Part shown: piece after piece, positions 1-64,000 of the stretch
Numbering within the stretch: the first letter of the stretch is position 1
How the letters are laid out: the number at the start of each line of letters is the position of its first letter
Source of the DNA: a virus
Lineage: Duplodnaviria > Caudoviricetes
Strand: one strand, 5' to 3'
DNA length: 64,000 bases
IMG/VR virus record: IMGVR_UViG_3300031414_000005
The notes under the pieces: model-generated
Database searches by the model: none
What the model was told of the DNA's origin: nothing
The model's input: the letters and a program-made list of their open reading frames with translations, nothing else
Position numbers and translations under genes: made by a program

Positions 1-1151
1 ACACTCATGCCGAGTGAGTTGGATTTCAGACCCGGCAACAAGTCATAGGTGGCACTGTAGTTCCCGGCTCCGTACAACAACCCCCCAAACAACATGTACA
101 TCTGGCTATATGAGTTTGGGCTCTTGATCAGTACACCGCCACCTTCGGCTTCGGGTTTTAATGATCCTGACGGGAAACTTCCGGCTGGGAAGGCATTGAA
201 TGTTTTCTGTGCGGTGTTCCACGGTGCTGCGCCCGTGCTGGATGACTGCGCTGGACCCTGTGACCCGGTGAAGTACATCTGCTTCTCAAACAGCATGTGG
301 GTTTGATACGTCCCGGACCAGATCGCGCTGGGTGCGTTATAAATCCGTGGGGTGGTGATCTGTTTCAGGTCGGTACTGTAGTCGGATGCAGCGCCTGTGA
401 TGTTGTTCCCCAGCTGACCACTAAAGGTACGGCCTCTGACGGACAGACCCGCGGTGCGCACCGCAAACACACAGTTGTACCCCAGCCAGAATTTCAGGAC
501 ATCGGTGGCGGTTTTAACCAGGGTGGAGTTGGTGACGTTGGTATTCCCCAATTCACCGTAAGAACTGTCTCCTGCCCCGTAGAGCGCCTGGTCGTTTTTC
601 AGGGCAAACAAGGTCTGCGCATTGGGCCCGGCCGCAATGTCCAGGTTCCCGGTGGTAAACCCGGTCAACTGGGTCAGGGTGGTAAGCGAGGTCGTGGCAC
701 CGGTGGCAAACTGTCCGGTGTTGTTAAAGCCCATCCCCCAGACTAATCCGTCGCTGGTCAGAATCGCGATAAAGCGGGTGTGCAGGACGACCTTGGTGAT
801 GCTCTTACCGGCGATTGCGGTAAACTTGTCGGTGACGTTAACCCAGGTGGTGCTCACTCCGTTGTTGACCCCGGTAAACGAACTGTTGCCGGTGTACCAC
901 CAGGTGCCGTCGCGTTTCAGGATCACGGTGGCTGTTCCGGCGTTCCAGACGTCGGCAACGTTGGTGTTGACCAATGCCCACATCCCGGTAACTGCCGCGG
1001 TGCTCCCGTTACCGATTCCCTGATTCCCGTCACCGCGCATGTACAGGTTGTCAGTGACACTGAGTGCCCCCAACGTGTTGGTGCCAGCGATGACCTTCCT
1101 GACCTTGGCAGCCGCTTTTTTCTTTTTAAGTGATAACATCATTTCTAACAT
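1..1151 (-). CDS. RCC1/BLIP-II-like beta-propeller protein, probably tail/baseplate associated (partial, runs off window start)
   Basis: Not in the ORF track (no stop in window). Hand translation of both ends: start MLEMMLSLKKKKAAAKVRKVIAGTNTLGALSVTDNLYMRGDGNQGIG, window-start end LFGGLLYGAGNYSATY; the middle was not fully translated. Gly/Thr-rich with RCC1-like LY-x-x-G-x motifs. Confidence 0.6.
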   Translation of the reverse strand, partial: MLEMMLSLKKKKAAAKVRKVIAGTNTLGALSVTDNLYMRGDGNQGIGNGSTAAVTGMWALVNTNVADVWNAGTATVILKRDGTWWYTGNSSFTGVNNGVSTTWVNVTDKFTAIAGKSITKVVLHTRFIAILTSDGLVWGMGFNNTGQFATGATTSLTTLTQLTGFTTGNLDIAAGPNAQTLFALKNDQALYGAGDSSYGELGNTNVTNSTLVKTATDVLKFWLGYNCVFAVRTAGLSVRGRTFSGQLGNNITGAASDYSTDLKQITTPRIYNAPSAIWSGTYQTHMLFEKQMYFTGSQGPAQSSSTGAAPWNTAQKTFNAFPAGSFPSGSLKPEAEGGGVLIKSPNSYSQMYMLFGGLLYGAGNYSATYDLLPGLKSNSLGMS

Positions 1152-1166
1152 AAGGAATTCCCGACG

Positions 1167-1865
1167 TCATTTAACGAGTGGGTAAGACGGCGTAAAGTCG
1201 GCAACGTATTTCACACCCTTATAGAACGCGAACTCAGGGATATACGCACTGCCTGCTAACCCGGTGTAACCAAAGCGCAAGGTTTTGGTGCCGCTGATAT
1301 CCTGTGCTGAAGGTTGCTCTGACACGCTGTAGTCGATGCCGGTGTTGATTGCCAGGCCTTGCTTGACCCCGTTCAGGTACACAATGACCTTTCCTTTACT
1401 GCGCTGGAAGGCGATGTGGTTCCATTTGTTTGCGAGCTGTGCCCGCGTGGCTTTTACGGAGAAATTGGAGTTACCCACCCCCGGTTGTAAACTGACCTGC
1501 AACCGGTCCCCGTACCCACTGTTGGCAAACCGGATTTCATAACCGATCCCGTTGTTGTCGCCAAAGAACATGATACTGTAACCGGACGTGGTGTTGGTCA
1601 TGTAGAACGCGAATTCCAACGTAAAATCACCGGTCCCCACATCCATGGCCGTAAGCGGGGTAATCCCGAAGTTGTTGTTGCCTTCATTCAGCGCTTTGCT
1701 GTAACCGGCCAGCGCTACGGGCGGGGCAACGACGTTACCGGCGAGGTTGGCCACCGCAATCGCCGTTTTCCCGGTTGATCGGTCGGTGTCAAAGTTATAC
1801 CCCACATCGGGCTGGCCTTTAACGCCACTCGCCTTCTTTTTGCACATCAGCATGGCTTCTAACAT
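1167..1865 (-). CDS. LamG/concanavalin A-like lectin domain protein, likely tail associated
   Basis: GTGDFTLEFAFY, NKWNHIAFQRSKGKVIVYLNGV and AYIPEFAFYKGVKYVADFTP are typical phage LamG motifs. Confidence 0.75.
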   Translation of the reverse strand: MLEAMLMCKKKASGVKGQPDVGYNFDTDRSTGKTAIAVANLAGNVVAPPVALAGYSKALNEGNNNFGITPLTAMDVGTGDFTLEFAFYMTNTTSGYSIMFFGDNNGIGYEIRFANSGYGDRLQVSLQPGVGNSNFSVKATRAQLANKWNHIAFQRSKGKVIVYLNGVKQGLAINTGIDYSVSEQPSAQDISGTKTLRFGYTGLAGSAYIPEFAFYKGVKYVADFTPSYPLVK

Positions 1866-1952
1866 AAAGACGGTCCTCTAAAATCATAAACGAATAATGT
1901 TGGGCCGCCTGCTGCTGCCCTATTAAGAAGTGGTTGTGACTATACGATCGGG

Positions 1953-2252
1953 TTGTCAATTAATACATATGACACCAATCAATTAACCACCATGAGGTTT
2001 ATATCGACTATGAATAACAGCCAAACACCTGATTCCATTGATACCACTGAACGCTTTGTATTAGTTGATCGCCCGTCTTTTAAAGAGGACGCTGCGCATT
2101 ATCTTCAAACCCATCATCAACCTATTCTAACCGCCATGCAGATCGCACGACATTATGGTTTTGTTGACACCGAATCCGGTGTTGATGACCGCAGTTATTG
2201 GGACCACGAGATCCGGGCATTACAACAGGTCCTGGAGTCCACTAAAAAATAG
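1953..2252 (+). CDS. hypothetical protein (start uncertain)
   Basis: ORF directly upstream of thyA; several possible starts. Confidence 0.5.
   Translation: MSINTYDTNQLTTMRFISTMNNSQTPDSIDTTERFVLVDRPSFKEDAAHYLQTHHQPILTAMQIARHYGFVDTESGVDDRSYWDHEIRALQQVLESTKK
1983..2015 (+). promoter_or_regulatory. candidate degenerate early promoter
   Basis: TTAA-N12-TTATATCGAC; same spacing as the clearer copies but a weaker core. Confidence 0.3.
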
Positions 2253-2264
2253 GGTTACCTTCCA

Positions 2265-3404
2265 ATGAAAAATTATTTAGCGGTGATGCAACAAGTGTTA
2301 GATGAAGGTGTGACGTCCGACGACAGAACCGGCACGGGCACCCTCAAACTGTTCGGGACCCAAACCCGTTACGATCTGCGCAAGCAAGCGTTCCCCATGG
2401 TCACAACACGCCAGGTGTGGTCGCGGATTGCGTTCTGGGAGATGATCTGGATTGCCAAGGGTGAAACCAACATCCAGTTCCTGCTCGACAAGAACATCCA
2501 TATCTGGGATCAGTGGGCACTGAAAGAAGATGCCGCTGTTGAGGGGATGAAACCCGACGCCGAACTCAAAGAAGAAATGTGTACACTCATGGGGTGGGAC
2601 TCCAAAGAGTTCAATAAGTGCTTTAACGATTTCGGCCGCGACATGGACGGGATGCGCGAGTACATGAAACAGAAAGGGATCTGTTTATCCAAAACACACA
2701 TCCGTCACCGTAAAGGGGATCTCGGTCCGATCTACGGTAAGCAGATGGCACGCTGGGGTCGCGGCGGTATCAACCAATTACAATTGGTGATTGATGGCTT
2801 GCGCACCGATCCCAACAGCCGTCGTCAGATCATCAGTTATTGGAACCCGGAAGACATGCCGATCCCGGGGTTGTCACCGGAAGAAAACGTGTTGGCAGGA
2901 AAAGCCGCACTGGCCCCGTGCCATGCGTTTGTGCAGTTCTTTACCAATGCCCGCCCACTGGAAGACATCATCGACGATGTGATCCAAGCCCTGGGGGATG
3001 ACTATGAGCAAAATAGCTACCCAGCCGCCACCTGGAAGCTCAAAGCGATCTCCATGGGCATTCCGGTGTATGAACTCTCTGTGCAGCTCTACCAACGCAG
3101 TGTGGACGTCTGTGTGGGTGCACCGACCAACATCATGGGTTACAGCTTCCTGTTATTGATGGTAGCCCACCTGGTGAACATGACCCCACGTGAATTCATC
3201 CACAGCACGGGTGATACCCATATCTACAGCGACCATGTGGCACTGGCCAAAGAACAGCTGAAACGCACCCCGCACAAAGCCCCGCGTATCCGCATCGATA
3301 CCAAGGGTCGTAAGGTCGAACATGTCACCGACTTTGTATACGAGGATTTCGTGATTGAAGGTTACACCCACGAAGCCGCGATTAAGTACCCGGTGGCGAA
3401 GTAA
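2265..3404 (+). CDS. thyA: thymidylate synthase
   Basis: DRTGTGT, IWDQWA, GDLGPIYGKQ, SRRQIISYWNP, catalytic LAPCH, YQRSVD..G.PTN (Asn, dUMP-type), GDTHIY; contains large variable insertions. Confidence 0.97.
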   Translation: MKNYLAVMQQVLDEGVTSDDRTGTGTLKLFGTQTRYDLRKQAFPMVTTRQVWSRIAFWEMIWIAKGETNIQFLLDKNIHIWDQWALKEDAAVEGMKPDAELKEEMCTLMGWDSKEFNKCFNDFGRDMDGMREYMKQKGICLSKTHIRHRKGDLGPIYGKQMARWGRGGINQLQLVIDGLRTDPNSRRQIISYWNPEDMPIPGLSPEENVLAGKAALAPCHAFVQFFTNARPLEDIIDDVIQALGDDYEQNSYPAATWKLKAISMGIPVYELSVQLYQRSVDVCVGAPTNIMGYSFLLLMVAHLVNMTPREFIHSTGDTHIYSDHVALAKEQLKRTPHKAPRIRIDTKGRKVEHVTDFVYEDFVIEGYTHEAAIKYPVAK

Positions 3405-3655
3405 TGCGACGGGTGTTGCAAAAGCTCGCCACCTTAGGCATGCGTGCGGACAAGTTTCAATTGATTGTCGGCGGTGTCTATAAAACCCGTGCTCGTGGTC
3501 GGCTCGTTGAGGTGACGAATATCACCCGCGATGGGTTTGACTGCGAGCAGCAGTATGTAACGTACCACCTGTTGACCTCGACCGATTTACCGGCAGGCAC
3601 AACCTTTACTTTACGCGAGTGTGATTTCCGCTCCCGTTTCCATGTTCATCAATAG
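3404..3655 (+). CDS. DUF1653-like small SH3-fold protein
   Basis: GGVYKT..GRLVEV, YVTY and F..RF pattern resembles DUF1653. Confidence 0.5.
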   Translation: MRRVLQKLATLGMRADKFQLIVGGVYKTRARGRLVEVTNITRDGFDCEQQYVTYHLLTSTDLPAGTTFTLRECDFRSRFHVHQ

Positions 3656-3668
3656 AGAGAAGCGCCTC

Positions 3669-4016
3669 ATGTCTACCCCTGAAAACACCGACGTAGCAAA
3701 ATCGATTACCATCTCCATCCGTTCATCTCACCCGCAGATTGGCAAAACCATGGCATCAGTCCTGGTCGCACAGGCACTGAAAGAGCACCTGCCAAATGCC
3801 AACGTGGTGGTCCACACCGACACCGTGGGTGAAGTGTATAAGAAGCTGTCGGGTATGCCGTCAACCGACCTGACCCGCGCCATGCAGGAAGCCTGTACGC
3901 ATCACGACACCAAGTTCGTGATTGAAGACCTGAACGGCAGCACACACGAAGCGTTCACCAACGCCGGTGGGATTGTTGAAACCATCAGTTTCGATGATGA
4001 AACGATTGAGTTCTAA
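3669..4016 (+). CDS. hypothetical protein with P-loop-like xxQIGKT motif; paralog of 9261..9563
   Basis: SITISIRSSHPQIGKTMAS aligns with TITIDIQSPDDQVGKTLLT. Confidence 0.65.
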   Translation: MSTPENTDVAKSITISIRSSHPQIGKTMASVLVAQALKEHLPNANVVVHTDTVGEVYKKLSGMPSTDLTRAMQEACTHHDTKFVIEDLNGSTHEAFTNAGGIVETISFDDETIEF

Positions 4017-4029
4017 TCCGTGATGTTGC

Positions 4030-4056
4030 GAGAGCTGCTTCGGCGGCTCTCTTTTC
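4030..4056 (+). terminator. intrinsic terminator
   Basis: GAGAGCTGC-TTCG-GCGGCTCTC followed by TTTT. Confidence 0.85.
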
Positions 4057-4063
4057 TTCGCTC

Positions 4064-4097
4064 TTAAAAGAACACGGACCTATATTACCTGAGTGCA
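4064..4097 (+). promoter_or_regulatory. phiKZ-type early promoter (class A)
   Basis: TTAA-N12-CTATATTAC-N4-GTGCA, directly after a terminator. Confidence 0.8.
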
Positions 4098-4139
4098 GTA
4101 ACAAACCAATTCTAAATTCTAATGCTAATGAGGTGTTGT

Positions 4140-4838
4140 ATGCATTTTACTCTTCCAATGACCAGCTTATTAAGACGTGGTCCGATTGTTTCTAAAGATC
4201 GAGTGGAGGCGCATTATCGCAGTCTGTTTGGCCAGACCAATTGGTTAGGCCTGTTCATGAGCCCCGATTCCCCGATTGACGCCAAGCTGTTTAAGATTGA
4301 AAAGGATCACCGTGTGGTGATTGGTGAGGTCGATCTGTTGGTCGAGCAAGCTAAGGACTGTATGAACCTGACCCATCCAGCCCGCTTCCCGTTTAACCTC
4401 TGTGTGATGGTGAATGACCCGGCGCTGAACTTGAACAACACCGCCGTGCGGATAGGGGTGTCCAGTCCGGCCGAATTCGCCGCGTTATTGGCAGAAGTCA
4501 AAGCCGAAAAGATCCGCAATGATCAGGAAGTTCCCCACCTTTACCGGTTCAGTTTGAACGCGGTGGAGAGCATGACGTCTGATGCGATTAAACACCATCT
4601 GCGCAGCCGGGGATGTGAAATCGTTGAGCACGATGAAAAGCATTACGTGGTGAATCGCGATAACCAGGTGGTGGGATGTGCGGATGATGAGTTCAAGCGT
4701 TGGGAGTTTTACATGTTCTCTTTGAACGATGCACTCGCCGTGACCCAGACACTTCAAGACTACAAGCATGATGTCGCAAATAACCTGATGAGCGATGGTC
4801 AGAACTTCGCCTTGTTTATGGGTGGGAGGAATAGCTGA
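4140..4838 (+). CDS. hypothetical protein
   Basis: GAGG RBS before ATG 4140; first gene after an early promoter. Confidence 0.75.
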   Translation: MHFTLPMTSLLRRGPIVSKDRVEAHYRSLFGQTNWLGLFMSPDSPIDAKLFKIEKDHRVVIGEVDLLVEQAKDCMNLTHPARFPFNLCVMVNDPALNLNNTAVRIGVSSPAEFAALLAEVKAEKIRNDQEVPHLYRFSLNAVESMTSDAIKHHLRSRGCEIVEHDEKHYVVNRDNQVVGCADDEFKRWEFYMFSLNDALAVTQTLQDYKHDVANNLMSDGQNFALFMGGRNS

Positions 4839-5221
4839 TGGCGGGTGTGGCGCAGGTGTACACAGGGGAACAACAGGACGCAGCGGTGAAAGGCCGCATC
4901 GAGAAACTGGCGCGGCGTATTGCTGAACGCGCAAAGACTGAAATCACTTACTTACACTTGCGTGAAGAATACCACGAACTGAAACGGGTCACGGCCCGTC
5001 TTGGTATGTTTGATGTTCAGAATTTCAGTGCGTACGCGACCCCGGAGAAATCTACGGTGCGTATCAAACCGATGGTGGTCTATACCCGCGGTGCGAATGC
5101 TATGCAGCGATTAATCCCGGCGTTAAGCACCGCGTTTGTGGCGTGCTTTCGTACGGACAGGGTGGTTGTGGATGCAGACCCACACCGTATCACGATCACC
5201 ATTCATCATAAATCTCAATAG
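4838..5221 (+). CDS. hypothetical protein
   Basis: Start overlaps the upstream stop; GGAGG RBS. Confidence 0.7.
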   Translation: MAGVAQVYTGEQQDAAVKGRIEKLARRIAERAKTEITYLHLREEYHELKRVTARLGMFDVQNFSAYATPEKSTVRIKPMVVYTRGANAMQRLIPALSTAFVACFRTDRVVVDADPHRITITIHHKSQ

Positions 5222-5232
5222 GGTTAATTCTA

Positions 5233-6174
5233 ATGAAATCTTTGATCAAATTCTTTAAGCATCTTCTGGGTATGAACACCCCTGCTCCAACGGTTCGTCA
5301 CGTCCACGCCCCAACCACCCCAGTGGAGTCGGAGAAACCCGGTGACAAGTTCCTGCGTAAAGCGCAAGTGGCTACACGGCGGGCACTGGAGAATGCACCT
5401 GAACAACTTGCTTTAGCGGCCGGTATCTACGGGGGCGAAGCCAGCCTGGAAGAGGTGGACGAATACCTCAGCCGGTTCACTACGCAAGAGTTCCGTCAGT
5501 TGTCTGAAGAATACCAGACCCGTGATGACGGGGTTACCATGGAACTGACGTTTGATGTGCGGGAAGGTAACCTGACGGAGAAGCAAAGCTTTATTGTGAT
5601 GCGTACCGGTGGGATGCCGATTCCTAAGACGATCTTTGATGACGTCGCACGGGAAGCAGAAGAAGCTTTCCTGAAATCGCTGCGTGTACCGAGTGAACCG
5701 GCTGCGCCAACCGTACCTGCCACCGGTGCAGTCCCGCGTGAAGGCGAACCTGTGCTGATCCCGGTGGAACCGACCAAAGTCGATGAGCTGGATGACGATG
5801 CCCCGGAGATCAGTCCGGAAGATGCGCAGGTCATCGACACCGTACAACCTGAACCCACACTCGCCATTGCTGAACAGGTAAGTTTTGCTGAGCCTGAACC
5901 GGTATTGGATCCGGCGCTCAAAGCAGAAGCCGAGCGTTACATGTCCGACAAGCGTTACACCCTGGTGAAGCACCTCGCCCAGGTCGACGATGTGTTGTAC
6001 GTGCGTCCGGCAACCAGTGACACGTTGCAGTGGATCCCGGCGGTGTACTTCCCGAAAAGTCTGGTACGTGGGTTGGAAACCCTGGAACATTACGAAGAGC
6101 GTGTGCGTGTGCGCAAAGCCGGAAAGAAACGTCTGGGTGCACGTGAACGTAAACGCTTGGCTCAGGCGAAATAA
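5233..6174 (+). CDS. hypothetical protein with acidic Pro-rich centre and basic C-tail
   Basis: 313 aa ORF; amphipathic-looking N-terminus MKSLIKFFKHLLG; ends KAGKKRLGARERKRLAQAK. Confidence 0.8.
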   Translation: MKSLIKFFKHLLGMNTPAPTVRHVHAPTTPVESEKPGDKFLRKAQVATRRALENAPEQLALAAGIYGGEASLEEVDEYLSRFTTQEFRQLSEEYQTRDDGVTMELTFDVREGNLTEKQSFIVMRTGGMPIPKTIFDDVAREAEEAFLKSLRVPSEPAAPTVPATGAVPREGEPVLIPVEPTKVDELDDDAPEISPEDAQVIDTVQPEPTLAIAEQVSFAEPEPVLDPALKAEAERYMSDKRYTLVKHLAQVDDVLYVRPATSDTLQWIPAVYFPKSLVRGLETLEHYEERVRVRKAGKKRLGARERKRLAQAK

Positions 6175-6186
6175 AGGAGGCGGGGG

Positions 6187-6456
6187 ATGATCTTCATCCT
6201 GAAGGGCCTCTTGATCCTGGGTGTGGTGAGTGTGCTTTGTGACCTCGTTGCACCCTGGATCGATCGGATCTACAAACCGTTGACCCCACCTCACCCTGAG
6301 GTCAAACCTAACCCCTTACCTACCCAAGTGTATTACTTTGGTAACATGCCTTTACGGGAGGATAAACATGCAACCCACCCTGGAACCAGAAACCCTGCTT
6401 GCGATGCAAAGCAGCTTCCAAAAGATGAAGGCGGCCTTAAGTACTTTAGTGAGTAA
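6187..6456 (+). CDS. small membrane-anchored protein
   Basis: GGAGG RBS; hydrophobic N-terminus. Confidence 0.65.
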   Translation: MIFILKGLLILGVVSVLCDLVAPWIDRIYKPLTPPHPEVKPNPLPTQVYYFGNMPLREDKHATHPGTRNPACDAKQLPKDEGGLKYFSE

Positions 6457-6622
6457 TTTCTGTCGCAAGCTGGCGACACAGTTCCCACGCATGGCACTAA
6501 AGCTGGCTGCGCCGGAACGACGTCAGTTCATGCAAGCGGTCTGTCAGAAACGCGGGGCGTCACAACGTCACCTGCGCCGTCTTAATGATCGCCAGCTGAA
6601 AAAGTTGTATCTTCTTTCTTAA
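6368..6622 (+). CDS. hypothetical protein (start uncertain)
   Basis: Fills the gap before a terminator; basic C-terminus. Confidence 0.4.
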   Translation: MQPTLEPETLLAMQSSFQKMKAALSTLVSNFCRKLATQFPRMALKLAAPERRQFMQAVCQKRGASQRHLRRLNDRQLKKLYLLS

Positions 6623-6628
6623 CATAAT

Positions 6629-6652
6629 AGCTCCTCTTACGAGGAGCTTTTT
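6629..6652 (+). terminator. intrinsic terminator
   Basis: AGCTCCTC-TTAC-GAGGAGCT-TTTT. Confidence 0.85.
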
Positions 6653-6683
6653 CAGTGATTTCTTTTTAACGAGGTAATGCGCC

Positions 6684-7535
6684 ATGACCGAGAAAACTTA
6701 TCTTCCTTTACATGTAGAAGGTGTCGACAAATACCTGGGTGGGTTATTACCAGGCGAGTTGGTGATTGTTCACCCCACCCCATTAATCTGGAATAGCCGT
6801 GTTGCCGCGATCACCATGAAAATCGTGTTGCGCAAACTGGTGGAACTTCAACAACACTGGACACCTGCATTGCCGGTGATTTCTCTGGGTGTGGATGATA
6901 TCACCCCCTCACGTTTCCAAGAAGTTACGAATAGCATTCATAATCATCAAAAAGGCCGTGAAGTCAAAGACCATTTCTTTTTCTTTGTAGAAGTCAAACC
7001 CGATTTCTCAACCGTGGCGGCGACCCATCTGCTGCGTATGCTTCGTACGTTAGCAAAGGAAATCGGGTTGGTTGTGGTGGTTGTCTTCAAAGATGACGCC
7101 ACCCGTCTTGGTATCGAAGCCGACATTGTCATGGAAGTGAGTGGTGTCAATAACGACAACTTACCGGTATTCCAGTTTAGCAAAATTCGCCGGGTTGATT
7201 TACCGCGGTCACGGGAAGAAATCAACCAATCGCTTATTAAAGCCGAAGGGGTCGAATCACAGCAAGTTAAGGATGAAATTAAAATCCAGGATGTCATCCA
7301 TGAGCTAATCAATCAGGAAACTGTCGACCTCGGTGAAGAGGCGGAGCCCCGTCAGGGTGACGTAAGGAAAGTACTGTGCGACTACTTGCTCGATGTTTTA
7401 CCAGGTGTGGGTGTCAGTGTTGGATTAAACAATGGTCGTGTTGAGGTGTACCACCACTCCGGTCGCAGCACTCGCCATGTCACGGTGGTGACCCTCCCGG
7501 TTTGTCTGGTCAAGCATGTGTTCGGGTTAGCGTGA
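6684..7535 (+). CDS. degenerate DnaB/RecA-fold protein lacking Walker A
   Basis: VDKYLGGLLPGELVIV, LRTLAKEIGLVVVVV and IEADIVM mirror DnaB C-terminal motifs, but HPTPLIWNS replaces GxxxxGKT. Confidence 0.5.
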   Translation: MTEKTYLPLHVEGVDKYLGGLLPGELVIVHPTPLIWNSRVAAITMKIVLRKLVELQQHWTPALPVISLGVDDITPSRFQEVTNSIHNHQKGREVKDHFFFFVEVKPDFSTVAATHLLRMLRTLAKEIGLVVVVVFKDDATRLGIEADIVMEVSGVNNDNLPVFQFSKIRRVDLPRSREEINQSLIKAEGVESQQVKDEIKIQDVIHELINQETVDLGEEAEPRQGDVRKVLCDYLLDVLPGVGVSVGLNNGRVEVYHHSGRSTRHVTVVTLPVCLVKHVFGLA

Positions 7536-7543
7536 TTATCCCT

Positions 7544-7568
7544 GGGGTCGTTTAGTGACCCCTTTTTT
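7544..7568 (+). terminator. intrinsic terminator
   Basis: GGGGTCG-TTTAG-TGACCCC followed by a T run. Confidence 0.7.
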
Positions 7569-7582
7569 AGGAACAACTTCCA

Positions 7583-8146
7583 ATGTCATCTATCGTTCTC
7601 TATCGTGGGGAGTCGGGTGACTCCGACGACCTCAGTTCATTGCGTGGGTCCTTGACCTTCACGACCAATCAAGCGGTTGCACTGGAATATGCTCGCTCAC
7701 CCCTGAACAACGCCACAGCATGTCGTCCTCGGTTAATCAAAGCCCGCATCACCTACCAGAAAGCCTGGGTCCCGGAAGGGTTCAGTGCCTGGCTGGAACT
7801 CGCTGACATCATCAAGCGGTTAGGTCGGGACGAAGCCGTGCGGATTGCCCTGAAGTTCGAAACCCGTATCTACGACACCAACTGCTGGGAAGAACTCTCC
7901 GTGGCGTCTGGGATTATCCGGTTGAAGGAGTTCATCGAAGCGGATGAAAGCAATTTAAGTAAGCTCTATTTTAGGGCGTTCCCGTTCTTTGACTGCCCGG
8001 AAGAAATCGGCAAGTTAAAAGCACTGGGGTATGACTGCGCCATCATGCAGTTGATGCCTGAATTCAGAGGCGGGTATGAATACCGCGTATTCGACCCTGC
8101 CATGGTTAACATCCTCTCTGTTTCACCTGTAAAGGAAAGCAAATGA
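7583..8146 (+). CDS. putative ADP-ribosyltransferase-fold protein
   Basis: LYRG, LTFTT..AVA.EYA, GYD.AI and EYRVFDP motifs match the ART (PolyVal-like) pattern. Confidence 0.6.
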   Translation: MSSIVLYRGESGDSDDLSSLRGSLTFTTNQAVALEYARSPLNNATACRPRLIKARITYQKAWVPEGFSAWLELADIIKRLGRDEAVRIALKFETRIYDTNCWEELSVASGIIRLKEFIEADESNLSKLYFRAFPFFDCPEEIGKLKALGYDCAIMQLMPEFRGGYEYRVFDPAMVNILSVSPVKESK

Positions 8147-8637
8147 ATCAGCAAGCGCAAATCACCAATCTGTTTGAACAATTCAAAACTGTCTATGCCC
8201 GTTTCAATGGTCTGCCAGTGCTCGGTATCGCTGACAAAATCAACCGCGGTGATTGTGGTGTGACCGCCATCGCTGTCGGTCCGGTGCTGGCTGCACAGGG
8301 TCTGGACGTGCATTACCTGCACAACACCGGCCACGTCTGGCTCCAAATCGACGGGGTGCGCTACGACACCATCCATCCGGAAGGTTACGGGGTTAACCAG
8401 GCCATCCTCCTCGGGCGCGACCCGGTGGCTGAAGTCTCCCTCGACCAACTGTGTGAAGACTGCATGCCGTGTGACACCCACGGGGCGTATCTGGTGAAAG
8501 CGTTCTGTGATACCCAGGGTCAGCCTTACCCCACTCAGATTCAGCATTGCTTTGACAATGAACTGGAATACGAGTCAGAAGAAGGCGTGGCATACCTGAA
8601 GCAGAACTATGCACGGGCAACAGAGGTGGCGGTATGA
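8143..8637 (+). CDS. putative papain/transglutaminase-like Cys-His-Asp enzyme
   Basis: INRGDC...GHVW..IDG..YD order of residues. Confidence 0.5.
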   Translation: MNQQAQITNLFEQFKTVYARFNGLPVLGIADKINRGDCGVTAIAVGPVLAAQGLDVHYLHNTGHVWLQIDGVRYDTIHPEGYGVNQAILLGRDPVAEVSLDQLCEDCMPCDTHGAYLVKAFCDTQGQPYPTQIQHCFDNELEYESEEGVAYLKQNYARATEVAV

Positions 8638-9119
8638 CGATCGAATGGGTAACTGACTATCCTCGCATTATCGTCGGGGCGTTCTTTGTCGTGTTGTTGT
8701 CCTGGTTCCTTTATCGCCTGGCACAGCGTCACCGTGAACTGCTGACCAATCAAACGTTTCTGCGTCAGCTGGATGACCTGGTATCGACGCTTCACAAAGA
8801 CCATCAGCAGGCGGGTAAGGTGGATATCCAGCGTATCAGTCTCTTTATTGAGCGTTACCTGGAAAACATCGAACATATCTGGCGGGATAAAGGGATGCCG
8901 TTGGGGGAGTTGGAATGGCATTTCACCATTAACCCGAAAGAGGTCTTCCTCTGGGTGAGCCTTGATGACGAAGAGCAAACCTGGTGCTGGACACCGAGTA
9001 AATGCACTTTGGTGACAGAACACCCCATTCCGGTGATGGGTCAGGTGTTTTCAAAAGCTGACACCGATGTTGATAGCATTGTACATTTCCCCCTGACACC
9101 GGAGCGTCATCATGAGTGA
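8634..9119 (+). CDS. membrane-anchored hypothetical protein
   Basis: N-terminal TM segment IIVGAFFVVLLSWFL. Confidence 0.7.
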   Translation: MTIEWVTDYPRIIVGAFFVVLLSWFLYRLAQRHRELLTNQTFLRQLDDLVSTLHKDHQQAGKVDIQRISLFIERYLENIEHIWRDKGMPLGELEWHFTINPKEVFLWVSLDDEEQTWCWTPSKCTLVTEHPIPVMGQVFSKADTDVDSIVHFPLTPERHHE

Positions 9120-9216
9120 CCAACCGTCCGGGTTGTCTGCCTATGAGCTGGCGTGTCGCCTCGGGTTCACGGGTAGCAAAGAGGAATGGGTTGCGATGCT
9201 GAAAAGCGGCAGATAA
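9112..9216 (+). CDS. 34-aa microprotein made of one tail fibre repeat
   Basis: Hand translation MSDQPSGLSAYELACRLGFTGSKEEWVAMLKSGR; GGAG RBS; start overlaps the end of the upstream gene. Confidence 0.65.
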   Translation: MSDQPSGLSAYELACRLGFTGSKEEWVAMLKSGR

Positions 9217-9260
9217 CGTCATCCCTCAGGAACAAATTCCCGTTAAGCTGGAGAAGAAAG

Positions 9261-9563
9261 ATGAGTAAGAAAAGTACCACACCAAAAACCATCACCATTG
9301 ATATTCAGTCACCGGATGACCAAGTGGGGAAAACCCTCTTGACTGCGGCCATTGTGGAACTCATCCAGGTGGCGGTACCGGGCAAAGAAATCGTGGTGCA
9401 TAACCAAGGTCGTGATTTGGAGAAAGCCATGGCGTTTCAGAAAGAACAGCCGTTGCTGAACCACATCCGTGCTGAGCGCATTGTCATTAATGACATGAAC
9501 GCCAAGCCAAAGCGTACCAAGGTGCAATACACCGTGGAAGAAACCTTCACGTTTAAGTCATAA
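9261..9563 (+). CDS. hypothetical protein with P-loop-like QVGKT motif; paralog of 3669..4016
   Basis: See alignment under 3669..4016; GGAG RBS. Confidence 0.65.
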   Translation: MSKKSTTPKTITIDIQSPDDQVGKTLLTAAIVELIQVAVPGKEIVVHNQGRDLEKAMAFQKEQPLLNHIRAERIVINDMNAKPKRTKVQYTVEETFTFKS

Positions 9564-9573
9564 GGGGTGAAGT

Positions 9574-9918
9574 GTGGGACTGGATATTGATTTTTATTGG
9601 TTTGCGAAAGAAGAAGTGGTGGTTGATGAAACGGGTGTGTTGACAGAAACACCGGCCCTAAAAGTCTCTTCTCTTAGCTACCGAAAGTTCTGGCCTATTT
9701 TTCCTTTAATGCGTGAAGTGGGTGTGGAATTAGAAAACCTCACCTACCACCGACTAACCGAAAAACAACTTCGTGATTTCATTGGGTTATTAGACCGTGA
9801 AGCGGCGAAGTTTGTTGAAGGTTGGGAAATCCATGCAACAATAGCGCGTGAGATAGAGGGTTACTTGCACCAAAGTGATTTCGCCTCTGAATGCGTTGCT
9901 ATTATTGTCTCTCAGTAG
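9574..9918 (+). CDS. hypothetical protein (MGLD-type family), paralog of 9928..10281
   Basis: MGLDIDFY..YRKF vs MGIDITIY..FRKY; GTG start. Confidence 0.7.
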   Translation: MGLDIDFYWFAKEEVVVDETGVLTETPALKVSSLSYRKFWPIFPLMREVGVELENLTYHRLTEKQLRDFIGLLDREAAKFVEGWEIHATIAREIEGYLHQSDFASECVAIIVSQ

Positions 9919-9927
9919 GAGTGTGTC

Positions 9928-10281
9928 GTGGGAATTGATATCACGATTTATCAGGTCGATAAAAAGGAAATACCTTCGCTGTCCGAGGGTGCCCGCATTG
10001 TTCGGATTAAAAACCCGGACAGAAGCCTGTGTGAAATCGGGGAATTCCGCAAGTATTTCCATGCGGTCGCCGAGGTCATTGGTAAAACGCCAGAGCTGAG
10101 TACCAGTCAATTCGAATTTGTGCTGTTTACCCCGGAGTTATGGGGACGTATGCGAAAGGCGTTAGTGGACGGGAAATGGGGTACATTACTTATTCCCTAT
10201 GCCGATAAATTCATTTGTGATGTTGACCAGTTCTTTGCTGAATGCGACGAAGACAGCCAACTCCTTTTCTATTGGGATTGA
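9928..10281 (+). CDS. hypothetical protein, paralog of 9574..9918
   Basis: AGGAG RBS, GTG start. Confidence 0.7.
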   Translation: MGIDITIYQVDKKEIPSLSEGARIVRIKNPDRSLCEIGEFRKYFHAVAEVIGKTPELSTSQFEFVLFTPELWGRMRKALVDGKWGTLLIPYADKFICDVDQFFAECDEDSQLLFYWD

Positions 10282-10283
10282 TT

Positions 10284-10508
10284 ATGTTAAATAAACCATT
10301 TGGGCGGTATCATTTCCCCGACGGTATTACGGTCGCTGAACTCAAAGCGGTATTAGCGACCGCACCGGAAACAGACCCCGAAGGACGCCCACTGAAAATC
10401 CGTATTGTTACGGACGGTTCAGGTTGGTCAAACATTCACGTGGTGTCGCAGTTCGCTGCTGAGCGCAGTGAACTAGAGATTCTTTTAGACGGCGCAGAAC
10501 CGGAGTAA
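10284..10508 (+). CDS. hypothetical protein
   Basis: Follows the upstream stop; operon packing. Confidence 0.6.
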   Translation: MLNKPFGRYHFPDGITVAELKAVLATAPETDPEGRPLKIRIVTDGSGWSNIHVVSQFAAERSELEILLDGAEPE

Positions 10509-10510
10509 TT

Positions 10511-10801
10511 ATGTCTACTGAACACAAGCCTATTAAAGCCGCGATCGGGATTATGTACCGTGACCAGTTGCAAATCGGTAAACGTCTGCGTGGGTCTATT
10601 CCCGCAGAAGGTAATAACGCAGGTGGTCAAATCGACACCAGCGGCCTTACCAAAATCGAAATGCACTCCACCGGCGCCTATGTGGAAACCCACACCGGTT
10701 CGCGTTATTTCGTGCATCCGGGTTCACAGACCTGGGAACCGCCAGTGTCTGAATCCCGGCGGGTGTATGAGTTGTGGGAACTGGTTGACTTTAAGGAGTA
10801 A
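10511..10801 (+). CDS. hypothetical protein
   Basis: GGAG RBS; motif YVETHTGSRY. Confidence 0.7.
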   Translation: MSTEHKPIKAAIGIMYRDQLQIGKRLRGSIPAEGNNAGGQIDTSGLTKIEMHSTGAYVETHTGSRYFVHPGSQTWEPPVSESRRVYELWELVDFKE

Positions 10802-10804
10802 GCC

Positions 10805-11194
10805 ATGGGTTGCTTTGATTCTTTCAAGGTGGGTGAGAATAACAAACTTAACTTACCTGTACCCAAGGACGAATACCAAACTAAAGACTTAGGTAAAAAT
10901 CTGATTCTTTACCAAATTGGTGACGATGGAGTAATAAAACCGACAGAGTGTAATGCCTGGCAGGGTGAATTCTATTTGGATGAAGATGAAGCCCTTGAAT
11001 TCAAATCCGGACATTATAACGGGATCATCGTGCTGTACGGCGACCTCGCGGATGGAACCTGGAAAGAATACATGCTGGTTATTGAAAACAGCAAGATTGT
11101 TTATATCTGGGATCATGGCGAAACCCTGTATACGGATAGCCCGGATTCAGAACAGAGGTACCGCGATTTAGTCAACGCACATCTCGGCCTTTAA
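10805..11194 (+). CDS. hypothetical protein (MGxFD-type phage family)
   Basis: MGCFDS..EYQTKDLG..L..Y.I pattern; AGGAG RBS. Confidence 0.7.
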   Translation: MGCFDSFKVGENNKLNLPVPKDEYQTKDLGKNLILYQIGDDGVIKPTECNAWQGEFYLDEDEALEFKSGHYNGIIVLYGDLADGTWKEYMLVIENSKIVYIWDHGETLYTDSPDSEQRYRDLVNAHLGL

Positions 11195-11235
11195 TTACAG
11201 GAGGGGAAACCCTCCTCTTTTCAGGAATATTTCTA

Positions 11236-11901
11236 ATGGCAAACCTGTATTTTCGTTACAGCACCATGAATGCGGGTAAATCCGCGCACCTGATTCAGGC
11301 GGCGTTTAATTACCTGGAACAAAACATGAGGCCGTTGATTGGTAAATCGTCGACGGACACCCGGATACTGAATAAACCAGCAGGTGTCACCGGGGTATAC
11401 GAAGCCATCGGTCAGATCGAGTCGCGGGGTGGTGGTAATATCGCGTGTGGTTTGTTTTCCCCGACACAAGACCTTTATCAGTGGGTGCTGGACCACGGTG
11501 GGAATTTCTTACCCGGTGTGAGCATGGTCAATTGCGTACTGATCGATGAAGCCCAGTTCCTGACTCCTGAGCAAGTGGACCAGTTATGTAAAGTGGTGGA
11601 CGTCCTGAATATCCCGGTGCTCTGCTACGGTTTGCGTACGGACTTCCAGGGTAAGTTGTTTCCTGGCTCTGCGGCGTTATTAGCCAATGCAGAGAAACTC
11701 TCGGAAATAAAGACCCTTTGTAACTGCGGCTCCAAAGCCACGCATGTCGTGCGGGTTGACAAAGACGGTCAAGTATTACAGGACGGTGCACAGGTGGTGA
11801 TTGGTAATGACAATTACATCAGTGTGTGTCGCCGACATTTTAACGCAGCATTGGCAGGAACGTACAAACCATGTCCACTGAAAAAGATAACACTGGATTG
11901 A
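11236..11901 (+). CDS. tdk: thymidine kinase
   Basis: YFRYSTMNAGKS, LIDEAQFL, YGLRTDFQGKLFPGS, C.CG.KAT and YISVCRRH. Confidence 0.97.
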   Translation: MANLYFRYSTMNAGKSAHLIQAAFNYLEQNMRPLIGKSSTDTRILNKPAGVTGVYEAIGQIESRGGGNIACGLFSPTQDLYQWVLDHGGNFLPGVSMVNCVLIDEAQFLTPEQVDQLCKVVDVLNIPVLCYGLRTDFQGKLFPGSAALLANAEKLSEIKTLCNCGSKATHVVRVDKDGQVLQDGAQVVIGNDNYISVCRRHFNAALAGTYKPCPLKKITLD

Positions 11902-12257
11902 ACCCCTGTGTTGAAGTCGTTGACAAATCGGCGGATAACACCCTGACCCTGCTGGATGGTTGGTTGACGGTCACCAGTACCCCGCACTTACCGATGACGC
12001 TGTCCGATCAGCAGCAGGAGGTACTGGGTCTGTTAATGAACTGCACCGATCTCCACCCCAAAGTGCGGGTGAAAGAAGTGAAACCCGAGCCGGTGATCGA
12101 TGAAACAGAGCGTAAAGCCCAAGCGGCACGTTCTCTGGTGTATGAACGTTACTTACGTGGCAAACCCAAACTGACCGATGTGCAGAAAGGGTTACGGAAG
12201 AAAAAGTCGGACGTTAAAAGTAAACGCCGTAAGGCTATCTTGAAGAGGCACAAATAA
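11871..12257 (+). CDS. hypothetical protein with basic KRRK..LKRHK tail
   Basis: Ends KKKSDVKSKRRKAILKRHK. Confidence 0.7.
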   Translation: MSTEKDNTGLNPCVEVVDKSADNTLTLLDGWLTVTSTPHLPMTLSDQQQEVLGLLMNCTDLHPKVRVKEVKPEPVIDETERKAQAARSLVYERYLRGKPKLTDVQKGLRKKKSDVKSKRRKAILKRHK

Positions 12258-12461
12258 ATGCATGAGGATGATGAAATCATCGGTATCGACACCGGTAAAG
12301 AACTTACCATGGTGAGTAAAACCAACATAGTGACAGATTGGCATCACGCTTTCTCTTACGAGCACCGCCAGGCCTACGGTAAGTCTGCTACACCGAAAGT
12401 GCAGAACAAAACCAAGGTGAAAGCCAAGCGTCGCAAAACGGTGTTGAAAAAACACAAGTGA
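12258..12461 (+). CDS. small protein with basic KRRK..LKKHK tail
   Basis: Ends KTKVKAKRRKTVLKKHK. Confidence 0.65.
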   Translation: MHEDDEIIGIDTGKELTMVSKTNIVTDWHHAFSYEHRQAYGKSATPKVQNKTKVKAKRRKTVLKKHK

Positions 12462-12468
12462 GGTTAAC

Positions 12469-13053
12469 ATGTCAAAAGAATCGAAACCTATTTTCCTGCC
12501 TAAATTAACCACGGTGTACGACATGGACAAAGTAGCTGAAGTGGAACGTGAGATCATGCTTTCGTTAACAGAAAAACGGGGTTTTGAAAAACCCGTGATG
12601 AACATTGTTAAAGGTCGTGATCCCAGCAAGTTACACGAGTTCCACCTGATACGCCCGTTGAACGGTCCTGACTTCCATTTGCGTTGGGCTCAAGAACTGC
12701 TTCGTAACGGTGGTAAGGTGATGTGCATGGATACCGAATTGGGTTTGTCAGATGAAAGTCTTGCCCGGATCAAACGCGCTGCTGACAAACTCGAAATCGA
12801 CGTGGCCAAGCCCAAACGCATCGACCATGTTGGACCGATGACGATCCCGAAATGGGTTGACTCGTTTCTTGACATGACCCCACCGGTAGTAAAAGAACAC
12901 CCAACTGGCGAACCCGGTCCGATGGAACAGTCTGAACCAAAGGAATGGAAGCGAGTGCGGGGTCAGTGGCAGTGGGTGACCAAAAACAAAACGGGTAAAC
13001 ACACCCTGGGCAAAGCGGTCAAGCGTAAACACCGTCACCGTAAGGGGAGGTGA
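12469..13053 (+). CDS. hypothetical protein with basic tail
   Basis: GAGG RBS; ends GKAVKRKHRHRKGR. Confidence 0.75.
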   Translation: MSKESKPIFLPKLTTVYDMDKVAEVEREIMLSLTEKRGFEKPVMNIVKGRDPSKLHEFHLIRPLNGPDFHLRWAQELLRNGGKVMCMDTELGLSDESLARIKRAADKLEIDVAKPKRIDHVGPMTIPKWVDSFLDMTPPVVKEHPTGEPGPMEQSEPKEWKRVRGQWQWVTKNKTGKHTLGKAVKRKHRHRKGR

Positions 13054-13054
13054 T

Positions 13055-13243
13055 ATGGAAGATACCCCACGTCTTGCAGCTTGGTACGAAGCGATGCGCG
13101 AGTTTACGACCACCCCTGCTGAAACCATCGATAAGAAACGATGGAAAGAAATCGTGCCGGATTTGTTCAGCCCCAGGAAAGGGGGGAAACATGCCAAAGG
13201 TAAGGCTACGAAACGTAAACGTCGCCACCGGAAAGGAAAGTAA
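13055..13243 (+). CDS. small protein with basic tail
   Basis: GGAGG RBS; ends GKATKRKRRHRKGK. Confidence 0.7.
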   Translation: MEDTPRLAAWYEAMREFTTTPAETIDKKRWKEIVPDLFSPRKGGKHAKGKATKRKRRHRKGK

Positions 13244-13245
13244 TT

Positions 13246-13410
13246 ATGGCAAAGCGTAAAGCCAGCGTTATTCCAATTAATGCTGTGCGACTAATCAAAC
13301 CCCCGATCTCACGATTGGGCGGTCCGTGTGATTTCGACAGGGATATTGATATTCTCGGTCGGATTGTGGTCTATACCGATGGTCAATGGTGGGGTTGGTA
13401 TCCAAAATGA
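13246..13410 (+). CDS. 54-aa hypothetical protein
   Basis: Hand translation MAKRKASVIPINAVRLIKPP...GQWWGWYPK; fills the gap and overlaps the next start. Confidence 0.55.
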   Translation: MAKRKASVIPINAVRLIKPPISRLGGPCDFDRDIDILGRIVVYTDGQWWGWYPK

Positions 13411-13628
13411 ACGAAACAATTTCGATTGCTATATTGTCACTGTTCGGTGTTATCACACTGATTGGTATGTTGTACAGCTCCGCAACACTCTGGACACATG
13501 ACATCAACCAAGAGTCAAAAGCGGTAATGAAAGTCGCCCGGCGTCACTCGTCATACTGGATGTTACTCGCACTGGTTGTCGCGTTGCTGATGGGATGCCA
13601 CATTTATTATTTTGGACAACTCAAATGA
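13407..13628 (+). CDS. small two-TM membrane protein
   Basis: Two hydrophobic stretches. Confidence 0.65.
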   Translation: MNETISIAILSLFGVITLIGMLYSSATLWTHDINQESKAVMKVARRHSSYWMLLALVVALLMGCHIYYFGQLK

Positions 13629-13840
13629 ATCACCTTCAATTGTTTGGCGGAATCGGGATCGGTGTTCTTATCGTCCTGATTCTTTATACCCTGTACCTGG
13701 TGTTTTCCTATATGGCGAACCATGCTGCCGGTGATCGCTTCACCGCGCGTAAAATCAAGCGCCGTATCAACTGGACCGCCATCGCGTTGGTGGTTGTCAT
13801 GATTGCTGTACTCACCCCTACTTTTATCTGGCCGAGGTAA
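13625..13840 (+). CDS. small two-TM membrane protein
   Basis: Two hydrophobic stretches; ATGA overlap. Confidence 0.65.
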   Translation: MNHLQLFGGIGIGVLIVLILYTLYLVFSYMANHAAGDRFTARKIKRRINWTAIALVVVMIAVLTPTFIWPR

Positions 13841-13845
13841 CTTAA

Positions 13846-14253
13846 ATGCCTGAACACTTCACGTTGCGTTCGCTGAACTCGTTGGATCACTATGTTCATT
13901 TACTGCGGGGTAATCGTCGTCGCGATACGGCGGTCATCGATCAGCGTGAGCTTGGATACCTGGCGTTGCGACTGTACGAAGATCACTTAATGGACCCCAT
14001 CCTGTTTACCCAGGCTGCGGTGAACATGGGTTGGACGTGCCATGTTTACAACGGGGTGCCACAAGTGCAAGGTCCAGGGTTCATTTATCGGTTGCGTGAC
14101 GGTGACAATGATCTGGTTGCTGCACTGTGTCGCTGGTCAGTGACCATCACTGACCTCGGGCGTAAACGTCCTTGGCGTGCACGCATCATGGCCTGGCAGT
14201 TCCGTTGCCGGATTTGGGCGAACGCTCAACGTTTTCGTCGGAGCCTGAAATGA
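13846..14253 (+). CDS. hypothetical protein
   Basis: GAGG RBS; operon packing. Confidence 0.7.
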   Translation: MPEHFTLRSLNSLDHYVHLLRGNRRRDTAVIDQRELGYLALRLYEDHLMDPILFTQAAVNMGWTCHVYNGVPQVQGPGFIYRLRDGDNDLVAALCRWSVTITDLGRKRPWRARIMAWQFRCRIWANAQRFRRSLK

Positions 14254-14696
14254 TCGGTCAATGGTTACATGACCTACTACAGATAGGTACACCGGGTGAA
14301 CGGGTGATGATGATCAACCGCCTCAAAAAGGAGGACTTGGTCGGCAAGCCGGTGCGGGGTGCATACACCTACACCAAACGAGGACGCACCCGTTACTGCC
14401 GTGAACTCCAGGCCGCTGCGAATGTGTCCCGCCTGCGCAAGGTGTATCGCTATGACATCCAGGTGCAGAACGTGCTGGAGTACGGCTTCCGCATTGTACT
14501 GAAACGTGACGGTAATGAACCGATCATTATTCGGGCTTATTACTGGCAGCAGTCTGGAATCAGTGCGCTGTTCAATCACCCCTATTTACTCGGTGATGGC
14601 GATGCAGAAATAGCCAGAGTAGAGAAACGCATCCGACGTATTAACGACTCTTTGAAGGAGAAAGCCAAGTGGAAGAAGAAAAAGGCAGCATCATAG
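14250..14696 (+). CDS. hypothetical basic protein
   Basis: ATGA overlap; GGAG RBS. Confidence 0.65.
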   Translation: MIGQWLHDLLQIGTPGERVMMINRLKKEDLVGKPVRGAYTYTKRGRTRYCRELQAAANVSRLRKVYRYDIQVQNVLEYGFRIVLKRDGNEPIIIRAYYWQQSGISALFNHPYLLGDGDAEIARVEKRIRRINDSLKEKAKWKKKKAAS

Positions 14697-14986
14697 TGTC
14701 ACACGACTTCAATCATCGCGAACCTTTTAGAAAGATGTACGAGATGAAAGTCCGGGAAGACGGGTACCAGGGTACGTACGACGAGTTCACCCGGGAAACG
14801 ATGGATCGCATCAACAACTGGGGTCGGGTTGACCGCACCCATGCAGAACGTCAACTGGACATGGTGAAAGGCCGTATCAAAGGTTCAAGTGAACGTTACT
14901 GGAACGACCGAAGCCATCCCGATCGTGCTGCGGTTAAAAAGAAAAAGAAACGCCGTAAGGCAGTCATGAAACAACACCGTCGTTAA
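14669..14986 (+). CDS. hypothetical protein with basic KRRK..MKQHR tail (start uncertain)
   Basis: Ends KKKKKRRKAVMKQHRR. Confidence 0.65.
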   Translation: MEEEKGSIIVSHDFNHREPFRKMYEMKVREDGYQGTYDEFTRETMDRINNWGRVDRTHAERQLDMVKGRIKGSSERYWNDRSHPDRAAVKKKKKRRKAVMKQHRR

Positions 14987-14995
14987 GGGTGATTT

Positions 14996-15328
14996 ATGTT
15001 AGAGCGAATTCGTGCGTGGTTTACACCGACATTACCGGTCAGCGACACCGCGCTGCTTTCCTTATTGGAAGAGTACGGCATCCGCGCTGACATCACCCCG
15101 TCAGCACAACGGCTACGCGATTACACCCAAACCCAGCGCGAGGCGGTGAAAGACTGCCTCCGCACTGCGCTGGCCGAGCGGTTCCCGCTGCGGACGTGGT
15201 CCATCGCGTTGTTGCATGGTTATCTGGCGGTCGTTCCTGACCGCCATTTCAAAGAAGACGAACTGTATTACATTCTGTACTGGGATGTGGAGTCCCTGGC
15301 AGAAGCAATCCTGGCGATCAAGTATTAA
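14996..15328 (+). CDS. hypothetical protein
   Basis: Operon packing. Confidence 0.65.
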   Translation: MLERIRAWFTPTLPVSDTALLSLLEEYGIRADITPSAQRLRDYTQTQREAVKDCLRTALAERFPLRTWSIALLHGYLAVVPDRHFKEDELYYILYWDVESLAEAILAIKY

Positions 15329-15338
15329 GGACCTTCCA

Positions 15339-15656
15339 ATGTCAGACGTGTTATTCCCCGAAATGAAGAAACTGATCACCAATATCCAACGGGTGGTCAC
15401 CAGCGATGAGCTCCCCACCGCACCGATGGAGAATCTGTGCGATATCATCAACAACTACGAGTACAGCAACAGCCTACGCCGTAGCCTGAAGCGGATTCGT
15501 AATACCGCCGGGGTGCATTTAACTGACCCCGTGACGGTGATGGCATTTAACACAGCATTAAAGGAACACGGGTTGACAGACACCTGGGCGACCTATCGTC
15601 CGACGGCGAATAATAACGGGGTGCTGCGGCTACCGAACGGGATGGTAACATGGTGA
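15339..15656 (+). CDS. hypothetical protein
   Basis: AAGGA RBS. Confidence 0.65.
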   Translation: MSDVLFPEMKKLITNIQRVVTSDELPTAPMENLCDIINNYEYSNSLRRSLKRIRNTAGVHLTDPVTVMAFNTALKEHGLTDTWATYRPTANNNGVLRLPNGMVTW

Positions 15657-16567
15657 TCGATGACAAAACCGCCATCGTGGCGTTTTCAGGTGGATTGGAT
15701 TCCACCTACCTGGTGTGGAAGCTGTTGCAGGAGCGCAACGTTACGGTGGTGTATTATCTGGCCGGGCAAGGCGGGGTCAAACTGATGATGGAGTTGGGTA
15801 CCATTCATCGGATGGTTGATATTTTCAACGGGATGTGGCGTCGGGGCGAGCTCAAGGGGTCTGTGAATAACGTGCTGGTTATCCGTACCCATCACTGGTC
15901 CGCTGTCAATACGGTGGCCAAAAACCGTTGTCAGGTGCAGGCGTTAAACTGGGTAACCGGGTTTATTCCTTATTTATCGCCGAACCACCATTCTTACAAC
16001 GTGGCTTACGGGGCAGACGACACCCAGAAACACCCAGCCCTCACGGAGTACACGGACGCCTTCTTCGAGCACATGCAAATCGCCTATAACTCGTTACTGG
16101 AGATCAGTGCGGAGTTTCGCTTAGTGCGGGATCAGCGTGATGAGCATGTCCCACCGCTGGCGTTTCCGTTGCGTTCCACCACTAAAGCACAGATGTTAAA
16201 AGAGTTACCGGGTGAGCTGGTACACCTGTACTGGAAATGTGAAGACCCCTTCATTCGTCGGCTGGACACGGGGGAAGTTAAACCGCGGCGTGCAGGGATG
16301 TTTATCCAAACCAACCCGATGCGACTTGGTCATCATCCTTACACAGCGGTGTCCTGCGGTAAATGCAACACTTGTCGGTCAGAGATTGCATACCTGACGG
16401 AGTTGGGTGATGTCATGGCGCCTTACACTCACCCTGTACCGGTGCAGTTTCCGGATATACAACGCTTCGACACCTTGATGAAAAGTCCCGACATGATTTT
16501 TCACAACTATGCTTTCAATGCCCTCTTCTCCGAACCCGTAACAGTCAAAGAACCCACCACCGCATAA
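15650..16567 (+). CDS. QueC-like (7-cyano-7-deazaguanine synthase family) PP-loop ATPase
   Basis: VAFSGGLDSTY, PL...TKAQM, YWKC and SCGKCNTC Zn-site pattern. Confidence 0.75.
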   Translation: MVIDDKTAIVAFSGGLDSTYLVWKLLQERNVTVVYYLAGQGGVKLMMELGTIHRMVDIFNGMWRRGELKGSVNNVLVIRTHHWSAVNTVAKNRCQVQALNWVTGFIPYLSPNHHSYNVAYGADDTQKHPALTEYTDAFFEHMQIAYNSLLEISAEFRLVRDQRDEHVPPLAFPLRSTTKAQMLKELPGELVHLYWKCEDPFIRRLDTGEVKPRRAGMFIQTNPMRLGHHPYTAVSCGKCNTCRSEIAYLTELGDVMAPYTHPVPVQFPDIQRFDTLMKSPDMIFHNYAFNALFSEPVTVKEPTTA

Positions 16568-16571
16568 AAAC

Positions 16572-16597
16572 GAGGCCTCCTAACGGGGGCCTCTTTT
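16572..16597 (+). terminator. intrinsic terminator
   Basis: GAGGCCTCC-TAAC-GGGGGCCTC-TTTT. Confidence 0.85.
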
Positions 16598-16691
16598 ATT
16601 CGTCTCTTTTTTTTGATGTTCATTTGCACATATCTCAATATCCTTTGATGGCTCGGCTGTATTCAGTCCGGGTCGACCAATTGAGGTTTGT

Positions 16692-17213
16692 ATGCGTTAT
16701 TTCGTTGCAGATATCCACGCGGGTGATCCAAGCATTACTAAGTACCGAAAGCAGTTTGAAACGGTCGAAGAACATGATGCTATGATTTGGGAATTATTGG
16801 CATCCGCTACGAAGAATGATATCGTCACGTTTGTCGGGGATTGCTTTATTAAACCGCATACCCTGGACATCCTGCGTAAATTGCCGTTCAAAAAAGAATT
16901 AGTCGCAGGAAACCATTGTTTCGAAAAAGGGGTTCGATTCAATGATTTAGTCGGTATCATGGACCGGATCGACGGCGTGCGTAAGTGGAAGCATTTTTGG
17001 CTCAGTCATGCGCCATTACATCCCCACCACTTGCGTAACCGCCTGAACATCCACGGCCACCTTCATGAAGTCATTATCCCAGATCGTCGTTTCATTAACG
17101 TTTCTCTGGAGGCGAGCGGTTACCGGTTAGTTAGCCACGAAGAGATTCTCGATGGTTCCTACCGGACCTACAGCAAGCCTTATCAATCAAGGATCAATTC
17201 CAATGAAAGTTGA
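16692..17213 (+). CDS. calcineurin-like metallophosphoesterase
   Basis: ADIH, GD, GNH, SHAP and NIHGHLH motifs. Confidence 0.9.
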   Translation: MRYFVADIHAGDPSITKYRKQFETVEEHDAMIWELLASATKNDIVTFVGDCFIKPHTLDILRKLPFKKELVAGNHCFEKGVRFNDLVGIMDRIDGVRKWKHFWLSHAPLHPHHLRNRLNIHGHLHEVIIPDRRFINVSLEASGYRLVSHEEILDGSYRTYSKPYQSRINSNES

Positions 17214-17625
17214 AAATGTACATTTAGTGCGTGTGCCTAATACACCGCACAACCTTTCTTTACTCAAAAACGATCTCGCAGCAATGGTTGGCCATCTGGT
17301 TGGTGAAGCCCAGATCCCGACACAAGGCCGCGGCCAGTCCAGCGAAAAGTTCCGTCAGGACTTCAGCCGGGTCAATCAAGAACGTGGTTGCTTTAAGCTG
17401 CTGGCGTTCTACGCAATGATTGTGCCGGATGCGGATGGCAAAGAGTTCATTCATGTGTCAGGTGATCTTGAGGTCACTGACGGGCGTTATGGGCGGATGG
17501 TGAAAGAATTCATCGCCACCCATGCCGTCAATGCCTGGCGCATTGCCGCCCGCCTTCTATCATCAGACATTGAGAGCCAACAGGTCAATAACCTGATTGC
17601 TCTTGATTTCTCCCCGCAAGTCTAG
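17203..17625 (+). CDS. hypothetical protein
   Basis: AAGGA RBS. Confidence 0.7.
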   Translation: MKVENVHLVRVPNTPHNLSLLKNDLAAMVGHLVGEAQIPTQGRGQSSEKFRQDFSRVNQERGCFKLLAFYAMIVPDADGKEFIHVSGDLEVTDGRYGRMVKEFIATHAVNAWRIAARLLSSDIESQQVNNLIALDFSPQV

Positions 17626-17633
17626 GGGGTCAC

Positions 17634-18041
17634 ATGAAACTGGAAATCTGTAATGTACGGGCTATTAACGGCAACCAGCAAGTTGTCCACGATGCAATGG
17701 AAGCTTTACTGGATCGCCCGCTGGGTGAACTCAATCCTGACCGACGACGTAAACCACAAGAAACCCTGGAACAGTACAACTCGCGCTTTGCTGAGATCAG
17801 CGATGAACGACAGTGCTGGAAACTGGTTGATTGGGATATGTCACTGCGTCGTATTGGTGCGGACTCATTTTGGGTGGTGATCGGCGATGTCGAATTCCTG
17901 GACAATGCCGTCGGTCAATCCGCGCAAAAGGTTCTTCAGCAAAAGCAGTCGTGTCGCATCGTACCCCGTACCACATCTTCAGATATCTCCGGTACTCATT
18001 TGTCTGAGTTATTCGCTGTCGACATCATTGTCACACAGTAG
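17634..18041 (+). CDS. hypothetical protein
   Basis: GGGG RBS. Confidence 0.7.
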   Translation: MKLEICNVRAINGNQQVVHDAMEALLDRPLGELNPDRRRKPQETLEQYNSRFAEISDERQCWKLVDWDMSLRRIGADSFWVVIGDVEFLDNAVGQSAQKVLQQKQSCRIVPRTTSSDISGTHLSELFAVDIIVTQ

Positions 18042-18138
18042 GATAAAACACCTGAAGGGGAGAGGCGTGAGTCTCTCCCCGTTTGAGAAAGTTTATACAA
18101 CTGTGATTGGTTGTATGTTTTGCAGGGAACCTTCTACT

Positions 18139-18771
18139 ATGTTCAGTAAACCTTTCAATGCCCGTCATTATCAAATTGATTTCACCCGAGATGACCGTGG
18201 TGCAATGGTGTACCTCGACATCTTCCGTCAAGGGCGTCATGGGGGTCGTCGTGAGCTCGTGACAGAGCTGCGCCGTATTGATGCCCGTAACCCCATGCGA
18301 CGCAACAGCGACCGCGACAAGCACTTCCTGTTCACCGATGCAAGCTCTCAACAACATCAAGTGATGGGCATTAAAAACAACAGCGGTGAGTTAGCCCATG
18401 AACAGATCTTCGATATCCTGGTGATCAACGATATCGCTAACCCTAACAAACCTTTAGGACGCCCTATGAGCAATGAAAAGCAGTACAGTCTGGCTGAGTT
18501 GCAAAAGATCTATGACAGCCTGCGCCACCGTGAACAGCAGTTAACTCATACGTTAAATTCTTTACAGATGACCGGTGTTACCGGTCCCCGTGAACACACC
18601 AAATTTCAGGATGTCAGTGCCGCTTATGAAGCCATTAAATCGGAAGCAGCAGGCGTGGAGAGACTGGTACGTCGGCTACGTGAAGTCGACCCCTCATTCG
18701 AACCCTTACCCACCACGCTGGACGCACAGCGTAGCCAACACGTGTCTAACCTCATTGCTGGGCTGATGTAA
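18139..18771 (+). CDS. hypothetical protein with internal RBS/ATG at 18466 and coiled-coil-like C-half
   Basis: 3' part of track ORF 17887..18771; AGGGA upstream of 18139. Confidence 0.6.
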   Translation: MFSKPFNARHYQIDFTRDDRGAMVYLDIFRQGRHGGRRELVTELRRIDARNPMRRNSDRDKHFLFTDASSQQHQVMGIKNNSGELAHEQIFDILVINDIANPNKPLGRPMSNEKQYSLAELQKIYDSLRHREQQLTHTLNSLQMTGVTGPREHTKFQDVSAAYEAIKSEAAGVERLVRRLREVDPSFEPLPTTLDAQRSQHVSNLIAGLM

Positions 18772-18774
18772 TCC

Positions 18775-18798
18775 AGAGGAGCCAATGGCTCCTCTTTT
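18775..18798 (+). terminator. intrinsic terminator
   Basis: AGAGGAGCC-AAT-GGCTCCTCT-TTT. Confidence 0.85.
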
Positions 18799-18808
18799 CA
18801 GGCCAAGC

Positions 18809-18843
18809 GTAAATATTCACAGACCTATATTACCTGTGTGTAA
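18809..18843 (+). promoter_or_regulatory. phiKZ-type early promoter (class A)
   Basis: GTAA-N12-CTATATTAC-N4-GTGTA. Confidence 0.8.
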
Positions 18844-18879
18844 TCTCACCCATCTACTTTCTAATGAAGAGGACTTCTC

Positions 18880-19599
18880 ATGTCAACGAAAACTACCCTG
18901 TCTCTGCAACTGTCTCACACTGATCTGCTGGCGCTGGAAGCCGTAGCGGGTTATAACACTGACCGCCTGGCGGACGTTGTAACGGGTATGGTCAAAACCC
19001 AACTAACCCAGCTTCAGCACTCCGGTACCGTTTTAAGTTTCCACAGTGCTGATCACCTGGATAATATTCCTGCGGTTTCCGGCCGCGCTGTTGGCGCTGG
19101 CATGATGCTGGCGATGGGTTTTATCGATATGGCAGTGGCTGGGGCAGGCGGTCAGCTGACATCAGCGGTGATGCCGGTGCTTTTCCGACTGATCGGTAAA
19201 ATCGATAATGACTACCTCGTGGCGATGACTGAAATCCGTCCCAACGCATTCCGTCGTCATATCGTTAACGGTCGCGAAACTCTGTTTACCGAAGAACAGT
19301 TAAAAGGTTGCACGCCTGTGTTCACTGCGGTACGGGGTCAACTGGGTGAAGGTCAGCTGGCGGTATACCCTCAGGTTGGCCCGCATAACTACATGCAGCA
19401 CGATCTGTCCCAGTCTCCCGTCTACCGCGTACCCGCTACAGCAATCTACGGTGTGCCCGATGTGGTGCGTCAAGAGCTGGAAAGCTTTGGTGGGGCACAA
19501 GCCCATGCAGGCGCTCAGTACACAGGGGAGCGCCCTGGCGGTAGCCATGGTTCCTGGAACACGAACAACGGCGGGATGTTCAACGGTCGTGGGTGGTAA
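18880..19599 (+). CDS. hypothetical early protein with Gly-rich tail
   Basis: GAGGA RBS; first gene after an early promoter. Confidence 0.8.
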   Translation: MSTKTTLSLQLSHTDLLALEAVAGYNTDRLADVVTGMVKTQLTQLQHSGTVLSFHSADHLDNIPAVSGRAVGAGMMLAMGFIDMAVAGAGGQLTSAVMPVLFRLIGKIDNDYLVAMTEIRPNAFRRHIVNGRETLFTEEQLKGCTPVFTAVRGQLGEGQLAVYPQVGPHNYMQHDLSQSPVYRVPATAIYGVPDVVRQELESFGGAQAHAGAQYTGERPGGSHGSWNTNNGGMFNGRGW

Positions 19600-19738
19600 T
19601 CTGTAATCCCGGACATCGTTAACGATGGTATAGACTGACGTCTCCCTTTCCTTATTCTTTGTTACTAAGCGAGCTAACGCTAACGTGAACAAAGCGTAGC
19701 TAGGGAGATATGATGCAATTTACAAAAGGATTATTAGT

Positions 19739-20509
19739 ATGACCAGTGAGTATAAGGTCCGGGGGTTTAACTTCCTTAAAACCGCAGAGCAAGGTGACAT
19801 CACTGAAGGTTTTGAGATGCGCAGTATCCTGGAGATCGTAGAACAGGCTGTGCTGACATCAGATGAACCTTGCGCCGTTTATCAATTGACAGACGAAAAC
19901 GATCAGGTCATCGGGATGTTGCAAGACATCTTACTACCCCCTTCACCGCATCAGGCCCTGTTATTTCGCGCCGGCCTTTCACATATTTGTTTCGAAAACA
20001 GCCTGACCGGGACCATGCAATTCGAAAACCTGGGTGGCACTTATTCAGCATACCTGCATCGTCTGGAAGACCATGACGCTGTTTTCAACTTCCTGGAAGC
20101 GTTCTTTATCGATAACAGCAAGATGAAAGGTCCGGGTGGGTTGTTTGAAGTACCGGCCCCTATTGATAACGCGGTAGCTGCCATCGACCGCAGTGACCTC
20201 ATCACCCTGATCAATCGTGTCTATGAACGTTGTGTGGAATTAGACATCAATCACTTCCCAACCCGGTCACGGGCGTTGTCTTTGCGATTGACCAAGCTTG
20301 ATGATGAGCAACTCCGCCTTGAACTCCGTTGGGTGGTGGGTCAGCTCAATGCCATTGAACAGAAGCTCGCGTTGGATAAGCAATGTGTGCCAATTGACCA
20401 AGACACACTGGACGCGGTTACAATTGCGGCTAACCTGGTCGTTGGGCGTTCAATCGCACACGGCATGTCAGTCTCCAACTTTGAATCAGCGAATATCAAA
20501 GGTAAATAA
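19739..20509 (+). CDS. hypothetical protein
   Basis: 256 aa ORF; AAGGA RBS. Confidence 0.75.
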   Translation: MTSEYKVRGFNFLKTAEQGDITEGFEMRSILEIVEQAVLTSDEPCAVYQLTDENDQVIGMLQDILLPPSPHQALLFRAGLSHICFENSLTGTMQFENLGGTYSAYLHRLEDHDAVFNFLEAFFIDNSKMKGPGGLFEVPAPIDNAVAAIDRSDLITLINRVYERCVELDINHFPTRSRALSLRLTKLDDEQLRLELRWVVGQLNAIEQKLALDKQCVPIDQDTLDAVTIAANLVVGRSIAHGMSVSNFESANIKGK

Positions 20510-20511
20510 CC

Positions 20512-20796
20512 ATGGGTAAGAAGTCGTCTGAAAAGAAAGCGCGGTTGCAGGGTATTCCTGCCTCGCCGAAGAAAACCGAACTGATGGTGAAACCCAATCC
20601 CCCGGGACCAAAGTTTGTGAACCGTTTACAACGGGCAACCATCTGGCTGGGCCGTAACCATGCCGGTGTCGGTCACAGCGGCTTTCATCTGGAGTTCGAA
20701 GCGGAAGGTGACCAGGTCGATGTCATCATGCCTTCGCTGGAAGAAACCATCCGCACCCACATTAACCTGAAACGACACGGAGCTATCTCGGCATGA
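20512..20796 (+). CDS. hypothetical protein
   Basis: Operon packing. Confidence 0.65.
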   Translation: MGKKSSEKKARLQGIPASPKKTELMVKPNPPGPKFVNRLQRATIWLGRNHAGVGHSGFHLEFEAEGDQVDVIMPSLEETIRTHINLKRHGAISA

Positions 20797-21044
20797 TTGG
20801 TATTCCCCTTTTAAAAGCACAAGTTACTGTTATGCCAATTGTCCAGGTTGTTCCCATGGACAACGGCGAGTACGACGTCATCTGCACCAACGGGCGTCTG
20901 CGTCTGAGTCGCCCGAACCTGATCGTGGATATCCCGTCAGTCGGTAACTACGTTATTATTCCGGATCACCGTCTGGGCCTTCCAATGTTTGTGTTAACCG
21001 AAGAACGCTACCAGCTGTTCATCGATCAAAATCTGCCAACATAA
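20793..21044 (+). CDS. hypothetical protein
   Basis: ATGA overlap; GGAG RBS. Confidence 0.65.
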   Translation: MIGIPLLKAQVTVMPIVQVVPMDNGEYDVICTNGRLRLSRPNLIVDIPSVGNYVIIPDHRLGLPMFVLTEERYQLFIDQNLPT

Positions 21045-21204
21045 CAATCTATTAGGGGCCGATGGGGAAACCTGTCGGTCCCTTTCCATTCATGTGTTAT
21101 TTTTTTTGGTGTCCCTCCATGACCACTGTGAAGTTCTTTTGCTATTGGGCGTGCCTCATGCTGGTCATGATCGCCGCCACACACCGGTACTACGGAGACT
21201 TCTA

Positions 21205-21414
21205 ATGAAAGAGATCACTGCTTATCAACACGCGGTCAGGATGGGTTTCGTGGGCAGTGAGCCAGAGTTCAATGGATTCATCAGTGAGATCTGGTTGATT
21301 GACCATTTACGTGATCAACCGGTCCGCATGAGCTTTGCTAAGGATGCCCCACCGGAGTTATTGAAATGGGTGCCAGGTCGTCCAACTTCCAATTTCATTA
21401 CCGTTCCAATGTAA
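21205..21414 (+). CDS. small protein starting with one degenerate tail fibre repeat
   Basis: MKEITAYQHAVRMGFVGSEPEF; GGAG RBS. Confidence 0.6.
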   Translation: MKEITAYQHAVRMGFVGSEPEFNGFISEIWLIDHLRDQPVRMSFAKDAPPELLKWVPGRPTSNFITVPM

Positions 21415-21420
21415 CCTGCC

Positions 21421-21448
21421 AGAGGCTCCCGTAATGGGAGCCTCTTTT
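21421..21448 (+). terminator. intrinsic terminator
   Basis: AGAGGCTCCC-GTAAT-GGGAGCCTCT-TTT. Confidence 0.85.
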
Positions 21449-21473
21449 AATGCGTTTATTTTTTTTTGCTGAA

Positions 21474-21481
21474 ATCGTATG
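21474..21481 (+). promoter_or_regulatory. candidate late promoter (ATCGTATG)
   Basis: TATG core as in phiKZ late promoters; precedes a structural gene; same 8-mer at 23596 (+) and 54901 (-). Confidence 0.55.
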
Positions 21482-21533
21482 TAGTATTTTACATAGGCTA
21501 CAAACATCACTACCAACCTCTGAGGAATGGACC

Positions 21534-22355
21534 ATGCCTTTACTAACTAAATCTCCATTTGCTGAGATCTTGGCGGAAATCAATACCAAGAACAACACCA
21601 CTTTGACCGCAGCCGATGTGAAGTTAACCATGTCGAACCCGGGCAGTGCGGTGAACACCGATCTTGTGGTTTCCCCGGCGACCGGCTCGCGTTACACCAA
21701 CCAGAAAAAAGTGCAGTATCACCGTCGTGATATCGCCAAATGGTTTACCGGAATCACGGTGCGTGTGGATGCAGCAGAAGCCAGTACTTTCGGCGATGTG
21801 ATTACCCTCCTGAACACCCGCTACGGTTTGCAGTTCACCGACAACGATTTCTCGGCCAGTGTCCGTAACCAGAAAGTGACTTACGGATCACAGAGCCAGC
21901 TGAACCTCAGCATCCAGATTGACGAAGCCAACTCCATGGGGTGGGTCGGGGCATTGACCGTGTTGTCTGTGGACCCAGGCTCGCAGCTCGACATGATCAT
22001 CACCACGACCCAGATGGACGGCCTGAAGTACGCCGACGGGGGCGACGGTACCTTGCCGTCTGCGGCGGTCCGCACTTACCCGAACAACTACTCCCCGCAA
22101 ACCACCGCGTTGAAAACCGTGGCCACGGGTGCTGGCACTATCAGTGCGACCCTGGCGGATGCGTTACTGGCACTCACCCCGATGCAAAGTGGGGACGCCC
22201 CGTTTGTGCAGGCTGACATCACTTCAGCCAACGTGCAGTACAACGGACCAACCAGCGGGTATGCCAACGCAAATACCGCGTACAGCAACGTGGTGGTCGC
22301 CCGCTGCACCAACGGCAAGTTCTACGGTAATTTCATGTTCCACTACAACGTGTGA
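21534..22355 (+). CDS. phiKZ-like virion structural protein (tail/baseplate paralog family)
   Basis: EIN.KN, YHRRDIAKWF and LNTRYGLQF pattern shared with 22423, 23677 and 28358; GAGGA RBS. Confidence 0.75.
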   Translation: MPLLTKSPFAEILAEINTKNNTTLTAADVKLTMSNPGSAVNTDLVVSPATGSRYTNQKKVQYHRRDIAKWFTGITVRVDAAEASTFGDVITLLNTRYGLQFTDNDFSASVRNQKVTYGSQSQLNLSIQIDEANSMGWVGALTVLSVDPGSQLDMIITTTQMDGLKYADGGDGTLPSAAVRTYPNNYSPQTTALKTVATGAGTISATLADALLALTPMQSGDAPFVQADITSANVQYNGPTSGYANANTAYSNVVVARCTNGKFYGNFMFHYNV

Positions 22356-22374
22356 TTATCGGGCCTTAACTGAC

Positions 22375-22398
22375 AGCGGTGGCGACACCGCTTTCTTT
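22375..22398 (+). terminator. intrinsic terminator
   Basis: AGCGGTG-GCGA-CACCGCT-TTCTTT. Confidence 0.7.
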
Positions 22399-22422
22399 AC
22401 CTTCGGCTAAGAGGATGTCAGT

Positions 22423-23580
22423 ATGAGCCTGATGATCATGACACCGGTGCAGGAGTTGGTGGATTTGATCAATCGCGTGAACATGAGTAAGATCAAACCT
22501 GAAGGGGTGCAATTCACAAGCCCCGACAATACCACCTTGCAGGATATGACCCGCATCACCATCCAACCGATGAGCAACGTGAACGAATACGGTGGCACTA
22601 AACTGATTCGTTATCGTCGACGTGACATTGCCAAGTTTTTTCTCGGGGTGCAGCAAACGTACACCGCGACCTCCCGAGCAAACACCACCATGACCGAAAT
22701 CTTGCAGGCGACCCTGGCGAAGTACCGCATTGCAATGGACGGGATGGTGGTAGGGGGTGGGAGCACCACCGTGAATTTTCGTTACGGTGACACCGTCATG
22801 GTGAACGTAGAACTGGATAACACCAACTCCATGACCTGGAAGGGGACGTTGCCGGTGAAGGTCACTCTGTACGAACCGGTCCCTTACCCAACCGATGTGA
22901 ATGCCTTCTGGAACGGGGTCATGGAAACCACCACCCCTGCGGTGCTGAACCTTCCTTACCCTAATAAAGGTAACCTGACCAGCCTGGCGTATTACATCAA
23001 CGGGGTGAAAGTGACCCCGGTTATTAACACCACCACCAAGACGGTCACCACCACGGCCAGTTACCCGGCCGGGCGGTACACCGTGTCCGTTCGGGCAACA
23101 GCCGGCGGACCTTATGACATGCTCTGCACCACCACCAAACTGGTGGAGTTGTTGTCACCCTGGAAAATTCCGATCACCACGTCGGTGTTGGGATTGGTCG
23201 GGGGAACCAACACCGTGAGTAAACTGGCAGGGTGCACCCTGTTGCGCAAGATCCCCTCGGACATGTTTCAGTATTGTGGTCCCCTGACCGGGACCGATGG
23301 GTGGTTTGAGGGGTGCACGATGTTACAGGGGTTACCAGCCGGGTTGTTTGCCCCACTGGTGAACCTGAAGTCCGCCACGTCGATGTTCAGGAATTGCCCG
23401 ACCATCACGGTGGTTCAGCCCCGCTTCGTGGCCAACTCCCCACTGCTGTTAAACGTGGATGCCATGTTCCGGGGTTGCAGTGCGTTGACCAAAGACAACG
23501 TCCCGGCGAACCCGTGGGAAGGAACATTGATTCCCGGGTTAGGCAACGGGGTGATGACCGGCGTCTTTGACTGGCAGTAG
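22423..23580 (+). CDS. virion structural paralog with C-terminal BspA/DUF285-like LRR domain
   Basis: YRRRDIAKFF N-domain; C-terminal repeats such as IPSDMFQYC, LPAGLFAP..NL..ATSMFRNC and VDAMFRGC..L. Confidence 0.7.
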   Translation: MSLMIMTPVQELVDLINRVNMSKIKPEGVQFTSPDNTTLQDMTRITIQPMSNVNEYGGTKLIRYRRRDIAKFFLGVQQTYTATSRANTTMTEILQATLAKYRIAMDGMVVGGGSTTVNFRYGDTVMVNVELDNTNSMTWKGTLPVKVTLYEPVPYPTDVNAFWNGVMETTTPAVLNLPYPNKGNLTSLAYYINGVKVTPVINTTTKTVTTTASYPAGRYTVSVRATAGGPYDMLCTTTKLVELLSPWKIPITTSVLGLVGGTNTVSKLAGCTLLRKIPSDMFQYCGPLTGTDGWFEGCTMLQGLPAGLFAPLVNLKSATSMFRNCPTITVVQPRFVANSPLLLNVDAMFRGCSALTKDNVPANPWEGTLIPGLGNGVMTGVFDWQ

Positions 23581-23595
23581 CATGTATTTTTGAAC

Positions 23596-23603
23596 ATCGT
23601 ATG
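23596..23603 (+). promoter_or_regulatory. candidate late promoter (ATCGTATG)
   Basis: Identical 8-mer to 21474; precedes a structural gene. Confidence 0.5.
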
Positions 23604-23629
23604 TGTTTCGACACTCGTGCAAGTCTGAT

Positions 23630-23660
23630 GGCGGTAGCGAGAGTTACCGCCTTCTTTATT
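23630..23660 (+). terminator. terminator-like hairpin
   Basis: GGCGGTAGC-GAGA-GTTACCGCC-TTCTTT. Confidence 0.7.
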
Positions 23661-23676
23661 TGTTATAGGAACCATT

Positions 23677-24225
23677 ATGGTCAATCTCAACAAACCGGCC
23701 AAGGATCTCATCATTGATCTCCTCAACGAGAGCAACCGTGAGTATCTGGACGCCTTAAAGCTGAAAGATTTGACCGAAGGAAACATTTCACTTGGCACCC
23801 CTTCGGCCAATGAGGAACCTGCTAAGCATAACACGAAGATCGTGGTGAATTCGGTCGTGGGTGGTGGGTTTTATAACTCGGTGCCTGTGAGCTATGATCG
23901 ACTTTCATTGTCAGTGCTTTTCAGTAAATTAAACCAGGTGCGGTTAGATGTCCGTCATCCAACCTCGACATCCGATTTGCTCCCCCGACTGAACAAGAAG
24001 TTTGGCCTGCAATTGTCACCCGATGACATTGTGGTGCAAACCATTACCGGTGCCCGTGGTGACACAGTGACGCTCACTGCTCAACCTGAAGCGCTGTGCT
24101 ATATCGGTTCGGTCGATATTGTTCTTGGGTTCGAATTCTTGCGTGGGGTAATGCTCATGGAAGACGGCCAGCCTATGTTCGAAGAGAACACCGGCAACCC
24201 CATGTTTGAAGAAATCATTGTTTAA
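23677..24225 (+). CDS. virion structural protein (paralog family)
   Basis: IIDLLNESN, YDRLSLSVLF and LNKKFGLQL motifs. Confidence 0.75.
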   Translation: MVNLNKPAKDLIIDLLNESNREYLDALKLKDLTEGNISLGTPSANEEPAKHNTKIVVNSVVGGGFYNSVPVSYDRLSLSVLFSKLNQVRLDVRHPTSTSDLLPRLNKKFGLQLSPDDIVVQTITGARGDTVTLTAQPEALCYIGSVDIVLGFEFLRGVMLMEDGQPMFEENTGNPMFEEIIV

Positions 24226-24239
24226 CGGAGTGACGACAC

Positions 24240-27200
24240 ATGTCCGAAACATCTAAGTACCCTTTAGCTACGGTGCTCAATCCCGACGACACCGTCCAGG
24301 GTTTGCAGAAAGACCCGGCCACCGGGAAATGGATCAACACCAATTTCAAACTCGATCTGTTAAAAGGATTGAACGGCAAATCGGCGTATGAGCTGGCAGT
24401 GGATAACGGCTTTGTGGGTACCGAACAGGAATGGCTTGATTCCATTCTGGGTGCCAACGCCTATGAGGTGGCCAAACTTAATGGCTATAAAGGTACCGCG
24501 CAAGAATGGCTGGCATCTTTAAAAGGGAAAAGCTCATACGAGATCGCGGTCGAGCAGGGCTTCCAAGGCACCGAAGCGGACTTCCTGACCAGCCTGAAAG
24601 GTGATGTGGGTGATCCCGGTGAAAGTGCTTACCAGGTGGCTGTAAAAGAAGGCTTCGTGGGTACTGAAGCCGACTGGCTGAAATCCCTGGTGGGGAAAGC
24701 CGGTGTTCGTATCCTCGGCCCGCTGAACAAAGTCTCCGATTTACCTGACCCAACCAAACAGGTTGAGGGTGACACCTACGTTATCCAGGGTCACTTCTGG
24801 TCGATTGTGAAGAACAACCAAAACCAGCTCGCCTGGCAGGACATCGGTAACTTCCTGGGACCAGTGGGTGCATCTGCTTACCAGGTTGCCGTGGACAACG
24901 GTTTCCAGGGCACCGAACTGGAATGGCTTGACAGCATCCGTGGTCAGGACGGTATTGGTCTGCGTATCCTGGGGTCTTTCCAGGACGTGAGCAACCTGCC
25001 ACAGCCGGGCACCAACAACGGTGACACGTACATCATCAAAGAGAAGATGTATGTCTGGGACGGCACCCAGTGGTCGACAGTGGGTCAGGTCGGTCCGCAA
25101 GGTAAGTCTGCTTACCAGTCTGCGGTGTCCGCAGGTTTCCAGGGGACTGAGGCTCAGTGGCTGAAAACCCTGATCGGTAAATCCGCCTACCAGACGGCCC
25201 TCGATAACGGCTTCACCGGCAGTGAATCAGATTGGTTAACCGCCATGAAGATCAAGGGTGACAAGGGTGATGACGGTGACAGCGCCTATGAGGTCGCTGT
25301 GAAAGAAGGTTTCGTCGGTGATGAAGCTGCTTGGCTCCAGTCATTGAAAGTCAAAGGTGACCAGGGCGAACCGTCGTACGCCATCCGGACCCTCGGGAAG
25401 AAAGCCGATGAGTCTGAACTGCCGCGTGACGGTAGCCAGGCACTGGGCGATGCGTACTGGATCGGCACCGACCTGCATGTCTGGGACGGTACGGACTGGG
25501 AAAACCTCGGCAGCATCAAAGGTGAAAACGGTCTGAGTGCCTTTGAAGTAGCTGTTGCGGAAGGTTACAAAGGCACCACCGCTGAATGGCTGGCCTCCCT
25601 TAAGGGTGGTAAAGGTGATGACGGTGACGACGGTGCTTCGGCTTACCAGTTGGCTGTCAAAAACGGGTTTGTCGGCACGGAAGCGCAGTGGTTAGCCTCA
25701 CTCAAAGTGAAAGGCGACCAAGGTGACTCTGCCTACCAAGTCGCAGTGGCGAATGGATTCACAGGGGATGAGGCTGCGTGGTTGTTGTCTCTGAAAGGTA
25801 ACCCGGGCGACCCTGCTCCGGCGGTGAACCTGATTGACCGCATCACCGACAAGAACGATCTGCCAGCGACCGGCAATAATACTAACGATGCGTACTTCGT
25901 CAATAAAGAGTTGTATGTCTGGCGTAATGGTGCGTGGGTGAGTTTCGGTGACCTGTCGGGTCCTGCCGGTGAGTCAGCTTATGAGCTGGCGGTGGCTGCC
26001 GGGTTCGTGGGTGATCAGCAAGCCTGGTTTGACTCCCTGAAGGTGAAAGGGGATAAAGGCGATGACGGTGACAGTGCGTATGAAGTTGCCGTTAAGAACG
26101 GCTTCCAGGGTGATGTTACAGCCTGGTTAGCCAGCCTGAAAGTCAAAGGCGATCCAGGTCCGTCTGCGTATGACGCAGCAGTAGCCGAAGGTTTCCAAGG
26201 TACACGTGCACAGTGGTTGGCGTCACTGAATGGCAAGACGGCGTACCAGACCGCGCTTGACAATGGCTTCCAGGGAACCGAAGCGCAGTGGCTGGCGTCG
26301 TTGGTCGGTGCTACCGGTAAATCGGCCTACCAGAGTGCGGTGGACAACGGTTATACTGGTACTGAAGCGGATTGGCTGAAGACCCTGGTTGGTAAACAGG
26401 GTGAAGATGCGTATCAGGTTGCGCTGAAGGAAGGCTTTACCGGTGACCGTGCAGCGTGGTTGGATAGCCTGAAAGTCAAAGGCGACAAAGGTGATGATGG
26501 TGAGCCGAGTCCGGGCATCTACATCGACGGGGAAGTGGCACAGGAAAGTGATCTGCCGGCAGGCGGGGCTGACCTCGGTCATGGTTACCTGATCAATGGG
26601 GATTACTGGTACTACCGTCGTTCGGATTCCACCTGGCAGAACGCAGGGCCTATCCGCGGTGAGAAGGGTGGTAAAGGTGATCCGGGTGATGACGGCAAGT
26701 CCGCGTATGAAGTGGCGCAGGCTAACGGCTTCACCGGCAGCGAAGCCGACTGGTTGGTGTCGCTGAAAGGTAACCCGGGGGATAAAGGTGAGCAAGGTAC
26801 TATCTGGATCGTACTGAGCCGTGATCCACAGGCAACCGACGGTCGTAAGGGTGACTACTACTTCAACATGGTCGATCAACAGGTGTACGTTAAGACTTCG
26901 GCTACGGCCTGGTCAAGCCTGGGTCACATTGGGGGTGGTAACCTGTACGATGCGGCGCACGATGATGTGAAGCGTGTGTTGCAGAACGGTGCCTGGGTAG
27001 CGGTGGCGATCGACAGCGATGCAGTGAAAGATGGCACACCGTACGTCCGTCAGGATAATGGTTGGGTCAAACTGGCACTGTCACAAACGCTGATCGCGGG
27101 CACGTTGCCAGCGAATGCGGATGCCGCGGGTCAGTACCTGCTCACCAAGAACGGTTGGGTGCGTTTGGATCACTACGATCTGAAGGTCATTGCCTCCACC

Positions 27201-27461
27201 GGTGAACTCGATATGTCTCTGGGTAACTCTTTTGAGATTGATGCGAGTGCTAACCGTTCCATCACCTTTAAGAATGCCCCAGCGGGTCGTTCACAAATGT
27301 TGGTGGTAACCTTCAAAGGCAACGCCGGCACAATCGGCTGGCCGACCAGTGTGGCTTGGTCCGATGGCACGACCCCGACGTACGCAGCAACGCGTACTGT
27401 CATTGTTGTGTACTGGGATGGCACCAACTACACCGCGACGGATTCCATGCACGTCGGTTAA
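24240..27461 (+). CDS. long tail fibre protein with SAY(E/Q)-GF-W repeats and collagen-like linkers
   Basis: 18 counted copies of G.SAY(E/Q).AV..GF.G....W...L, G-x-y triplets, six interspersed RILG..DLP..GD.Y..W-type modules; followed by a chaperone-like gene. Confidence 0.85.
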   Translation: MSETSKYPLATVLNPDDTVQGLQKDPATGKWINTNFKLDLLKGLNGKSAYELAVDNGFVGTEQEWLDSILGANAYEVAKLNGYKGTAQEWLASLKGKSSYEIAVEQGFQGTEADFLTSLKGDVGDPGESAYQVAVKEGFVGTEADWLKSLVGKAGVRILGPLNKVSDLPDPTKQVEGDTYVIQGHFWSIVKNNQNQLAWQDIGNFLGPVGASAYQVAVDNGFQGTELEWLDSIRGQDGIGLRILGSFQDVSNLPQPGTNNGDTYIIKEKMYVWDGTQWSTVGQVGPQGKSAYQSAVSAGFQGTEAQWLKTLIGKSAYQTALDNGFTGSESDWLTAMKIKGDKGDDGDSAYEVAVKEGFVGDEAAWLQSLKVKGDQGEPSYAIRTLGKKADESELPRDGSQALGDAYWIGTDLHVWDGTDWENLGSIKGENGLSAFEVAVAEGYKGTTAEWLASLKGGKGDDGDDGASAYQLAVKNGFVGTEAQWLASLKVKGDQGDSAYQVAVANGFTGDEAAWLLSLKGNPGDPAPAVNLIDRITDKNDLPATGNNTNDAYFVNKELYVWRNGAWVSFGDLSGPAGESAYELAVAAGFVGDQQAWFDSLKVKGDKGDDGDSAYEVAVKNGFQGDVTAWLASLKVKGDPGPSAYDAAVAEGFQGTRAQWLASLNGKTAYQTALDNGFQGTEAQWLASLVGATGKSAYQSAVDNGYTGTEADWLKTLVGKQGEDAYQVALKEGFTGDRAAWLDSLKVKGDKGDDGEPSPGIYIDGEVAQESDLPAGGADLGHGYLINGDYWYYRRSDSTWQNAGPIRGEKGGKGDPGDDGKSAYEVAQANGFTGSEADWLVSLKGNPGDKGEQGTIWIVLSRDPQATDGRKGDYYFNMVDQQVYVKTSATAWSSLGHIGGGNLYDAAHDDVKRVLQNGAWVAVAIDSDAVKDGTPYVRQDNGWVKLALSQTLIAGTLPANADAAGQYLLTKNGWVRLDHYDLKVIASTGELDMSLGNSFEIDASANRSITFKNAPAGRSQMLVVTFKGNAGTIGWPTSVAWSDGTTPTYAATRTVIVVYWDGTNYTATDSMHVG
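24363..26780 (+). repeat. intragenic degenerate tandem repeats of the fibre gene (boundaries approximate)
   Basis: Recurring GC(C/G/T)TA(T/C)(G/C)AG codon blocks; near-identical GATGACGGTGACAG(C/T)GC(C/G)TATGA at two places. Confidence 0.8.
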
Positions 27462-27468
27462 CCGTAAT

Positions 27469-27500
27469 GAGGTGGGGTCTGTACGACCCACTCTCTTTTT
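27469..27500 (+). terminator. intrinsic terminator
   Basis: GAGGTGGGGTC..GACCCACTCTC followed by a T run. Confidence 0.6.
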
Positions 27501-27511
27501 AAGGAGCCATT

Positions 27512-28252
27512 ATGGCTGATACAATTGATCCATCCAAACAACCGTTGGTTTACGGCAACACCCCGTTGATCAAAGTTGAAGCAGCCAGTGACATGTTCAC
27601 CCCTGCTTATGAAGTTCCGCTGCACACCTACCCGAAATATTTCAGCGATGTTTTTGGGACAGACCGTGAGTTCAGCAACGTCATGCCACCACAACAAGTG
27701 TCGGCGAAAAACCTGCTGGATTTTGGTTATGCCCCGGTCTACGAAACCGACCGACCTTCTGAAGAGCAACAAGTCGTAACAGAAGGTCAGCCGGTGCTCG
27801 GTGACGACGGTCTGTGGTACCGCACCTGGGAAACCCGCCCGTTCAATGACGAAGAGATCGCGTCGCGGTTGCAAATCGCCAAGGACAATGCCAACAACAA
27901 CCTGACCCGTGCTCAAGTCGACACCTTTGCTCAAGGTATCAAGCACGACTTCACGGACGGTGAGTCCACCACCACCCTGCACATCGCGGTGGATAACGGT
28001 GAACGGGGCAATGTCGTGGCGTTGGGCTTCCAGGCCAAATACCGCATGGAAAAGTCCATTGACGACAAATTGTCTATCCGCACCATCGAGGGCAATGTCT
28101 TTGATCTGGAACCCAGTGCGATGTACGACCTGGTCTACGATGTGACCACCAAGTACCAGGCGGTGCTGGACCATGTCTGGACCCTGCGTAATGAGATCAC
28201 GGCGGCGGCGGATATCGCCAGCATGCCAACGATCCCTGAGATCCTTGAGTAA
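27512..28252 (+). CDS. putative tail fibre assembly chaperone
   Basis: YAPV..TDRP, EGQPV..DG.WYRTW and C-terminal W.LR.EI.AA.D pattern; directly after the fibre gene. Confidence 0.65.
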   Translation: MADTIDPSKQPLVYGNTPLIKVEAASDMFTPAYEVPLHTYPKYFSDVFGTDREFSNVMPPQQVSAKNLLDFGYAPVYETDRPSEEQQVVTEGQPVLGDDGLWYRTWETRPFNDEEIASRLQIAKDNANNNLTRAQVDTFAQGIKHDFTDGESTTTLHIAVDNGERGNVVALGFQAKYRMEKSIDDKLSIRTIEGNVFDLEPSAMYDLVYDVTTKYQAVLDHVWTLRNEITAAADIASMPTIPEILE

Positions 28253-28263
28253 TCAGTAAACCC

Positions 28264-28289
28264 GAGGAGAGGCAGTGCCTCTCCTCTTT
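28264..28289 (+). terminator. intrinsic terminator
   Basis: GAGGAGAGGC-AGT-GCCTCTCCTC-TTT. Confidence 0.85.
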
Positions 28290-28308
28290 AATGCGAACGC
28301 CATTGCTA

Positions 28309-28316
28309 ATTCTATG
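28309..28316 (+). promoter_or_regulatory. candidate late promoter (ATTCTATG)
   Basis: TATG core; same 8-mer at 58165 (-). Confidence 0.5.
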
Positions 28317-28357
28317 TTCGCACACCCCCTTTTAATAATGACCGATTAGGATTACCC

Positions 28358-29173
28358 ATGGCCGATTTAACCCCTCGTGATTCATTTGATTTGGTGTTAA
28401 ACCTGATCAAACGTGAGAGCCGCATTAACGGTGACGTGGCTCACAATGAAAACGTGGACTTGCTCAGCAAACAAACGATCGACCTGGTTGATCTGAGCTC
28501 GTCTTATGACCCGGTGACCGGCTTGGTCCACCGCCCCTCCCAGTGTTATATCGAACCGATCCCCGGCAAAGGTTTCAAGTACCGTCGTCGGGTTAACTAC
28601 CGCCGCCTGGACATGACTGAAATCTGGGGTGACACCATCAAAGCACTGGACGTTCCCAATGCGGTGATGTTGTCCGACCTGCTGCCGAAGTTTGAAGCCT
28701 TAACCGGCATCACCATTAAACCGTATGAGATCTACGACGAAGAGATCGAGTACCCGGTGGACGGTTCTGTCCCTACCGTGGTGATCCGTATCCGTACCGA
28801 TGTGTCCCTGGCGTGGATTGGTGAACTGGTTGTGTTGGTCGGTCCGTCACAAGACCTCGGGATTGATCTGGCCGATGTCATCAAGAACGTCGAGCTCGAT
28901 GGCCTGAAAATGATCCAGCCGGAAGACAACGGTAAAACCTCTGCGGAGATTTTCTCGTTTGATACAGACAGCTCCGTGATCAAACCGTACCTCATCACCC
29001 TGAACGTCGGCGATATCCTTGACGAAGAAGAACTGCGGGACGAAGTCCTGAAAGCTTTCCCGGATTACGCCTGGGTGGTCAGCGAGCAATTGGTGGACTT
29101 CAACCTGAACGGGGCTACCGTTGAGTATGCGGGGATCAACGACGAATCTGTACCCAACAATAACCTGGCGTAA
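28358..29173 (+). CDS. virion structural protein (paralog family)
   Basis: VNYRRLDMTEIW; IDLADVI...LDGL tail similar to QLDMII...MDGL in 21534. Confidence 0.75.
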   Translation: MADLTPRDSFDLVLNLIKRESRINGDVAHNENVDLLSKQTIDLVDLSSSYDPVTGLVHRPSQCYIEPIPGKGFKYRRRVNYRRLDMTEIWGDTIKALDVPNAVMLSDLLPKFEALTGITIKPYEIYDEEIEYPVDGSVPTVVIRIRTDVSLAWIGELVVLVGPSQDLGIDLADVIKNVELDGLKMIQPEDNGKTSAEIFSFDTDSSVIKPYLITLNVGDILDEEELRDEVLKAFPDYAWVVSEQLVDFNLNGATVEYAGINDESVPNNNLA

Positions 29174-29257
29174 AAAAAACGTTGTCAGCATCCGTTTAAG
29201 CGACGATTACAGCAAGAACCTCACAGGTTGTCTGAACCTGTATTACAACTGATAACC

Positions 29258-29283
29258 GGGACTCACTGCGGTGGGTCCCTTTC
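29258..29283 (+). terminator. intrinsic terminator
   Basis: GGGACTCAC-TGCG-GTGGGTCCC-TTT. Confidence 0.75.
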
Positions 29284-29294
29284 AGGCAATTGAG

Positions 29295-29330
29295 TTAGAG
29301 ATATTTGAACATCTACATTATCCCTGTGTA
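29295..29330 (+). promoter_or_regulatory. candidate early promoter variant
   Basis: CTACATTAT-N4-GTGTA upstream of dut. Confidence 0.45.
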
Positions 29331-29381
29331 ATCACATACATCTTTCAATGATAGTACGTAAATTCACACAGGACGAAAACC

Positions 29382-30320
29382 ATGTCACAGTTAGAAATCG
29401 ATGTAGAGATCCTCGACCCCCGTTACAAAACCGGCGAGTTCCAGATGCCGTGCTACAAGACCGAAGGGTCTGCGGGCATGGACTTAATCGCGGCCATCGA
29501 CAAACCTATCACGCTCAGTCCGGGTGAAACGACGCTGATTCCAACGGGTCTGAAACTCGCCATTCGTAATCCGCAGTTTGTCGGTCTGGTGTTCCCGCGT
29601 TCTGGTCTGGGTCACAAGAAAGGTCTGGTGCTGGGTAACCTTACTGGTGTCATTGATTCGGACTATGAAGGCCAATTGATGGTGTCGCTGTGGAACCGGA
29701 CTCCAACCGGTTCTGTTCCTGCACCGCCGGATTCTCCGGATTACCCGAACTGGCTGCCGATTGGCAACGATGTGGTGATCAACCCGGGTGACAGCATTGC
29801 CCAGTACGTGGTGGTGCCCGTTATCCAGGCCTCGTTGAATGTGGTGGATTCGCTGGAGTCGGCGGGTCAACGCGGTGAAGGTGGTTTTGGTTCTACCGAC
29901 TTATTAAAGGTCATCAACACGGTACAGCTTAATGGGACCACTACGTTAGTCGTACTGAGTGACAATTCCAGTCACCATGTACCTCTTGACTTTAGCTGGC
30001 GGTTGGGGGAGCGCGTTGAGGTAGTCGCCCCTAACAATCTCAAACGTATCCACCCTTCCATGTATCAGACGCCGACCATTGCTGGCGTCTACTCGGTGGC
30101 TGTCGTCCAACATGACGGGAGTGGCAGAGAATTCAGCACCCTGACCCTCTCTCCGGCCGGTGCTTGCCAAATCTATGCACCGGGTGTGCAGCTCGGTGAT
30201 CGGATCTACCAAACCACGGAAGGGTTTTGTCTCACTCTTGACCAGGTGTTGGCGTCAGCCAAAGCGGGCAGTCTAAACGTCGCCGGCGACCTGGATGTTC
30301 CTGAACTTTTCGATCGCTAA
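29382..30320 (+). CDS. dut: trimeric dUTPase with insertion and C-terminal fused domain
   Basis: AGMDL, PRSGLG, GVIDSDYEG, GDSIAQ and RGEGGFGST motifs; about 140 extra C-terminal residues. Confidence 0.92.
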   Translation: MSQLEIDVEILDPRYKTGEFQMPCYKTEGSAGMDLIAAIDKPITLSPGETTLIPTGLKLAIRNPQFVGLVFPRSGLGHKKGLVLGNLTGVIDSDYEGQLMVSLWNRTPTGSVPAPPDSPDYPNWLPIGNDVVINPGDSIAQYVVVPVIQASLNVVDSLESAGQRGEGGFGSTDLLKVINTVQLNGTTTLVVLSDNSSHHVPLDFSWRLGERVEVVAPNNLKRIHPSMYQTPTIAGVYSVAVVQHDGSGREFSTLTLSPAGACQIYAPGVQLGDRIYQTTEGFCLTLDQVLASAKAGSLNVAGDLDVPELFDR

Positions 30321-30329
30321 GGAGCGACC

Positions 30330-30578
30330 ATGCGTAATTATCAATGTCACAAGCAAGTTGAAGCCGGTAAAATCGTCAAGATCATCAATCCACAAAGCGG
30401 CCCGTTTGCGGCGGTGATTACGGATACCGATGGTAGTGAAGTGAAAGTCGAGCAGCTTTTTCTCGACCAGCACAAACCGGCAATCGGCGGTTACCTGGTG
30501 CGTTATCCCAACGGTTATCTGTCGTATTCACCGGCTGAGCCATTTGAAAGCGGCTACAGCGAAATCGTTGAAGAGTAA
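30330..30578 (+). CDS. small conserved phage protein (GYLV.Y.xGY.S.SP..FE.GY family)
   Basis: MRNYQCHKQV...GGYLVRYPNGYLSYSPAEPFESGY; AGGAG RBS. Confidence 0.75.
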   Translation: MRNYQCHKQVEAGKIVKIINPQSGPFAAVITDTDGSEVKVEQLFLDQHKPAIGGYLVRYPNGYLSYSPAEPFESGYSEIVEE

Positions 30579-30587
30579 TATCTCCTC

Positions 30588-30617
30588 AGGCTTCCTGCTT
30601 CGGTGGGAAGCCTTTTT
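30588..30617 (+). terminator. intrinsic terminator
   Basis: AGGCTTCCTGC-TTCG-GTGGGAAGCCT-TTTT. Confidence 0.85.
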
Positions 30618-30648
30618 AATGGTTGACTGTAATAAGAAGGACTTTCCA

Positions 30649-31002
30649 ATGCTAATCAAGAATGCGTTTGCAGTGCGTTTCTTTAAGAAAGACATTATCG
30701 ATGAACGCACCCCCACGGTGTTCAATTGCCAGGACAGTGGACATATCGACTTGGTGATTAACACTGATGACCGGGTGCGTTTAGAAGAGTTTGCTGAGCG
30801 GCCTGATCTACCCGTGGTGCTTACCCCGGCGTACATTAAAGCCGAACATCAAACACCCATGTTTGCCCGTATCTCACTGAGTTATTCGCAACCGCTGGAC
30901 ATGGTGCATTTCAGTCTGACTGATCCCAGCAAAACACACCCAAGCATCATGAGCACTTCCATTGACACGTTTCGCCGTCTGGTAAGACGCCTGAACGACT
31001 AA
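30649..31002 (+). CDS. hypothetical protein
   Basis: AAGGA RBS before ATG 30649. Confidence 0.7.
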   Translation: MLIKNAFAVRFFKKDIIDERTPTVFNCQDSGHIDLVINTDDRVRLEEFAERPDLPVVLTPAYIKAEHQTPMFARISLSYSQPLDMVHFSLTDPSKTHPSIMSTSIDTFRRLVRRLND

Positions 31003-31030
31003 CCCCATCCTTCCAACAGAGAGGTTTACC

Positions 31031-31444
31031 ATGAAAGAAACATTGTTTGTTTCCCAGTCCAAGCCTGTGGTTGCCGCGCTCTCTCTTGTTGTTGAGCAAT
31101 TGCGCGGTGACCAGGTGTTCTTTCCCGTTGTCCAACGCAACCAGACGGAACACGAGGACGGACTGACACGTATCTGCAACCCGGGTCAAATCCTGGGTGG
31201 TGTGAACGTGACGGACATCTACGTCCAACAAGACGGGTCAGTGGCATCGCTGACTTTCCGGTCGTTTAACCCTTTCTTTGTAAACGTCACTGACGCGGAC
31301 TACGTGTTCCATGTGAAAGAGCATGGCCACACCGTGGAATACCGTAACGAAGAAATCGGCAAAGTGCTTGCCGAACAAGGTAACCCGACCTTCACCCTCT
31401 ACTGCATCATTATTAAAGAACGAGGCAGCTTCCATGACGAGTGA
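31031..31444 (+). CDS. hypothetical protein
   Basis: GAGG RBS. Confidence 0.7.
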   Translation: MKETLFVSQSKPVVAALSLVVEQLRGDQVFFPVVQRNQTEHEDGLTRICNPGQILGGVNVTDIYVQQDGSVASLTFRSFNPFFVNVTDADYVFHVKEHGHTVEYRNEEIGKVLAEQGNPTFTLYCIIIKERGSFHDE

Positions 31445-31946
31445 ACCCAAACCCGCTGTACTGGCGCTTGATTACTTTGTCGATGAACTGGCAAAAAGTG
31501 TGCGTGATCAGGTGGCAACACGCCTTAACCCCGGTCAGTACCCGGATTGCATGATGCAGCCAGAGAACTACCCTTACATCGGGGCGTATTACAGTCACCG
31601 ACTCGGCACGGAATTCATCTTTGAAGTGCACTCCGCAACCAGTTTAAAACTGGACATTTCGTCGTATGGTACATGGGTTAATTGCAATGGCGGTGGTTTT
31701 GTCCATCAGTTCCAAAGCGCATTACTCCATTACCTGCCGAATTGCGAGGCACGTCTGGGTGACACCGTTTGGTTGCCAGCCAAAGTGGCGCACTCCCCGT
31801 CCCTCACCTGTACCTTAACCCTAACCCTAAAGAAGGACACCCGACCCGTTGAAAGCAGAACCCGCAAAAGTCTACGTTCTGTACAAGAACCAGACCCCGG
31901 TGACTTTGCCAACGCTTTCCTTGGCAACAGCGCTGCGTTCATTTGA
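31434..31946 (+). CDS. hypothetical protein
   Basis: GAGG RBS; overlaps the upstream stop. Confidence 0.65.
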   Translation: MTSEPKPAVLALDYFVDELAKSVRDQVATRLNPGQYPDCMMQPENYPYIGAYYSHRLGTEFIFEVHSATSLKLDISSYGTWVNCNGGGFVHQFQSALLHYLPNCEARLGDTVWLPAKVAHSPSLTCTLTLTLKKDTRPVESRTRKSLRSVQEPDPGDFANAFLGNSAAFI

Positions 31947-32051
31947 GAAAGCTGTACACCATAACCGCGCAGGGTTCACCCTGCGTTTGGTTGTGAAATC
32001 TGAAACCGGTGCCATTGAGTTGGCACACAGTCCTTTATAAGGAGATACCCG

Positions 32052-32591
32052 ATGAAAAACGTTTCTGCGGTCAAGACCAAGCGTATTCGTCGTTACACAG
32101 GAAGTGAAGCCGATCACCTCATCGCGAATGATGGGGTGGAGTTTTTCAATATATTCTCCGGCGGTAAAACCCGTTTGGGGCGACTCGCCACGCACTTCGC
32201 CAACACCCCGATTGACCACCCCCGCTTTGGTTATTTCAAATCCCTGGAGGGGTTGTACTACTGGTTGATTGCCGAGGTCAAGGATGAGTCACTGCGTCGA
32301 CTCGATGGCTGGGAAGCTAAGAAACACGGCCGTACATTACCGGCCGTGTATGTTGATAACTTAATCGAGCTGATGGACGAAGCAAACCGCCTCAAGGTTG
32401 CGCAACACCCAGAGCTAAAAGAACTCTTACGCAACAGCACTTTGCCATTCAGACACTTCTATTACTACGGTAAACGCCCAGGTAAATATGTGGTGTATGA
32501 ATCTGAGGAGGACTGGCTGTGCACTATCTACACTCGTATTCGAGAGGAGTTACATAATGAAACCGTTTCACCGGGAACTGACGGAGGCTGA
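32052..32591 (+). CDS. NADAR-like (T4 gp30.3/YbiA-related) protein
   Basis: LATHFANTP, FKSLEGLYYWL, EAKKHGR and KVAQHPELKELL parallel the NADAR motifs SNF, LEG, A.K.GR and QHPEL..LL. Confidence 0.6.
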   Translation: MKNVSAVKTKRIRRYTGSEADHLIANDGVEFFNIFSGGKTRLGRLATHFANTPIDHPRFGYFKSLEGLYYWLIAEVKDESLRRLDGWEAKKHGRTLPAVYVDNLIELMDEANRLKVAQHPELKELLRNSTLPFRHFYYYGKRPGKYVVYESEEDWLCTIYTRIREELHNETVSPGTDGG

Positions 32592-32706
32592 GCAGAGAGA
32601 AATGCAAATGGTAAAGTGGATCGACCGAATTCTAAACCTGCTGCTGATCATGGCATTTGCTGTGCTCGGTTACGCCATCTATATTTACGAGCCACCGCTC
32701 TGGTAA
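32557..32706 (+). CDS. 49-aa membrane microprotein
   Basis: GAGGAG RBS; TM segment ILNLLLIMAFAVLGYAIYIY. Confidence 0.6.
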   Translation: MKPFHRELTEAEQREMQMVKWIDRILNLLLIMAFAVLGYAIYIYEPPLW

Positions 32707-32961
32707 GTTCTGTAAAGAGTCATTGGCTCAAGCAGGAACCTGAGCTGAAGACTTTTGAGGAACTGGTTGCGGAATACAAAGCATTTGAGGCTGACTTTGA
32801 AGCAACGATCATCACCCTCACATTGGTGGCATTCACAACGGTATTGGTCTATTGGGTTTTTGCTTAATTATAGGACAAGAGACAACATCCTGTCGCAAGT
32901 ATAATTGATTATAAACCTCTGGGCGGCACTTGTGTCCGTTAACACTCTAGGAAGCGCAACC

Positions 32962-33654
32962 ATGAAATGGTTTGACCATTTATTTCATAGAGAGGAACCA
33001 ACCATGTCTGACCCAAACCAGACCTCTTCCAATGCCACACCTACCACCTCTGCTGATGCAGCGCCTGTGATCGATACTCAAGCAGCGCCGGCAACCAGCA
33101 CTTCCAATGATCAACCAGTCGCTGATGTAGTGGCCCCGGCCGCTACGCCTGTTGTCGCTTCTGCGGAGCCTATCGGGCCTGTCCGTAGCGCCACTCCGGT
33201 GTCCACTGCGCAATTGCAAAGTGCGGCCCAGAAGCTCCAGCACGTCAGCGAAGGCGTGACCATTGCTGCTGCAAATGGCACTCTGCCAGATGCGATTGCC
33301 ACCCAGGCGACCGAGGTCGTCACGGAGGCAGCAGCCGCGGTTCAACAACTGGTTCAGGAAGAAGTAAAGGATGTGGGGGAGCAAGTGAAAGGTGAAGTGA
33401 TCGATGAGATCGACAAAGCAGTAAACCAGGTTGCAGAAAGTTCGAATACCCTGATGGATCGGCTCAAACTGATGCTGACGGAAGCGAACGACACCATCCA
33501 TGATGGTTGGGATGAAGCGGTGGAAATCGCTAACACCATGACCAAAGACGAAAAGGAGATGCCAGAGAAAGTTGCCCTGGTCTTCGGTACCGTCGGTCAT
33601 GAGGTTTCTGACAACTATCGCCGATTTGCTGCGTTCCTGAAAAAATACCTGTAA
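32962..33654 (+). CDS. acidic Ala/Thr-rich protein with internal start at 33004
   Basis: AGGA RBS; low-complexity N-half. Confidence 0.75.
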   Translation: MKWFDHLFHREEPTMSDPNQTSSNATPTTSADAAPVIDTQAAPATSTSNDQPVADVVAPAATPVVASAEPIGPVRSATPVSTAQLQSAAQKLQHVSEGVTIAAANGTLPDAIATQATEVVTEAAAAVQQLVQEEVKDVGEQVKGEVIDEIDKAVNQVAESSNTLMDRLKLMLTEANDTIHDGWDEAVEIANTMTKDEKEMPEKVALVFGTVGHEVSDNYRRFAAFLKKYL

Positions 33655-33659
33655 ATATT

Positions 33660-33685
33660 TGGGGCTCCGCGAGGGGCCTCTTTTT
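33660..33685 (+). terminator. intrinsic terminator
   Basis: GGGGCTCC-GCGA-GGGGCCTC-TTTTT. Confidence 0.7.
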
Positions 33686-33705
33686 AAGCCTGCTGTGAGG
33701 ACCTT

Positions 33706-34206
33706 ATGAATCAAACAACGGTATACGAAAATGTCAAGGGTGTGTTAGCTGTCAGCCCCACCCAGTCTGACGACCCCATGCTCCAGACATTAATCACCGC
33801 TTTCAATTCACAAGTGGGAATTTGTGTAACGAACATCACCTATAACACCGACGTTGATGGCAAGCAAAAGGTGGTGTTTGGCATGCTCTGTAACGACATG
33901 GGGAACGAGCTGCTGCATGTCATCTATCGCGATATCCTGGAGTCATTGGGCCGCCTGGGTAACGTGGGGGAGAACCAGTATGTGCTGAACCCGCGCGACG
34001 TTCGGTTGTTGCACCGTCCAGATGTCCTGCATCGCCCGAGCGGTAACATGGTGTATGACTCTGTGATGCTGGAGTTCGTTAACCTGGATACCGCCGCGTT
34101 TAACATGATGTTTTCGTTAGTCCTCAGTGCCAACACCGAAGCGGTCGCTCGTTGGAAAGCCATCGACCAAATCAACGGCATGTTCAAGACCCCGAAAACT
34201 AAATAA
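33706..34206 (+). CDS. hypothetical protein
   Basis: GAGGA RBS. Confidence 0.75.
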   Translation: MNQTTVYENVKGVLAVSPTQSDDPMLQTLITAFNSQVGICVTNITYNTDVDGKQKVVFGMLCNDMGNELLHVIYRDILESLGRLGNVGENQYVLNPRDVRLLHRPDVLHRPSGNMVYDSVMLEFVNLDTAAFNMMFSLVLSANTEAVARWKAIDQINGMFKTPKTK

Positions 34207-34287
34207 AAACATTATTTATCAATCCATTGAACCCAACACATGACTTGAGACACCCCGTCATCAAGCATGCATGATTAGGAGTCAACA

Positions 34288-34935
34288 ATGAACGCAGTAT
34301 TACGTTTAAGCAGTGTTCCGTCGAGTCAGACGCTCGGCAGTTTGTTTATCAATGCGCAATTGATCATCCACGATGAAACAGAAGGTCTTGTGGGTAAGTT
34401 TGCGGCTGACGGTTTCAGGGTTGCCAAGATCAAGGTGTTAGAAGCGGATGAAAATCCACCGAACCTCCCAACCACCCTGCCGGAAGTGGATCTGAATTAT
34501 CATGCTTATGTCCCGGCCACCCGGTTTGCTACCGATGGTACCAATCGCATCGTGGTGGTGCCGCTGAAAATCCGTGCCGACACGGCCCGCAGTCTGGTCA
34601 GCGTGCAAACCAACAGTTACAGTGAACTGGCGGTGATGGTGCGTCCATTGTTTATGGTCACACGTCGAAACAAGGCTGATTACAAACCCCTGGGCGAACC
34701 CACTTTCCATGATGTCGACTACGTGTATAAAAAGGAGTCAGACGACACGGACTACCAGGACGCGTTTAGGGACACCCAGCTTGTCCAGTTCGATGTTTTC
34801 GTGAAGAAGACCAATACGGACACGTTGGGTGATATCCTGTTCCCGGCCCAGGGCAACCTCAATCAAAATGGCGTAGCGGATGCCCCCGCTGTCAGTGCGA
34901 CCCACCCGGTGGAGCTTAACCCCACCAAGGAGTAA
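34288..34935 (+). CDS. hypothetical protein
   Basis: AGGAG RBS. Confidence 0.75.
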   Translation: MNAVLRLSSVPSSQTLGSLFINAQLIIHDETEGLVGKFAADGFRVAKIKVLEADENPPNLPTTLPEVDLNYHAYVPATRFATDGTNRIVVVPLKIRADTARSLVSVQTNSYSELAVMVRPLFMVTRRNKADYKPLGEPTFHDVDYVYKKESDDTDYQDAFRDTQLVQFDVFVKKTNTDTLGDILFPAQGNLNQNGVADAPAVSATHPVELNPTKE

Positions 34936-34937
34936 TT

Positions 34938-35252
34938 ATGCCCTTCACTGTGACGTTCTACGCTCACAATGATGACGGTGCTCCCCAGCTTCAAGGTGTC
35001 TGCAATTACGATTGCGATAACGGTCTGGATGTTCAGGCCGTTTTAAAAGACCTCAGTGATGAACTGTTGGAGAAAAACACCGAAGAGGGGTTTAGCCCGT
35101 CTAATGTTGTCACGGGTGATGTCCTGTCGTTTCACTACACAGTCGGCTTAGATAAAGACCTGAACCGTGTCATCAATTGGTTGATGAAAGTGTGTCATTG
35201 GCGACTGTATGGCTTTCACCAGGCAAAGCATCCTTATCCTTCGGACGACTAA
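34938..35252 (+). CDS. hypothetical protein
   Basis: AGGAG RBS. Confidence 0.7.
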   Translation: MPFTVTFYAHNDDGAPQLQGVCNYDCDNGLDVQAVLKDLSDELLEKNTEEGFSPSNVVTGDVLSFHYTVGLDKDLNRVINWLMKVCHWRLYGFHQAKHPYPSDD

Positions 35253-35253
35253 C

Positions 35254-35718
35254 ATGCCAAGCTATTTCGCACTGTATGGACAAAACCGTATTATACTGGG
35301 CACTGATCGTGAACGTGGTCATGATCATCGTATCGCGGATCTGGTACCGTTGAAGAAAACCAGCCGGATTGTAACCTCAATTGAAAACAAAGATGCCCTG
35401 GCCCTGATCCGTCAGTTGCCTGAGTATTTCTTCATAACGAAGAAAGCACTGGATGCGTTGCGCATTGAGTTGATTGACGATGGTAAACCCACCCGGTCAT
35501 TACCGTTGCACAGTCAACGTACCGACAAGCACGATGCGCTGTTGATCACCTTAAAGGGAAACACCTGCCACCAAGTGTACACCATGACCAAGTCACAGTG
35601 GGACACCAAACGGTTCAATGACCACCTGGCGTTTCTCATTGATTACAGCGACGCGAAAAACGTGGCGATCAGCCTGGATGTGTTAATCACCCATGGCCCG
35701 CAGTATTACTTGAAGTAA
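35254..35718 (+). CDS. hypothetical protein
   Basis: Starts 1 nt after the upstream stop. Confidence 0.7.
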   Translation: MPSYFALYGQNRIILGTDRERGHDHRIADLVPLKKTSRIVTSIENKDALALIRQLPEYFFITKKALDALRIELIDDGKPTRSLPLHSQRTDKHDALLITLKGNTCHQVYTMTKSQWDTKRFNDHLAFLIDYSDAKNVAISLDVLITHGPQYYLK

Positions 35719-35786
35719 GTACCACCAACCCCCGTGTGCGATGAGCCATTGTGCCGCCACACATTACAACCCAAGTGGAGTAAACC

Positions 35787-36188
35787 ATGAAACTGAACAC
35801 CATCAAAACTGTTAAAACCGATGCCCGTATTGTTTTCGTCGGTCCTGCCCCTTCCGAAGGCATTGGCTTCCGTGCAGTGAAACTGGCGGTGAAGAACGCA
35901 GACAGGGGCCTTGGTATCCTGCTCGACAACATCGCGAACGATGTATTGGAGTGTGACCACGAAGGCCGGGTCGATATCGACTACAGCACGTATATCTCTG
36001 CTGACGGACGCATTAGCCGAGATGCTGGTAACAACATGACATTTGTAAGTTTGCGTGCTAATAAAGAAGCACTTGAGCTTTATGGTAAAAACAAAGTCTT
36101 AAAACACATCGAATTTTTCATCGACCAACAGCCGGGTGATATTAAGATTGTCGGCTACCGTTTAATCGCAGAGGGCGGTTTACAATGA
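35787..36188 (+). CDS. hypothetical protein
   Basis: GGAG RBS. Confidence 0.7.
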   Translation: MKLNTIKTVKTDARIVFVGPAPSEGIGFRAVKLAVKNADRGLGILLDNIANDVLECDHEGRVDIDYSTYISADGRISRDAGNNMTFVSLRANKEALELYGKNKVLKHIEFFIDQQPGDIKIVGYRLIAEGGLQ

Positions 36189-36685
36189 ATTTTGAATTGA
36201 TCACAGTTGACGGCCCGGAGCACAGTTACTTCCCTGTGTTCGCGGAGATGTACAAAGAGTTAACGCGTGGCCTGGAACCGATCTGGAAAAACGTGCGTCG
36301 GCATTTCTACACCTGGTCAGATCAAGACCTGCGTGATATCGCGGAAGTGCAGGCAGACGAACAAACCAGTCGTTGTCGTGTCTGTGTACTGCTGGGTGAC
36401 GGGATTCCAATCGGGTTCATCGAATACAGCATGCCGGTGGCCAACGTGCTACTGGCCATCGACAATATCTATGTACGTGAAGCCTACCGGAATCAAGGTG
36501 GGTTCAACTTCATGTATGAAGCGATTCTGTCAATCTGTCGGGAAAACGGGATTACGGATATTGAACTGGGTGCGACCGTGGGTACCCCGGCGATTGAGAT
36601 CTACGAACGTCTGGGGTTCAAACCGGTGTATGTGAAGTACCAGATCGCGATGAACGCACCAGAAGGGGACAGGCATGCCAAATAA
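36185..36685 (+). CDS. GNAT family acetyltransferase
   Basis: IDNIYVREAYRNQGG; PAIEIYERLGF. Confidence 0.85.
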   Translation: MNFELITVDGPEHSYFPVFAEMYKELTRGLEPIWKNVRRHFYTWSDQDLRDIAEVQADEQTSRCRVCVLLGDGIPIGFIEYSMPVANVLLAIDNIYVREAYRNQGGFNFMYEAILSICRENGITDIELGATVGTPAIEIYERLGFKPVYVKYQIAMNAPEGDRHAK

Positions 36686-37112
36686 GGACAGCAAGGGAAA
36701 AGGGGTGTTCTTCCGCCGCATGACCATCCTCACCGCGGAGCAGTGCAAAGCGATTGGGGATCACGATGCATTCAGCCGAGTGCTGAAACGGAATTACCTG
36801 AAGGTAGAGAAAGGGGCGCTGGAGCCACTCGATTATAAGAAGCTGGTACCCCAGGAGGTGTTTCTGCGGTTTATCTCCACCGACCCGAACGCGGTGGTGT
36901 GCCGTATCGACGACCTGCGCTTCTTATCCAGTGGTGAGTTGATTGGACGGGTGTTGCCAGATGAAAGCAATTACCCGGGGGTGATGGAACGGTTGCTGCG
37001 TTTGCCCGAGGCGGTGTTCCGCTTTGAGCCCCGCATCATCGAGCGTTACGCCAAGACCCGACGTCGGCCGGTTACCCGCGAAGTCGTGACCTTCGATTTC
37101 GTGTACCTTTAA
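36675..37112 (+). CDS. hypothetical protein
   Basis: GGGGA RBS; followed by a terminator. Confidence 0.7.
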   Translation: MPNKDSKGKGVFFRRMTILTAEQCKAIGDHDAFSRVLKRNYLKVEKGALEPLDYKKLVPQEVFLRFISTDPNAVVCRIDDLRFLSSGELIGRVLPDESNYPGVMERLLRLPEAVFRFEPRIIERYAKTRRRPVTREVVTFDFVYL

Positions 37113-37117
37113 ATCCC

Positions 37118-37148
37118 AAGAGGGGCTGCTGCGGCGGCCTCTCTTTTT
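37118..37148 (+). terminator. intrinsic terminator
   Basis: AAGAGGGGCTGC-TGCG-GCGGCCTCTCTT followed by a T run. Confidence 0.75.
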
Positions 37149-37155
37149 CAGGAGG

Positions 37156-37545
37156 GTGTGTATGCTCCAAGTGATTGGTCGTATCAAAACACAATTAGCC
37201 AAGCTTGACGGTGTTGAACGGGTTCGCGTCACGATTTATGACGACCGCATGCTCGTTACTGTTTTTCATCAGGAATACCTGACCAACCCGTTTAAAGCGT
37301 TAAAAGAGACGTTGCCGCGTTGTCAATTGACGCAACGCGTAACACCGCTCGGGCGACAGTGTATCAGTCAGTTTGCGATGAAATCCTATCCGTTTTTACA
37401 GACGGATGTAGCCCATCTAATAACTGTCTTTGTCGCTAACCACCCCATCAGACCTTATCCTGATGTTGTTATTCTGGAAGGTGAACATGATCACCGTTTT
37501 ACCGAACACCAATGTCCTGAAGTACTTCGACCAACACGACGTTGA
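37156..37545 (+). CDS. hypothetical protein
   Basis: GGAGG RBS. Confidence 0.65.
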   Translation: MCMLQVIGRIKTQLAKLDGVERVRVTIYDDRMLVTVFHQEYLTNPFKALKETLPRCQLTQRVTPLGRQCISQFAMKSYPFLQTDVAHLITVFVANHPIRPYPDVVILEGEHDHRFTEHQCPEVLRPTRR

Positions 37546-37966
37546 CCTGGCACATGGTTGTAACTGCATGACCACAATGGGTGCCGGTATTGCTAAGGGG
37601 TTGCGTGACCGCTGGCCTCAGGTATACCACGCCGACTGTCAAACCGTGAAAGGGGATCACACCAAGCTGGGTAAGTTTACCTATGCTGATGTGGGTAGTA
37701 AACGTATCTACAATTTGTATTCGCAGTACAAGTATGGTCGGGACAAGAAATACTTTGCCCCTCGTGCTTTCCAAATCGCGCTGCTACGGGTGTTTTTCGA
37801 CATGAGCATCCGTGAGCGTTACAGTCTCATCATCCCCTGGATTGGTACCTACAATGCCGGGGGTACCCGTGAAGAGATTATGCGCATTCTGGAAGACACG
37901 GTCCCGACTGAGATCAACTTGTTTATTGGGGAACTGGATTATGCCAATCACCAAAAACGGGTTTGA
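37487..37966 (+). CDS. macrodomain (Poa1p/T4 Tk.4-like) ADP-ribose-processing protein
   Basis: LAHGCNCMTTMGAGIAKGL, IYNLYSQ and IPWIGTYNAGG. Confidence 0.88.
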   Translation: MITVLPNTNVLKYFDQHDVDLAHGCNCMTTMGAGIAKGLRDRWPQVYHADCQTVKGDHTKLGKFTYADVGSKRIYNLYSQYKYGRDKKYFAPRAFQIALLRVFFDMSIRERYSLIIPWIGTYNAGGTREEIMRILEDTVPTEINLFIGELDYANHQKRV

Positions 37967-38210
37967 ATGGTTTACCCCGGATGAAATCTGGCCAGTAATT
38001 CTGGCCGCACCGCAAGTGCCTATCCGCATCACCACCGCTGGATGGGAGGACGGTAAAGAGGTAAACCTTCGCACCAAAGGCTTAAACAACCAGGGGTCCA
38101 TGGGTTACTACCTGATTCACAACACCCTGGACATGGAACCGTACTGGCGGTTTATCACCGAACCCCCAACCCCACCCTTTGTGCTGCGCGAGCAACTGGG
38201 TTTTTCATAG
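37941..38210 (+). CDS. hypothetical protein, paralog of 38221
   Basis: MPITKNGFEWFTPDE..IRITT. Confidence 0.7.
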   Translation: MPITKNGFEWFTPDEIWPVILAAPQVPIRITTAGWEDGKEVNLRTKGLNNQGSMGYYLIHNTLDMEPYWRFITEPPTPPFVLREQLGFS

Positions 38211-38220
38211 AGGAACCCGC

Positions 38221-38481
38221 ATGCCCATCCATAAAGACGGTGTGGACTGGTTGACACCCGAAGAAGCCCACCAAACGTTGCTGGCACAGAACGGTAAACT
38301 GGTTCGTATCACAACCGAGGGGCTGACCTACGACCCGGACGAGATCTGTATTGTCACGGTGTGTGGTTACAACGGTGGTGGCACAACTGAGCAGTTTTTG
38401 CAGAACTCCCCGTACTGGCGTGTCGATACTTTTGGTCCGCCTTCCTATGTCCTTAATGAGAGCATAGACTTCCAATGTTAA
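38221..38481 (+). CDS. hypothetical protein, paralog of 37941
   Basis: MPIHKDGVDWLTPEE..VRITT; GAGGA RBS. Confidence 0.7.
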   Translation: MPIHKDGVDWLTPEEAHQTLLAQNGKLVRITTEGLTYDPDEICIVTVCGYNGGGTTEQFLQNSPYWRVDTFGPPSYVLNESIDFQC

Positions 38482-38765
38482 ACATCGAAATTCCTGAGCA
38501 CCTGGAGCGGTTGTTAAAGCACCGCTCTATTCGACGCTCCTGGCAGTTCTCCCGGTATCGCCAGATGTGGTTGACCCCCAACCAGGTGATGGCGTATCTC
38601 CAACACCCCGGGAATAAAGAGCGGGTTGTCTGCACCATCAGCAATGAAAACCTATATAACCCCCTTGATAAGACACCCATCCTTATTGAGTTCGATTCCG
38701 ACAAACACACCTACAAGTGGCTGCGTGAGCAACTTGAGGTTTCAACACACTGGTGGTTTACGTAA
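38475..38765 (+). CDS. hypothetical protein, probable third paralog
   Basis: MWLTPNQV..ERVVCT. Confidence 0.6.
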   Translation: MLNIEIPEHLERLLKHRSIRRSWQFSRYRQMWLTPNQVMAYLQHPGNKERVVCTISNENLYNPLDKTPILIEFDSDKHTYKWLREQLEVSTHWWFT

Positions 38766-39337
38766 TGAAGAAACCCAGGAAGCTGTACGAACGTCACGGA
38801 CGACGTTGGTTATCCCCGGGCCCCTCACTGACAGCAGTCGGGTGGTCAGTGGTGGAAAAGGACATCAATTATCCGCATGCGTGCCTCGGCATCTACAACT
38901 ACGGTGAACAAGTCCGGTTGCATTCCGGTAACAACACTGTAAAAGGGATGCGCGAATACATGGAGAAAATCGTCTCCTTGCGCCGCAACATCACCGCGTT
39001 CCTGACGGAACTGGAATACGCCTGCCACATCGACGAACCCCGACAGATCACCAGCCGTATCTGGCTGAATGAACAGTTGGGATTAAACCCGCGTTATACC
39101 GGGTCTGTCGCGTACTCCATCAACCGGGACAAATACCGGTTTGAGATGGCGGATTGTACGACCAAAATTGTGTTTGAAGGCTCACTGTGTTCTGACAACG
39201 CCAAGCGTAAGAAAGACATCCGTAAGCTGGCTGTGATTGTTACCGTAATAAATACCCTGATTGCTGAAGTCGATAAACTGATCGACCTTGGCTTGTGCTC
39301 TGACCAACCTCATAAACTGGATACCCTTTCTAAATGA
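38765..39337 (+). CDS. hypothetical protein
   Basis: TAATG overlap. Confidence 0.7.
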   Translation: MKKPRKLYERHGRRWLSPGPSLTAVGWSVVEKDINYPHACLGIYNYGEQVRLHSGNNTVKGMREYMEKIVSLRRNITAFLTELEYACHIDEPRQITSRIWLNEQLGLNPRYTGSVAYSINRDKYRFEMADCTTKIVFEGSLCSDNAKRKKDIRKLAVIVTVINTLIAEVDKLIDLGLCSDQPHKLDTLSK

Positions 39338-39696
39338 AACGTAAAACCCTGAACGCATTCTTTGACAACCTGAAAAAGCTGGAAATGTCTCGCCTGATTC
39401 GTGACAACAAAGATTACACCCTGGGCAACAACATGAAGGGTGACGGTGTGCATGCCGATATCGTGCGTCTGGTTGCGGAGCTGCGCGAGTTCGCTGAGAA
39501 GCACCTGACCAATGGCACTGACCTTGGTGAAGTGATGGCTGAAGCCGCAAACCGTAAGTTGCAAATCCTGGACCACCTGAAGAGCAACCTTGATATGTCC
39601 ACCAACACGGTGACCTATCGCCTGGAAACCCGCAAAGGCAAGTTTGTGTACTGGGTGAAAGATATGAGCATGAAACCTGCGCTGGAAGTGGCGTAA
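39334..39696 (+). CDS. hypothetical protein
   Basis: Start overlaps the upstream stop. Confidence 0.7.
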   Translation: MKRKTLNAFFDNLKKLEMSRLIRDNKDYTLGNNMKGDGVHADIVRLVAELREFAEKHLTNGTDLGEVMAEAANRKLQILDHLKSNLDMSTNTVTYRLETRKGKFVYWVKDMSMKPALEVA

Positions 39697-40127
39697 TGGA
39701 GCTGCTCTGGCTGACTGTTGACAGTGGTGCGAGCTATGCTCCTGAAATCACCGCAATGATGAAGGCCCTGCGCACCGAAGAGAATGTCATGACGAACACC
39801 AAAAAGGTGGAGCGTGCGAAACCCTATCATCAGGAGTTTCGTGACCGTGACATGTGCATTCTGCTGGCAATGGAAAAGGGTGATGTCGCTGGCATGATTT
39901 CTTTTACCCCCGGCCTGATGGGGATCATCTATCGGCTGTATGTCAAACCGGTGTATCGCCGTCGTGGGGTGGGTGACCTGCTGATGCAGAGCACGAAAGA
40001 GTATATGAAGCGCCGCGGGAGTATTGAGTTCACCGTGAACACCATCCCCGCTAATGAACCGGCAATTGCACTGTACAAGAAGTACGGGTTGACGCCGGAG
40101 TACCTGTCGCTACGCGGCAAAGTTTAA
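39696..40127 (+). CDS. GNAT family acetyltransferase
   Basis: IYRLYVKPVYRRRGVG; NEPAIALYKKYG. Confidence 0.88.
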   Translation: MELLWLTVDSGASYAPEITAMMKALRTEENVMTNTKKVERAKPYHQEFRDRDMCILLAMEKGDVAGMISFTPGLMGIIYRLYVKPVYRRRGVGDLLMQSTKEYMKRRGSIEFTVNTIPANEPAIALYKKYGLTPEYLSLRGKV

Positions 40128-40145
40128 CAGGAAAGGAAAAATAAG

Positions 40146-40619
40146 ATGTCTACGACAATCATCAATTATGATGCAGTTGTGCAAGAACTTATTAAAGGTA
40201 TACAGATCAACGATAATCGTGACATGGCGCCGCGTTTGGGATTGGATAAAACCGACTGGCGTTATTACTCGGAGTTGCGCACCGTGGGGTTCAGTGTCCC
40301 CAGACAGTTAGGTGCTTCCGGTTGGTTGGTCAATCAGTTCATCCGTCATCCATTAGGCGAAGCGTTGGTGGTGGTGGCGAACAGACCGATGCGCCAGCTC
40401 TTTCTGACACGCCTGGATGAACGGGATGCGTTCAAACACAGTCGACCCCATGTGATTGTTGCGGACAAGGCCAACCTGGCCAACCTCCACCACACCTACC
40501 GTTATGTCTATATCGAAGATGCGTCCCATGTGTTTGCTAACCAAATCAAACACGCCCCTTTCCACCGTGCATTAGCACCGCATGTCACCGAGAACGTGGT
40601 GATCGTGCGGGTCAACTAA
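40146..40619 (+). CDS. hypothetical protein, possible degenerate P-loop fold
   Basis: VPRQLGAS and YVYIEDA resemble decayed PRQxGKT and Walker B motifs. Confidence 0.55.
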   Translation: MSTTIINYDAVVQELIKGIQINDNRDMAPRLGLDKTDWRYYSELRTVGFSVPRQLGASGWLVNQFIRHPLGEALVVVANRPMRQLFLTRLDERDAFKHSRPHVIVADKANLANLHHTYRYVYIEDASHVFANQIKHAPFHRALAPHVTENVVIVRVN

Positions 40620-40622
40620 ACC

Positions 40623-40660
40623 ATGGCCCTTCGGGGCCATATCCTTTTCTTTCTTTTTTG
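40623..40660 (+). terminator. intrinsic terminator
   Basis: ATGGCCC-TTCG-GGGCCAT then a T-rich tract. Confidence 0.7.
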
Positions 40661-40670
40661 GACTGTTATC

Positions 40671-41804
40671 ATGTCAAAAACTATTCTTACCCCCGAGCAC
40701 CTCAATTCCCTGATTATCAAAGAAGAGTATGTTGAGAACACCGTGGGTGGCAAGGTCTGGTTAAGCTGCTATCTCTGGGTGGCCCCGACACACGCAATTG
40801 TGGGTGAACCGTGCAGTGCAATGTACCCGGAAACCAGCGACCCGGCAAAAGCGCGTCAGGTGGCCCGTAAACGTGCGTTTGATCAACTGTGGGCGTTGGA
40901 AGCCTACCGTTTGATGGTCAACGAACACCGCGAGTCCAATCACTCAGTAAGCGCCCTGGAAGAACGTATCCGTCGGATTGAAGTCGCATTACAGATGCCG
41001 GGTGCAGTGCTGACCTATGCAGAAAAGCTGGATGCGGCCATGCAAGATACACCCCCGACCGCCGTAACCCCACCGGAAACCCCGGCAAACGGACCGGGTG
41101 TACTGACCACCCGCGAACTCACCCCGGTTAGCGAACTCACCCCCGAGATTTCTCGTTACCTGGTGCGGCTGGAAGATGAAGTCACCAATATCTGCGGTGC
41201 CGTGATGAAACTCAAACTGTATGCCGCAGGTCCCGTGACTGAAGACCTCATGGGTCACTTCAGTACCGAGTTCCAGGAACAACTGCGTATTGAAGCTAAC
41301 GCCCCGGGGTTTGATGCCGACAGTTTTGATGTGTATGCGTTCTGCCGTAACCTGGAGGTTGCTGGTATCCGGGTGGAAGCCGATATCCTGAACCGCAGCA
41401 ATACCGCCTGGGTTGACAGCATGACCATGGAGAAAGTCACGGCGGGTGACACCCCTGACGATGGCGCCGCCCCGCAGTCAACAATTGAGCCCGTTATTGT
41501 GGGCGATGGCCTGTTGCAAGGTTTCCGGGTGACCGAATACCTGGAAGAGTTCGAGCAGGCGAAATCGGACATCGAGAAGTCCCTGTCCCAGCGTGCCATG
41601 TTATCTGTGCGGTTTGGTATTGACTATGCGCATGATGAAGAAGGCCGGAAGATCTATTGGGAACTGGATGAGCTGAAAAACCGGTTTGATAATGCACTCA
41701 GCAATTACAACTTTGCGGTGGCCAACCCCAGCGAAGAGATCAGCGACTTCCTGGTCGAGGTCTTTGCATTGCCGAAAGAAAACTTCAAGGTAACGTTGCA
41801 TTGA
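40671..41804 (+). CDS. multidomain protein with N-terminal N4 gp49/Sf6 gp66-like (Acb4-like) domain
   Basis: IIKEEY..SC.L..IVGEP.SA..PE..D....QVARKRAFDQLWALEAYRL. Confidence 0.6.
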   Translation: MSKTILTPEHLNSLIIKEEYVENTVGGKVWLSCYLWVAPTHAIVGEPCSAMYPETSDPAKARQVARKRAFDQLWALEAYRLMVNEHRESNHSVSALEERIRRIEVALQMPGAVLTYAEKLDAAMQDTPPTAVTPPETPANGPGVLTTRELTPVSELTPEISRYLVRLEDEVTNICGAVMKLKLYAAGPVTEDLMGHFSTEFQEQLRIEANAPGFDADSFDVYAFCRNLEVAGIRVEADILNRSNTAWVDSMTMEKVTAGDTPDDGAAPQSTIEPVIVGDGLLQGFRVTEYLEEFEQAKSDIEKSLSQRAMLSVRFGIDYAHDEEGRKIYWELDELKNRFDNALSNYNFAVANPSEEISDFLVEVFALPKENFKVTLH

Positions 41805-41808
41805 TAAT

Positions 41809-41849
41809 TTAGAATGCAGGTCAGTTTAAGTCTATATAACCAATATGAA
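41809..41849 (+). promoter_or_regulatory. early promoter (class B)
   Basis: TTAGAATGCAG-N12-CTATATAAC-N4-ATGAA. Confidence 0.75.
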
Positions 41850-41889
41850 TACAGAGCAATAGTGCTTTGTACCTATTGGAGATATCCTC

Positions 41890-42291
41890 ATGAAACTGAC
41901 CAAACTGCGCTTTGTCCTGTCTAAAGAGTTCATCGAACTGTGTGCTGCAAATATCGACCGTGGTATGGCGACGGTTATCCGCCTGGCTGAACGTCGTTAT
42001 GTCTTCGCTAACCCGAAGGCCACTGAAGACATCGATATCGATGAGTCTGATGTGAACCGCGCGCTGAGCATCGCGAAGAACGAAGACGCACGTTTTGACC
42101 GCCTGGCCAACGTGTACAGCTGGATTCGTAAACAGTCTAGCAAAGCGGCTTTAACCTGGAGTAACTATCGTGCATACATCACTGCTAACGCATTGGAAAA
42201 ACTGTGGGTCGTCACCGGTGTCTATAAAGAAGCCGCTGATGTCGAAGTCGAGTTTAACCATATCGTTGGCATGGTCGCTGATGCAAAGTAA
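41890..42291 (+). CDS. hypothetical early protein (monocistronic)
   Basis: GGAG RBS; has its own promoter and terminator. Confidence 0.8.
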   Translation: MKLTKLRFVLSKEFIELCAANIDRGMATVIRLAERRYVFANPKATEDIDIDESDVNRALSIAKNEDARFDRLANVYSWIRKQSSKAALTWSNYRAYITANALEKLWVVTGVYKEAADVEVEFNHIVGMVADAK

Positions 42292-42294
42292 TCC

Positions 42295-42350
42295 ATAGCG
42301 GGAGGCTACCAGTAGGTATGCCTCCCGACTATTCACCTGATTTATTTTTT
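42295..42350 (+). terminator. terminator-like hairpin
   Basis: CGGGAGGC..GCCTCCCG followed by a T-rich tract. Confidence 0.7.
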
Positions 42351-42458
42351 AACGAAAAAGCTAAATCAGATGCGTAGTTTATAAAAACAACAGGCGTTAC
42401 CTGTGCTTATGAATTCCATCTTCTCATCGATCTACACACTCAAAAAGGTTTTATTACA

Positions 42459-42638
42459 ATGTCCACGACCAAATCACACGTTAAAGATGCCAAGAAATTT
42501 GCTAACCTGTCCCGTGCGCGTCAAGTTGAAGTCCTGATGGGCGTACGCCTGACTTCGGTTCAACGCGACCTCATTGAATACCTGGCTGATGGAGATCACC
42601 TTGCAGCTATACACCGTTCAAATCGCCCGGTATCGTAA
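42459..42638 (+). CDS. 59-aa hypothetical protein
   Basis: Hand translation MSTTKSHVKDAKKFANLSRARQVEVLMG...; AAGG RBS. Confidence 0.55.
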   Translation: MSTTKSHVKDAKKFANLSRARQVEVLMGVRLTSVQRDLIEYLADGDHLAAIHRSNRPVS

Positions 42639-42966
42639 AGCATTGGCCCTGGGTGTCCCGTTTGTGGACACCTCCATCAAAACCGGGAAGTCAGAATTCA
42701 TGCCGACCTGGGACATGGTGATGGGGTACAAGCAAGGTACTGTCAGTGAAGAACGTTACACCGAGATGTATTACGACCTGATGCGCCAACGCTATCGAGC
42801 CAATCGCCAATGGTGGTTGGCTTTTTTACGCGATCAGCCCAGCGCAGCCATTGGGTGCTTCTGTACACCGGGTGCGTTCTGTCACCGTTTATTGCTCGTA
42901 GACATCTTCAGGAAAATCTGTGAGCGCAACGATATTCCTTTTGAATACGCAGGTGAATTAACATGA
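42589..42966 (+). CDS. DUF488-like protein
   Basis: LYT.QI, FMPTWDMV..YK, GCFC.PG.FCHR.LL motif. Confidence 0.6.
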   Translation: MEITLQLYTVQIARYRKALALGVPFVDTSIKTGKSEFMPTWDMVMGYKQGTVSEERYTEMYYDLMRQRYRANRQWWLAFLRDQPSAAIGCFCTPGAFCHRLLLVDIFRKICERNDIPFEYAGELT

Positions 42967-43433
42967 TCCTGGATTACAACACCGCCTGGGACCGAATAGA
43001 GGACAGCACCCTCAAGGGTGAAACCGTCAAGTTTGTGGCCTCAAAAATCCGACCCGGCGAGTTCTACCTCCACTCGGAACCCGTGCACGGCGACAACCCC
43101 TGCCATGCTCTGGTGATTCTGAAAACCAACCACCACCTCTACGCTATCTGGGTGACCTCACCTCCGGACAGACGTACCGACACCCGTATCCTGCAACGCG
43201 CATTGATTGAGTTGTTGCAGCTGCCGTATGGTCAGATCAACGTGTTCAATAACCTGCGGGTTGACCGCCGGACACGCTACCATATTTGCAATGGGTATCG
43301 GTCGTTGTATTTCACCGACCTGGTCAAAGGCCGGTTCTCCCAGAAACAACTGGTTATCCCAAATAAACATGAAGCCTTCCTGGCGATGTTCCAGCAACAG
43401 GCCAAAGACTTCATTATTCAACAGACTTACTGA
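42963..43433 (+). CDS. hypothetical protein
   Basis: ATGA overlap. Confidence 0.7.
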   Translation: MILDYNTAWDRIEDSTLKGETVKFVASKIRPGEFYLHSEPVHGDNPCHALVILKTNHHLYAIWVTSPPDRRTDTRILQRALIELLQLPYGQINVFNNLRVDRRTRYHICNGYRSLYFTDLVKGRFSQKQLVIPNKHEAFLAMFQQQAKDFIIQQTY

Positions 43434-43444
43434 GGTACATTCCA

Positions 43445-43738
43445 ATGGTAAAAGAAGTCAAACACGGGTTCACGTTTGATGATGCTGGCTCACAGGCAAT
43501 CGGGGCGTTCTACACCGATATTGAAATAGCGCTGCGGGTCAAAGGCACCAACCTGACCCAGATCTGCCGACAGATCATCAAGCGGCATTTAAAGCAGACC
43601 CGTAACCCCGAATTGATCATCACCCTGGAAGCCCTCCAGAAGAAATACGCCCTGGTACCGGAGTTACGGGAACGGATCGCGGAATACCGGGGATTGGTGT
43701 CAGGGGAATTAGAAGTGGTGCGGCTGGTACGTTCGTAA
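43445..43738 (+). CDS. hypothetical protein
   Basis: GAGG RBS. Confidence 0.7.
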   Translation: MVKEVKHGFTFDDAGSQAIGAFYTDIEIALRVKGTNLTQICRQIIKRHLKQTRNPELIITLEALQKKYALVPELRERIAEYRGLVSGELEVVRLVRS

Positions 43739-43822
43739 ATAAATACTTACCATCAGGTATTATCTGACAGCTGTAGATGCTGCCGCGCAATAGTCAACAT
43801 TGATTTAAGCTATCATCATTTT

Positions 43823-43860
43823 TGGATCGGGTTCGCTGTATGTCCCGATCCATCTTTTTA
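43823..43860 (+). terminator. terminator-like hairpin (or first domain of the structured RNA)
   Basis: TGGATCGGG (43823-31) pairs with CCCGATCCA (43844-52); TCTTTTT follows. Confidence 0.6.
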
Positions 43861-43867
43861 TTCCGTA

Positions 43868-44098
43868 TTTGGTTGTGTGGTAAAAGAGGTTCTCCGCCTC
43901 AAGACTTGCCTGTCGCCACCACACGACCAAACCCCTTTGGCGCTTTTGGTTCACGTACCTCAAATGCGTAAGCTTCCTTCCTGGTGGAATCTCTGTCACG
44001 CCAAAAGCGCCAACCACTATGCTGTGTGAAGTCTTTGCCGGAATGACGGCAGTCCATAATAGGAAATTTCCTGGAGAGCTTCGGCTCTCCTCTTTTTT
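43868..44098 (+). ncRNA. candidate novel structured non-coding RNA
   Basis: 14-bp stem 43868-81/43918-31 (one G-U), perfect 13-bp stem 43937-49/44001-13, hairpin 44036-51, UUCG terminator 44073-98; no credible + strand ORF. Confidence 0.55.
44073..44098 (+). terminator. intrinsic terminator
   Basis: GGAGAGC-TTCG-GCTCTCC-TCTTTTTT. Confidence 0.85.
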
Positions 44099-44173
44099 GC
44101 ATTTCTTTTTTTTTGTCCTCATCATGTGACTTCGGTCGGTAACACAGAGAACCAGTTGTAGGGGACATCAAAA

Positions 44174-44338
44174 ATGAAACTCAAAAGGCTGTTCTGGATC
44201 AGGTTTCACTTAGTCCTCGTGTGGGTGTTGGTGGTGCCCATGCATTGTTCGTTGGGGGCGACCTGGTCAACCATGAAGTACAGGAGACAACAACACGAAA
44301 GGCATTTACGCTTTACTCAGGATGGCTATGAACAATAA
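44174..44338 (+). CDS. 54-aa hydrophobic microprotein with sequestered RBS
   Basis: Hand translation MKLKRLFWIRFHLVLVWVLVVPMHCSLGATWSTMKYRRQQHERHLRFTQDGYEQ; GGGG RBS. Confidence 0.45.
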   Translation: MKLKRLFWIRFHLVLVWVLVVPMHCSLGATWSTMKYRRQQHERHLRFTQDGYEQ

Positions 44339-44340
44339 CT

Positions 44341-44370
44341 AAAAAAGGGGAGAGCCGAAGCTCTCCCCAA
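44341..44370 (-). terminator. intrinsic terminator for the minus-strand operon (possibly bidirectional)
   Basis: AAAAAA-GGGGAGAGC-CGAA-GCTCTCCCC on +, i.e. a TTCG loop with a U tail on -. Confidence 0.85.
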
Positions 44371-44380
44371 TTAAGGCGGT

Positions 44381-45409
44381 TTAGCTGTGTGACCGCGTCA
44401 CCCAGGTATCCATGGCCCGCAGCCATTGCATCACCACATCCGCGTATTTATCCAGGTGGTCAGCCGCCGGCTTGAGTTTGCTCCAGTCGGTTGCCTGACA
44501 CAGCGCTTTGATCTCCGCTTTGTTTCCTTCCTTATCCTTCACCTCCATGTACAGATCCGCCGCATCTTCCAGCTCCAGCAACGTACGGGCATCAAACGCA
44601 TCGTAGAAGCTCTGGTAAGCAGTAAGGAGTTTCGACATGGTATCCGCCACATCCAACACTTCTTTCTTGCTCAGCGACTTACAGGCCTCAGGTACCGACC
44701 CTGGCTCGGTCACTTTCGGTGTTGGGATGGTCGGGACCTTAATGGCATCGATCTTCTTGCGCCCGGCGGCAATGATCTCTGGGGTGAATTCTTTTTGCTG
44801 ACGAATCCAACCCTGCACCGTCACCATCTCCCGCACGGCTTTATCCAACTGCTGGGCAAAACGCTTGGCTTGACTTAACAGGACATTGGCATCACTCAAC
44901 GCGGTGTGGAACACCTTGTCCTTGTCCAGTTCCCCGTTGATCGCTAATGCGGTCAGTCCTTTGGTGTCGATATCCCGGAACGGCGAATGCCACTTGCGTT
45001 CCTTGAGCCACTCTTCATTCCCGTATTCATCCTGGATTTTCTTGGACAGCTCTTTTAACTGCTTATCCACCTGTGCCTGCTTTGTACCCCCGAGGATTGC
45101 TTTGATCGGGGCCAGGAAACGTTTGGTGACTTCAGCCAATCCTTCACAGCTGGCTTTCAAGCGCAGTTCAGGTTCAATGATGAAGAAGCTGTCAGCGCTT
45201 TCCAGTCCGGCAGCCACCTTACCCAGGTCGCCAGTCAGTGCGGTGACTTTCTGGGTGTACTCAGTGACGTACGGATCAGACAGGTTATCCGCATCGCCGT
45301 ACAGGGCCTCTAAGCCCTCGTGAAGCAACGCCTGGAGTTGGACGTGACGTTCTTTGATTAACGCGGCTGAGGCAAACGGGGTGCCTTTGTGTTCGATATC
45401 CATTGTCAT
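44381..45409 (-). CDS. putative internal head (ejection) protein
   Basis: Helical, charged 342 aa ORF; N-terminal EGLEA and AGLES match the S/A/G-x-E prohead protease motif. Confidence 0.6.
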   Translation of the reverse strand: MTMDIEHKGTPFASAALIKERHVQLQALLHEGLEALYGDADNLSDPYVTEYTQKVTALTGDLGKVAAGLESADSFFIIEPELRLKASCEGLAEVTKRFLAPIKAILGGTKQAQVDKQLKELSKKIQDEYGNEEWLKERKWHSPFRDIDTKGLTALAINGELDKDKVFHTALSDANVLLSQAKRFAQQLDKAVREMVTVQGWIRQQKEFTPEIIAAGRKKIDAIKVPTIPTPKVTEPGSVPEACKSLSKKEVLDVADTMSKLLTAYQSFYDAFDARTLLELEDAADLYMEVKDKEGNKAEIKALCQATDWSKLKPAADHLDKYADVVMQWLRAMDTWVTRSHS

Positions 45410-45412
45410 TCC

Positions 45413-47506
45413 TCACCACCCCATTGACGCAGGCAGTTTACGTTTAACGGTTTCAAGTGTCCGCAGACTGTCGTAGTCTGCTTCACGCATCAGTTCCAAC
45501 TCTTCCAGGTCTTCAAACGACCAGGCCGAGCGTTTTGAGAAGTGAATCTCGTCAATGGCTTCCAACCCCATGTCTGGCATGTGACGGGCACCCATGATCA
45601 TCTGGACCTGCTCACGGCTCCATTCCATGATGTCGCGGGAACGGGTCGAGATATTCGGCTTATTACCGGTATCCAACTGCGCCAGCCAGATCCACACCGG
45701 TTGGGTTTGTCCCACACGGAACACCCGGGCAATGGTTTGTTTGATCTCGTAGTCACGGAACGGGGAGTTAATCATGAAAATGGTGTTGGCCATCAACATC
45801 GGTACCCCGGTCGAGAGTGAGTCAAAGGTGGCATTGCAGGGGTTCAGGTTCGGGTCATTACGGAACAACTCAATTAAGGCGTTGAAGTTCTTGTTGGTGT
45901 CACCGTAGATCTCAAGCGGGTTATACCCCTCTTGTTTCAAATGCACGGTCACCTGACGCAGGACTTCCACGTAGGACGTAAAGACCAGGGTCTTGGCTTC
46001 GGAGTTGTCGATGTACTTGGCGAGGTCAAGGTGCTCCACCATATCCACATGACAGTTGATACGTTCACGCCCCAACACGCGGCCCAGACACTCACCCCGG
46101 ATTTTGAGGTCAACGTATTTCACCACCGACTTCACATCCCGGAATTGTTTCTTCTCCTCGTTGTTCAGCACCGTGTTGATTTCTTTCTCTTCAAACTCGT
46201 TGCAGTATTTCGATTGCGCCGACATGGTTGCCCCGTCAAAGCCTAAGCGGATAAACATCGCCACATACGTCTTGTACGTTGCCAGGTCTTCCAGGGCTTT
46301 GGTTGCACCCTTCTTCTTCATCACCGCTTCATAACGATCGACACACAAATCGTAGAAACTGCGGAACTCGGCTTTGTGCAAAGTGTAATACTGGATACGC
46401 TCTGCAATAAACGCCTGCATCAAGGCACCAATCGAGTCCAGGGTATATTTGTCCCCGTTTGGCATTTTCACGGGTACCGACACAATGTCGGGATCTTTAC
46501 CCAATCCCTGTAATCGCTCGATCTTGTATTTCACTCGCCCCATACGGTTGGCCAGGATGTCATTGGCGCGTTTGGCGTTGCGTCCCCAGATCTTTTTAAA
46601 GCGCTCGGCCACACTCGGGGTAAAGAAGGGGTCGATGCACATAAAGATAGGGATGGACTCTGACCCCAGGGCTTTGATCGGGGTACCGGACATAAAGAGG
46701 ATGTCCTGGCAGTCTGAGGTCTGACAGAACTCAATCAGGTTCTGGGTCTGTTGGGCTTCCAATCGGGTGAAGTTATGGGACTCGTCAATGACGATGTTAA
46801 ACCCGTCCTTCTTGAACTTTGGCAGCATGGCTAACAACTGCTCCAGGCGTTCATAGTGGAAGATGTGCCAACGGGCATCCGGATCCCACGGCTGGTCGTT
46901 ATCGGCCACCCACACCGACTGGGTCTTGCGAAAGCCTTTGTCCATGTCCGAGAGCCAGGATTTCTGGATCACGTTCTTGGGGCACACGATCACCGTGCGT
47001 TTGTAATCCAGCAATACTGACAGGCCGTAACCAATCAATGTCTTACCGGAACCGGCTTTCCCGTCCAACAGCAACCCTTTCAGACGATGGCTGGGTTTGG
47101 CTTTCTGGTAATACTTGAAGAACCCGGTCTGGTCTTCGAACCACTGGACGTTCATTTCACGGGCCAGTTGCTGGTAATTAAAGTCCAGGCTCAGGGTGGA
47201 TTCAATGCTACGCAGCCAGGTTTCCGACTCCAGCAGTTTCAGTAACTGGATCAGACTGCGGCGGTTTGTAATGATCGACGTATCATCAATCATCTTACTG
47301 ATAATGTAATGCAGTTCGAGGGCAAAGAAACTGGGTAAGGTGAAACGATTACGCCCAATAGACGTAAACATGTATTTACCGACTACCGAGGTTTCCCAAA
47401 TGTGGGTGATGTCGCGCACGAACCAATCAGTGGAGATTCCGGTGACTTCAATGTTCTGTCCCCGCTCGGTCACTGTGATCATGCCAATCAGGCGTTTAAG
47501 GTTCAT
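45413..47506 (-). CDS. SF2 (SNF2/DEAD-like) helicase
   Basis: DGKAGSGKT, VIDESH, MSGTP and QTIARVFRVGQ. Confidence 0.92.
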   Translation of the reverse strand: MNLKRLIGMITVTERGQNIEVTGISTDWFVRDITHIWETSVVGKYMFTSIGRNRFTLPSFFALELHYIISKMIDDTSIITNRRSLIQLLKLLESETWLRSIESTLSLDFNYQQLAREMNVQWFEDQTGFFKYYQKAKPSHRLKGLLLDGKAGSGKTLIGYGLSVLLDYKRTVIVCPKNVIQKSWLSDMDKGFRKTQSVWVADNDQPWDPDARWHIFHYERLEQLLAMLPKFKKDGFNIVIDESHNFTRLEAQQTQNLIEFCQTSDCQDILFMSGTPIKALGSESIPIFMCIDPFFTPSVAERFKKIWGRNAKRANDILANRMGRVKYKIERLQGLGKDPDIVSVPVKMPNGDKYTLDSIGALMQAFIAERIQYYTLHKAEFRSFYDLCVDRYEAVMKKKGATKALEDLATYKTYVAMFIRLGFDGATMSAQSKYCNEFEEKEINTVLNNEEKKQFRDVKSVVKYVDLKIRGECLGRVLGRERINCHVDMVEHLDLAKYIDNSEAKTLVFTSYVEVLRQVTVHLKQEGYNPLEIYGDTNKNFNALIELFRNDPNLNPCNATFDSLSTGVPMLMANTIFMINSPFRDYEIKQTIARVFRVGQTQPVWIWLAQLDTGNKPNISTRSRDIMEWSREQVQMIMGARHMPDMGLEAIDEIHFSKRSAWSFEDLEELELMREADYDSLRTLETVKRKLPASMGW

Positions 47507-47557
47507 AGGTGGGGTCGCAGCCTTTAGAAGAAAGAAAAAGTTTTTACAGTCAGAGAA

Positions 47558-47598
47558 TTAGATTGCAGAAGCCGCAAAACCTATATCACCATGATGAC
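47558..47598 (+). promoter_or_regulatory. early promoter (class B)
   Basis: TTAGATTGCAG-N12-CTATATCAC-N4-ATGAC. Confidence 0.75.
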
Positions 47599-47691
47599 AA
47601 GCAATAGAAGCAACAATTTTTATCTCTTTGAGGAATTAAAATTAACGCCATTCTGGCACAACACAACGAACTCGCTAAGAAGGAATAACCC

Positions 47692-48078
47692 ATGTTACAG
47701 ATGTCCCCTGCGTTACAAGCTCAGATGCCACGTATCTGTGCGGTTGATCACTTGACCAACCTGCTGGCCACCCACGGTTTAGATAAAGACGATTTCGTTG
47801 TGCGTTATCCGCACAGCGCAATGTTCTGTGATCGCCGTTACGCTTTTGAAGCAGATCCTAAGACAGTACATTTAAGCTGTGTACTGACCCGACGTGAATT
47901 CGTTATCAAGTATAACGTCACCCCTTCTTTCCTCAAATCCAAAGGCATCGAGATTGGTTTCAGTGAGAAACCGGTCCCGTTCATTGTGAAAGAGGAGTTT
48001 AAAGTCGAAACCCCGGCTGACCAGAAAATCAGTCATCTGCTGTTTGACCTGTTTGCTGATAAGGAAATGCATTCATGA
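47692..48078 (+). CDS. hypothetical early protein
   Basis: AAGGA RBS. Confidence 0.75.
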   Translation: MLQMSPALQAQMPRICAVDHLTNLLATHGLDKDDFVVRYPHSAMFCDRRYAFEADPKTVHLSCVLTRREFVIKYNVTPSFLKSKGIEIGFSEKPVPFIVKEEFKVETPADQKISHLLFDLFADKEMHS

Positions 48079-48173
48079 AACGAAACAAAATGGGAGAGGG
48101 TGCGCTGGCAGCCTTCCTGTGTCTGGTATTGATCGGGCTGTTCGCCTGGCGTTTAATGGTCACCATGCCATGA
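48075..48173 (+). CDS. 32-aa membrane microprotein
   Basis: MKRNKMGEGALAAFLCLVLIGLFAWRLMVTMP; ATGA overlaps at both ends. Confidence 0.55.
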   Translation: MKRNKMGEGALAAFLCLVLIGLFAWRLMVTMP

Positions 48174-48538
48174 GCCGCGATTACACGGGCACCCGTGACC
48201 TGATGAAAGAAGCCGTAATGGGGACACTTCGTGGCATCCCGCACGAAATTAACCTGGTGTTGTTTCAGGGCGACGCCGATCGCCATGACCTCGGCAACCA
48301 TGACGGGGATCGTTTGTTAGCGCTGTTCCGCACAGCCTTTCAGAGTATCCCTCTTTCCAATGCTAAAAATGAGGTGGATCGCAAAACGGCTTTCTTGAAC
48401 GCAGCGTTCAATTTGGTTAATCGTCTGACCGGGCGTTACGTCACGGTACGACTGTTGGATGTCAGTGTGGACAAGTATTGTCCAGAAGCCACTGATTACC
48501 CGTTGAGCATCATCATCACCCCAAAGAAAGGACTGTAA
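48170..48538 (+). CDS. hypothetical protein
   Basis: ATGA overlap with the microprotein. Confidence 0.65.
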   Translation: MSRDYTGTRDLMKEAVMGTLRGIPHEINLVLFQGDADRHDLGNHDGDRLLALFRTAFQSIPLSNAKNEVDRKTAFLNAAFNLVNRLTGRYVTVRLLDVSVDKYCPEATDYPLSIIITPKKGL

Positions 48539-48541
48539 CCC

Positions 48542-49087
48542 ATGTCAATTGAGATCCAATTGCAACGCGCGCTAGAATTAACCCTGAATGAAGAACACGA
48601 TTCCCTGAGTGACATGGTGTGCCGCGTGCACACCTCGTTAGTGGGACGGGCCATTAACCTGTTAAAGCAAGCGGGGTTTGGTGCAGACATCGCAGTGGTG
48701 CAAAGCTTTGAGCTGGTGAATAACAAGTTGGGTGTGTACGAAGTCAAGATGACGTTTACACCTAATAAGAAGCACGACAGTTATACCCTCTCTCTTAAAT
48801 CAAAAGTTAAGAAAGAAGCTATCCTGAGTGCCTTCATTAACCAGTGTCGGGTGATTGCCCAACCGCTATTGAATGCCAAGACCAAACGGGAAATCCTGTT
48901 AGAAGCGCTGTCTGAACACATCAATAACGATGATGGGTACAGCGGTGTCCGTACGTACGTGGATTACCGGGATATGCGAAACCTGCTGATCCGTTGCCAG
49001 GTAAAGAAAGAATTTGAAATGTTGCTTAGCAATAACAGCAGAAGCCGTCAGAAAAAAGATGAGGAGTGGGCATGGGCGCAATGGTAA
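48542..49087 (+). CDS. hypothetical protein
   Basis: AAGGA RBS. Confidence 0.7.
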   Translation: MSIEIQLQRALELTLNEEHDSLSDMVCRVHTSLVGRAINLLKQAGFGADIAVVQSFELVNNKLGVYEVKMTFTPNKKHDSYTLSLKSKVKKEAILSAFINQCRVIAQPLLNAKTKREILLEALSEHINNDDGYSGVRTYVDYRDMRNLLIRCQVKKEFEMLLSNNSRSRQKKDEEWAWAQW

Positions 49088-49386
49088 TTGGTTGTATTTC
49101 ATTCATCGTGTTGCTCTGCACCGCCGCAGGGTGGTTGTGGATGACCGCACGTCAGCGGACAGAGAGTGATTACTGGTGGGGGTTAATGGCCGGCTACGCT
49201 GCACTCTATTTGTACTGTGTTTACTCCAACCCGCTACACCTGACACGTCTGCCTTTTCCTGTGATCCTTCTACTGATTCTGTTAACCGGTTATTGTGCCG
49301 GGGCATTACGCCTCGGGCGCGCATCACCCAGTATCCTGGCCGGGTTCTTCCTGGCGGGACTCATCCTGGGTTGTGGCCAAAGCTAA
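49066..49386 (+). CDS. multi-pass membrane protein
   Basis: Four hydrophobic segments; GAGGAG RBS. Confidence 0.7.
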   Translation: MGMGAMVIGCISFIVLLCTAAGWLWMTARQRTESDYWWGLMAGYAALYLYCVYSNPLHLTRLPFPVILLLILLTGYCAGALRLGRASPSILAGFFLAGLILGCGQS

Positions 49387-49434
49387 GAGAGGTACCTTCT
49401 AATGTCATACCTGAACCAAACGAACCCAGCCCTG

Positions 49435-49526
49435 GCACCCGCGCGAAAGCGTGGGTGTTTTTCGGCGAACCCAATTAACCCTGAGTAAGTGCACCACTTC
49501 GGAGGCCTTCGGGCCTCCATCTTTTT
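49435..49526 (+). terminator. tandem intrinsic terminators
   Basis: CACCCGCGC-GAAA-GCGTGGGTG-TTTTT, then GGAGGCC-TTCG-GGCCTCC with a T tract. Confidence 0.75.
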
Positions 49527-49603
49527 CATCTCTTTTTTTTATGTAAAGAATTACGTGTTCACGTATTACTATGTGACACTGATCCATACAACAGGAAATT
49601 ACA

Positions 49604-50761
49604 ATGAAAGACACAGCCCCAAAGAAAAAGAACCTGAAGCAAGAACGCAAAGAATTCCAGCGTCAGCGTGAAGAACTCCGCCTCGATATCAAACAGAGTC
49701 TGGCGTCCTATATGGAACACCAGGCTAAACGTCTGGCCGAACAGCTCGGTCAAGAACGCGGTGAGCAGATCCGTGTGGTGGTGTATGGCGCTGATGCGAT
49801 CTATAACCACGAAGAAGACCGTTTCTATGCCTCGGTGTATTGCAAGTTCAACCATGCCGGTGCTGAACTCCAGAGCGCGAACTACAGCCTCAACCCGAAC
49901 ACCTTTAAAGGTCAGTTCCAACCCACGTACCTGCCGTACCTGATCCCCGAGATCAAATGTGAAGGCGAGTTTAATTTCATTACTGATGCCACCCGTGAAG
50001 CGCACGACCTGGCCTGGGACAGTTTCAAAGTGTTACTGAACCTGTACGGTGATAAACTGGACAACCTGCGTGACTACGTGAAAAGCGAAGCGAGCCTGGC
50101 CGGTAAAGAAGTCGGTGCTCACCTCTACCGTGGTGAAGATGGGTTGATCGGTGTCGTGATCCAGGTCAACTCCGATAAGCAGGTGTTACTGGGTACGGCG
50201 AAGTCTGACGAAGAGCGCCCGTACATCGACAACATGGCCACTGCCATTGAGATCGATACCCTGCGCAATGTGGTGCCAAAGACCCGTGCGAAGGTTGTAG
50301 CCGAAGAACACCTGTTCTTTGACTACATGGTCGGTCAAATCTTTGAACAGCTGCACAACCGTGGCTGGGAAACCGTACAGACTGTCTCTAACGAAGAGCT
50401 GCCGAAGTACGTCGAAGAAACCGTCGCTGAAGCCCTGCGTCTGATTGCGGAAATCCGTGACGACGAAGAGATGAAAGCCAAAGCCGCGGAACCGTACGAC
50501 TACCCGATCACCGGCCTGCGTATCGACAGCAACTTCCTACTGTATTACACCGCCAACGACTATGCGATTGATTGTGCAGATCAGGACGCATTGAAGGTGT
50601 TGGCACGTCGTACCCCAATGCGTGTCTGGGTACAGGCTGAAATGAAACTGGTTGAGCAGTTAATCGAACAAGGTATCATTGATCAGAAAGATACCAAGCG
50701 TCCGGTCAACCCGCCAGTGAAAGAAGGTTACGACGCACCGGTCGCCGAAGAAACCGAATAA
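49604..50761 (+). CDS. hypothetical protein (monocistronic)
   Basis: 385 aa; AGGA RBS; candidate GTATTAC promoter core at about 49563. Confidence 0.85.
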   Translation: MKDTAPKKKNLKQERKEFQRQREELRLDIKQSLASYMEHQAKRLAEQLGQERGEQIRVVVYGADAIYNHEEDRFYASVYCKFNHAGAELQSANYSLNPNTFKGQFQPTYLPYLIPEIKCEGEFNFITDATREAHDLAWDSFKVLLNLYGDKLDNLRDYVKSEASLAGKEVGAHLYRGEDGLIGVVIQVNSDKQVLLGTAKSDEERPYIDNMATAIEIDTLRNVVPKTRAKVVAEEHLFFDYMVGQIFEQLHNRGWETVQTVSNEELPKYVEETVAEALRLIAEIRDDEEMKAKAAEPYDYPITGLRIDSNFLLYYTANDYAIDCADQDALKVLARRTPMRVWVQAEMKLVEQLIEQGIIDQKDTKRPVNPPVKEGYDAPVAEETE

Positions 50762-50788
50762 CACCGAACCTCCCAACACCAGGGGAGC

Positions 50789-50819
50789 GAGCCTACTGCT
50801 TCGGCAGTAGGCTCTTTTT
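50789..50819 (+). terminator. intrinsic terminator
   Basis: GAGCCTACTGC-TTCG-GCAGTAGGCTC-TTTTT. Confidence 0.9.
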
Positions 50820-50826
50820 ACGCAAT

Positions 50827-50867
50827 TTAGATTGCAGTGTGGTTGAGGTCTATATTACCCATGTGAA
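50827..50867 (+). promoter_or_regulatory. early promoter (class B)
   Basis: TTAGATTGCAG-N12-CTATATTAC-N4-GTGAA. Confidence 0.8.
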
Positions 50868-50896
50868 TAGGAAACGTAGTTCTCTTAGGAGCCATA

Positions 50897-51946
50897 GTGC
50901 AGATCAGTAATATCAATGTTCACGCCGGGTTCCCGACGTTGCTGTCTAATGAAGAATTCGCCAGCATCGCCCAACAAAGCAAAGGTAACGGAGACGTATT
51001 CCGCCAGCAACTGCGCGAAGCGTTGCATGAGAAATTGAATACACCCCCGATGCGTGAACTCCGGTTTACGCTGTGCTATTACGCGCTTCCCTATGCTTAT
51101 ACCCGTCCCGGTACCAACGGGATTAACACATCGAACTTAGTACAAGGAAATAAAACCATGGGCCGTCCAAACAACAAGCCACAGAACCGTACCGACAAAG
51201 CTGCACCACAGTTAACTTTAGCCGGCGTGAAAGAAGCGATTCTCTCACACACCCCACTGGCTGATGAAAGCGAGCTGGAGAAAGCAGCCTACGCGGTACT
51301 CACCCGGGTTACCAAACGTCACATGAGTCTGACCGATGCACTCGATGATGTCCTGGTTCCGAAGCAGCCTGAATTCGTTGAAGTCCAACTGGACCTTGAC
51401 CAATTCGACGATGATACCCGTGAGAAAATCGCACAGCAAATCATCGCCCTCCGGAAAGAACAACCGCAGCTGTCGAATGACGACGCCTTGCAGTTAATCT
51501 TAACCTCCATTATCGAAACCACCGTTCACACGCCTAACGAGGTAGTCACCATGTCAGAACAAACCAACACCAACAGCAACACCCTGAACCTGACCCCGGT
51601 TAGCGAAGCTGTTCAGCAGGGCGTGCGGAGTACAGAACCTACATCAAACCAGCAGGCGATAATAGATATGATAGTACGGGACGGCAGCGAAGCTCATCTG
51701 CCAGAAGCGTCAGTCGAAGAAAGCCTGGAAGAGTTGCGTGCCAAAGAAGAAGCCTACGTGGCGGATCACGGTGCGGAACTGCAAGCCAACCTGGTCACCG
51801 GGAACAGCCCTAACTGGAAACTGGTCGGTGGGATTGCTGCGGGTCTGGCGCTGTTGGGTGTGGCCGGTTATGTCGGCTACCGCTATTACCAGCGTCAGCA
51901 GGACGGCGTACCGAATCTCACTGTAAACGATGCAGAAGAGATCTGA
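50897..51946 (+). CDS. C-terminally membrane-anchored early protein with nested in-frame starts (51158, 51551)
   Basis: AGGAG+GTG 50897, AAGGA+ATG 51158, GAGG+ATG 51551; TM segment LVGGIAAGLALLGVAGYVGY. Confidence 0.7.
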   Translation: MQISNINVHAGFPTLLSNEEFASIAQQSKGNGDVFRQQLREALHEKLNTPPMRELRFTLCYYALPYAYTRPGTNGINTSNLVQGNKTMGRPNNKPQNRTDKAAPQLTLAGVKEAILSHTPLADESELEKAAYAVLTRVTKRHMSLTDALDDVLVPKQPEFVEVQLDLDQFDDDTREKIAQQIIALRKEQPQLSNDDALQLILTSIIETTVHTPNEVVTMSEQTNTNSNTLNLTPVSEAVQQGVRSTEPTSNQQAIIDMIVRDGSEAHLPEASVEESLEELRAKEEAYVADHGAELQANLVTGNSPNWKLVGGIAAGLALLGVAGYVGYRYYQRQQDGVPNLTVNDAEEI

Positions 51947-51952
51947 TTAAAT

Positions 51953-51975
51953 GAGGAGCCTTCGGGCTCCTCTTC
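51953..51975 (+). terminator. intrinsic terminator
   Basis: GAGGAGCC-TTCG-GGCTCCTC. Confidence 0.8.
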
Positions 51976-52032
51976 ATTCGGCTCTTTTTTTTGCCTATTT
52001 TCTGACAGTGAGAATAAATAAAGGGCTGCATC

Positions 52033-52503
52033 ATGCTAACTGAAGCTGTACTGCGGATCATCCTCACCGCGGCGATTGGGCTGCTGGGATGGTTCATTGT
52101 TTATCGGCACCGGGTGCAAGCAGAACGTGTGGTGGAATCTCTGAGTCAGAAAAACTTAATGAGTTCGTTACGCTACCACAACCCGGCGCTTAAGGAGTCG
52201 TGTGCTTACCACGTGATCTACGGGTCATTGAAGACCCGCTACCGGTCACCCCTCGCATTGCAACTCACCCCACAACGGGAAGCGGTGATGGACACGCTGG
52301 CCATGGGGTTGTTGTGTGCGGTCACCATCGAATTGCGCGAACCGTTTTTGATTCTGTCGACCCTGGCAGAATGCATTCGGCTTGAACACAAGGTGTCTAC
52401 CAGTGTGTTTATCAATGACAAAGGAGCGATGGAACTGGTCATCCGTGAACCTACGTATGAACTGTACTACTTCGTGTTTCATTCGAAAGAGATTCTCATT
52501 TAG
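52033..52503 (+). CDS. N-terminally anchored membrane protein
   Basis: TM segment IILTAAIGLLGWFIV. Confidence 0.7.
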   Translation: MLTEAVLRIILTAAIGLLGWFIVYRHRVQAERVVESLSQKNLMSSLRYHNPALKESCAYHVIYGSLKTRYRSPLALQLTPQREAVMDTLAMGLLCAVTIELREPFLILSTLAECIRLEHKVSTSVFINDKGAMELVIREPTYELYYFVFHSKEILI

Positions 52504-52517
52504 AATAGGTAGCCATC

Positions 52518-52880
52518 ATGGGCCATAACGCCATTCTTCTATTGTTCGTTTTTGTGGTGCTGGTTTTGTTATTCGTTTTAATGGTGCGTTTCGTCGTGGG
52601 TCGACTGGAGGCTTATTCGACGGTGTTTAACAACACCATCGGACAGAACGTGTTTTATTCACTGACATATCTCGACAACTATATCCATGACAGTCCGGAC
52701 CCGGTGACGGTGATGGGTGTCAAGACCAAACTGGATTACTTAACCAATGACCCGATCTATCGGTTGCAAATGGAGTTGGTTGAGAACCACACCCCACTGG
52801 CGCATGCGGTGGTCTTTAAAACCCGTCAGGGGGTGGTGGTGCACCGCGCGTTATACCAAACGACGTTGTTTGCAAAATAG
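52518..52880 (+). CDS. N-terminally anchored membrane protein
   Basis: TM segment ILLLFVFVVLVLLFVLMV. Confidence 0.7.
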   Translation: MGHNAILLLFVFVVLVLLFVLMVRFVVGRLEAYSTVFNNTIGQNVFYSLTYLDNYIHDSPDPVTVMGVKTKLDYLTNDPIYRLQMELVENHTPLAHAVVFKTRQGVVVHRALYQTTLFAK

Positions 52881-52883
52881 CCT

Positions 52884-52914
52884 AAAGAGGGAGAGGCTTG
52901 CGCCTCTCCCTTTT
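52884..52914. terminator. bidirectional terminator between convergent genes
   Basis: AGGGAGAGGC-TTGC-GCCTCTCCCT flanked by A and T runs. Confidence 0.85.
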
Positions 52915-52917
52915 CAG

Positions 52918-53535
52918 TCATTTACTTTTGGCTTGGTCCTCGTAGTAATCAATGGTCGCTTGCAGTTGACTCACCTGCGCTTCCAATTGAAGAATACGGG
53001 CTTTATCAGTGGAAGCGTTGGTGATCTTTTCCAACCGGGCGGCTTCATTCAGGCGGTACTGCTCTGCGCTGATAAACCCGGTACTGGGAATGACCCCAAC
53101 CGTGACCGTGGCGGTTACCCCGATGGTGGCTAACGTCTCATCGATTAGCCGTTGCTTTAATGTGGTGAGGGTGTCTCGCAACTCAGCCGGCACCAGACCA
53201 CAATCAATGCCCAGGATTAAACGCTCTTGCAGAACCCCGTTATCATCCGGATAGGTGTCGATGTACGTGGACGGGATGTACACCGGTGCACGGGTACCGG
53301 AGGTTAAGGTGATGATGTCCGCATTGGCGTCCAGGTCCACCTGGTATTGCACCGCGGTTAAGCCGGCCGGGGTGTAAACCTGCGCCACCACATCAACGTC
53401 TTCGCCCAGCATCTCTGGAATCGTGCGCGTGGCAGAAACCGTGTAGCGGGTGTTAGGGTCGAGCAGTGCATCAAACGGTGTCTTGGCAGTGAACTTACCT
53501 GTGACACGTAGCGGGGGAGTAATACTGGTGGCCAC
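52918..53535 (-). CDS. putative virion structural protein
   Basis: Co-oriented with 53549..54868 under a TATG promoter; GGAGG RBS. Confidence 0.65.
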   Translation of the reverse strand: MATSITPPLRVTGKFTAKTPFDALLDPNTRYTVSATRTIPEMLGEDVDVVAQVYTPAGLTAVQYQVDLDANADIITLTSGTRAPVYIPSTYIDTYPDDNGVLQERLILGIDCGLVPAELRDTLTTLKQRLIDETLATIGVTATVTVGVIPSTGFISAEQYRLNEAARLEKITNASTDKARILQLEAQVSQLQATIDYYEDQAKSK

Positions 53536-53548
53536 AGGCCCTCCTTAC

Positions 53549-54868
53549 TTACGAAGCGGTTTGAATCGATTGCAGGTACCCTTTGGTGACCATCAGGTAT
53601 TTGACCCCGTTGATCGTCTTAGTGGTGTACAGCACCCCATCACGCTCGGCCCGCGATACCTCGATCGGTACCTCGGTGTCTTCGGTCATGGTTTCCGCTG
53701 CCAGCAACATCTGTTCAACCGCCAGAATGAAATCCGTGGTGGCTTTGGTCATGAGATCAAAGTCTTTGTCACGGCTTGGAATCAGGCTGTAATCCGGGTA
53801 CAAGGTGCGCAGTTTGATCAACCCATCCCGGTTCGTCGGTTTCCCCAAGGTCAGGATATTGATCGACTTGTACAGACTCGGAAAAGTCTGAAGGGATTTT
53901 ATGATGTGAGTTTGTTCAAAATTACGAAAGACCTTTGTCGGTTGGTCGAGCAGGGTTTCATAATCGCCTACAGGTGAGTACTGCGCCTGTTGGGTGGTCT
54001 TGTTAGGAATCCCGTTCTCTAACCAGTTCGGCAACAGATAGAACTCCATGGGATTAAAAAGATCAGGCAGGACCTCTTCCCATTCTTCCCGTGTGTGTTT
54101 TGAACTCCCCAGGATGGTATTGCGAATCGCTTCGTAGATATCGTCTTCGCTCACCGCACTACCGCCATAATAGACAATTGTCCAGTATGCATCGTTGGTA
54201 TTGGGTTTGTTTACCGTATCATGCACAGCAAAACCATACGTCTTCAGGCCAGACTCTGGGTACTTTGATCGGGCAGCATTCAGTCGGGTGACAAACTTGT
54301 CCTGGGTTTCCTGTGCCAACCGGGTGGCGACATTCTTGTAGTTTTGAAACAAGGCGTCGATTTCACTGTCTGGCACAGGGCCTACGACCAGGTATTCCCG
54401 ACGTGGGTACTGTACTGAAAAGGCACCGTCAGCGAACCAGATCTTGACATTGATCTCGCTGTTGGTCTTCAGGTTACCCGAGAACCAAGCAGGCATCCAG
54501 ATCGTCCCGTTGGTTTCCATTTCCCCAATGGTCAGGTTATCCCAGACACTGTCGAACTCCGCTTTGAGTTGCTGGAGCGCAGTGGCACCGGAATCCGTCA
54601 GGTTACCCGCGTTGGCTTGATTATAGATCCACGAACACAACTTTAGAATGCCATCTGACAGAGCATCCGGCAAGGCTGCGTGGTCGTTGCCGATCTCAGA
54701 AACAAATGCCATCAAGGTGACATTTGGGTACGTGGTGTTGTCATACACCCCGATATCTTTTGAGAACGACACAGATTGGCTGGACAACTCACCGAGCGGT
54801 GAGGTCGTGAGTTTGGTGTTATCGAAAAGAGCAGGTATTGCGCAGAAACCCAATACGGCGTTACTCAT
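53549..54868 (-). CDS. putative phiKZ-like virion structural protein
   Basis: 439 aa; late promoter motif upstream; synteny next to RNase H as recalled for phiKZ-like phages. Confidence 0.7.
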   Translation of the reverse strand: MSNAVLGFCAIPALFDNTKLTTSPLGELSSQSVSFSKDIGVYDNTTYPNVTLMAFVSEIGNDHAALPDALSDGILKLCSWIYNQANAGNLTDSGATALQQLKAEFDSVWDNLTIGEMETNGTIWMPAWFSGNLKTNSEINVKIWFADGAFSVQYPRREYLVVGPVPDSEIDALFQNYKNVATRLAQETQDKFVTRLNAARSKYPESGLKTYGFAVHDTVNKPNTNDAYWTIVYYGGSAVSEDDIYEAIRNTILGSSKHTREEWEEVLPDLFNPMEFYLLPNWLENGIPNKTTQQAQYSPVGDYETLLDQPTKVFRNFEQTHIIKSLQTFPSLYKSINILTLGKPTNRDGLIKLRTLYPDYSLIPSRDKDFDLMTKATTDFILAVEQMLLAAETMTEDTEVPIEVSRAERDGVLYTTKTINGVKYLMVTKGYLQSIQTAS

Positions 54869-54900
54869 GGCGTATTCCTTTTTGAAACGATTAAACTAAA

Positions 54901-54908
54901 CATACGAT
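54901..54908 (-). promoter_or_regulatory. candidate late promoter (ATCGTATG)
   Basis: CATACGAT on + strand, 32 nt upstream of the minus-strand structural gene. Confidence 0.55.
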
Positions 54909-54945
54909 TCACTGACAATCGGTATATAAGAATAGAGGTATTACT

Positions 54946-55374
54946 GTGGGCACTGTTTTCATTCGCTTGCTGTATTTTTTGTTGCCGTACCTCGTGAAGA
55001 ACTCCAAGCGGTTTATGAGCGACGGGCGTTCTCATCACACGGTGTCGGACAAGTTACGTAAAGCGTATTTCATTATTGTTGCTTTGGTCATGATCGTTAT
55101 CATGGGGTTTGGTTACGGTGGCTACCGTTATTATATCCTGTTCAAGAGTCAGCGCGTGTTGGAAGAGTCAGTGGCGGATTTGCGCCGGGCCCAACCAGAC
55201 AGCAAACTGGCGGCGGACGTTGTGGGACAGAACCAAAAACTGCTGCACAACATTACCGACCTGATCACCTTGAACCGGGATCTGCAAGACCAGAACCTGA
55301 AACTCAGCAACGAAAACAAAACGTATCGTTGGAAGCTGGGTATCGATGACGAAGGCAATCCGTTGAACAAGTAA
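54946..55374 (+). CDS. membrane protein with coiled-coil
   Basis: GAGG+GTG start; TM segment AYFIIVALVMIVIMGFGY; heptad-rich tail. Confidence 0.7.
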   Translation: MGTVFIRLLYFLLPYLVKNSKRFMSDGRSHHTVSDKLRKAYFIIVALVMIVIMGFGYGGYRYYILFKSQRVLEESVADLRRAQPDSKLAADVVGQNQKLLHNITDLITLNRDLQDQNLKLSNENKTYRWKLGIDDEGNPLNK

Positions 55375-55435
55375 AAAATAACGCAGTACCGTATTGTTTG
55401 TAAACGGATTGCTGAATATTTCCAGAGGTCAAAAA

Positions 55436-56935
55436 ATGAGTGATGTAAAACCCGATGACGTTGAAGCGTCAAAGACATGTTTGGTGCTTTATACCGATGG
55501 TGGCGCACGCCCGAATCCTGGCAATGCCGGGTGGGGGTTGCACGGGTATTCATACCCATTGGTTGACAACGACAAACGTAAGAAGAAGAAACTGGCCACC
55601 GGTGTCCCGACCAAAATCGGGTACTACGTGAACCAGAAAGTCAGTGAAGATGATGTCGTCCGGCCTGAGCGCATTTATGAGTTCGCGGGCGGCATCTCTA
55701 CCAACGGCACCAACAACCAGGGTGAAATGACGGCTACCCTTAATGGGCTGGAATTGGCCTTGGAAGTGGGTGCGCATAGCGTTAACATCATCAGTGATTC
55801 AGAATACACCGGCAAAGGTGTACGTGAAGGCATCCCTAAATGGAAAAAGGACAACTGGAAAACCAAAACCGGTGAAGACCGTCCGAACAAAGACATTTGG
55901 ATCAAGTTGGATACAGTCGTGCAGCAGCTGAAAGAACGCGGCACCATTGTTGACATCAGCTGGATCAAGGGGCACAACGGGCACAAGGGGAACTCTGAAG
56001 CGGATGCGCAAGCAACCAAAGGGGTGTACCTGGCTCGCAAGCAAGACTTCACACCGGTGCGTAACACCTATGAATTTGCTGATTACGACAAGTCGAGTCA
56101 TGGCATGTCGGCATTAGCATTTACCCCGCGGTGGTTTTATAATTCCGAGCGAGAAGATTTCTTTGAACGGAATGATGAAGGTTTCCGGGTGTATTACCTG
56201 GGACGTCAACCAGACGATAAAGAGTATTACGGTAAACCAACGCCTGATGTGACCTTTTCGGTGCTGTGGTCGCATGGTGGTGAACCGATTATCGATAAAC
56301 TGTTTGACTACAGTCGGAAACACTTGCCGAATCCAAAAGGCAATCTGTGTGTGGGTAACTTGCAGCGTGCGAAGTTGGCTACACAACACCGTGATTTGGT
56401 CGGGGGCGCGCAACCAGTGTATGACCTGAAGGATGGGGTGTATCTGGTGAACACGTCCGATGAGGTAGTGATGGAAGTGCGCAATCCACCGGGGATCTCT
56501 TACCGGGTAATGGAGTGTCTGCACAACGTTGAAGCGATTTTGCGTGAAGCCTTCCACGGCCGGACTTCTGACCAGTTGACTTTCCAGGATATCACGGCGT
56601 CATTCTTTACCGAGAAAGAAGCCAAAGGAAAGAAAACCTTTGAAGTGCGCAAAGACATCACACCGATTACGAAGTACGTCGATGTGATGGTGGATTTCCC
56701 AGGTGCAGTGAAGCCTGTGAAAACCCGCTTAACGTTTGAAATCGACTGCCCTTCTCGATCGGTATTCAATGCCATCAAGGGAGAGGACCCCCAGATCCTG
56801 TTGTTCATTGCGAAGGAAGGTACCGGCGGCTATCGCTACGGTACGATCGTGAAGACCAAGCAGGACTGGAGTGCAACAGCATCCGTACATGCAAATCTGC
56901 GCGTCTTATCGCTGGAGGAGCTTGGGAGGAAATGA
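55436..56935 (+). CDS. rnhA: RNase HI with long C-terminal extension
   Basis: LYTDGGARPNPG.AGWG, TNNQGE, SDSEY, NKDIW and WIKGH.GH.GN.EAD. Confidence 0.9.
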   Translation: MSDVKPDDVEASKTCLVLYTDGGARPNPGNAGWGLHGYSYPLVDNDKRKKKKLATGVPTKIGYYVNQKVSEDDVVRPERIYEFAGGISTNGTNNQGEMTATLNGLELALEVGAHSVNIISDSEYTGKGVREGIPKWKKDNWKTKTGEDRPNKDIWIKLDTVVQQLKERGTIVDISWIKGHNGHKGNSEADAQATKGVYLARKQDFTPVRNTYEFADYDKSSHGMSALAFTPRWFYNSEREDFFERNDEGFRVYYLGRQPDDKEYYGKPTPDVTFSVLWSHGGEPIIDKLFDYSRKHLPNPKGNLCVGNLQRAKLATQHRDLVGGAQPVYDLKDGVYLVNTSDEVVMEVRNPPGISYRVMECLHNVEAILREAFHGRTSDQLTFQDITASFFTEKEAKGKKTFEVRKDITPITKYVDVMVDFPGAVKPVKTRLTFEIDCPSRSVFNAIKGEDPQILLFIAKEGTGGYRYGTIVKTKQDWSATASVHANLRVLSLEELGRK

Positions 56936-57297
56936 TGGGTACGTTGATACACAGCTTGCAAGGCATGGTGGATCGCGTCAGAGCATATCTACAGGAAGAA
57001 GTGGTGGATCAGGATGCCGATCGTCGGTGTTTGTTAGTGGTGGCGTTAGCCCGCTACCGCGACCGTGAGGTTAATCTCAATGACCTGAATCGCCGCTACT
57101 CCCTGACCGCTGACGCCAGCCAGCTTAAACGCTATTACGACTTGTCAGTTTTTCTGCATGACCAGTTGGATACGGTGTTTGAGAAGGTGGATTTCCGCAA
57201 GCCCGACAATGTGATCGAAAGTTTACCGGAGTGGCTGGTGTACCACAATACCAACCAGCTACGCCGGGACATTATCCAGTTTGCTACGCGACATTGA
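56932..57297 (+). CDS. hypothetical protein
   Basis: ATGA overlap; GGAGG RBS. Confidence 0.7.
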   Translation: MMGTLIHSLQGMVDRVRAYLQEEVVDQDADRRCLLVVALARYRDREVNLNDLNRRYSLTADASQLKRYYDLSVFLHDQLDTVFEKVDFRKPDNVIESLPEWLVYHNTNQLRRDIIQFATRH

Positions 57298-57306
57298 TGT
57301 AACCTT

Positions 57307-57338
57307 AAAAGAGGAGCCCACACGGGCTCCTCTTATTT
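57307..57338. terminator. bidirectional terminator
   Basis: AAAAGAGGAGCCC-ACAC-GGGCTCCTCTTATTT between convergent genes. Confidence 0.85.
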
Positions 57339-57347
57339 CAGCGCTTT

Positions 57348-58127
57348 TTATTTTGCCAGACGTTTGGCGGTTTCGGTCAGGGCGTTACCGGTCTGGATCG
57401 TCAGAGCAAACACCGAGCCGGCAAAGGTCACAAACCGGGCCATTTCCATCAGCTTCTCGGCAATGAACTTGTTCCCGGTGGTGTCACCCAGGTCCACTTC
57501 ACCCGACTCCATGAGTTTGTACAGGATATCGCTCAGTTCGTCCGTACGCGCCACACGACGATGGAACTCAGCCGGGGCCGTGATCTTGACAGAACGCACA
57601 CCCTGGTTGAATTTCTCTACCGTTGCTGGGAACGCACCCAGTGAGGTAAATGCTTGGCCAAAGGTTACCGTGGTGGGTTTGTCGGTGATCCAGGTTTTCA
57701 GCGCATCCTGTTTTGCCAACATGGTCTTAAAATTCGGGGCCATGCTGATGTTCAGGTTGCCGTCGGAGATCACTTTACCTAACCAGCGATTAAACGCATC
57801 CAGCTCGCTTGAGGTGGTTTTATTTACCAACCACAGACATTCGGTCAGTGTGACCACAAAGTCGGTCATGTTGCCTTGGAAGCCGTCTGGTGTGATGATG
57901 AACTTCGGCATCAGATCCATGTAGTTCTTGCGGTCTTCAATCCCGCGGGCAGGACCGAGGTCAGCCACCACTAAGGGTTTACGAAACACATCCAATCCTT
58001 TGCGGATGTATGAGGACAGATCGAAGAGCAACCCCTTCATGCTGTCTTTCCAGGCCATGTCTTCCATCCCGGTGTTCGGTTGGAAAATAGTCTGTAACTG
58101 TTGTTCAAGAGATTGCAATTCGTTCAT
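57348..58127 (-). CDS. putative processed head protein
   Basis: N-terminal QSLE and TGMED match S/A/G-x-E; late promoter motif upstream. Confidence 0.65.
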   Translation of the reverse strand: MNELQSLEQQLQTIFQPNTGMEDMAWKDSMKGLLFDLSSYIRKGLDVFRKPLVVADLGPARGIEDRKNYMDLMPKFIITPDGFQGNMTDFVVTLTECLWLVNKTTSSELDAFNRWLGKVISDGNLNISMAPNFKTMLAKQDALKTWITDKPTTVTFGQAFTSLGAFPATVEKFNQGVRSVKITAPAEFHRRVARTDELSDILYKLMESGEVDLGDTTGNKFIAEKLMEMARFVTFAGSVFALTIQTGNALTETAKRLAK

Positions 58128-58164
58128 TGTAAATAGTCCCTAATAGGTCAACTGTAGTTTTAAA

Positions 58165-58172
58165 CATAGAAT
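58165..58172 (-). promoter_or_regulatory. candidate late promoter (ATTCTATG)
   Basis: CATAGAAT on + strand, upstream of 58127. Confidence 0.5.
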
Positions 58173-58221
58173 CTCTTTCTATAGGTCAAAAAGAACTTTT
58201 TCCAGTCAAGGAATCTAATCA

Positions 58222-59655
58222 ATGTTACTGCCAAGCTTCTCTGCTGCTATTAAACGTGCAGCCCCTATTCGTCCTGCTCTTAACCTTGGCCCAGGTTGGG
58301 ATATCATGTCCGGTGAGTACGTCGAAGGCGTGCACGGTGAGATGATCCTGAACGGCGGTATGTTTCCGTTCACCGGTGTGGCCGGTGGCACCAACAGTTT
58401 TAAAACGGGTATTCTCGCTCACTGGATGAGCCGTGTGCTGCACCGTTATGTCAACAGTAACTCTGTGTTCTATGACGCTGAGGAAACCTTTGTCCGCAGT
58501 CGTTTCTACCGTTTGTACGACCGTGTGTCTAATCAGACGGGTGCCGGTGAAGCGCTGGAGCACGAAGGTCGTTTTAACATGTTTGACCGTTCTGCTATGA
58601 CCGGTGATCAGTGGTTTGAAACCACCGTCAAAGAGTACAGCGACATGAAGGTCGAACACAAAGGGGCGATGGGTACCACCCCGTTCAGGAACCTGGATGG
58701 CACCCCGTACAAATACCCGCACCCGACCGCCAACTTTGCAGACTCCTTAACCGAGATGCGTTTCCGCTTGGTGGATGCTCGCTTTGAAGATAATGACATC
58801 GGTGCCAGCGAGTCCAACACCCGTGACATGCGCATCAGTAACGCCAAGCGTGTGCTGATCGAAGATATCCCGATGTACACCAACCGTGGGGGTATTTACG
58901 TCACCATGACCGCGCAGGTGGGTAAAGAGATCTCGATCGATGGCAAACCCCAGAAAAAGAAAACCACCTTTATGAAACAAGGTGAGAAGCTGGACAAATG
59001 CCCGCCAGCTTTCTATCGCCTACCGAATATCACCTGGATCATTGAAACCGGTGCGCCAGTGTTAGCCAGTGATAATAAATCCTGGATGTACCCGTCACCG
59101 TACGGCAAAGACTCTTTTGTTGGGGATGACGGTAAGAACAACCCGGATCTGATGGAGTACTCGGTTCGTCCACTGCGCAGTAAAGGGAACGGGGCCGGTG
59201 TGGCCTGGTCGTTCATTGCTTCACAGCGTGAAGGGTATCTGCCGGGTCTGACTGCGTACCACTTCTGTAAGTCAACCAACTACTTCGGTCTGCCGGGGAA
59301 CAACACCACCCATGAGTGTGCTTTCCTGCCGGGCAAGAAGTTTGGCCGTACCACCGTGCGTGAACTGCTGAACAAAGAGCCAAAGCTGGAGCGTGCATTA
59401 GAGTTCCTGATGGACATGGCGGTGATGCAATTGTATTGGTACGAGCGCGACCCAAAATACAACATCGACCCAGTGGATCTGTATAACACACTGAAAGATA
59501 AAGGGTATGACTGGGATGTGATCCTCACCCAAACACGGTCATGGTGGACCTATGAAGAAGATAAGCACCCGCTGAACTTCCTGAGCACCATGGACCTCCT
59601 GCGCATGTATACCGGTGAGTACCATCCGTATTGGATGGCACCGTTAGCGAAATAA
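58222..59655 (+). CDS. uvsX: phiKZ-type UvsX/RecA recombinase
   Basis: Variant P-loop TGVAGGTNSFKT, YDAE, FADSLT and MTAQVG; position between RNase H and the RNAP subunit. Confidence 0.75.
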   Translation: MLLPSFSAAIKRAAPIRPALNLGPGWDIMSGEYVEGVHGEMILNGGMFPFTGVAGGTNSFKTGILAHWMSRVLHRYVNSNSVFYDAEETFVRSRFYRLYDRVSNQTGAGEALEHEGRFNMFDRSAMTGDQWFETTVKEYSDMKVEHKGAMGTTPFRNLDGTPYKYPHPTANFADSLTEMRFRLVDARFEDNDIGASESNTRDMRISNAKRVLIEDIPMYTNRGGIYVTMTAQVGKEISIDGKPQKKKTTFMKQGEKLDKCPPAFYRLPNITWIIETGAPVLASDNKSWMYPSPYGKDSFVGDDGKNNPDLMEYSVRPLRSKGNGAGVAWSFIASQREGYLPGLTAYHFCKSTNYFGLPGNNTTHECAFLPGKKFGRTTVRELLNKEPKLERALEFLMDMAVMQLYWYERDPKYNIDPVDLYNTLKDKGYDWDVILTQTRSWWTYEEDKHPLNFLSTMDLLRMYTGEYHPYWMAPLAK

Positions 59656-59707
59656 TGTTTTGGTGTGGGGGTTAATACCCCCACATCTTTTATTGAGGTT
59701 TTTATTT

Positions 59708-60097
59708 ATGAGCGACGAGTTTCAGCCCCCGGGCAAAACCGCTTTCAACGTGATGGTCATCTGTGAGCCGGAGTTTAACCGTGCCGAACCCATCCCTTTA
59801 TTGGCCAAGATCGCTGAGGGATTAAGCGAACAATACGACAGCCTGGAGCTTCAGTTCCAGACCGTGAGTGGGAAATACGGTATCCGTGCTGGGCATGAAG
59901 TGCACGAGGCGTATCGCAGCCTGGTGATCCACGATATCGAAGACCGCACCAAAACCACGTTTGTGGACTGTGTGGAAAACCTGTTCTACGACATCGATCT
60001 GCTGGTGATCTTTGGCAAGCACAACAACTCGGTACTCAATGCGGTGTTGAGCAAATCCTTGGACCACCATATCTCAGGCAAAGTCTACGGCTATTGA
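59708..60097 (+). CDS. hypothetical protein
   Basis: GAGG RBS before ATG 59708. Confidence 0.7.
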   Translation: MSDEFQPPGKTAFNVMVICEPEFNRAEPIPLLAKIAEGLSEQYDSLELQFQTVSGKYGIRAGHEVHEAYRSLVIHDIEDRTKTTFVDCVENLFYDIDLLVIFGKHNNSVLNAVLSKSLDHHISGKVYGY

Positions 60098-60139
60098 GTC
60101 ATGTCAATCGTGTGACAAATATGCAATTGAGGTATTACC

Positions 60140-60817
60140 ATGGCTATGCCCGCTTACCGCAAAGAAATCCAGGAATGGATCATTGAGAAATACGGTAATC
60201 TGATCCCTGGGTCGGGTAACCGCGAGATCTACATCAATTACTTCGCCAAACTCAGCGATGCCGAGTTCGATGCAATGATGGAAAAGATGATCCGTGATGA
60301 CGACGTGTTTCCATTCTATTCTCCGAACTTCGATAAAGAGAAGCTCACCCCAGATCGCCTGTTTAAACTGGCTGACGAGGTGAACCTCGAATACATGCAA
60401 CGTCTGTGGATGAACGACCACACCACCGGGTTGCGTCACCTCACCCCCATCCCGTATCTGGTTGGTGAGATTCCCCTGCGTATCCAGCAACAGCTGTTGG
60501 TGAAAAAGCAATCAGAAGCCCGTGACAACAACGAGGTCGATGACTTGACTAACCAACCTCGTGGGGAGTCCAAAGGTGGCTCGCTGTCTTATCCTGAATT
60601 CCAGGTACTGTACACCATGGGATTGAAATACACCATCGAGGAGATATTCTCGGTTCGTGGTGGGGATGAGAAAGCGTTCCGTGCGTACACCAAAGAACTG
60701 GTGAACAACGGTGGGGTGTCTATCAATGCCGTGAAGGCTGAAGGCAGCAAGCCGAAATCCGCTAAAACGGTGGCTGCTGTGTTTAACGCCATGCACCTGG
60801 CCAACAACTTCGCATAA
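60140..60817 (+). CDS. virion RNA polymerase, beta subunit C-terminal fragment (phiKZ gp149-like)
   Basis: DDLTNQPRGESKGGSLSYPEFQVL..GL.YTIEEIFSVRGGD parallels the beta C-terminal SLVTQQP.GG.A..GGQRFGEME..AL..YTLQE.LTVKSDD. Confidence 0.85.
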   Translation: MAMPAYRKEIQEWIIEKYGNLIPGSGNREIYINYFAKLSDAEFDAMMEKMIRDDDVFPFYSPNFDKEKLTPDRLFKLADEVNLEYMQRLWMNDHTTGLRHLTPIPYLVGEIPLRIQQQLLVKKQSEARDNNEVDDLTNQPRGESKGGSLSYPEFQVLYTMGLKYTIEEIFSVRGGDEKAFRAYTKELVNNGGVSINAVKAEGSKPKSAKTVAAVFNAMHLANNFA

Positions 60818-60825
60818 GGTCTGTT

Positions 60826-61386
60826 ATGAGCCGAGAACAATTAGGGGCATTGCTCCAGCTGATCCAACCTACACGTTCCGCGCCCGGCACCCAGTTAGAC
60901 CGGGCTAAAGCCGCAATGTGCCAGTTTTGCTCTGAGTGGTACACCGACATCAGGCTCAGCTATCTCAACGAACCCAAGAAACTGGATGAGGACGACGAAT
61001 ACAAAGCCGTCCGGGGTCTGGTGCTGGAAAAGGTCCATGGGATCAACAGTGTGCGCTTCTTAAAAGACGACGTGGTCAAGACCTTGTGGCGCGAGCTCTC
61101 TGCCAGCCCCATCAAGTTTAACTTCGTGCACGCAGCCTCATCGTACCTGTCCAACCAGATTGCCACAATCGACTCAACCGGTTGGGCGACCTTGATCGAT
61201 GAGATCAGTCGGGCAGAATCAGCACTGAGTGACTCCAAGACCGTCGATGACGCGTCCCGCAGCGAGAACCTGGAACTGTTGCCGAACCTCACCCTGGTGA
61301 AAACCCTGCTGGAAAACTACCCGTGGATGGTCACGTTGTATGTGATCATGCGCTGTCGTTACACCAAACTGTTCACCGAGGTGTGA
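60826..61386 (+). CDS. hypothetical protein
   Basis: AAGG RBS; follows the RNAP subunit. Confidence 0.75.
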   Translation: MSREQLGALLQLIQPTRSAPGTQLDRAKAAMCQFCSEWYTDIRLSYLNEPKKLDEDDEYKAVRGLVLEKVHGINSVRFLKDDVVKTLWRELSASPIKFNFVHAASSYLSNQIATIDSTGWATLIDEISRAESALSDSKTVDDASRSENLELLPNLTLVKTLLENYPWMVTLYVIMRCRYTKLFTEV

Positions 61387-61387
61387 C

Positions 61388-62104
61388 ATGAACGACAATC
61401 AAATCGGGATCCTGGCTGAGCTTGACGTGTTTCTGGATGCGCGTCTGGCGGTGTTGAAATCCATGGAGCCAGATAACTGGCAGGCATTGTTCGGTAGTTG
61501 GTACCGGGAACGCACCAGTGACAACTTTGAACGGGTCAACACCAACGTGAGCCAGGCCGCGTACGAAGCACTGTACGAAACCCGTGGCACCGACTTGTTC
61601 CAGCACATGGACATGACCCCGCTGGCCAACCAGCTTACCCACCTGGTGTTAAACCGGGCCGGGGTATTGGGGATGCCGGTGACCACACAGGTCATCGACC
61701 TGGATGTCAATTTCTACCCGTACCAGATGAGCGATGAAGACAAAGAGTTCGTGTTGTCATGCATTGGCGCTTACACCAGTCAGGTGGTGCAACTTCATGC
61801 GGTGTACCTGTCGCCTGAGGAGATCACCCCGGCTAAAGTCAAAGCCCAATGGCAACATGTCTTTATGTACGACTTCGACGGTTGGGTCGGCCCACACCTG
61901 GAGGCTTTGAAGTCCACGCCCTTACCGGGGGTCAACTTCTACATTCCCAAGCTTTACAAAAGCAGCAAGACACTGGAGGAGATCGCAAACTCCCGTGAAC
62001 GCCTCAGCAGTATCTCGCCGTTTGACTTCCAGGTGCAGTTAATGGTGGGGGTGTTTCAGCTGAACTATGTTGAGCCCGAACTCTACTCCGCAAAACCGAC
62101 TTAA
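61388..62104 (+). CDS. hypothetical protein, possible HAD-like fold
   Basis: N-terminal ILAELDVFLDARL resembles a HAD motif I variant. Confidence 0.6.
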   Translation: MNDNQIGILAELDVFLDARLAVLKSMEPDNWQALFGSWYRERTSDNFERVNTNVSQAAYEALYETRGTDLFQHMDMTPLANQLTHLVLNRAGVLGMPVTTQVIDLDVNFYPYQMSDEDKEFVLSCIGAYTSQVVQLHAVYLSPEEITPAKVKAQWQHVFMYDFDGWVGPHLEALKSTPLPGVNFYIPKLYKSSKTLEEIANSRERLSSISPFDFQVQLMVGVFQLNYVEPELYSAKPT

Positions 62105-62106
62105 AT

Positions 62107-62130
62107 AGGGAGGGCGTTTGCCCTCCCTCT
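62107..62130. terminator. terminator between convergent genes
   Basis: AGGGAGGGC-GTTT-GCCCTCCCT. Confidence 0.75.
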
Positions 62131-62136
62131 GGTCTG

Positions 62137-62550
62137 CTAATCATGGCCAACGATTTGTTCAAAGGTGATGACTTCGGTGCCGATGTAGATTTCGTGTTCC
62201 GGAACATCGATTTCATCCAGCACCCCGTCAATATCCACCGGGACCGGAATCGCCTGGACCTCGACAGTATCGTGCGGGTTGCGGGCTTGGTCGAGAATTG
62301 CACCGGTCGCCATGGAAGCGGCGGCCAACAGTACCGCGGCGGCTGCCTGGACATCCTGGGAGTTCTGTGCATCCTGCGCCAGTTTCTTCTTGGACATCAC
62401 GATGCTCTCGGCATCCTTTAAGCCACCGAGATAGACCTTGGCCACTTTGGGGTCGACGTACGCCGATGGTTCCAGGACATCAAGCAGCCCTAGCCGCTTG
62501 TTCTGCATCCTTTTCAGGATCGCGTCGTCGTCTAAAGCTGATTCAGACAT
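62137..62550 (-). CDS. hypothetical protein
   Basis: GAGGTG RBS on the minus strand. Confidence 0.7.
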   Translation of the reverse strand: MSESALDDDAILKRMQNKRLGLLDVLEPSAYVDPKVAKVYLGGLKDAESIVMSKKKLAQDAQNSQDVQAAAAVLLAAASMATGAILDQARNPHDTVEVQAIPVPVDIDGVLDEIDVPEHEIYIGTEVITFEQIVGHD

Positions 62551-62561
62551 AACACACCTCG

Positions 62562-62596
62562 TTAAATAAAATTAGACCTATATTACTGTTATGTAA
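62562..62596 (+). promoter_or_regulatory. phiKZ-type early promoter (class A)
   Basis: TTAA-N12-CTATATTAC-N4-ATGTA. Confidence 0.8.
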
Positions 62597-62615
62597 TAGG
62601 TAACGGAGTATTCCA

Positions 62616-63158
62616 GTGATGGGCTTATTTTCAGTTGGTAAATGGGTGAACAACCGCATGCTCAGGCGTAAGCTGGAGCAGTTGGAAACCACCATGGCTG
62701 ACCATCGAGTCAACCTCAATAATCAAAAGGCATTAGAAGGCCTATATGATCTGTCGGTAAACCTGGTGCATGTCCCCATTCGCAACCAATTGTTGTACGG
62801 TGAGACATTCACGTTGTATTCCCAAACCGCCGGCGAGTTCTTAACCCAACTCACCATGATTCGTCATTTCATTGAAACTGGAGAAATCGATCTCAGTAAA
62901 GTCACAAGCAGAAAAGCTCCTCACGACAGCACCATTTATGACTGGTGTACTTCTGAAGATAATTATATCCTGGACTTCTACGAGTTCATCGATAGTGTGC
63001 GTTCTGAGTTCCGCTACATAGTACAATTACTTTCAAAAGAGAATGAGCAGCATAAACGCATCCGACAACGCCTTAACCAGGGAACCGTCAGTTATGTTGT
63101 CGGTGAGCTACTGCGCGTGGCCCATCTGTATTTATCGCTCATGAAGAACAGCTTATAA
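62616..63158 (+). CDS. hypothetical protein
   Basis: GGAG+GTG start after an early promoter. Confidence 0.75.
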   Translation: MMGLFSVGKWVNNRMLRRKLEQLETTMADHRVNLNNQKALEGLYDLSVNLVHVPIRNQLLYGETFTLYSQTAGEFLTQLTMIRHFIETGEIDLSKVTSRKAPHDSTIYDWCTSEDNYILDFYEFIDSVRSEFRYIVQLLSKENEQHKRIRQRLNQGTVSYVVGELLRVAHLYLSLMKNSL

Positions 63159-63180
63159 TACAAACATAGGTAACCCTTTT

Positions 63181-63558
63181 ATGGACAAGAAAACCCCCCG
63201 TGAGAAAATGATTGATTTACTCAGTCATCCGCTGAAAGGTAGCACTGACACGACGGACATTCTTACGCGGATCTTTCGCATGATCCTGCAAGGCGAAGCC
63301 ATTACCCCGGACCGATGGAACCTCCTCATCGAACGTTACCTTCGCAAGATGGAAAACTTCCGGACATTGGACTCACACAAAGCAGGCACCATCCGTGGCA
63401 ACCTCAATAAAGCCTTTATTGAGAAACCCAAAATGACGTTTAACACGTTAAAGCGTGGTATTCAGTTTCTTGGCTTCGACGAAATGGAGATTGTGTTGCG
63501 GTTAAAGAAAGGCAACAAAGTTTCCGAGTACACCGAGAAAGTCAAGTTCAACAAATAA
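63181..63558 (+). CDS. hypothetical protein, possible HTH/Cro-like DNA-binding protein
   Basis: RGNL.KAF...KMTFNTLKRGIQFLG helical pattern. Confidence 0.55.
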   Translation: MDKKTPREKMIDLLSHPLKGSTDTTDILTRIFRMILQGEAITPDRWNLLIERYLRKMENFRTLDSHKAGTIRGNLNKAFIEKPKMTFNTLKRGIQFLGFDEMEIVLRLKKGNKVSEYTEKVKFNK

Positions 63559-63574
63559 TGGTATGCCCAGGATG

Positions 63575-63620
63575 AGTCAGACTGCTTCGGCGGTCTGACT
63601 TCCTTCTGCTTTATTTTTTT
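63575..63620 (+). terminator. intrinsic terminator
   Basis: AGTCAGACTGC-TTCG-GCGGTCTGACT followed by a T-rich tract. Confidence 0.8.
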
Positions 63621-63639
63621 TGGTTTCGGAGTCGCAATC

Positions 63640-64000
63640 ATGACGGATTTTGCCAGTTCCATTTTTGACCTGCCGGGGAAGCTCTTAACCAGCGATCTCA
63701 GCAACGGATTGTCCTCTGCCATGAAAGGGGCTCAGGATCTTGCCAACACCACCCTGGACAAAGCCAGTGGCACATTTAACAGTGTCGCCAAAGACACGCT
63801 GGCGTTAGTGGATAAAGAATCCCTGGCGGCCACTACACAGCTGACCAATTTCATTGACCAACAGCGCGGGTTACTCAGTCAGACCCTGGACAAGCTTAAA
63901 AACGGGTCGGTGAACCTCAGCACCATTGCCCAAGCCGTGGATTTTAAAGACGGTTTGAAAGTTGATAAGGATGTATTACTGAACCGCGTGAGCTCTGCGC
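63640..64000 (+). CDS. hypothetical, probably virion protein (partial, runs off window end)
   Basis: Hand translation MTDFASSIFDLPGKLLTSDLSNGLSSAMKG...; GGAG RBS. Confidence 0.6.
   Translation, partial: MTDFASSIFDLPGKLLTSDLSNGLSSAMKGAQDLANTTLDKASGTFNSVAKDTLALVDKESLAATTQLTNFIDQQRGLLSQTLDKLKNGSVNLSTIAQAVDFKDGLKVDKDVLLNRVSSA

What the first reader, a model, noticed from the sequence alone, without database searches (positions are those of the whole stretch)
40671..41804. Acb4-like (gp49/gp66) sponge domain fused to a 300-residue unknown extension
Seen: the N-terminal ~85 aa follow the gp49/gp66 pattern (I..EEY, C.L, VGE..SA..PE..D, AR..AFDQLW.LE.Y.L), then a coiled-coil, a Pro/Thr linker and further acidic domains. 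From recollection, the anti-CBASS sponge Acb4 belongs to this family and is normally a small stand-alone protein. Inference: a divergent, multidomain anti-defence protein, possibly with altered nucleotide specificity or tethered to a structure.
Basis: partly seen in the sequence, partly recalled or inferred. Interest (0 to 1): 0.65.

Follow-up and report, generated by a model that had tools for sequence, protein, structure and literature searches.

The report
Acb4-type sponge with orphan tail
An uncultured giant phage encodes a 377-residue protein whose first ~90 residues belong to the known Acb4 family, which soaks up bacterial alarm nucleotides, while the remaining ~290 acidic residues match nothing known and are exchanged independently of the sponge part among sister phages.

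Summary
Window 40671-41804 (+) is one 377-aa gene. Residues ~6-87 form a divergent PF13876 (Phage_gp49_66 = Acb4) domain. After it come a short conserved helix, a Pro/Thr linker and an acidic C-terminal region of ~220 aa.

- **Family evidence:** This copy scores just under Pfam's cut-off, but its three more distant orthologues pass. A family profile finds the solved Acb4 (PDB 9E4W, E 5e-8). 9E4W is also the best structural match of the model (Z 7.4). Four copies are predicted to form an Acb4-like tetramer (0.87 against 0.02 for controls; this may be memory of 9E4W).
- **Pocket:** It is remodelled. Only 1 of 10 SPO1 ligand residues is kept, and helix α4 is Arg-rich. Ligand binding and specificity are therefore open.
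- **Tail:** It evolves under purifying selection (dN/dS 0.04-0.14). It has no sequence relative among 1.84 billion representatives and no fold match.
- **Mosaic:** The sponge domain is a swapped cassette, at 57-68% DNA identity in a 95-100% background.
- **Precedent:** Extended Acb4 proteins are already on record (Kuttervirus 241-264 aa; Chang et al. Table S3), so the architecture is not new in kind.

This scan has met Acb4-family genes before on other DNA. I class this one as a new variant of a known kind, of moderate interest.

The parts
40623..40660 (+). Conserved terminator-like hairpin (ATGGCCCTTCGGGGCCAT) plus T-run, directly upstream of the gene
   Evidence: The scan finds a 7-pair stem followed by a T tail. 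The hairpin is invariant in four phages, including the divergent L038. The T-run length varies by +/-1 nt, so the ATG at 40623 is not the start.
40671..41804 (+). CDS of 377 aa (P0001), an Acb4-family domain plus an orphan extension
   Evidence: Full-length orthologues have 97, 85, 76 and 54% identity. The same fused ORF lies on single long contigs in three further studies.
40686..40931 (+). PF13876 / Acb4-like domain, residues 6-87
   Evidence: Pfam and PHROG hits. Family profile to PDB 9e4w, E 5.2e-8. Best structural match 9e4w_A, Z 7.4, rmsd 2.8 A over 73 residues. Tetramer score 0.87 against a best control of 0.02.
40680..40950 (+). Swapped allele block (cassette) covering the sponge domain
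   Evidence: DNA identity to L001 is 57-68% here against 95-100% in the flanks, with a sharp left edge at codon 4. dS is 1.8 here against 0.15-0.5 elsewhere, and dN/dS is 0.19.
40950..40991 (+). Short conserved amphipathic helix, residues 94-107 (LEERIRRIEVAL)
   Evidence: L96, E97, R99-E104, A106 and L107 are invariant in five orthologues. It is modelled as a helix but with pLDDT under 50.
41046..41141 (+). Pro/Thr-rich variable linker, residues 126-157
   Evidence: 50% P+T+S. It carries indels and is 37-62% identical between lineages. pLDDT is 25-38.
41142..41420 (+). Extension lobe D2, residues 158-250, an acidic alpha/beta domain
   Evidence: pLDDT is 71-92 when the C-terminal part is folded alone. 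dN/dS is 0.09-0.14. No fold match stands out.
41421..41486 (+). Second variable acidic linker, residues 251-272
   Evidence: 24-35% identical to P0005, with an indel.
41487..41801 (+). Extension lobe D3, residues 273-377, acidic and mostly helical, poorly modelled
   Evidence: dN/dS is 0.04-0.06. pLDDT is 25-67. No sequence relative lies outside the clade.
41828..41866 (+). Repeated intergenic element downstream, heading the next gene
Evidence: In three DNA runs a second contig or place carries the same 39 nt with 4 differences (table 8).

Best explanation
This is a multidomain member of the Acb4 (PF13876) family in an uncultured jumbo phage. Its nearest cultured kin are the Erwinia Agricanvirus phages such as RAY and Ea35-70.

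**Shown or predicted here**
- Residues ~6-87 adopt the Acb4 dsRBD-like fold.
- They are predicted to assemble into the Acb4 pinwheel tetramer through the two interfaces described for SPO1 Acb4: a beta-sheet sandwich, and the end of helix alpha4 packed against the beta2-beta3 loop.

**Inferred**
- The tetramer sequesters a nucleotide immune signal and so blunts a signalling defence of the CBASS type.
- The pocket is rebuilt. The equivalents of F48, F62 and I66 are H, S and K, and alpha4 reads ARQVARKRAF. The ligand probably differs from SPO1's 3'3'-cGAMP and may be richer in phosphate.
- Each protomer continues through a conserved short helix and a flexible Pro/Thr linker into an acidic two-lobed module (158-377) found only in this phage clade. 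The tetramer would therefore display four such arms.
- My best guess is that the arms are a second, independent binding module. They may hold the sponge at a particular place or bind a host protein with four-fold avidity.

Sponge domain and tail have separate histories, so they behave as exchangeable modules.

**Confidence by step**
- Acb4-family membership of the N-domain: about 0.9.
- Tetramer: about 0.75.
- Still a nucleotide sponge: about 0.55.
- Tail is a second binding or targeting module: about 0.35.
For: **Family**
- Orthologues pass the Pfam cut-off.
- PHROG 322 matches at E 2e-13.
- A 21-sequence profile headed by this protein finds Acb4 9e4w at E 5.2e-8.
- 9e4w_A is the top match of 48,161 PDB representatives (Z 7.4, rmsd 2.8 A, 73 residues). 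dsRBD, hibernation-factor and RF1 folds follow, as Chang et al. report for Acb4.

**Tetramer**
- ipSAE is 0.87 against a best control of 0.02. That mark was reached by 20 of 30 solved homo-pairs and 1 of 23 single chains.
- Partner pLDDT is 86, and the runs agree in at least 90% of contacts.
- The interface residues are 19-47, and 72-86 with 37-43.
- The family-invariant residues Y20, C33, A65, F70, W74, L76, E77 and Y79 are kept.

**Real, selected fusion**
- dN/dS is 0.04-0.14 in the tail.
- The same ORF occurs in four orthologous contigs and on single contigs in three further studies.

**Modularity**
-.

**Context**
- The neighbours are accessory genes (GNAT, phrog_2586, phrog_11150, DUF488-N3a).
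- In phage RAY the gene before the phrog_11150 homologue is unrelated to this one, and RAY has no PF13876 match.

**Literature**
- All eight tested Acb4 homologues bound 3'3'-cGAMP.
- N4 Acb4 binds c-di-AMP at 111 nM.
Against: - This copy falls below Pfam's gathering score (22.4-25.6 against 27 bits).
- Only K36 of the ten SPO1 ligand-contact residues is kept.
- The family-wide motif NGF...DPxNF...G..AY reads PTH...YPETSD...A..AR here, so ligand binding could be lost rather than changed.
- The tetramer score may reflect memory of the solved 9E4W complex.
- Nothing shows what the tail does. No homologue, Pfam, PADLOC, PDB or fold match was found, and D3 is poorly modelled.
- No binding or infection data exist.
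Confidence: 0.55

Rival explanations
1. The Acb4-like domain has lost nucleotide binding and serves only as a tetramerisation scaffold. The active part is the orphan acidic tail, for example a four-armed inhibitor or decoy of a host protein.
For: Pocket residues conserved from SPO1 to proteobacterial phage homologues (F48, F62, I66) are replaced, while the core and interface residues are kept. The tail is under stronger purifying selection than the N-domain between the window and L001.
Against: Allele B of the N-domain is 85-91% conserved even in P0005, whose tail is only 58-66% identical. That fits a constrained function better than a mere scaffold. K28 and an Arg-rich alpha4 are kept in both alleles, as expected for a phosphate-binding site. 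All eight tested family members bound ligand.
Confidence: 0.22
2. The tail targets the sponge to a structure. It could be packaged in the virion and injected with the DNA, or docked on the phage nucleus or the cell envelope, so that it acts early or locally.
For: The phage belongs to the jumbo group that packages many non-structural proteins. Its nearest relatives are the Agricanvirus phages, at 43% identity on a virion protein. The flexible linkers suggest a tether.
Against: The gene lies in an accessory block, not among virion genes. No proteomic or localisation data exist.
Confidence: 0.12
3. The acidic tail is a nucleic-acid mimic that blocks a DNA- or RNA-binding defence protein, as Ocr and ArdA do. 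This would make the protein a two-in-one anti-defence factor.
For: The tail has a net charge of -26 and pI 4.4 over 290 residues, in an anti-defence context.
Against: The acidity is moderate (18% D+E). Fold searches gave no similarity to any known mimic. No repeat of charge spacing is evident.
Confidence: 0.08
4. The fusion is an artefact: two genes joined by a sequencing or assembly error, or a decaying gene.
For: None, beyond the rarity of the architecture.
Against: The same uninterrupted ORF stands in the window, in four orthologous contigs at down to 54% identity, and on single contigs of 22-53 kb in three other studies. dN/dS is well below 1 along its whole length.
Confidence: 0.01

Closest known systems
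Acb4 (anti-CBASS 4) of Bacillus phage SPO1, gp1.3, PDB 9E4W; Pfam PF13876 Phage_gp49_66
   Same: It has the same dsRBD-like fold and is the top structural match. Profile-level homology holds. The predicted tetramer uses the two interfaces described for Acb4. It is phage-encoded in an accessory region.
   Different: SPO1 Acb4 is 96 aa, against 377 here. Identity is 19%. Nine of ten ligand-contact residues differ. This protein has an Arg-rich alpha4 and a 290-aa acidic tail that SPO1 lacks.
Extended PF13876 proteins of Ackermannviridae (Kuttervirus, e.g. Salmonella phage allotria gp51, 241 aa; PHROG 322)
   Same: These are the nearest relatives of the N-domain outside the clade (35-37% identity, E 2e-13). 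They share the same N-terminal position of the domain, followed by a C-terminal extension. They also share the EAYR(A/L)MV ending and the GG insertion before beta1.
   Different: Their ~150-aa extension is unrelated to this tail. They keep the family's NGF and DPxNF motifs, which are lost here.
Other long PF13876 members in Chang et al. Table S3 (e.g. Delftia phage RG-2014, ~345 aa; Pseudomonas phage YH6 / Pa2, 146 aa with a helical tail)
   Same: An N-terminal Acb4 domain followed by a long lineage-specific C-terminal extension. The authors suggest such extensions give 'additional functions'.
   Different: The C-terminal profile found no relative outside this clade among 1.84 billion representatives, so none of these tails is detectably related to this one. 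None of these extensions has been characterised.
N4 gp49 (N4 Acb4 homologue)
   Same: It is the family namesake from a phage of Gram-negative hosts. It binds c-di-AMP at 111 nM and triggers the PanDA counter-counter-defence.
   Different: It is a small stand-alone protein, and no ligand is known for the present protein.

Membership tests
Acb4 / PF13876 (Phage_gp49_66) | Match to the Pfam HMM at or above the gathering score (27 bits) | tested here: inconclusive
   This copy scores 22.4 bits (25.6 for residues 1-110 alone) across the full profile. Orthologues P0003, P0004 and P0005 of the same gene score 36-38 bits. PHROG 322 matches at E 2e-13.
Acb4 / PF13876 (Phage_gp49_66) | Homology to the solved founding member (SPO1 Acb4, PDB 9E4W) | tested here: met
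   A profile of 21 N-domains headed by this protein hits 9e4w_A at E 5.2e-8 and 35.9 bits. The next hit has E 0.72.
Acb4 / PF13876 (Phage_gp49_66) | dsRBD-like alpha-beta-beta-beta-alpha core with a long C-terminal helix | tested here: met
   The AF2 model has H8-14, E15-25, E28-37, E42-44 and H58-89. Its best match among 48,161 PDB representatives is 9e4w_A (Z 7.4, rmsd 2.8 A, 73 aligned), followed by dsRBD, HPF and RF1 folds. The Z is moderate and the N-domain pLDDT is 55-72.
Acb4 / PF13876 (Phage_gp49_66) | Homotetrameric pinwheel built from a beta-sandwich dimer and an alpha4 'joint' interface | tested here: met
   Prediction only. Four copies of residues 1-95 score 0.87 against a best control of 0.02 (the mark was reached by 20 of 30 solved homo-pairs and 1 of 23 single chains), with pLDDT 86. 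Contacts are 19-47 with 19-47, and 72-86 with 37-43. The result may be memory of 9E4W.
Acb4 / PF13876 (Phage_gp49_66) | Conserved ligand-pocket residues (SPO1 K36, F48, E49, V56, Y57, F62, N63, I66, T70, K81) | tested here: not met
   The equivalents are K28, H41, A42, A50, M51, S56, D57, K60, V64 and A75, so only K36 is kept. F48, F62 and I66 are conserved in most proteobacterial phage homologues but not here. The pocket also varies across the family, so this lowers the claim 'same ligand', not the fold membership.
Acb4 / PF13876 (Phage_gp49_66) | High-affinity binding of a cyclic dinucleotide immune signal, and rescue of phage from CBASS | not testable with these tools
   This needs EMSA, ITC and plaque assays as in Chang et al..
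Any known family for the C-terminal 220 aa | Sequence or fold similarity to a described family | tested here: inconclusive
   No Pfam, PHROG, PADLOC or PDB sequence match. No relative outside the clade among 1.84 billion representatives. The best structural rows are noise-level (Z 5.8 to a designed helical repeat; Foldseek E above 0.2; TM 0.32 or less). Half of the model is of low confidence.

The most novel reading that the evidence does not exclude
The orphan acidic tail is a new anti-defence or targeting module carried on a tetrameric sponge. The protein would then be a four-armed, bifunctional immune-evasion factor of a jumbo phage. The two circulating sponge alleles (A and B, 59% identical) would bind different immune nucleotides, giving a cassette system for switching signal specificity while keeping the tail.
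Probability: 0.2. Interest if true: 0.75.

Novelty: new variant of a known kind. Interest (0 to 1): 0.45.

Why it matters
Acb4 sponges are a major way for phages to silence nucleotide-based immunity. Their extended forms have been noticed but never studied.

This gene offers a clean case. It has a confidently assignable sponge core with a rebuilt, Arg-rich pocket, so it is a candidate for a new ligand specificity. That core is joined to a conserved, selected module with no relatives. The natural variants swap the sponge cassette and the tail independently.

Testing the two alleles and the tail could show how sponge specificity evolves. It could also show whether sponges are tethered or combined with a second inhibitory activity in jumbo phages. 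If the domain binds nothing, it would be an example of a sponge fold reused as an oligomerisation scaffold.

Tried and rejected
- **Upstream start at 40623.** Rejected. It lies in a conserved hairpin, and 1-nt T-run indels break the frame in relatives.
- **A diversity-generating template or a paralogue for the variable N-domain.** blastn and tblastn found none in the window.
- **Local positive selection as the cause of N-domain divergence.** Rejected. dS is saturated at 1.8 and dN/dS is 0.19, so an old allele was recombined in.
- **Internal duplication.** D2 against D3, and D1 against D2 or D3, give hhalign probabilities under 1%. The resemblance of LTPEHLNSLIIKEEY to LTPEISRYLVRLEDE is not significant.
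- **Sequence searches with this protein alone.** A direct search against the PDB, and a six-sequence profile, did not find Acb4. Only the 21-sequence profile did.
- **Word-based search for shorter relatives of residues 1-95.** No candidates.
- **Megablast of the locus against GenBank phages.** No match.
- **Positional counterpart in phage RAY (gp135, 438 aa).** Unrelated. RAY has no PF13876 match, and RAY gp134 is not a homologue of the upstream gene.
- **Fold and atlas searches of the tail.** Nothing significant. Portal and adaptor proteins recur among the weak rows (E above 0.5, TM 0.3 or below). I treat this as noise.
- **Full-length AF2 model.** Poor, with mean pLDDT 50.
- **RNA evidence.** One 258-nt metatranscriptome contig covers 41772-42029 only. 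It does not show that the gene is transcribed.

Full report
**The gene.** Window 40671-41804 (+) encodes a 377-aa protein.
- An in-frame ATG at 40623 is not the start. It sits in a hairpin plus T-run (ATGGCCCTTCGGGGCCAT followed by a T-rich tail) that scores as an intrinsic terminator.
- That hairpin is invariant in four phages, while the T-run length changes by one base in two of them and breaks that frame.
- Gene calls in the relatives start at the equivalent of 40671.

**The genome.** The window is phage DNA. It carries tail-fibre, virion, helicase, RNase H, UvsX-like and thymidylate synthase genes.
- A virion protein is 43-44% identical to those of the ~270-kb Erwinia jumbo phages AH06, RAY and Ea35-70.
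- The locus has no close DNA match among GenBank phages.
- Earlier notes of this scan call the genome a phiKZ-like, nucleus-forming phage. I confirmed only the kinship to jumbo phages.
- Near-identical DNA occurs in phyllosphere, soil, fermentation and viral metagenomes from 13 studies.

**The N-terminal domain.**
- *Pfam.* PF13876 matches residues 6-81 over nearly the whole profile, but at 22.4 bits, under the 27-bit cut-off. The orthologues P0003, P0004 and P0005 score 36-38 bits.
- *PHROGs.* PHROG 322 matches at E 2e-13. The three best PHROG families have profiles of 239-336 positions, so they are themselves extended proteins.
- *Literature.* Chang et al. (bioRxiv 10.1101/2024.12.30.630793) state that SPO1 Acb4 belongs to PF13876.
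- *SPO1 copy.* I located SPO1 Acb4 as gp1.3, 96 aa.
- *Profile search.* A profile of 21 N-domains headed by this protein finds PDB 9e4w (Acb4) at E 5.2e-8.
- *Fold.* The AF2 model's best match among 48,161 PDB representatives is 9e4w_A (Z 7.4, rmsd 2.8 A, 73 residues). dsRBD, hibernation-factor and RF1 folds follow, the same neighbours the paper reports.
- *Tetramer.* Four copies of residues 1-95 score 0.87 against a best control of 0.02. That mark was reached by 20 of 30 solved homo-pairs and 1 of 23 single chains. Partner pLDDT is 86, and the runs agree in at least 90% of contacts.
- *Interfaces.* The contacts fall into a beta-sheet interface (19-47) and an alpha4-to-beta2/beta3-loop interface (72-86 with 37-43). 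These are the two interfaces described for Acb4. Because 9E4W is solved, this pass may reflect likeness rather than independent evidence.

**The pocket.**
- Aligned to SPO1 Acb4, the ligand residues K36, F48, E49, V56, Y57, F62, N63, I66, T70 and K81 correspond to K28, H41, A42, A50, M51, S56, D57, K60, V64 and A75.
- F48, F62 and I66 are conserved in most proteobacterial phage homologues but not in this clade.
- The clade also replaces the family motifs NGF, DPxNF and G..AY with PTH (or PNF), YPE..D and (A/G)R..AR. Its alpha4 carries four or five Arg/Lys residues.
- The residues invariant across the family (Y20, C33, A65, F70, W74, L76, E77, Y79) are kept, and most lie in the predicted interfaces.
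- I infer a retained assembly with a rebuilt, more basic pocket. Whether it binds a different nucleotide or none cannot be told here.

**The extension.**
- *Layout.* After the domain come a short helix (94-107, invariant in all orthologues), a Pro/Thr linker (126-157), lobe D2 (158-250), a second variable linker (251-272) and lobe D3 (273-377).
- *Charge.* The extension has a net charge of -26 and pI 4.4.
- *Selection.* It is under purifying selection, with dN/dS 0.04-0.14.
- *Sequence searches.* A profile of the tail found only P0005 among 1.84 billion representatives. Pfam, PADLOC and PDB sequence searches were empty.
- *Fold searches.* D2 folds with pLDDT 71-92 and D3 poorly. Four fold libraries gave nothing above noise.
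- *Internal repeats.* There is no internal repeat, and the tail has no relation to the N-domain.

**Mosaic history.** Only four full-length homologues exist among 5.8 billion proteins. They are syntenic: GNAT, phrog_2586, this gene, phrog_11150, DUF488-N3a.
- Against L001, DNA identity is 95-100% in the flanks and the tail but 57-68% across 40709-40948. The left edge is sharp at codon 4.
- There dS is 1.8, against 0.15-0.5 elsewhere, and dN/dS is 0.19. This is an old allele brought in by recombination, not local positive selection.
- By segment, the N-domain has two alleles: A (P0001, P0002) and B (P0003, P0004, P0005), 57-60% identical to each other.
- Allele B is 85-91% conserved even in P0005, whose tail is only 58-66% identical.
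- Contigs from three further studies hold the whole stretch in one piece at 97-99% identity. The differences listed for them show none between 40645 and 40931, which suggests allele A, although 57 further differences were not shown.
- The two alleles are each other's nearest relatives, and the next nearest are the Kuttervirus proteins at about 35%. The exchange was therefore within this fused-gene lineage.

**How unusual is the architecture?** Not unprecedented.
- Chang et al. note extensions in some homologues.
- Their Table S3 includes members of 146-195 aa and one of about 345 aa, from Delftia phage RG-2014.
- Kuttervirus phages carry 241-264-aa forms. Viral contigs hold forms of 126, 136, 158 and at least 207 aa.
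- What is particular here is the size and orphan status of the tail, the rebuilt pocket, the jumbo-phage setting and the cassette exchange.

**Slot.** In phage RAY the gene before the phrog_11150 homologue (gp135, 438 aa) is unrelated to this gene, and RAY has no PF13876 match. The position behaves as a variable accessory slot.

**Verdict.** The gene is a new variant of a known kind: an Acb4-family core with an orphan, selected, tethered acidic module. The function of the tail and the ligand of the core remain to be tested.

Noticed in passing
window 37941-38210 and 38221-38481 (+): Two adjacent small genes are tandem paralogues (37% identity, E 1.7e-14). They share an MPIxK(N/D)G..W(F/L)TP(D/E)E start and a PYWR motif. 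No family was assigned.
   Followed up: partly
window 40623-40660: A hairpin plus T-run upstream of the gene is invariant in four phages, even where the upstream gene has diverged completely (L038). It is a conserved terminator or RNA element at the boundary of the slot.
   Followed up: partly
window 41828-41866: A 39-nt intergenic element recurs at a second place in the same phage genomes (second contigs in three runs, 4 differences).
   Followed up: no
window 41772-42029: A 258-nt contig from a phyllosphere metatranscriptome matches at 100%. It spans the 3' end of this gene, the intergenic element and the start of the next gene.
   Followed up: no
window 42574-42966 (+): Two genes downstream lies a DUF488-N3a protein (PF22751, 30.6 bits; PHROG 2450, E 2e-39), and a GNAT acetyltransferase lies at 39696-40127. 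The block looks like an accessory or counter-defence region.
   Followed up: no
L037 (Erwinia phage RAY) 3023-4336: RAY gp135 (438 aa, no Pfam match) occupies the position of this gene, before the phrog_11150 homologue, but is unrelated. It is another orphan in the same variable slot.
   Followed up: partly
L027 / L008 (IMGVR_UViG_3300020047_009529): This PF13876 protein has a different C-terminal extension (...GYWVQYQDGYTSWCPKEVFEQ...). The same motif stands at the N-terminus of clostridial members in Chang et al. Table S3, so it is a second domain that recurs with Acb4 on either side.
   Followed up: no

What the first reader, a model, noticed from the sequence alone, without database searches (positions are those of the whole stretch)
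43745..44170. Candidate novel multi-domain structured ncRNA locus
Seen: about 430 nt with no credible gene but consecutive strong helices. These are a 9-bp hairpin (43823-52); a 14-bp stem (43868-81/43918-31) closing a three-way junction with GAGG/CCTC and GAC/GTC hairpins; a perfect 13-bp stem (43937-49/44001-13) closing a second junction; TGCCG/CGGCA (44036-51); and a UUCG terminator. A G-U pair favours the + strand. Both junction loops contain CCTCAA. CTGGT-[GGAA]-TCTCTGT (43981-96) is complementary to ACAGAGAACCAG (44144-55) in the leader of the next ORF. A possible promoter motif TATTATCTGACAG (43758) recurs as TATTTTCTGACAG (51996). I recognise no known RNA family. Inference: a phage regulatory RNA, a protein decoy/scaffold (e.g. 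anti-defence RNA), or the antitoxin/riboregulator of the downstream peptide.
Basis: partly seen in the sequence, partly recalled or inferred. Interest (0 to 1): 0.8.

Follow-up and report, generated by a model that had tools for sequence, protein, structure and literature searches.

The report
New folded RNA gene, jumbo phage
The gene-free gap in this uncultured giant (phiKZ-like) phage encodes a real, expressed RNA of about 330 bases, folded into two three-armed domains, that matches no catalogued RNA family; it is always followed by a small membrane-protein gene, and its function is still unknown.

Summary

It is a structured RNA, not chance and not a DNA-level repeat:
- Six related metagenome contigs in three sub-lineages keep the helices through 11 base pairs changed on both sides (0 of 500 shuffles reach this).
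- Four one-sided changes give G-U pairs that would be A-C mismatches on the - strand.
- One-base indels rule out coding on either strand.
- In close relatives the stretch changes 2-5 times more slowly than the flanking genes.
- Contigs from three RNA libraries in three studies cover this stretch and not the ORF upstream.

It matches no Rfam family and no tRNA. No homologue turned up outside one isolated phage lineage, whose helicase is at most 43% identical to any other.

A tRNA-like ACCA end proposed by another reader fails too.

The RNA is always followed by a conserved 54-codon membrane ORF with an occluded ribosome-binding site. My best reading (about 45%) is a structured leader ended by premature termination, which also accumulates as a stable RNA. 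Function unknown. This scan has reported other, unrelated jumbo-phage RNAs on other DNA.

The parts
43758..43770 (+). Conserved box TATTATCTGACAG: candidate promoter, or 5' processing site, of the RNA
   Evidence: Invariant in all 7 sequences, including the divergent L012. A second copy sits at 51996 between a terminator and the ORF at 52033. The RNA-library contigs start 15-25 nt downstream of it. Its function was not tested.
43771..43822 (+). 5' leader, mostly unpaired
   Evidence: No changes in L001-L004 or L013, but only 53% identical in L012. The blocks TAGAYGCTGC, GTCAA, TGATT and TATCATCA are kept.
43823..43862 (+). Hairpin H1 (9 bp) followed by a U-run; terminator-like
   Evidence: In L012 the stem has a different sequence but still forms 9 pairs, and the U-run is kept. 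C43845T in L001 gives a G-U pair. The RNA contigs run through it.
43868..43931 (+). Domain D1: three-way junction (P1 14 bp, P2 GAGGU/GCCUC, P3 GAC/GUC)
   Evidence: P1 has 4 pairs changed on both sides and 2 one-sided changes; P2 has 1 double change, and L012 adds a pair. The P2 loop UUCUCCG and the P3 hairpin with its GCC junction are invariant.
43937..44013 (+). Domain D2: three-way junction (P1 13 bp, P2 hairpin with apex ACCUCAAAUG, P3 hairpin with apex UCCUGGUGGAA, junction CUGUCACG)
   Evidence: P1 has 6 pairs changed on both sides. The outer P3 stem changes from AG/CU to GUUUC/GAAAC in L012. The apices and the junction are invariant. P2 forms in L012 only in a register shifted by one.
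44035..44052 (+). Hairpin H4
   Evidence: A G-C pair becomes A-U in L012, and the loop is not conserved. G44041T in L004 lies in the loop; it would break the alternative long-range helix 43858-65/44039-46.
44061..44098 (+). Hairpin H5 and intrinsic terminator T2 (UUCG tetraloop plus U-run)
   Evidence: Found by the terminator scan. Segment 44053-44137 is 92% identical in L012. The same roughly 43-nt terminator module recurs elsewhere in the relatives' genomes.
44099..44173 (+). Leader of the small ORF, with helix UGUCCUC (44114-20) / GGGGACA (44161-67) covering the ribosome-binding site
   Evidence: The helix is kept in L012 with one wobble-compatible change, and the inner hairpin is kept with a different sequence. 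The RNA contig of run X20 spans T2 as far as 44129.
44174..44338 (+). Small ORF: 54 aa, basic N-terminus, one hydrophobic segment
   Evidence: Open and of the same length in all relatives. L004 has 14 nt changes but 5 aa changes. L012 is 76% identical in protein, mostly with conservative changes. No Pfam or PHROG family matches.
44347..44368 (.). Palindromic terminator T3 that closes the module
   Evidence: Found by the terminator scan on the - strand. 100% identical in L012, and synteny ends right after it.

Best explanation
Window 43771-44098 is a gene for a + strand structured RNA of about 330 nt, belonging to an undescribed family. It is carried by one isolated lineage of uncultured chimallivirus-like jumbo phages.

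Shown:
- The fold: hairpin H1, two tandem three-way junctions with covarying closing stems and invariant loops and junctions, hairpins H4 and H5, and terminator T2.
- The strand.
- Slower change than the flanking genes among close relatives, with the fold kept by compensating changes at greater depth.
- Presence in RNA libraries.
- Co-inheritance with the 54-codon ORF downstream, whose ribosome-binding site is locked in a conserved helix.

Inferred mechanism:
- Transcription starts just after the conserved box at 43758-70.
- Most transcripts stop at T2 and accumulate as a stable folded RNA.
- A minority read through T2 and carry the small membrane-protein ORF. That ORF stays untranslated until its anti-RBS helix is opened.
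- On this reading the element is a structured leader of the 'premature termination' type that is common in phiKZ-like phages.
- The invariant loops of D1 and D2 would be the surface for a still unknown partner, a protein or a ligand, that sets termination or acts on the freed RNA.
For: Fold and statistics.

Covariation on the model-based alignment of 7 sequences:
- 97.8% of cells are paired.
- 11 pairs changed on both sides (0 of 500 shuffles reach this; structures slid by 1-3 columns give 0-2).
- D1-P1 has 4 such pairs, D2-P1 has 6, D1-P2 has 1.
- For L004 alone, 3 compensated pairs among 13 substitutions has P about 4e-5 by simulation.

Strand: 4 one-sided changes give G-U on the + strand and A-C on the - strand.

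Not coding: 1-nt indels at 43901 and 44106 shift every frame.

Constraint: L004 differs at 4.4% of 43739-44173, against 8.6-21% in the neighbouring genes. There is no change at all in 43732-43851.

Expression: contigs of three RNA libraries from three studies cover 43785-44018, 43795-43967 and 43983-44129, and none covers 43300-43784.

Terminator.

Module: the RNA, small ORF and T3 stay together in L012 while the gene after T3 differs. The anti-RBS helix is conserved.

Precedent: prematurely terminated 5'UTR RNAs are the commonest ncRNA class found in phiKZ and other virulent phages (PMC10914365) and in 201phi2-1 (PMC11512511).
Against: - The 5' and 3' ends and the strand of the transcript are not measured. 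Only assembled contigs at 2-4x depth were available, and DNA carry-over in the RNA libraries cannot be excluded.
- No alternative antiterminator pairing with T2 is evident. The covarying P1 strands cannot be the switching sequences, because T2 is invariant.
- H1 plus its U-run sits inside the supposed leader. It may instead terminate the upstream operon, which would make the RNA a processed 3'UTR.
- The box occurs only twice in 64 kb and matches neither the phage's early-promoter motif nor a good sigma-70 promoter.
- Only three sub-lineages exist, so all double changes come from two branches.
Confidence: 0.45

Rival explanations
1. A free-standing, trans-acting protein-binding RNA (decoy, sponge or scaffold, possibly anti-defence). 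The two like-shaped domains each present invariant loops to a host or phage protein. The small ORF is merely a neighbour that uses the same transcription unit.
For: - Loops and junctions are invariant while the stems covary, which is the pattern of RNP or tertiary-fold RNAs.
- The two domains have the same topology, with identical basal pairs UUGG/CCAA.
- The RNA has a strong terminator of its own.
- The RNA region, but not the small ORF, is seen in RNA libraries.
- The locus lies in an accessory region that holds a gp49/66-like gene and acetyltransferase genes (Pfam marks on the relatives' contigs).
Against: - No partner is known.
- There are no repeated GGA-type or other known protein-binding motifs.
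- The RNA has never been found apart from the small ORF, though only two deep lineages exist.
- There is no match to any known protein-binding RNA family.
Confidence: 0.3
2. A processed 3'UTR of the upstream early operon (41890-43738). The operon has no terminator before H1, its transcripts run into the region, and RNase cleavage near the box releases a stable 3' fragment that acts by base pairing.
For: - No terminator lies between the stop codon at 43738 and H1.
- An early-type promoter motif heads the operon at about 41809-41841.
- The half-box UGAC can pair with a conserved GUCA downstream in both lineages (my reading), as if the box were transcribed.
- Abundant 3'UTR-derived ncRNAs of 120-210 nt are documented in phage PAK_P3 (PMC10914365).
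Against: - RNA contigs in two libraries start at 43785-43795 with nothing upstream.
- No target complementarity beyond chance was found in the 64-kb window or in E. coli rRNA.
- The leader, the usual seed region, is the least conserved part in L012.
Confidence: 0.15
3. Antitoxin-like riboregulator of a type I toxin. The RNA pairs with the leader of the small membrane ORF and controls its translation or stability.
For: - The small hydrophobic ORF has a locked ribosome-binding site.
- In the window there is a 12-nt complementarity, with a 4-nt bulge, between 43981-96 and 44144-55.
- The two elements are co-inherited.
Against: - The pairing is weakened by T43990A in all close relatives and is reduced to 5 nt in L012, without compensation.
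- By my rough estimate it is expected about 0.15 times by chance.
- The RNA lies in tandem and in sense, not antisense.
- The ORF matches no toxin family.
Confidence: 0.05
4. Not an RNA element: a cluster of terminators or DNA-level inverted repeats at a convergent gene boundary, or a chance fold.
For: - The region lies between convergent gene blocks and contains three terminator-like hairpins.
- The - strand also folds better than shuffles, z -2.6.
Against: - Strand-specific G-U substitutions.
- 11 covarying pairs in non-terminator helices.
- Invariant loops.
- RNA-library contigs.
Confidence: 0.04

Closest known systems
5'UTR-derived, prematurely terminated ncRNAs of phiKZ-like and other virulent phages (ONT-cappable-seq; PMC10914365, PMC11512511)
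   Same: The phage group is the same. The RNA lies upstream of and in sense to a gene, and ends at an intrinsic terminator before the start codon. It is conserved among relatives and of unknown function.
   Different: Those RNAs are mostly under 250 nt and are simple hairpins. None is reported with two covarying three-way junctions. There is no sequence or model similarity: model R1 finds nothing in six chimallivirus genomes. No TSS has been mapped here.
3'UTR-derived abundant ncRNAs of phage PAK_P3 (ncRNA1 about 210 nt, ncRNA2 about 120 nt; PMC10914365)
   Same: A stable, abundant RNA at the end of an operon, without an ORF.
   Different: The phage family is different, there is no homology, and processing is not shown here.
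Tandem glycine riboswitch (Rfam RF00504)
   Same: Two adjacent three-way-junction domains are followed by an intrinsic terminator and a gene.
   Different: No match to the model, even at E up to 10. The conserved glycine-aptamer core is not recognised. No antiterminator alternative is evident. Two extra hairpins lie between D2 and the terminator.
Type I toxin-antitoxin loci (hok/sok, tisB/istR)
   Same: A small hydrophobic ORF with a structurally locked ribosome-binding site lies next to a non-coding RNA.
   Different: There is no antisense or conserved complementary RNA, and no Hok/Gef domain. The RNA is much larger and lies in tandem.
Other uncatalogued structured RNAs of jumbo phages reported by this scan (e1-5320125, e1-5320101, e1-5337687)
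   Same: Large intergenic, covariation-supported RNAs in jumbo phages, with no Rfam family and no known function.
   Different: They come from other genomes and have other architectures (a four-way junction, about 25 helices, pseudoknotted twin boxes). A word-based look-up with this sequence found look-alikes only in this genome.

Membership tests
Any Rfam 15 family | Score at or above the family's gathering threshold | tested here: not met
   The window gives 0 matches at gathering thresholds. With permissive filters on 43500-44500 the best match is 25.9 bits against a cut-off of 111, and it lies at terminators.
tRNA / tRNA-like element | Cloverleaf recognised by a tRNA finder; conserved 3' NCCA after the acceptor-like stem | tested here: not met
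   ARAGORN finds no tRNA in the window, and there is no Rfam tRNA match. The ACCA after D2 reads CCAUCCUCA in L012. D and T arms are absent.
Glycine riboswitch (tandem aptamers) | Match to RF00504 with its conserved aptamer core | tested here: not met
   No match at E up to 10.
Intrinsic (Rho-independent) terminator | G+C-rich hairpin followed directly by a U-run | tested here: met
   44073-44098: a 7-bp stem with 5 G-C pairs, a UUCG loop and the tail TCTTTTTTGC. It is conserved in all relatives.
5'UTR-derived prematurely terminated phage ncRNA | Own TSS upstream, and a terminator upstream of the start codon on the same strand | tested here: inconclusive
   The terminator before the ORF is present. 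The TSS is not measurable from contigs; the RNA contigs begin at 43785-43795.
Type I toxin-antitoxin | Small hydrophobic toxin ORF | tested here: inconclusive
   The conserved 54-aa ORF has one hydrophobic segment. Toxicity was not tested.
Type I toxin-antitoxin | Antitoxin RNA with conserved extended complementarity to the toxin mRNA | tested here: not met
   The 12-nt match is not kept in relatives; only 5 nt are conserved.
Hok/Gef toxin family (for the small ORF) | Pfam Hok_Gef domain | tested here: not met
   The ORF matches no Pfam family at E up to 0.01.
Structured functional RNA (general criterion) | Helices kept by compensatory changes more often than in controls | tested here: met
   11 pairs changed on both sides; 0 of 500 shuffles reach this, and slid controls give 0-2.

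The most novel reading that the evidence does not exclude
D1 and D2 form a new tandem sensor, riboswitch-like or protein-sensing, that decides whether the phage polymerase stops at T2 or reads on into a translationally locked membrane peptide. That would be an RNA-based timer or checkpoint for a lysis, exclusion or abortive function in a nucleus-forming phage.
Probability: 0.12. Interest if true: 0.8.

Novelty: new variant of a known kind. Interest (0 to 1): 0.55.

Why it matters
Non-coding RNAs of nucleus-forming jumbo phages are only starting to be mapped, and none has a known function. This one is unusually well supported for an uncultured phage. It has a defined fold with covariation, strand evidence, traces in environmental RNA libraries, and a fixed partner gene. 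That gives a concrete, testable RNA-plus-peptide module.

It also shows that gene callers place a false 98-120-aa protein over it in public assemblies. The limits are real: the family is known from only one narrow lineage, and its role is unknown.

Tried and rejected
- **Rfam**, at gathering and at permissive thresholds: nothing.
- **tRNA or tmRNA:** none.
- **DNA similarity to 50,697 phage records:** none.
- **Relatives in IMG/VR through the 342-aa neighbour:** none.
- **Exact-pattern scans.** Three conserved RNA motifs in IMG/VR gave one chance hit inside an AT-rich gene (L010), which the model rejects. A two-part pattern in JGI metagenomes gave one chance hit inside an ORF (L011), also rejected.
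- **Covariance model R1 (D1+D2)** against Goslar, Proteus phage 10, Burkholderia FLC9, Erwinia pEa_SNUABM_37, Salmonella SA002 and Erwinia RAY: no match. There is no second copy in the window or in the relatives' contigs. The model is narrow, so this is weak evidence of absence.
- **Protein searches.** The 342-aa and 97-aa neighbours found only their own lineage. The helicase has no relative between 43% and 90% identity.
- **Coding on the - strand** (ORF 43805-44125): rejected by frame-shifting indels.
- **Long-range helix 43858-65/44039-46** from the MFE fold: disfavoured by G44041T in L004 and by the covarying local hairpin H4.
- **tRNA mimic with an ACCA end and a UCA loop:** the ACCA is not conserved.
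- **Base-pairing targets.** Nothing beyond chance in the 64-kb window. The one 14-mer, at 52130, is a sense-strand repeat that is lost in the relatives. There is no excess complementarity of the invariant motifs to E. coli 16S, 23S or 5S rRNA.
- **Small ORF:** no Pfam, PHROG or Atlas lead. A 54-aa ORF at a similar place in Erwinia phage RAY is unrelated.
- **Sigma-70 promoter scan of 43000-45000:** none.

Full report
**Context.** The window is part of an uncultured jumbo phage.
- Its SNF2/DEAD helicase (45413-47506, - strand) matches helicases of 205 phage records, mostly phiKZ-like or chimallivirus-type jumbo phages of Pseudomonas, Erwinia, Serratia and others, at no more than 41% identity.
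- Among 5.8 billion proteins, nothing lies between 43% identity and its own cluster at 90% or more. The lineage is isolated.
- There is no DNA match in the phage collection, and no whole genome is held for the window.
- The finding lies between a + strand gene block that ends at 43738 and a - strand block (342-aa gene and helicase) that ends at 44381.

**Observation.**
- The + strand folds at z -4.2 against dinucleotide shuffles; the - strand at z -2.6.
- The UUCG hairpin plus U-run at 44073-98 is a textbook intrinsic terminator.
- No Rfam family matches and there is no tRNA.

**Relatives.**
- A run search found near-identical DNA in metagenomes and other samples from 13 studies.
- Through the neighbouring proteins I fetched six related contigs. 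L001, L002, L003 and L013 are about 97% identical to the window. L004 differs at about 9-21% of positions in the flanking genes. L012 is 58-88% identical in the flanking genes.
- A covariance model of D1+D2 (R1) scores L012 at 94 bits, E about 1e-19 to 1e-20.

**It is a structured RNA on the + strand.**
- On the model-based alignment, 97.8% of cells pair and 11 pairs have changes on both sides. None of 500 shuffles reaches this, and structures slid by 1-3 columns give 0-2.
- D1-P1 has 4 such pairs, D2-P1 has 6 and D1-P2 has 1.
- In L004 alone, 6 of 13 substitutions form three exact compensations. Simulation gives P about 4e-5.
- H1 has a wholly different stem sequence in L012 but again 9 pairs followed by a U-run. 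H4 changes a G-C pair to A-U. The outer stem of D2-P3 changes from AG/CU to GUUUC/GAAAC.
- Four one-sided changes (43845, 43900, 43918, 44003) give G-U on the + strand and A-C on the - strand. A fifth, T43874C, turns the window's G-U pair into G-C, and that window G-U pair is itself an A-C mismatch on the - strand. This argues against a DNA cruciform and fixes the strand.
- One-base indels at 43901 and 44106 shift every reading frame. The 98-120-aa - strand 'gene' that public gene calls place here is therefore not a conserved protein.
- One helix is not supported. D2-P2 pairs in L012 only in a register shifted by one, although in both lineages a hairpin presents the invariant ACCUCAAAUG at its tip.

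**Constraint.**
- In L004, 43739-44173 differs at 4.4% of positions. The helicase differs at 8.6% (181 nt but only 21 aa changes), the 342-aa gene at 12% and the 97-aa gene at 21%.
- There is no change at all in 43732-43851.
- Most of L004's changes sit in the two P1 stems. Loops, junctions, P3 and the apices are nearly invariant.
- At the depth of L012 the stems have turned over, but several motifs remain invariant: the P2 loop GGUUCUCCGCC, the P3 hairpin, the C-rich linker, ACCUCAAAUG, UCCUGGUGGAA, CUGUCACG and AUGCUGUGUG.

**Expression.**
- Three RNA libraries from three studies (two phyllosphere metatranscriptomes and one wastewater) hold contigs at 43785-44018, 43795-43967 and 43983-44129.
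- None covers 43300-43784. One library also has a contig on the 342-aa gene.
- The runs were found with a 1001-nt query, so contigs anywhere in it had the same chance of being found. All three falling on the RNA is unlikely by chance, roughly 0.003-0.01 by my estimate.
- These are low-depth assemblies: they give no strand and no exact ends, and DNA carry-over is not excluded.

**What fails.**
- The complementarity between 43981-96 and the next ORF's leader is weakened in every relative (T43990A) and reduced to CUGGU/ACCAG in L012.
- The CCTCAA of D1 is not kept.
- The ACCA after D2, noted by another reader as tRNA-like, is not kept.

**The module.**
- After T2 comes an almost invariant 40 nt, then a small hairpin, then a helix (UGUCCUC with GGGGACA) that covers the ribosome-binding site of a 54-codon ORF.
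- The ORF is open and of equal length in all relatives, with mostly synonymous or conservative changes.
- A palindromic terminator, T3, closes the module. In L012 synteny ends right after it.
- The T2 hairpin with its tail recurs at other places in the relatives' genomes. It appears to be a standard terminator of this phage.

**Mechanism.** The data show a folded, constrained and probably abundant RNA that ends at T2 and is tied to a translationally locked small membrane ORF. Three readings fit.
- **Leader with premature termination** (my choice, about 45%). It explains the co-inheritance, the lack of a separate promoter for the ORF, the contig that spans T2, and it fits the commonest class of ncRNA in phiKZ-type phages (PMC10914365, PMC11512511).
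- **Free-standing protein-binding RNA** (about 30%).
- **Processed 3'UTR of the upstream operon** (about 15%).

Against the leader model, I see no antiterminator alternative. H1 with its U-run also looks like the upstream operon's terminator sitting inside the leader.

The conserved box at 43758 recurs at 51996 between a terminator and a gene. It may be a promoter of a rare class, but this is untested.

Searches for base-pairing targets in the window and in rRNA gave nothing beyond chance.

**Distribution and novelty.** No homologue was found in IMG/VR, in JGI metagenomes by pattern, or in six chimallivirus genomes by model. The family is so far confined to one lineage. Earlier notes of this scan describe other, unrelated structured RNAs in jumbo phages, so the kind is recurring while this family is new.

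Noticed in passing
44174-44338 (+), leader 44099-44173: A conserved 54-aa ORF with a basic N-terminus and one hydrophobic segment. Its ribosome-binding site is paired with an upstream anti-RBS sequence, and that helix survives in the divergent L012. Gene callers did not call the ORF: the exact sequence is absent from the protein collection.
   Followed up: partly
43805-44125 (-); L001:8813-9109, L003 and L004:13404-13700, L013:600-962: Public gene calls place a 98-120-aa 'protein' on the - strand across the RNA. Its frame differs between relatives because of 1-nt indels, so it is a false gene.
   Followed up: yes
44073-44115 and 44347-44368; other contigs of runs X5, X7, X17: The hairpin GGAGAGC-UUCG-GCUCUCC, with part of its T-rich tail, is reused at several places in this phage's genome. 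It is palindromic, so it can terminate both strands.
   Followed up: partly
41809-41841, 47556-47590, 50816-50859; core also at 4080, 18825, 38652, 62578: A bipartite motif, TTAGAWTGCAG-N12-CTATATNACC, lies upstream of gene blocks. It is not present in front of the RNA.
   Followed up: partly
43982-43995 and 52130-52143 (+): A 14-nt direct repeat, TGGTGGAATCTCTG, links D2 with the ORF that follows the second copy of the TATTWTCTGACAG box. The relatives carry T43990A, so it is probably chance (expected about 0.16 times).
   Followed up: partly
43868-72/43927-31 and 43937-40/44010-13: The basal pairs of both closing stems are the same (UUGG/CCAA) and nearly invariant, while the rest of the stems covaries. 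In principle the four strands could swap partners to form a four-way junction with a C-rich hairpin. By my rough nearest-neighbour estimate this form is disfavoured by about 8-10 kcal/mol; I did not compute it.
   Followed up: no
43445-43738 (+): The 97-aa ORF upstream evolves fast: 21% nt divergence in L004 against 8.6% for the helicase. It has no homologue outside this lineage among 1.84 billion representative proteins.
   Followed up: partly
about 47510-47690; L004:9311-9865: L004 carries an extra 184-aa gene between the helicase and the next gene. The window and the other relatives lack it.
   Followed up: no
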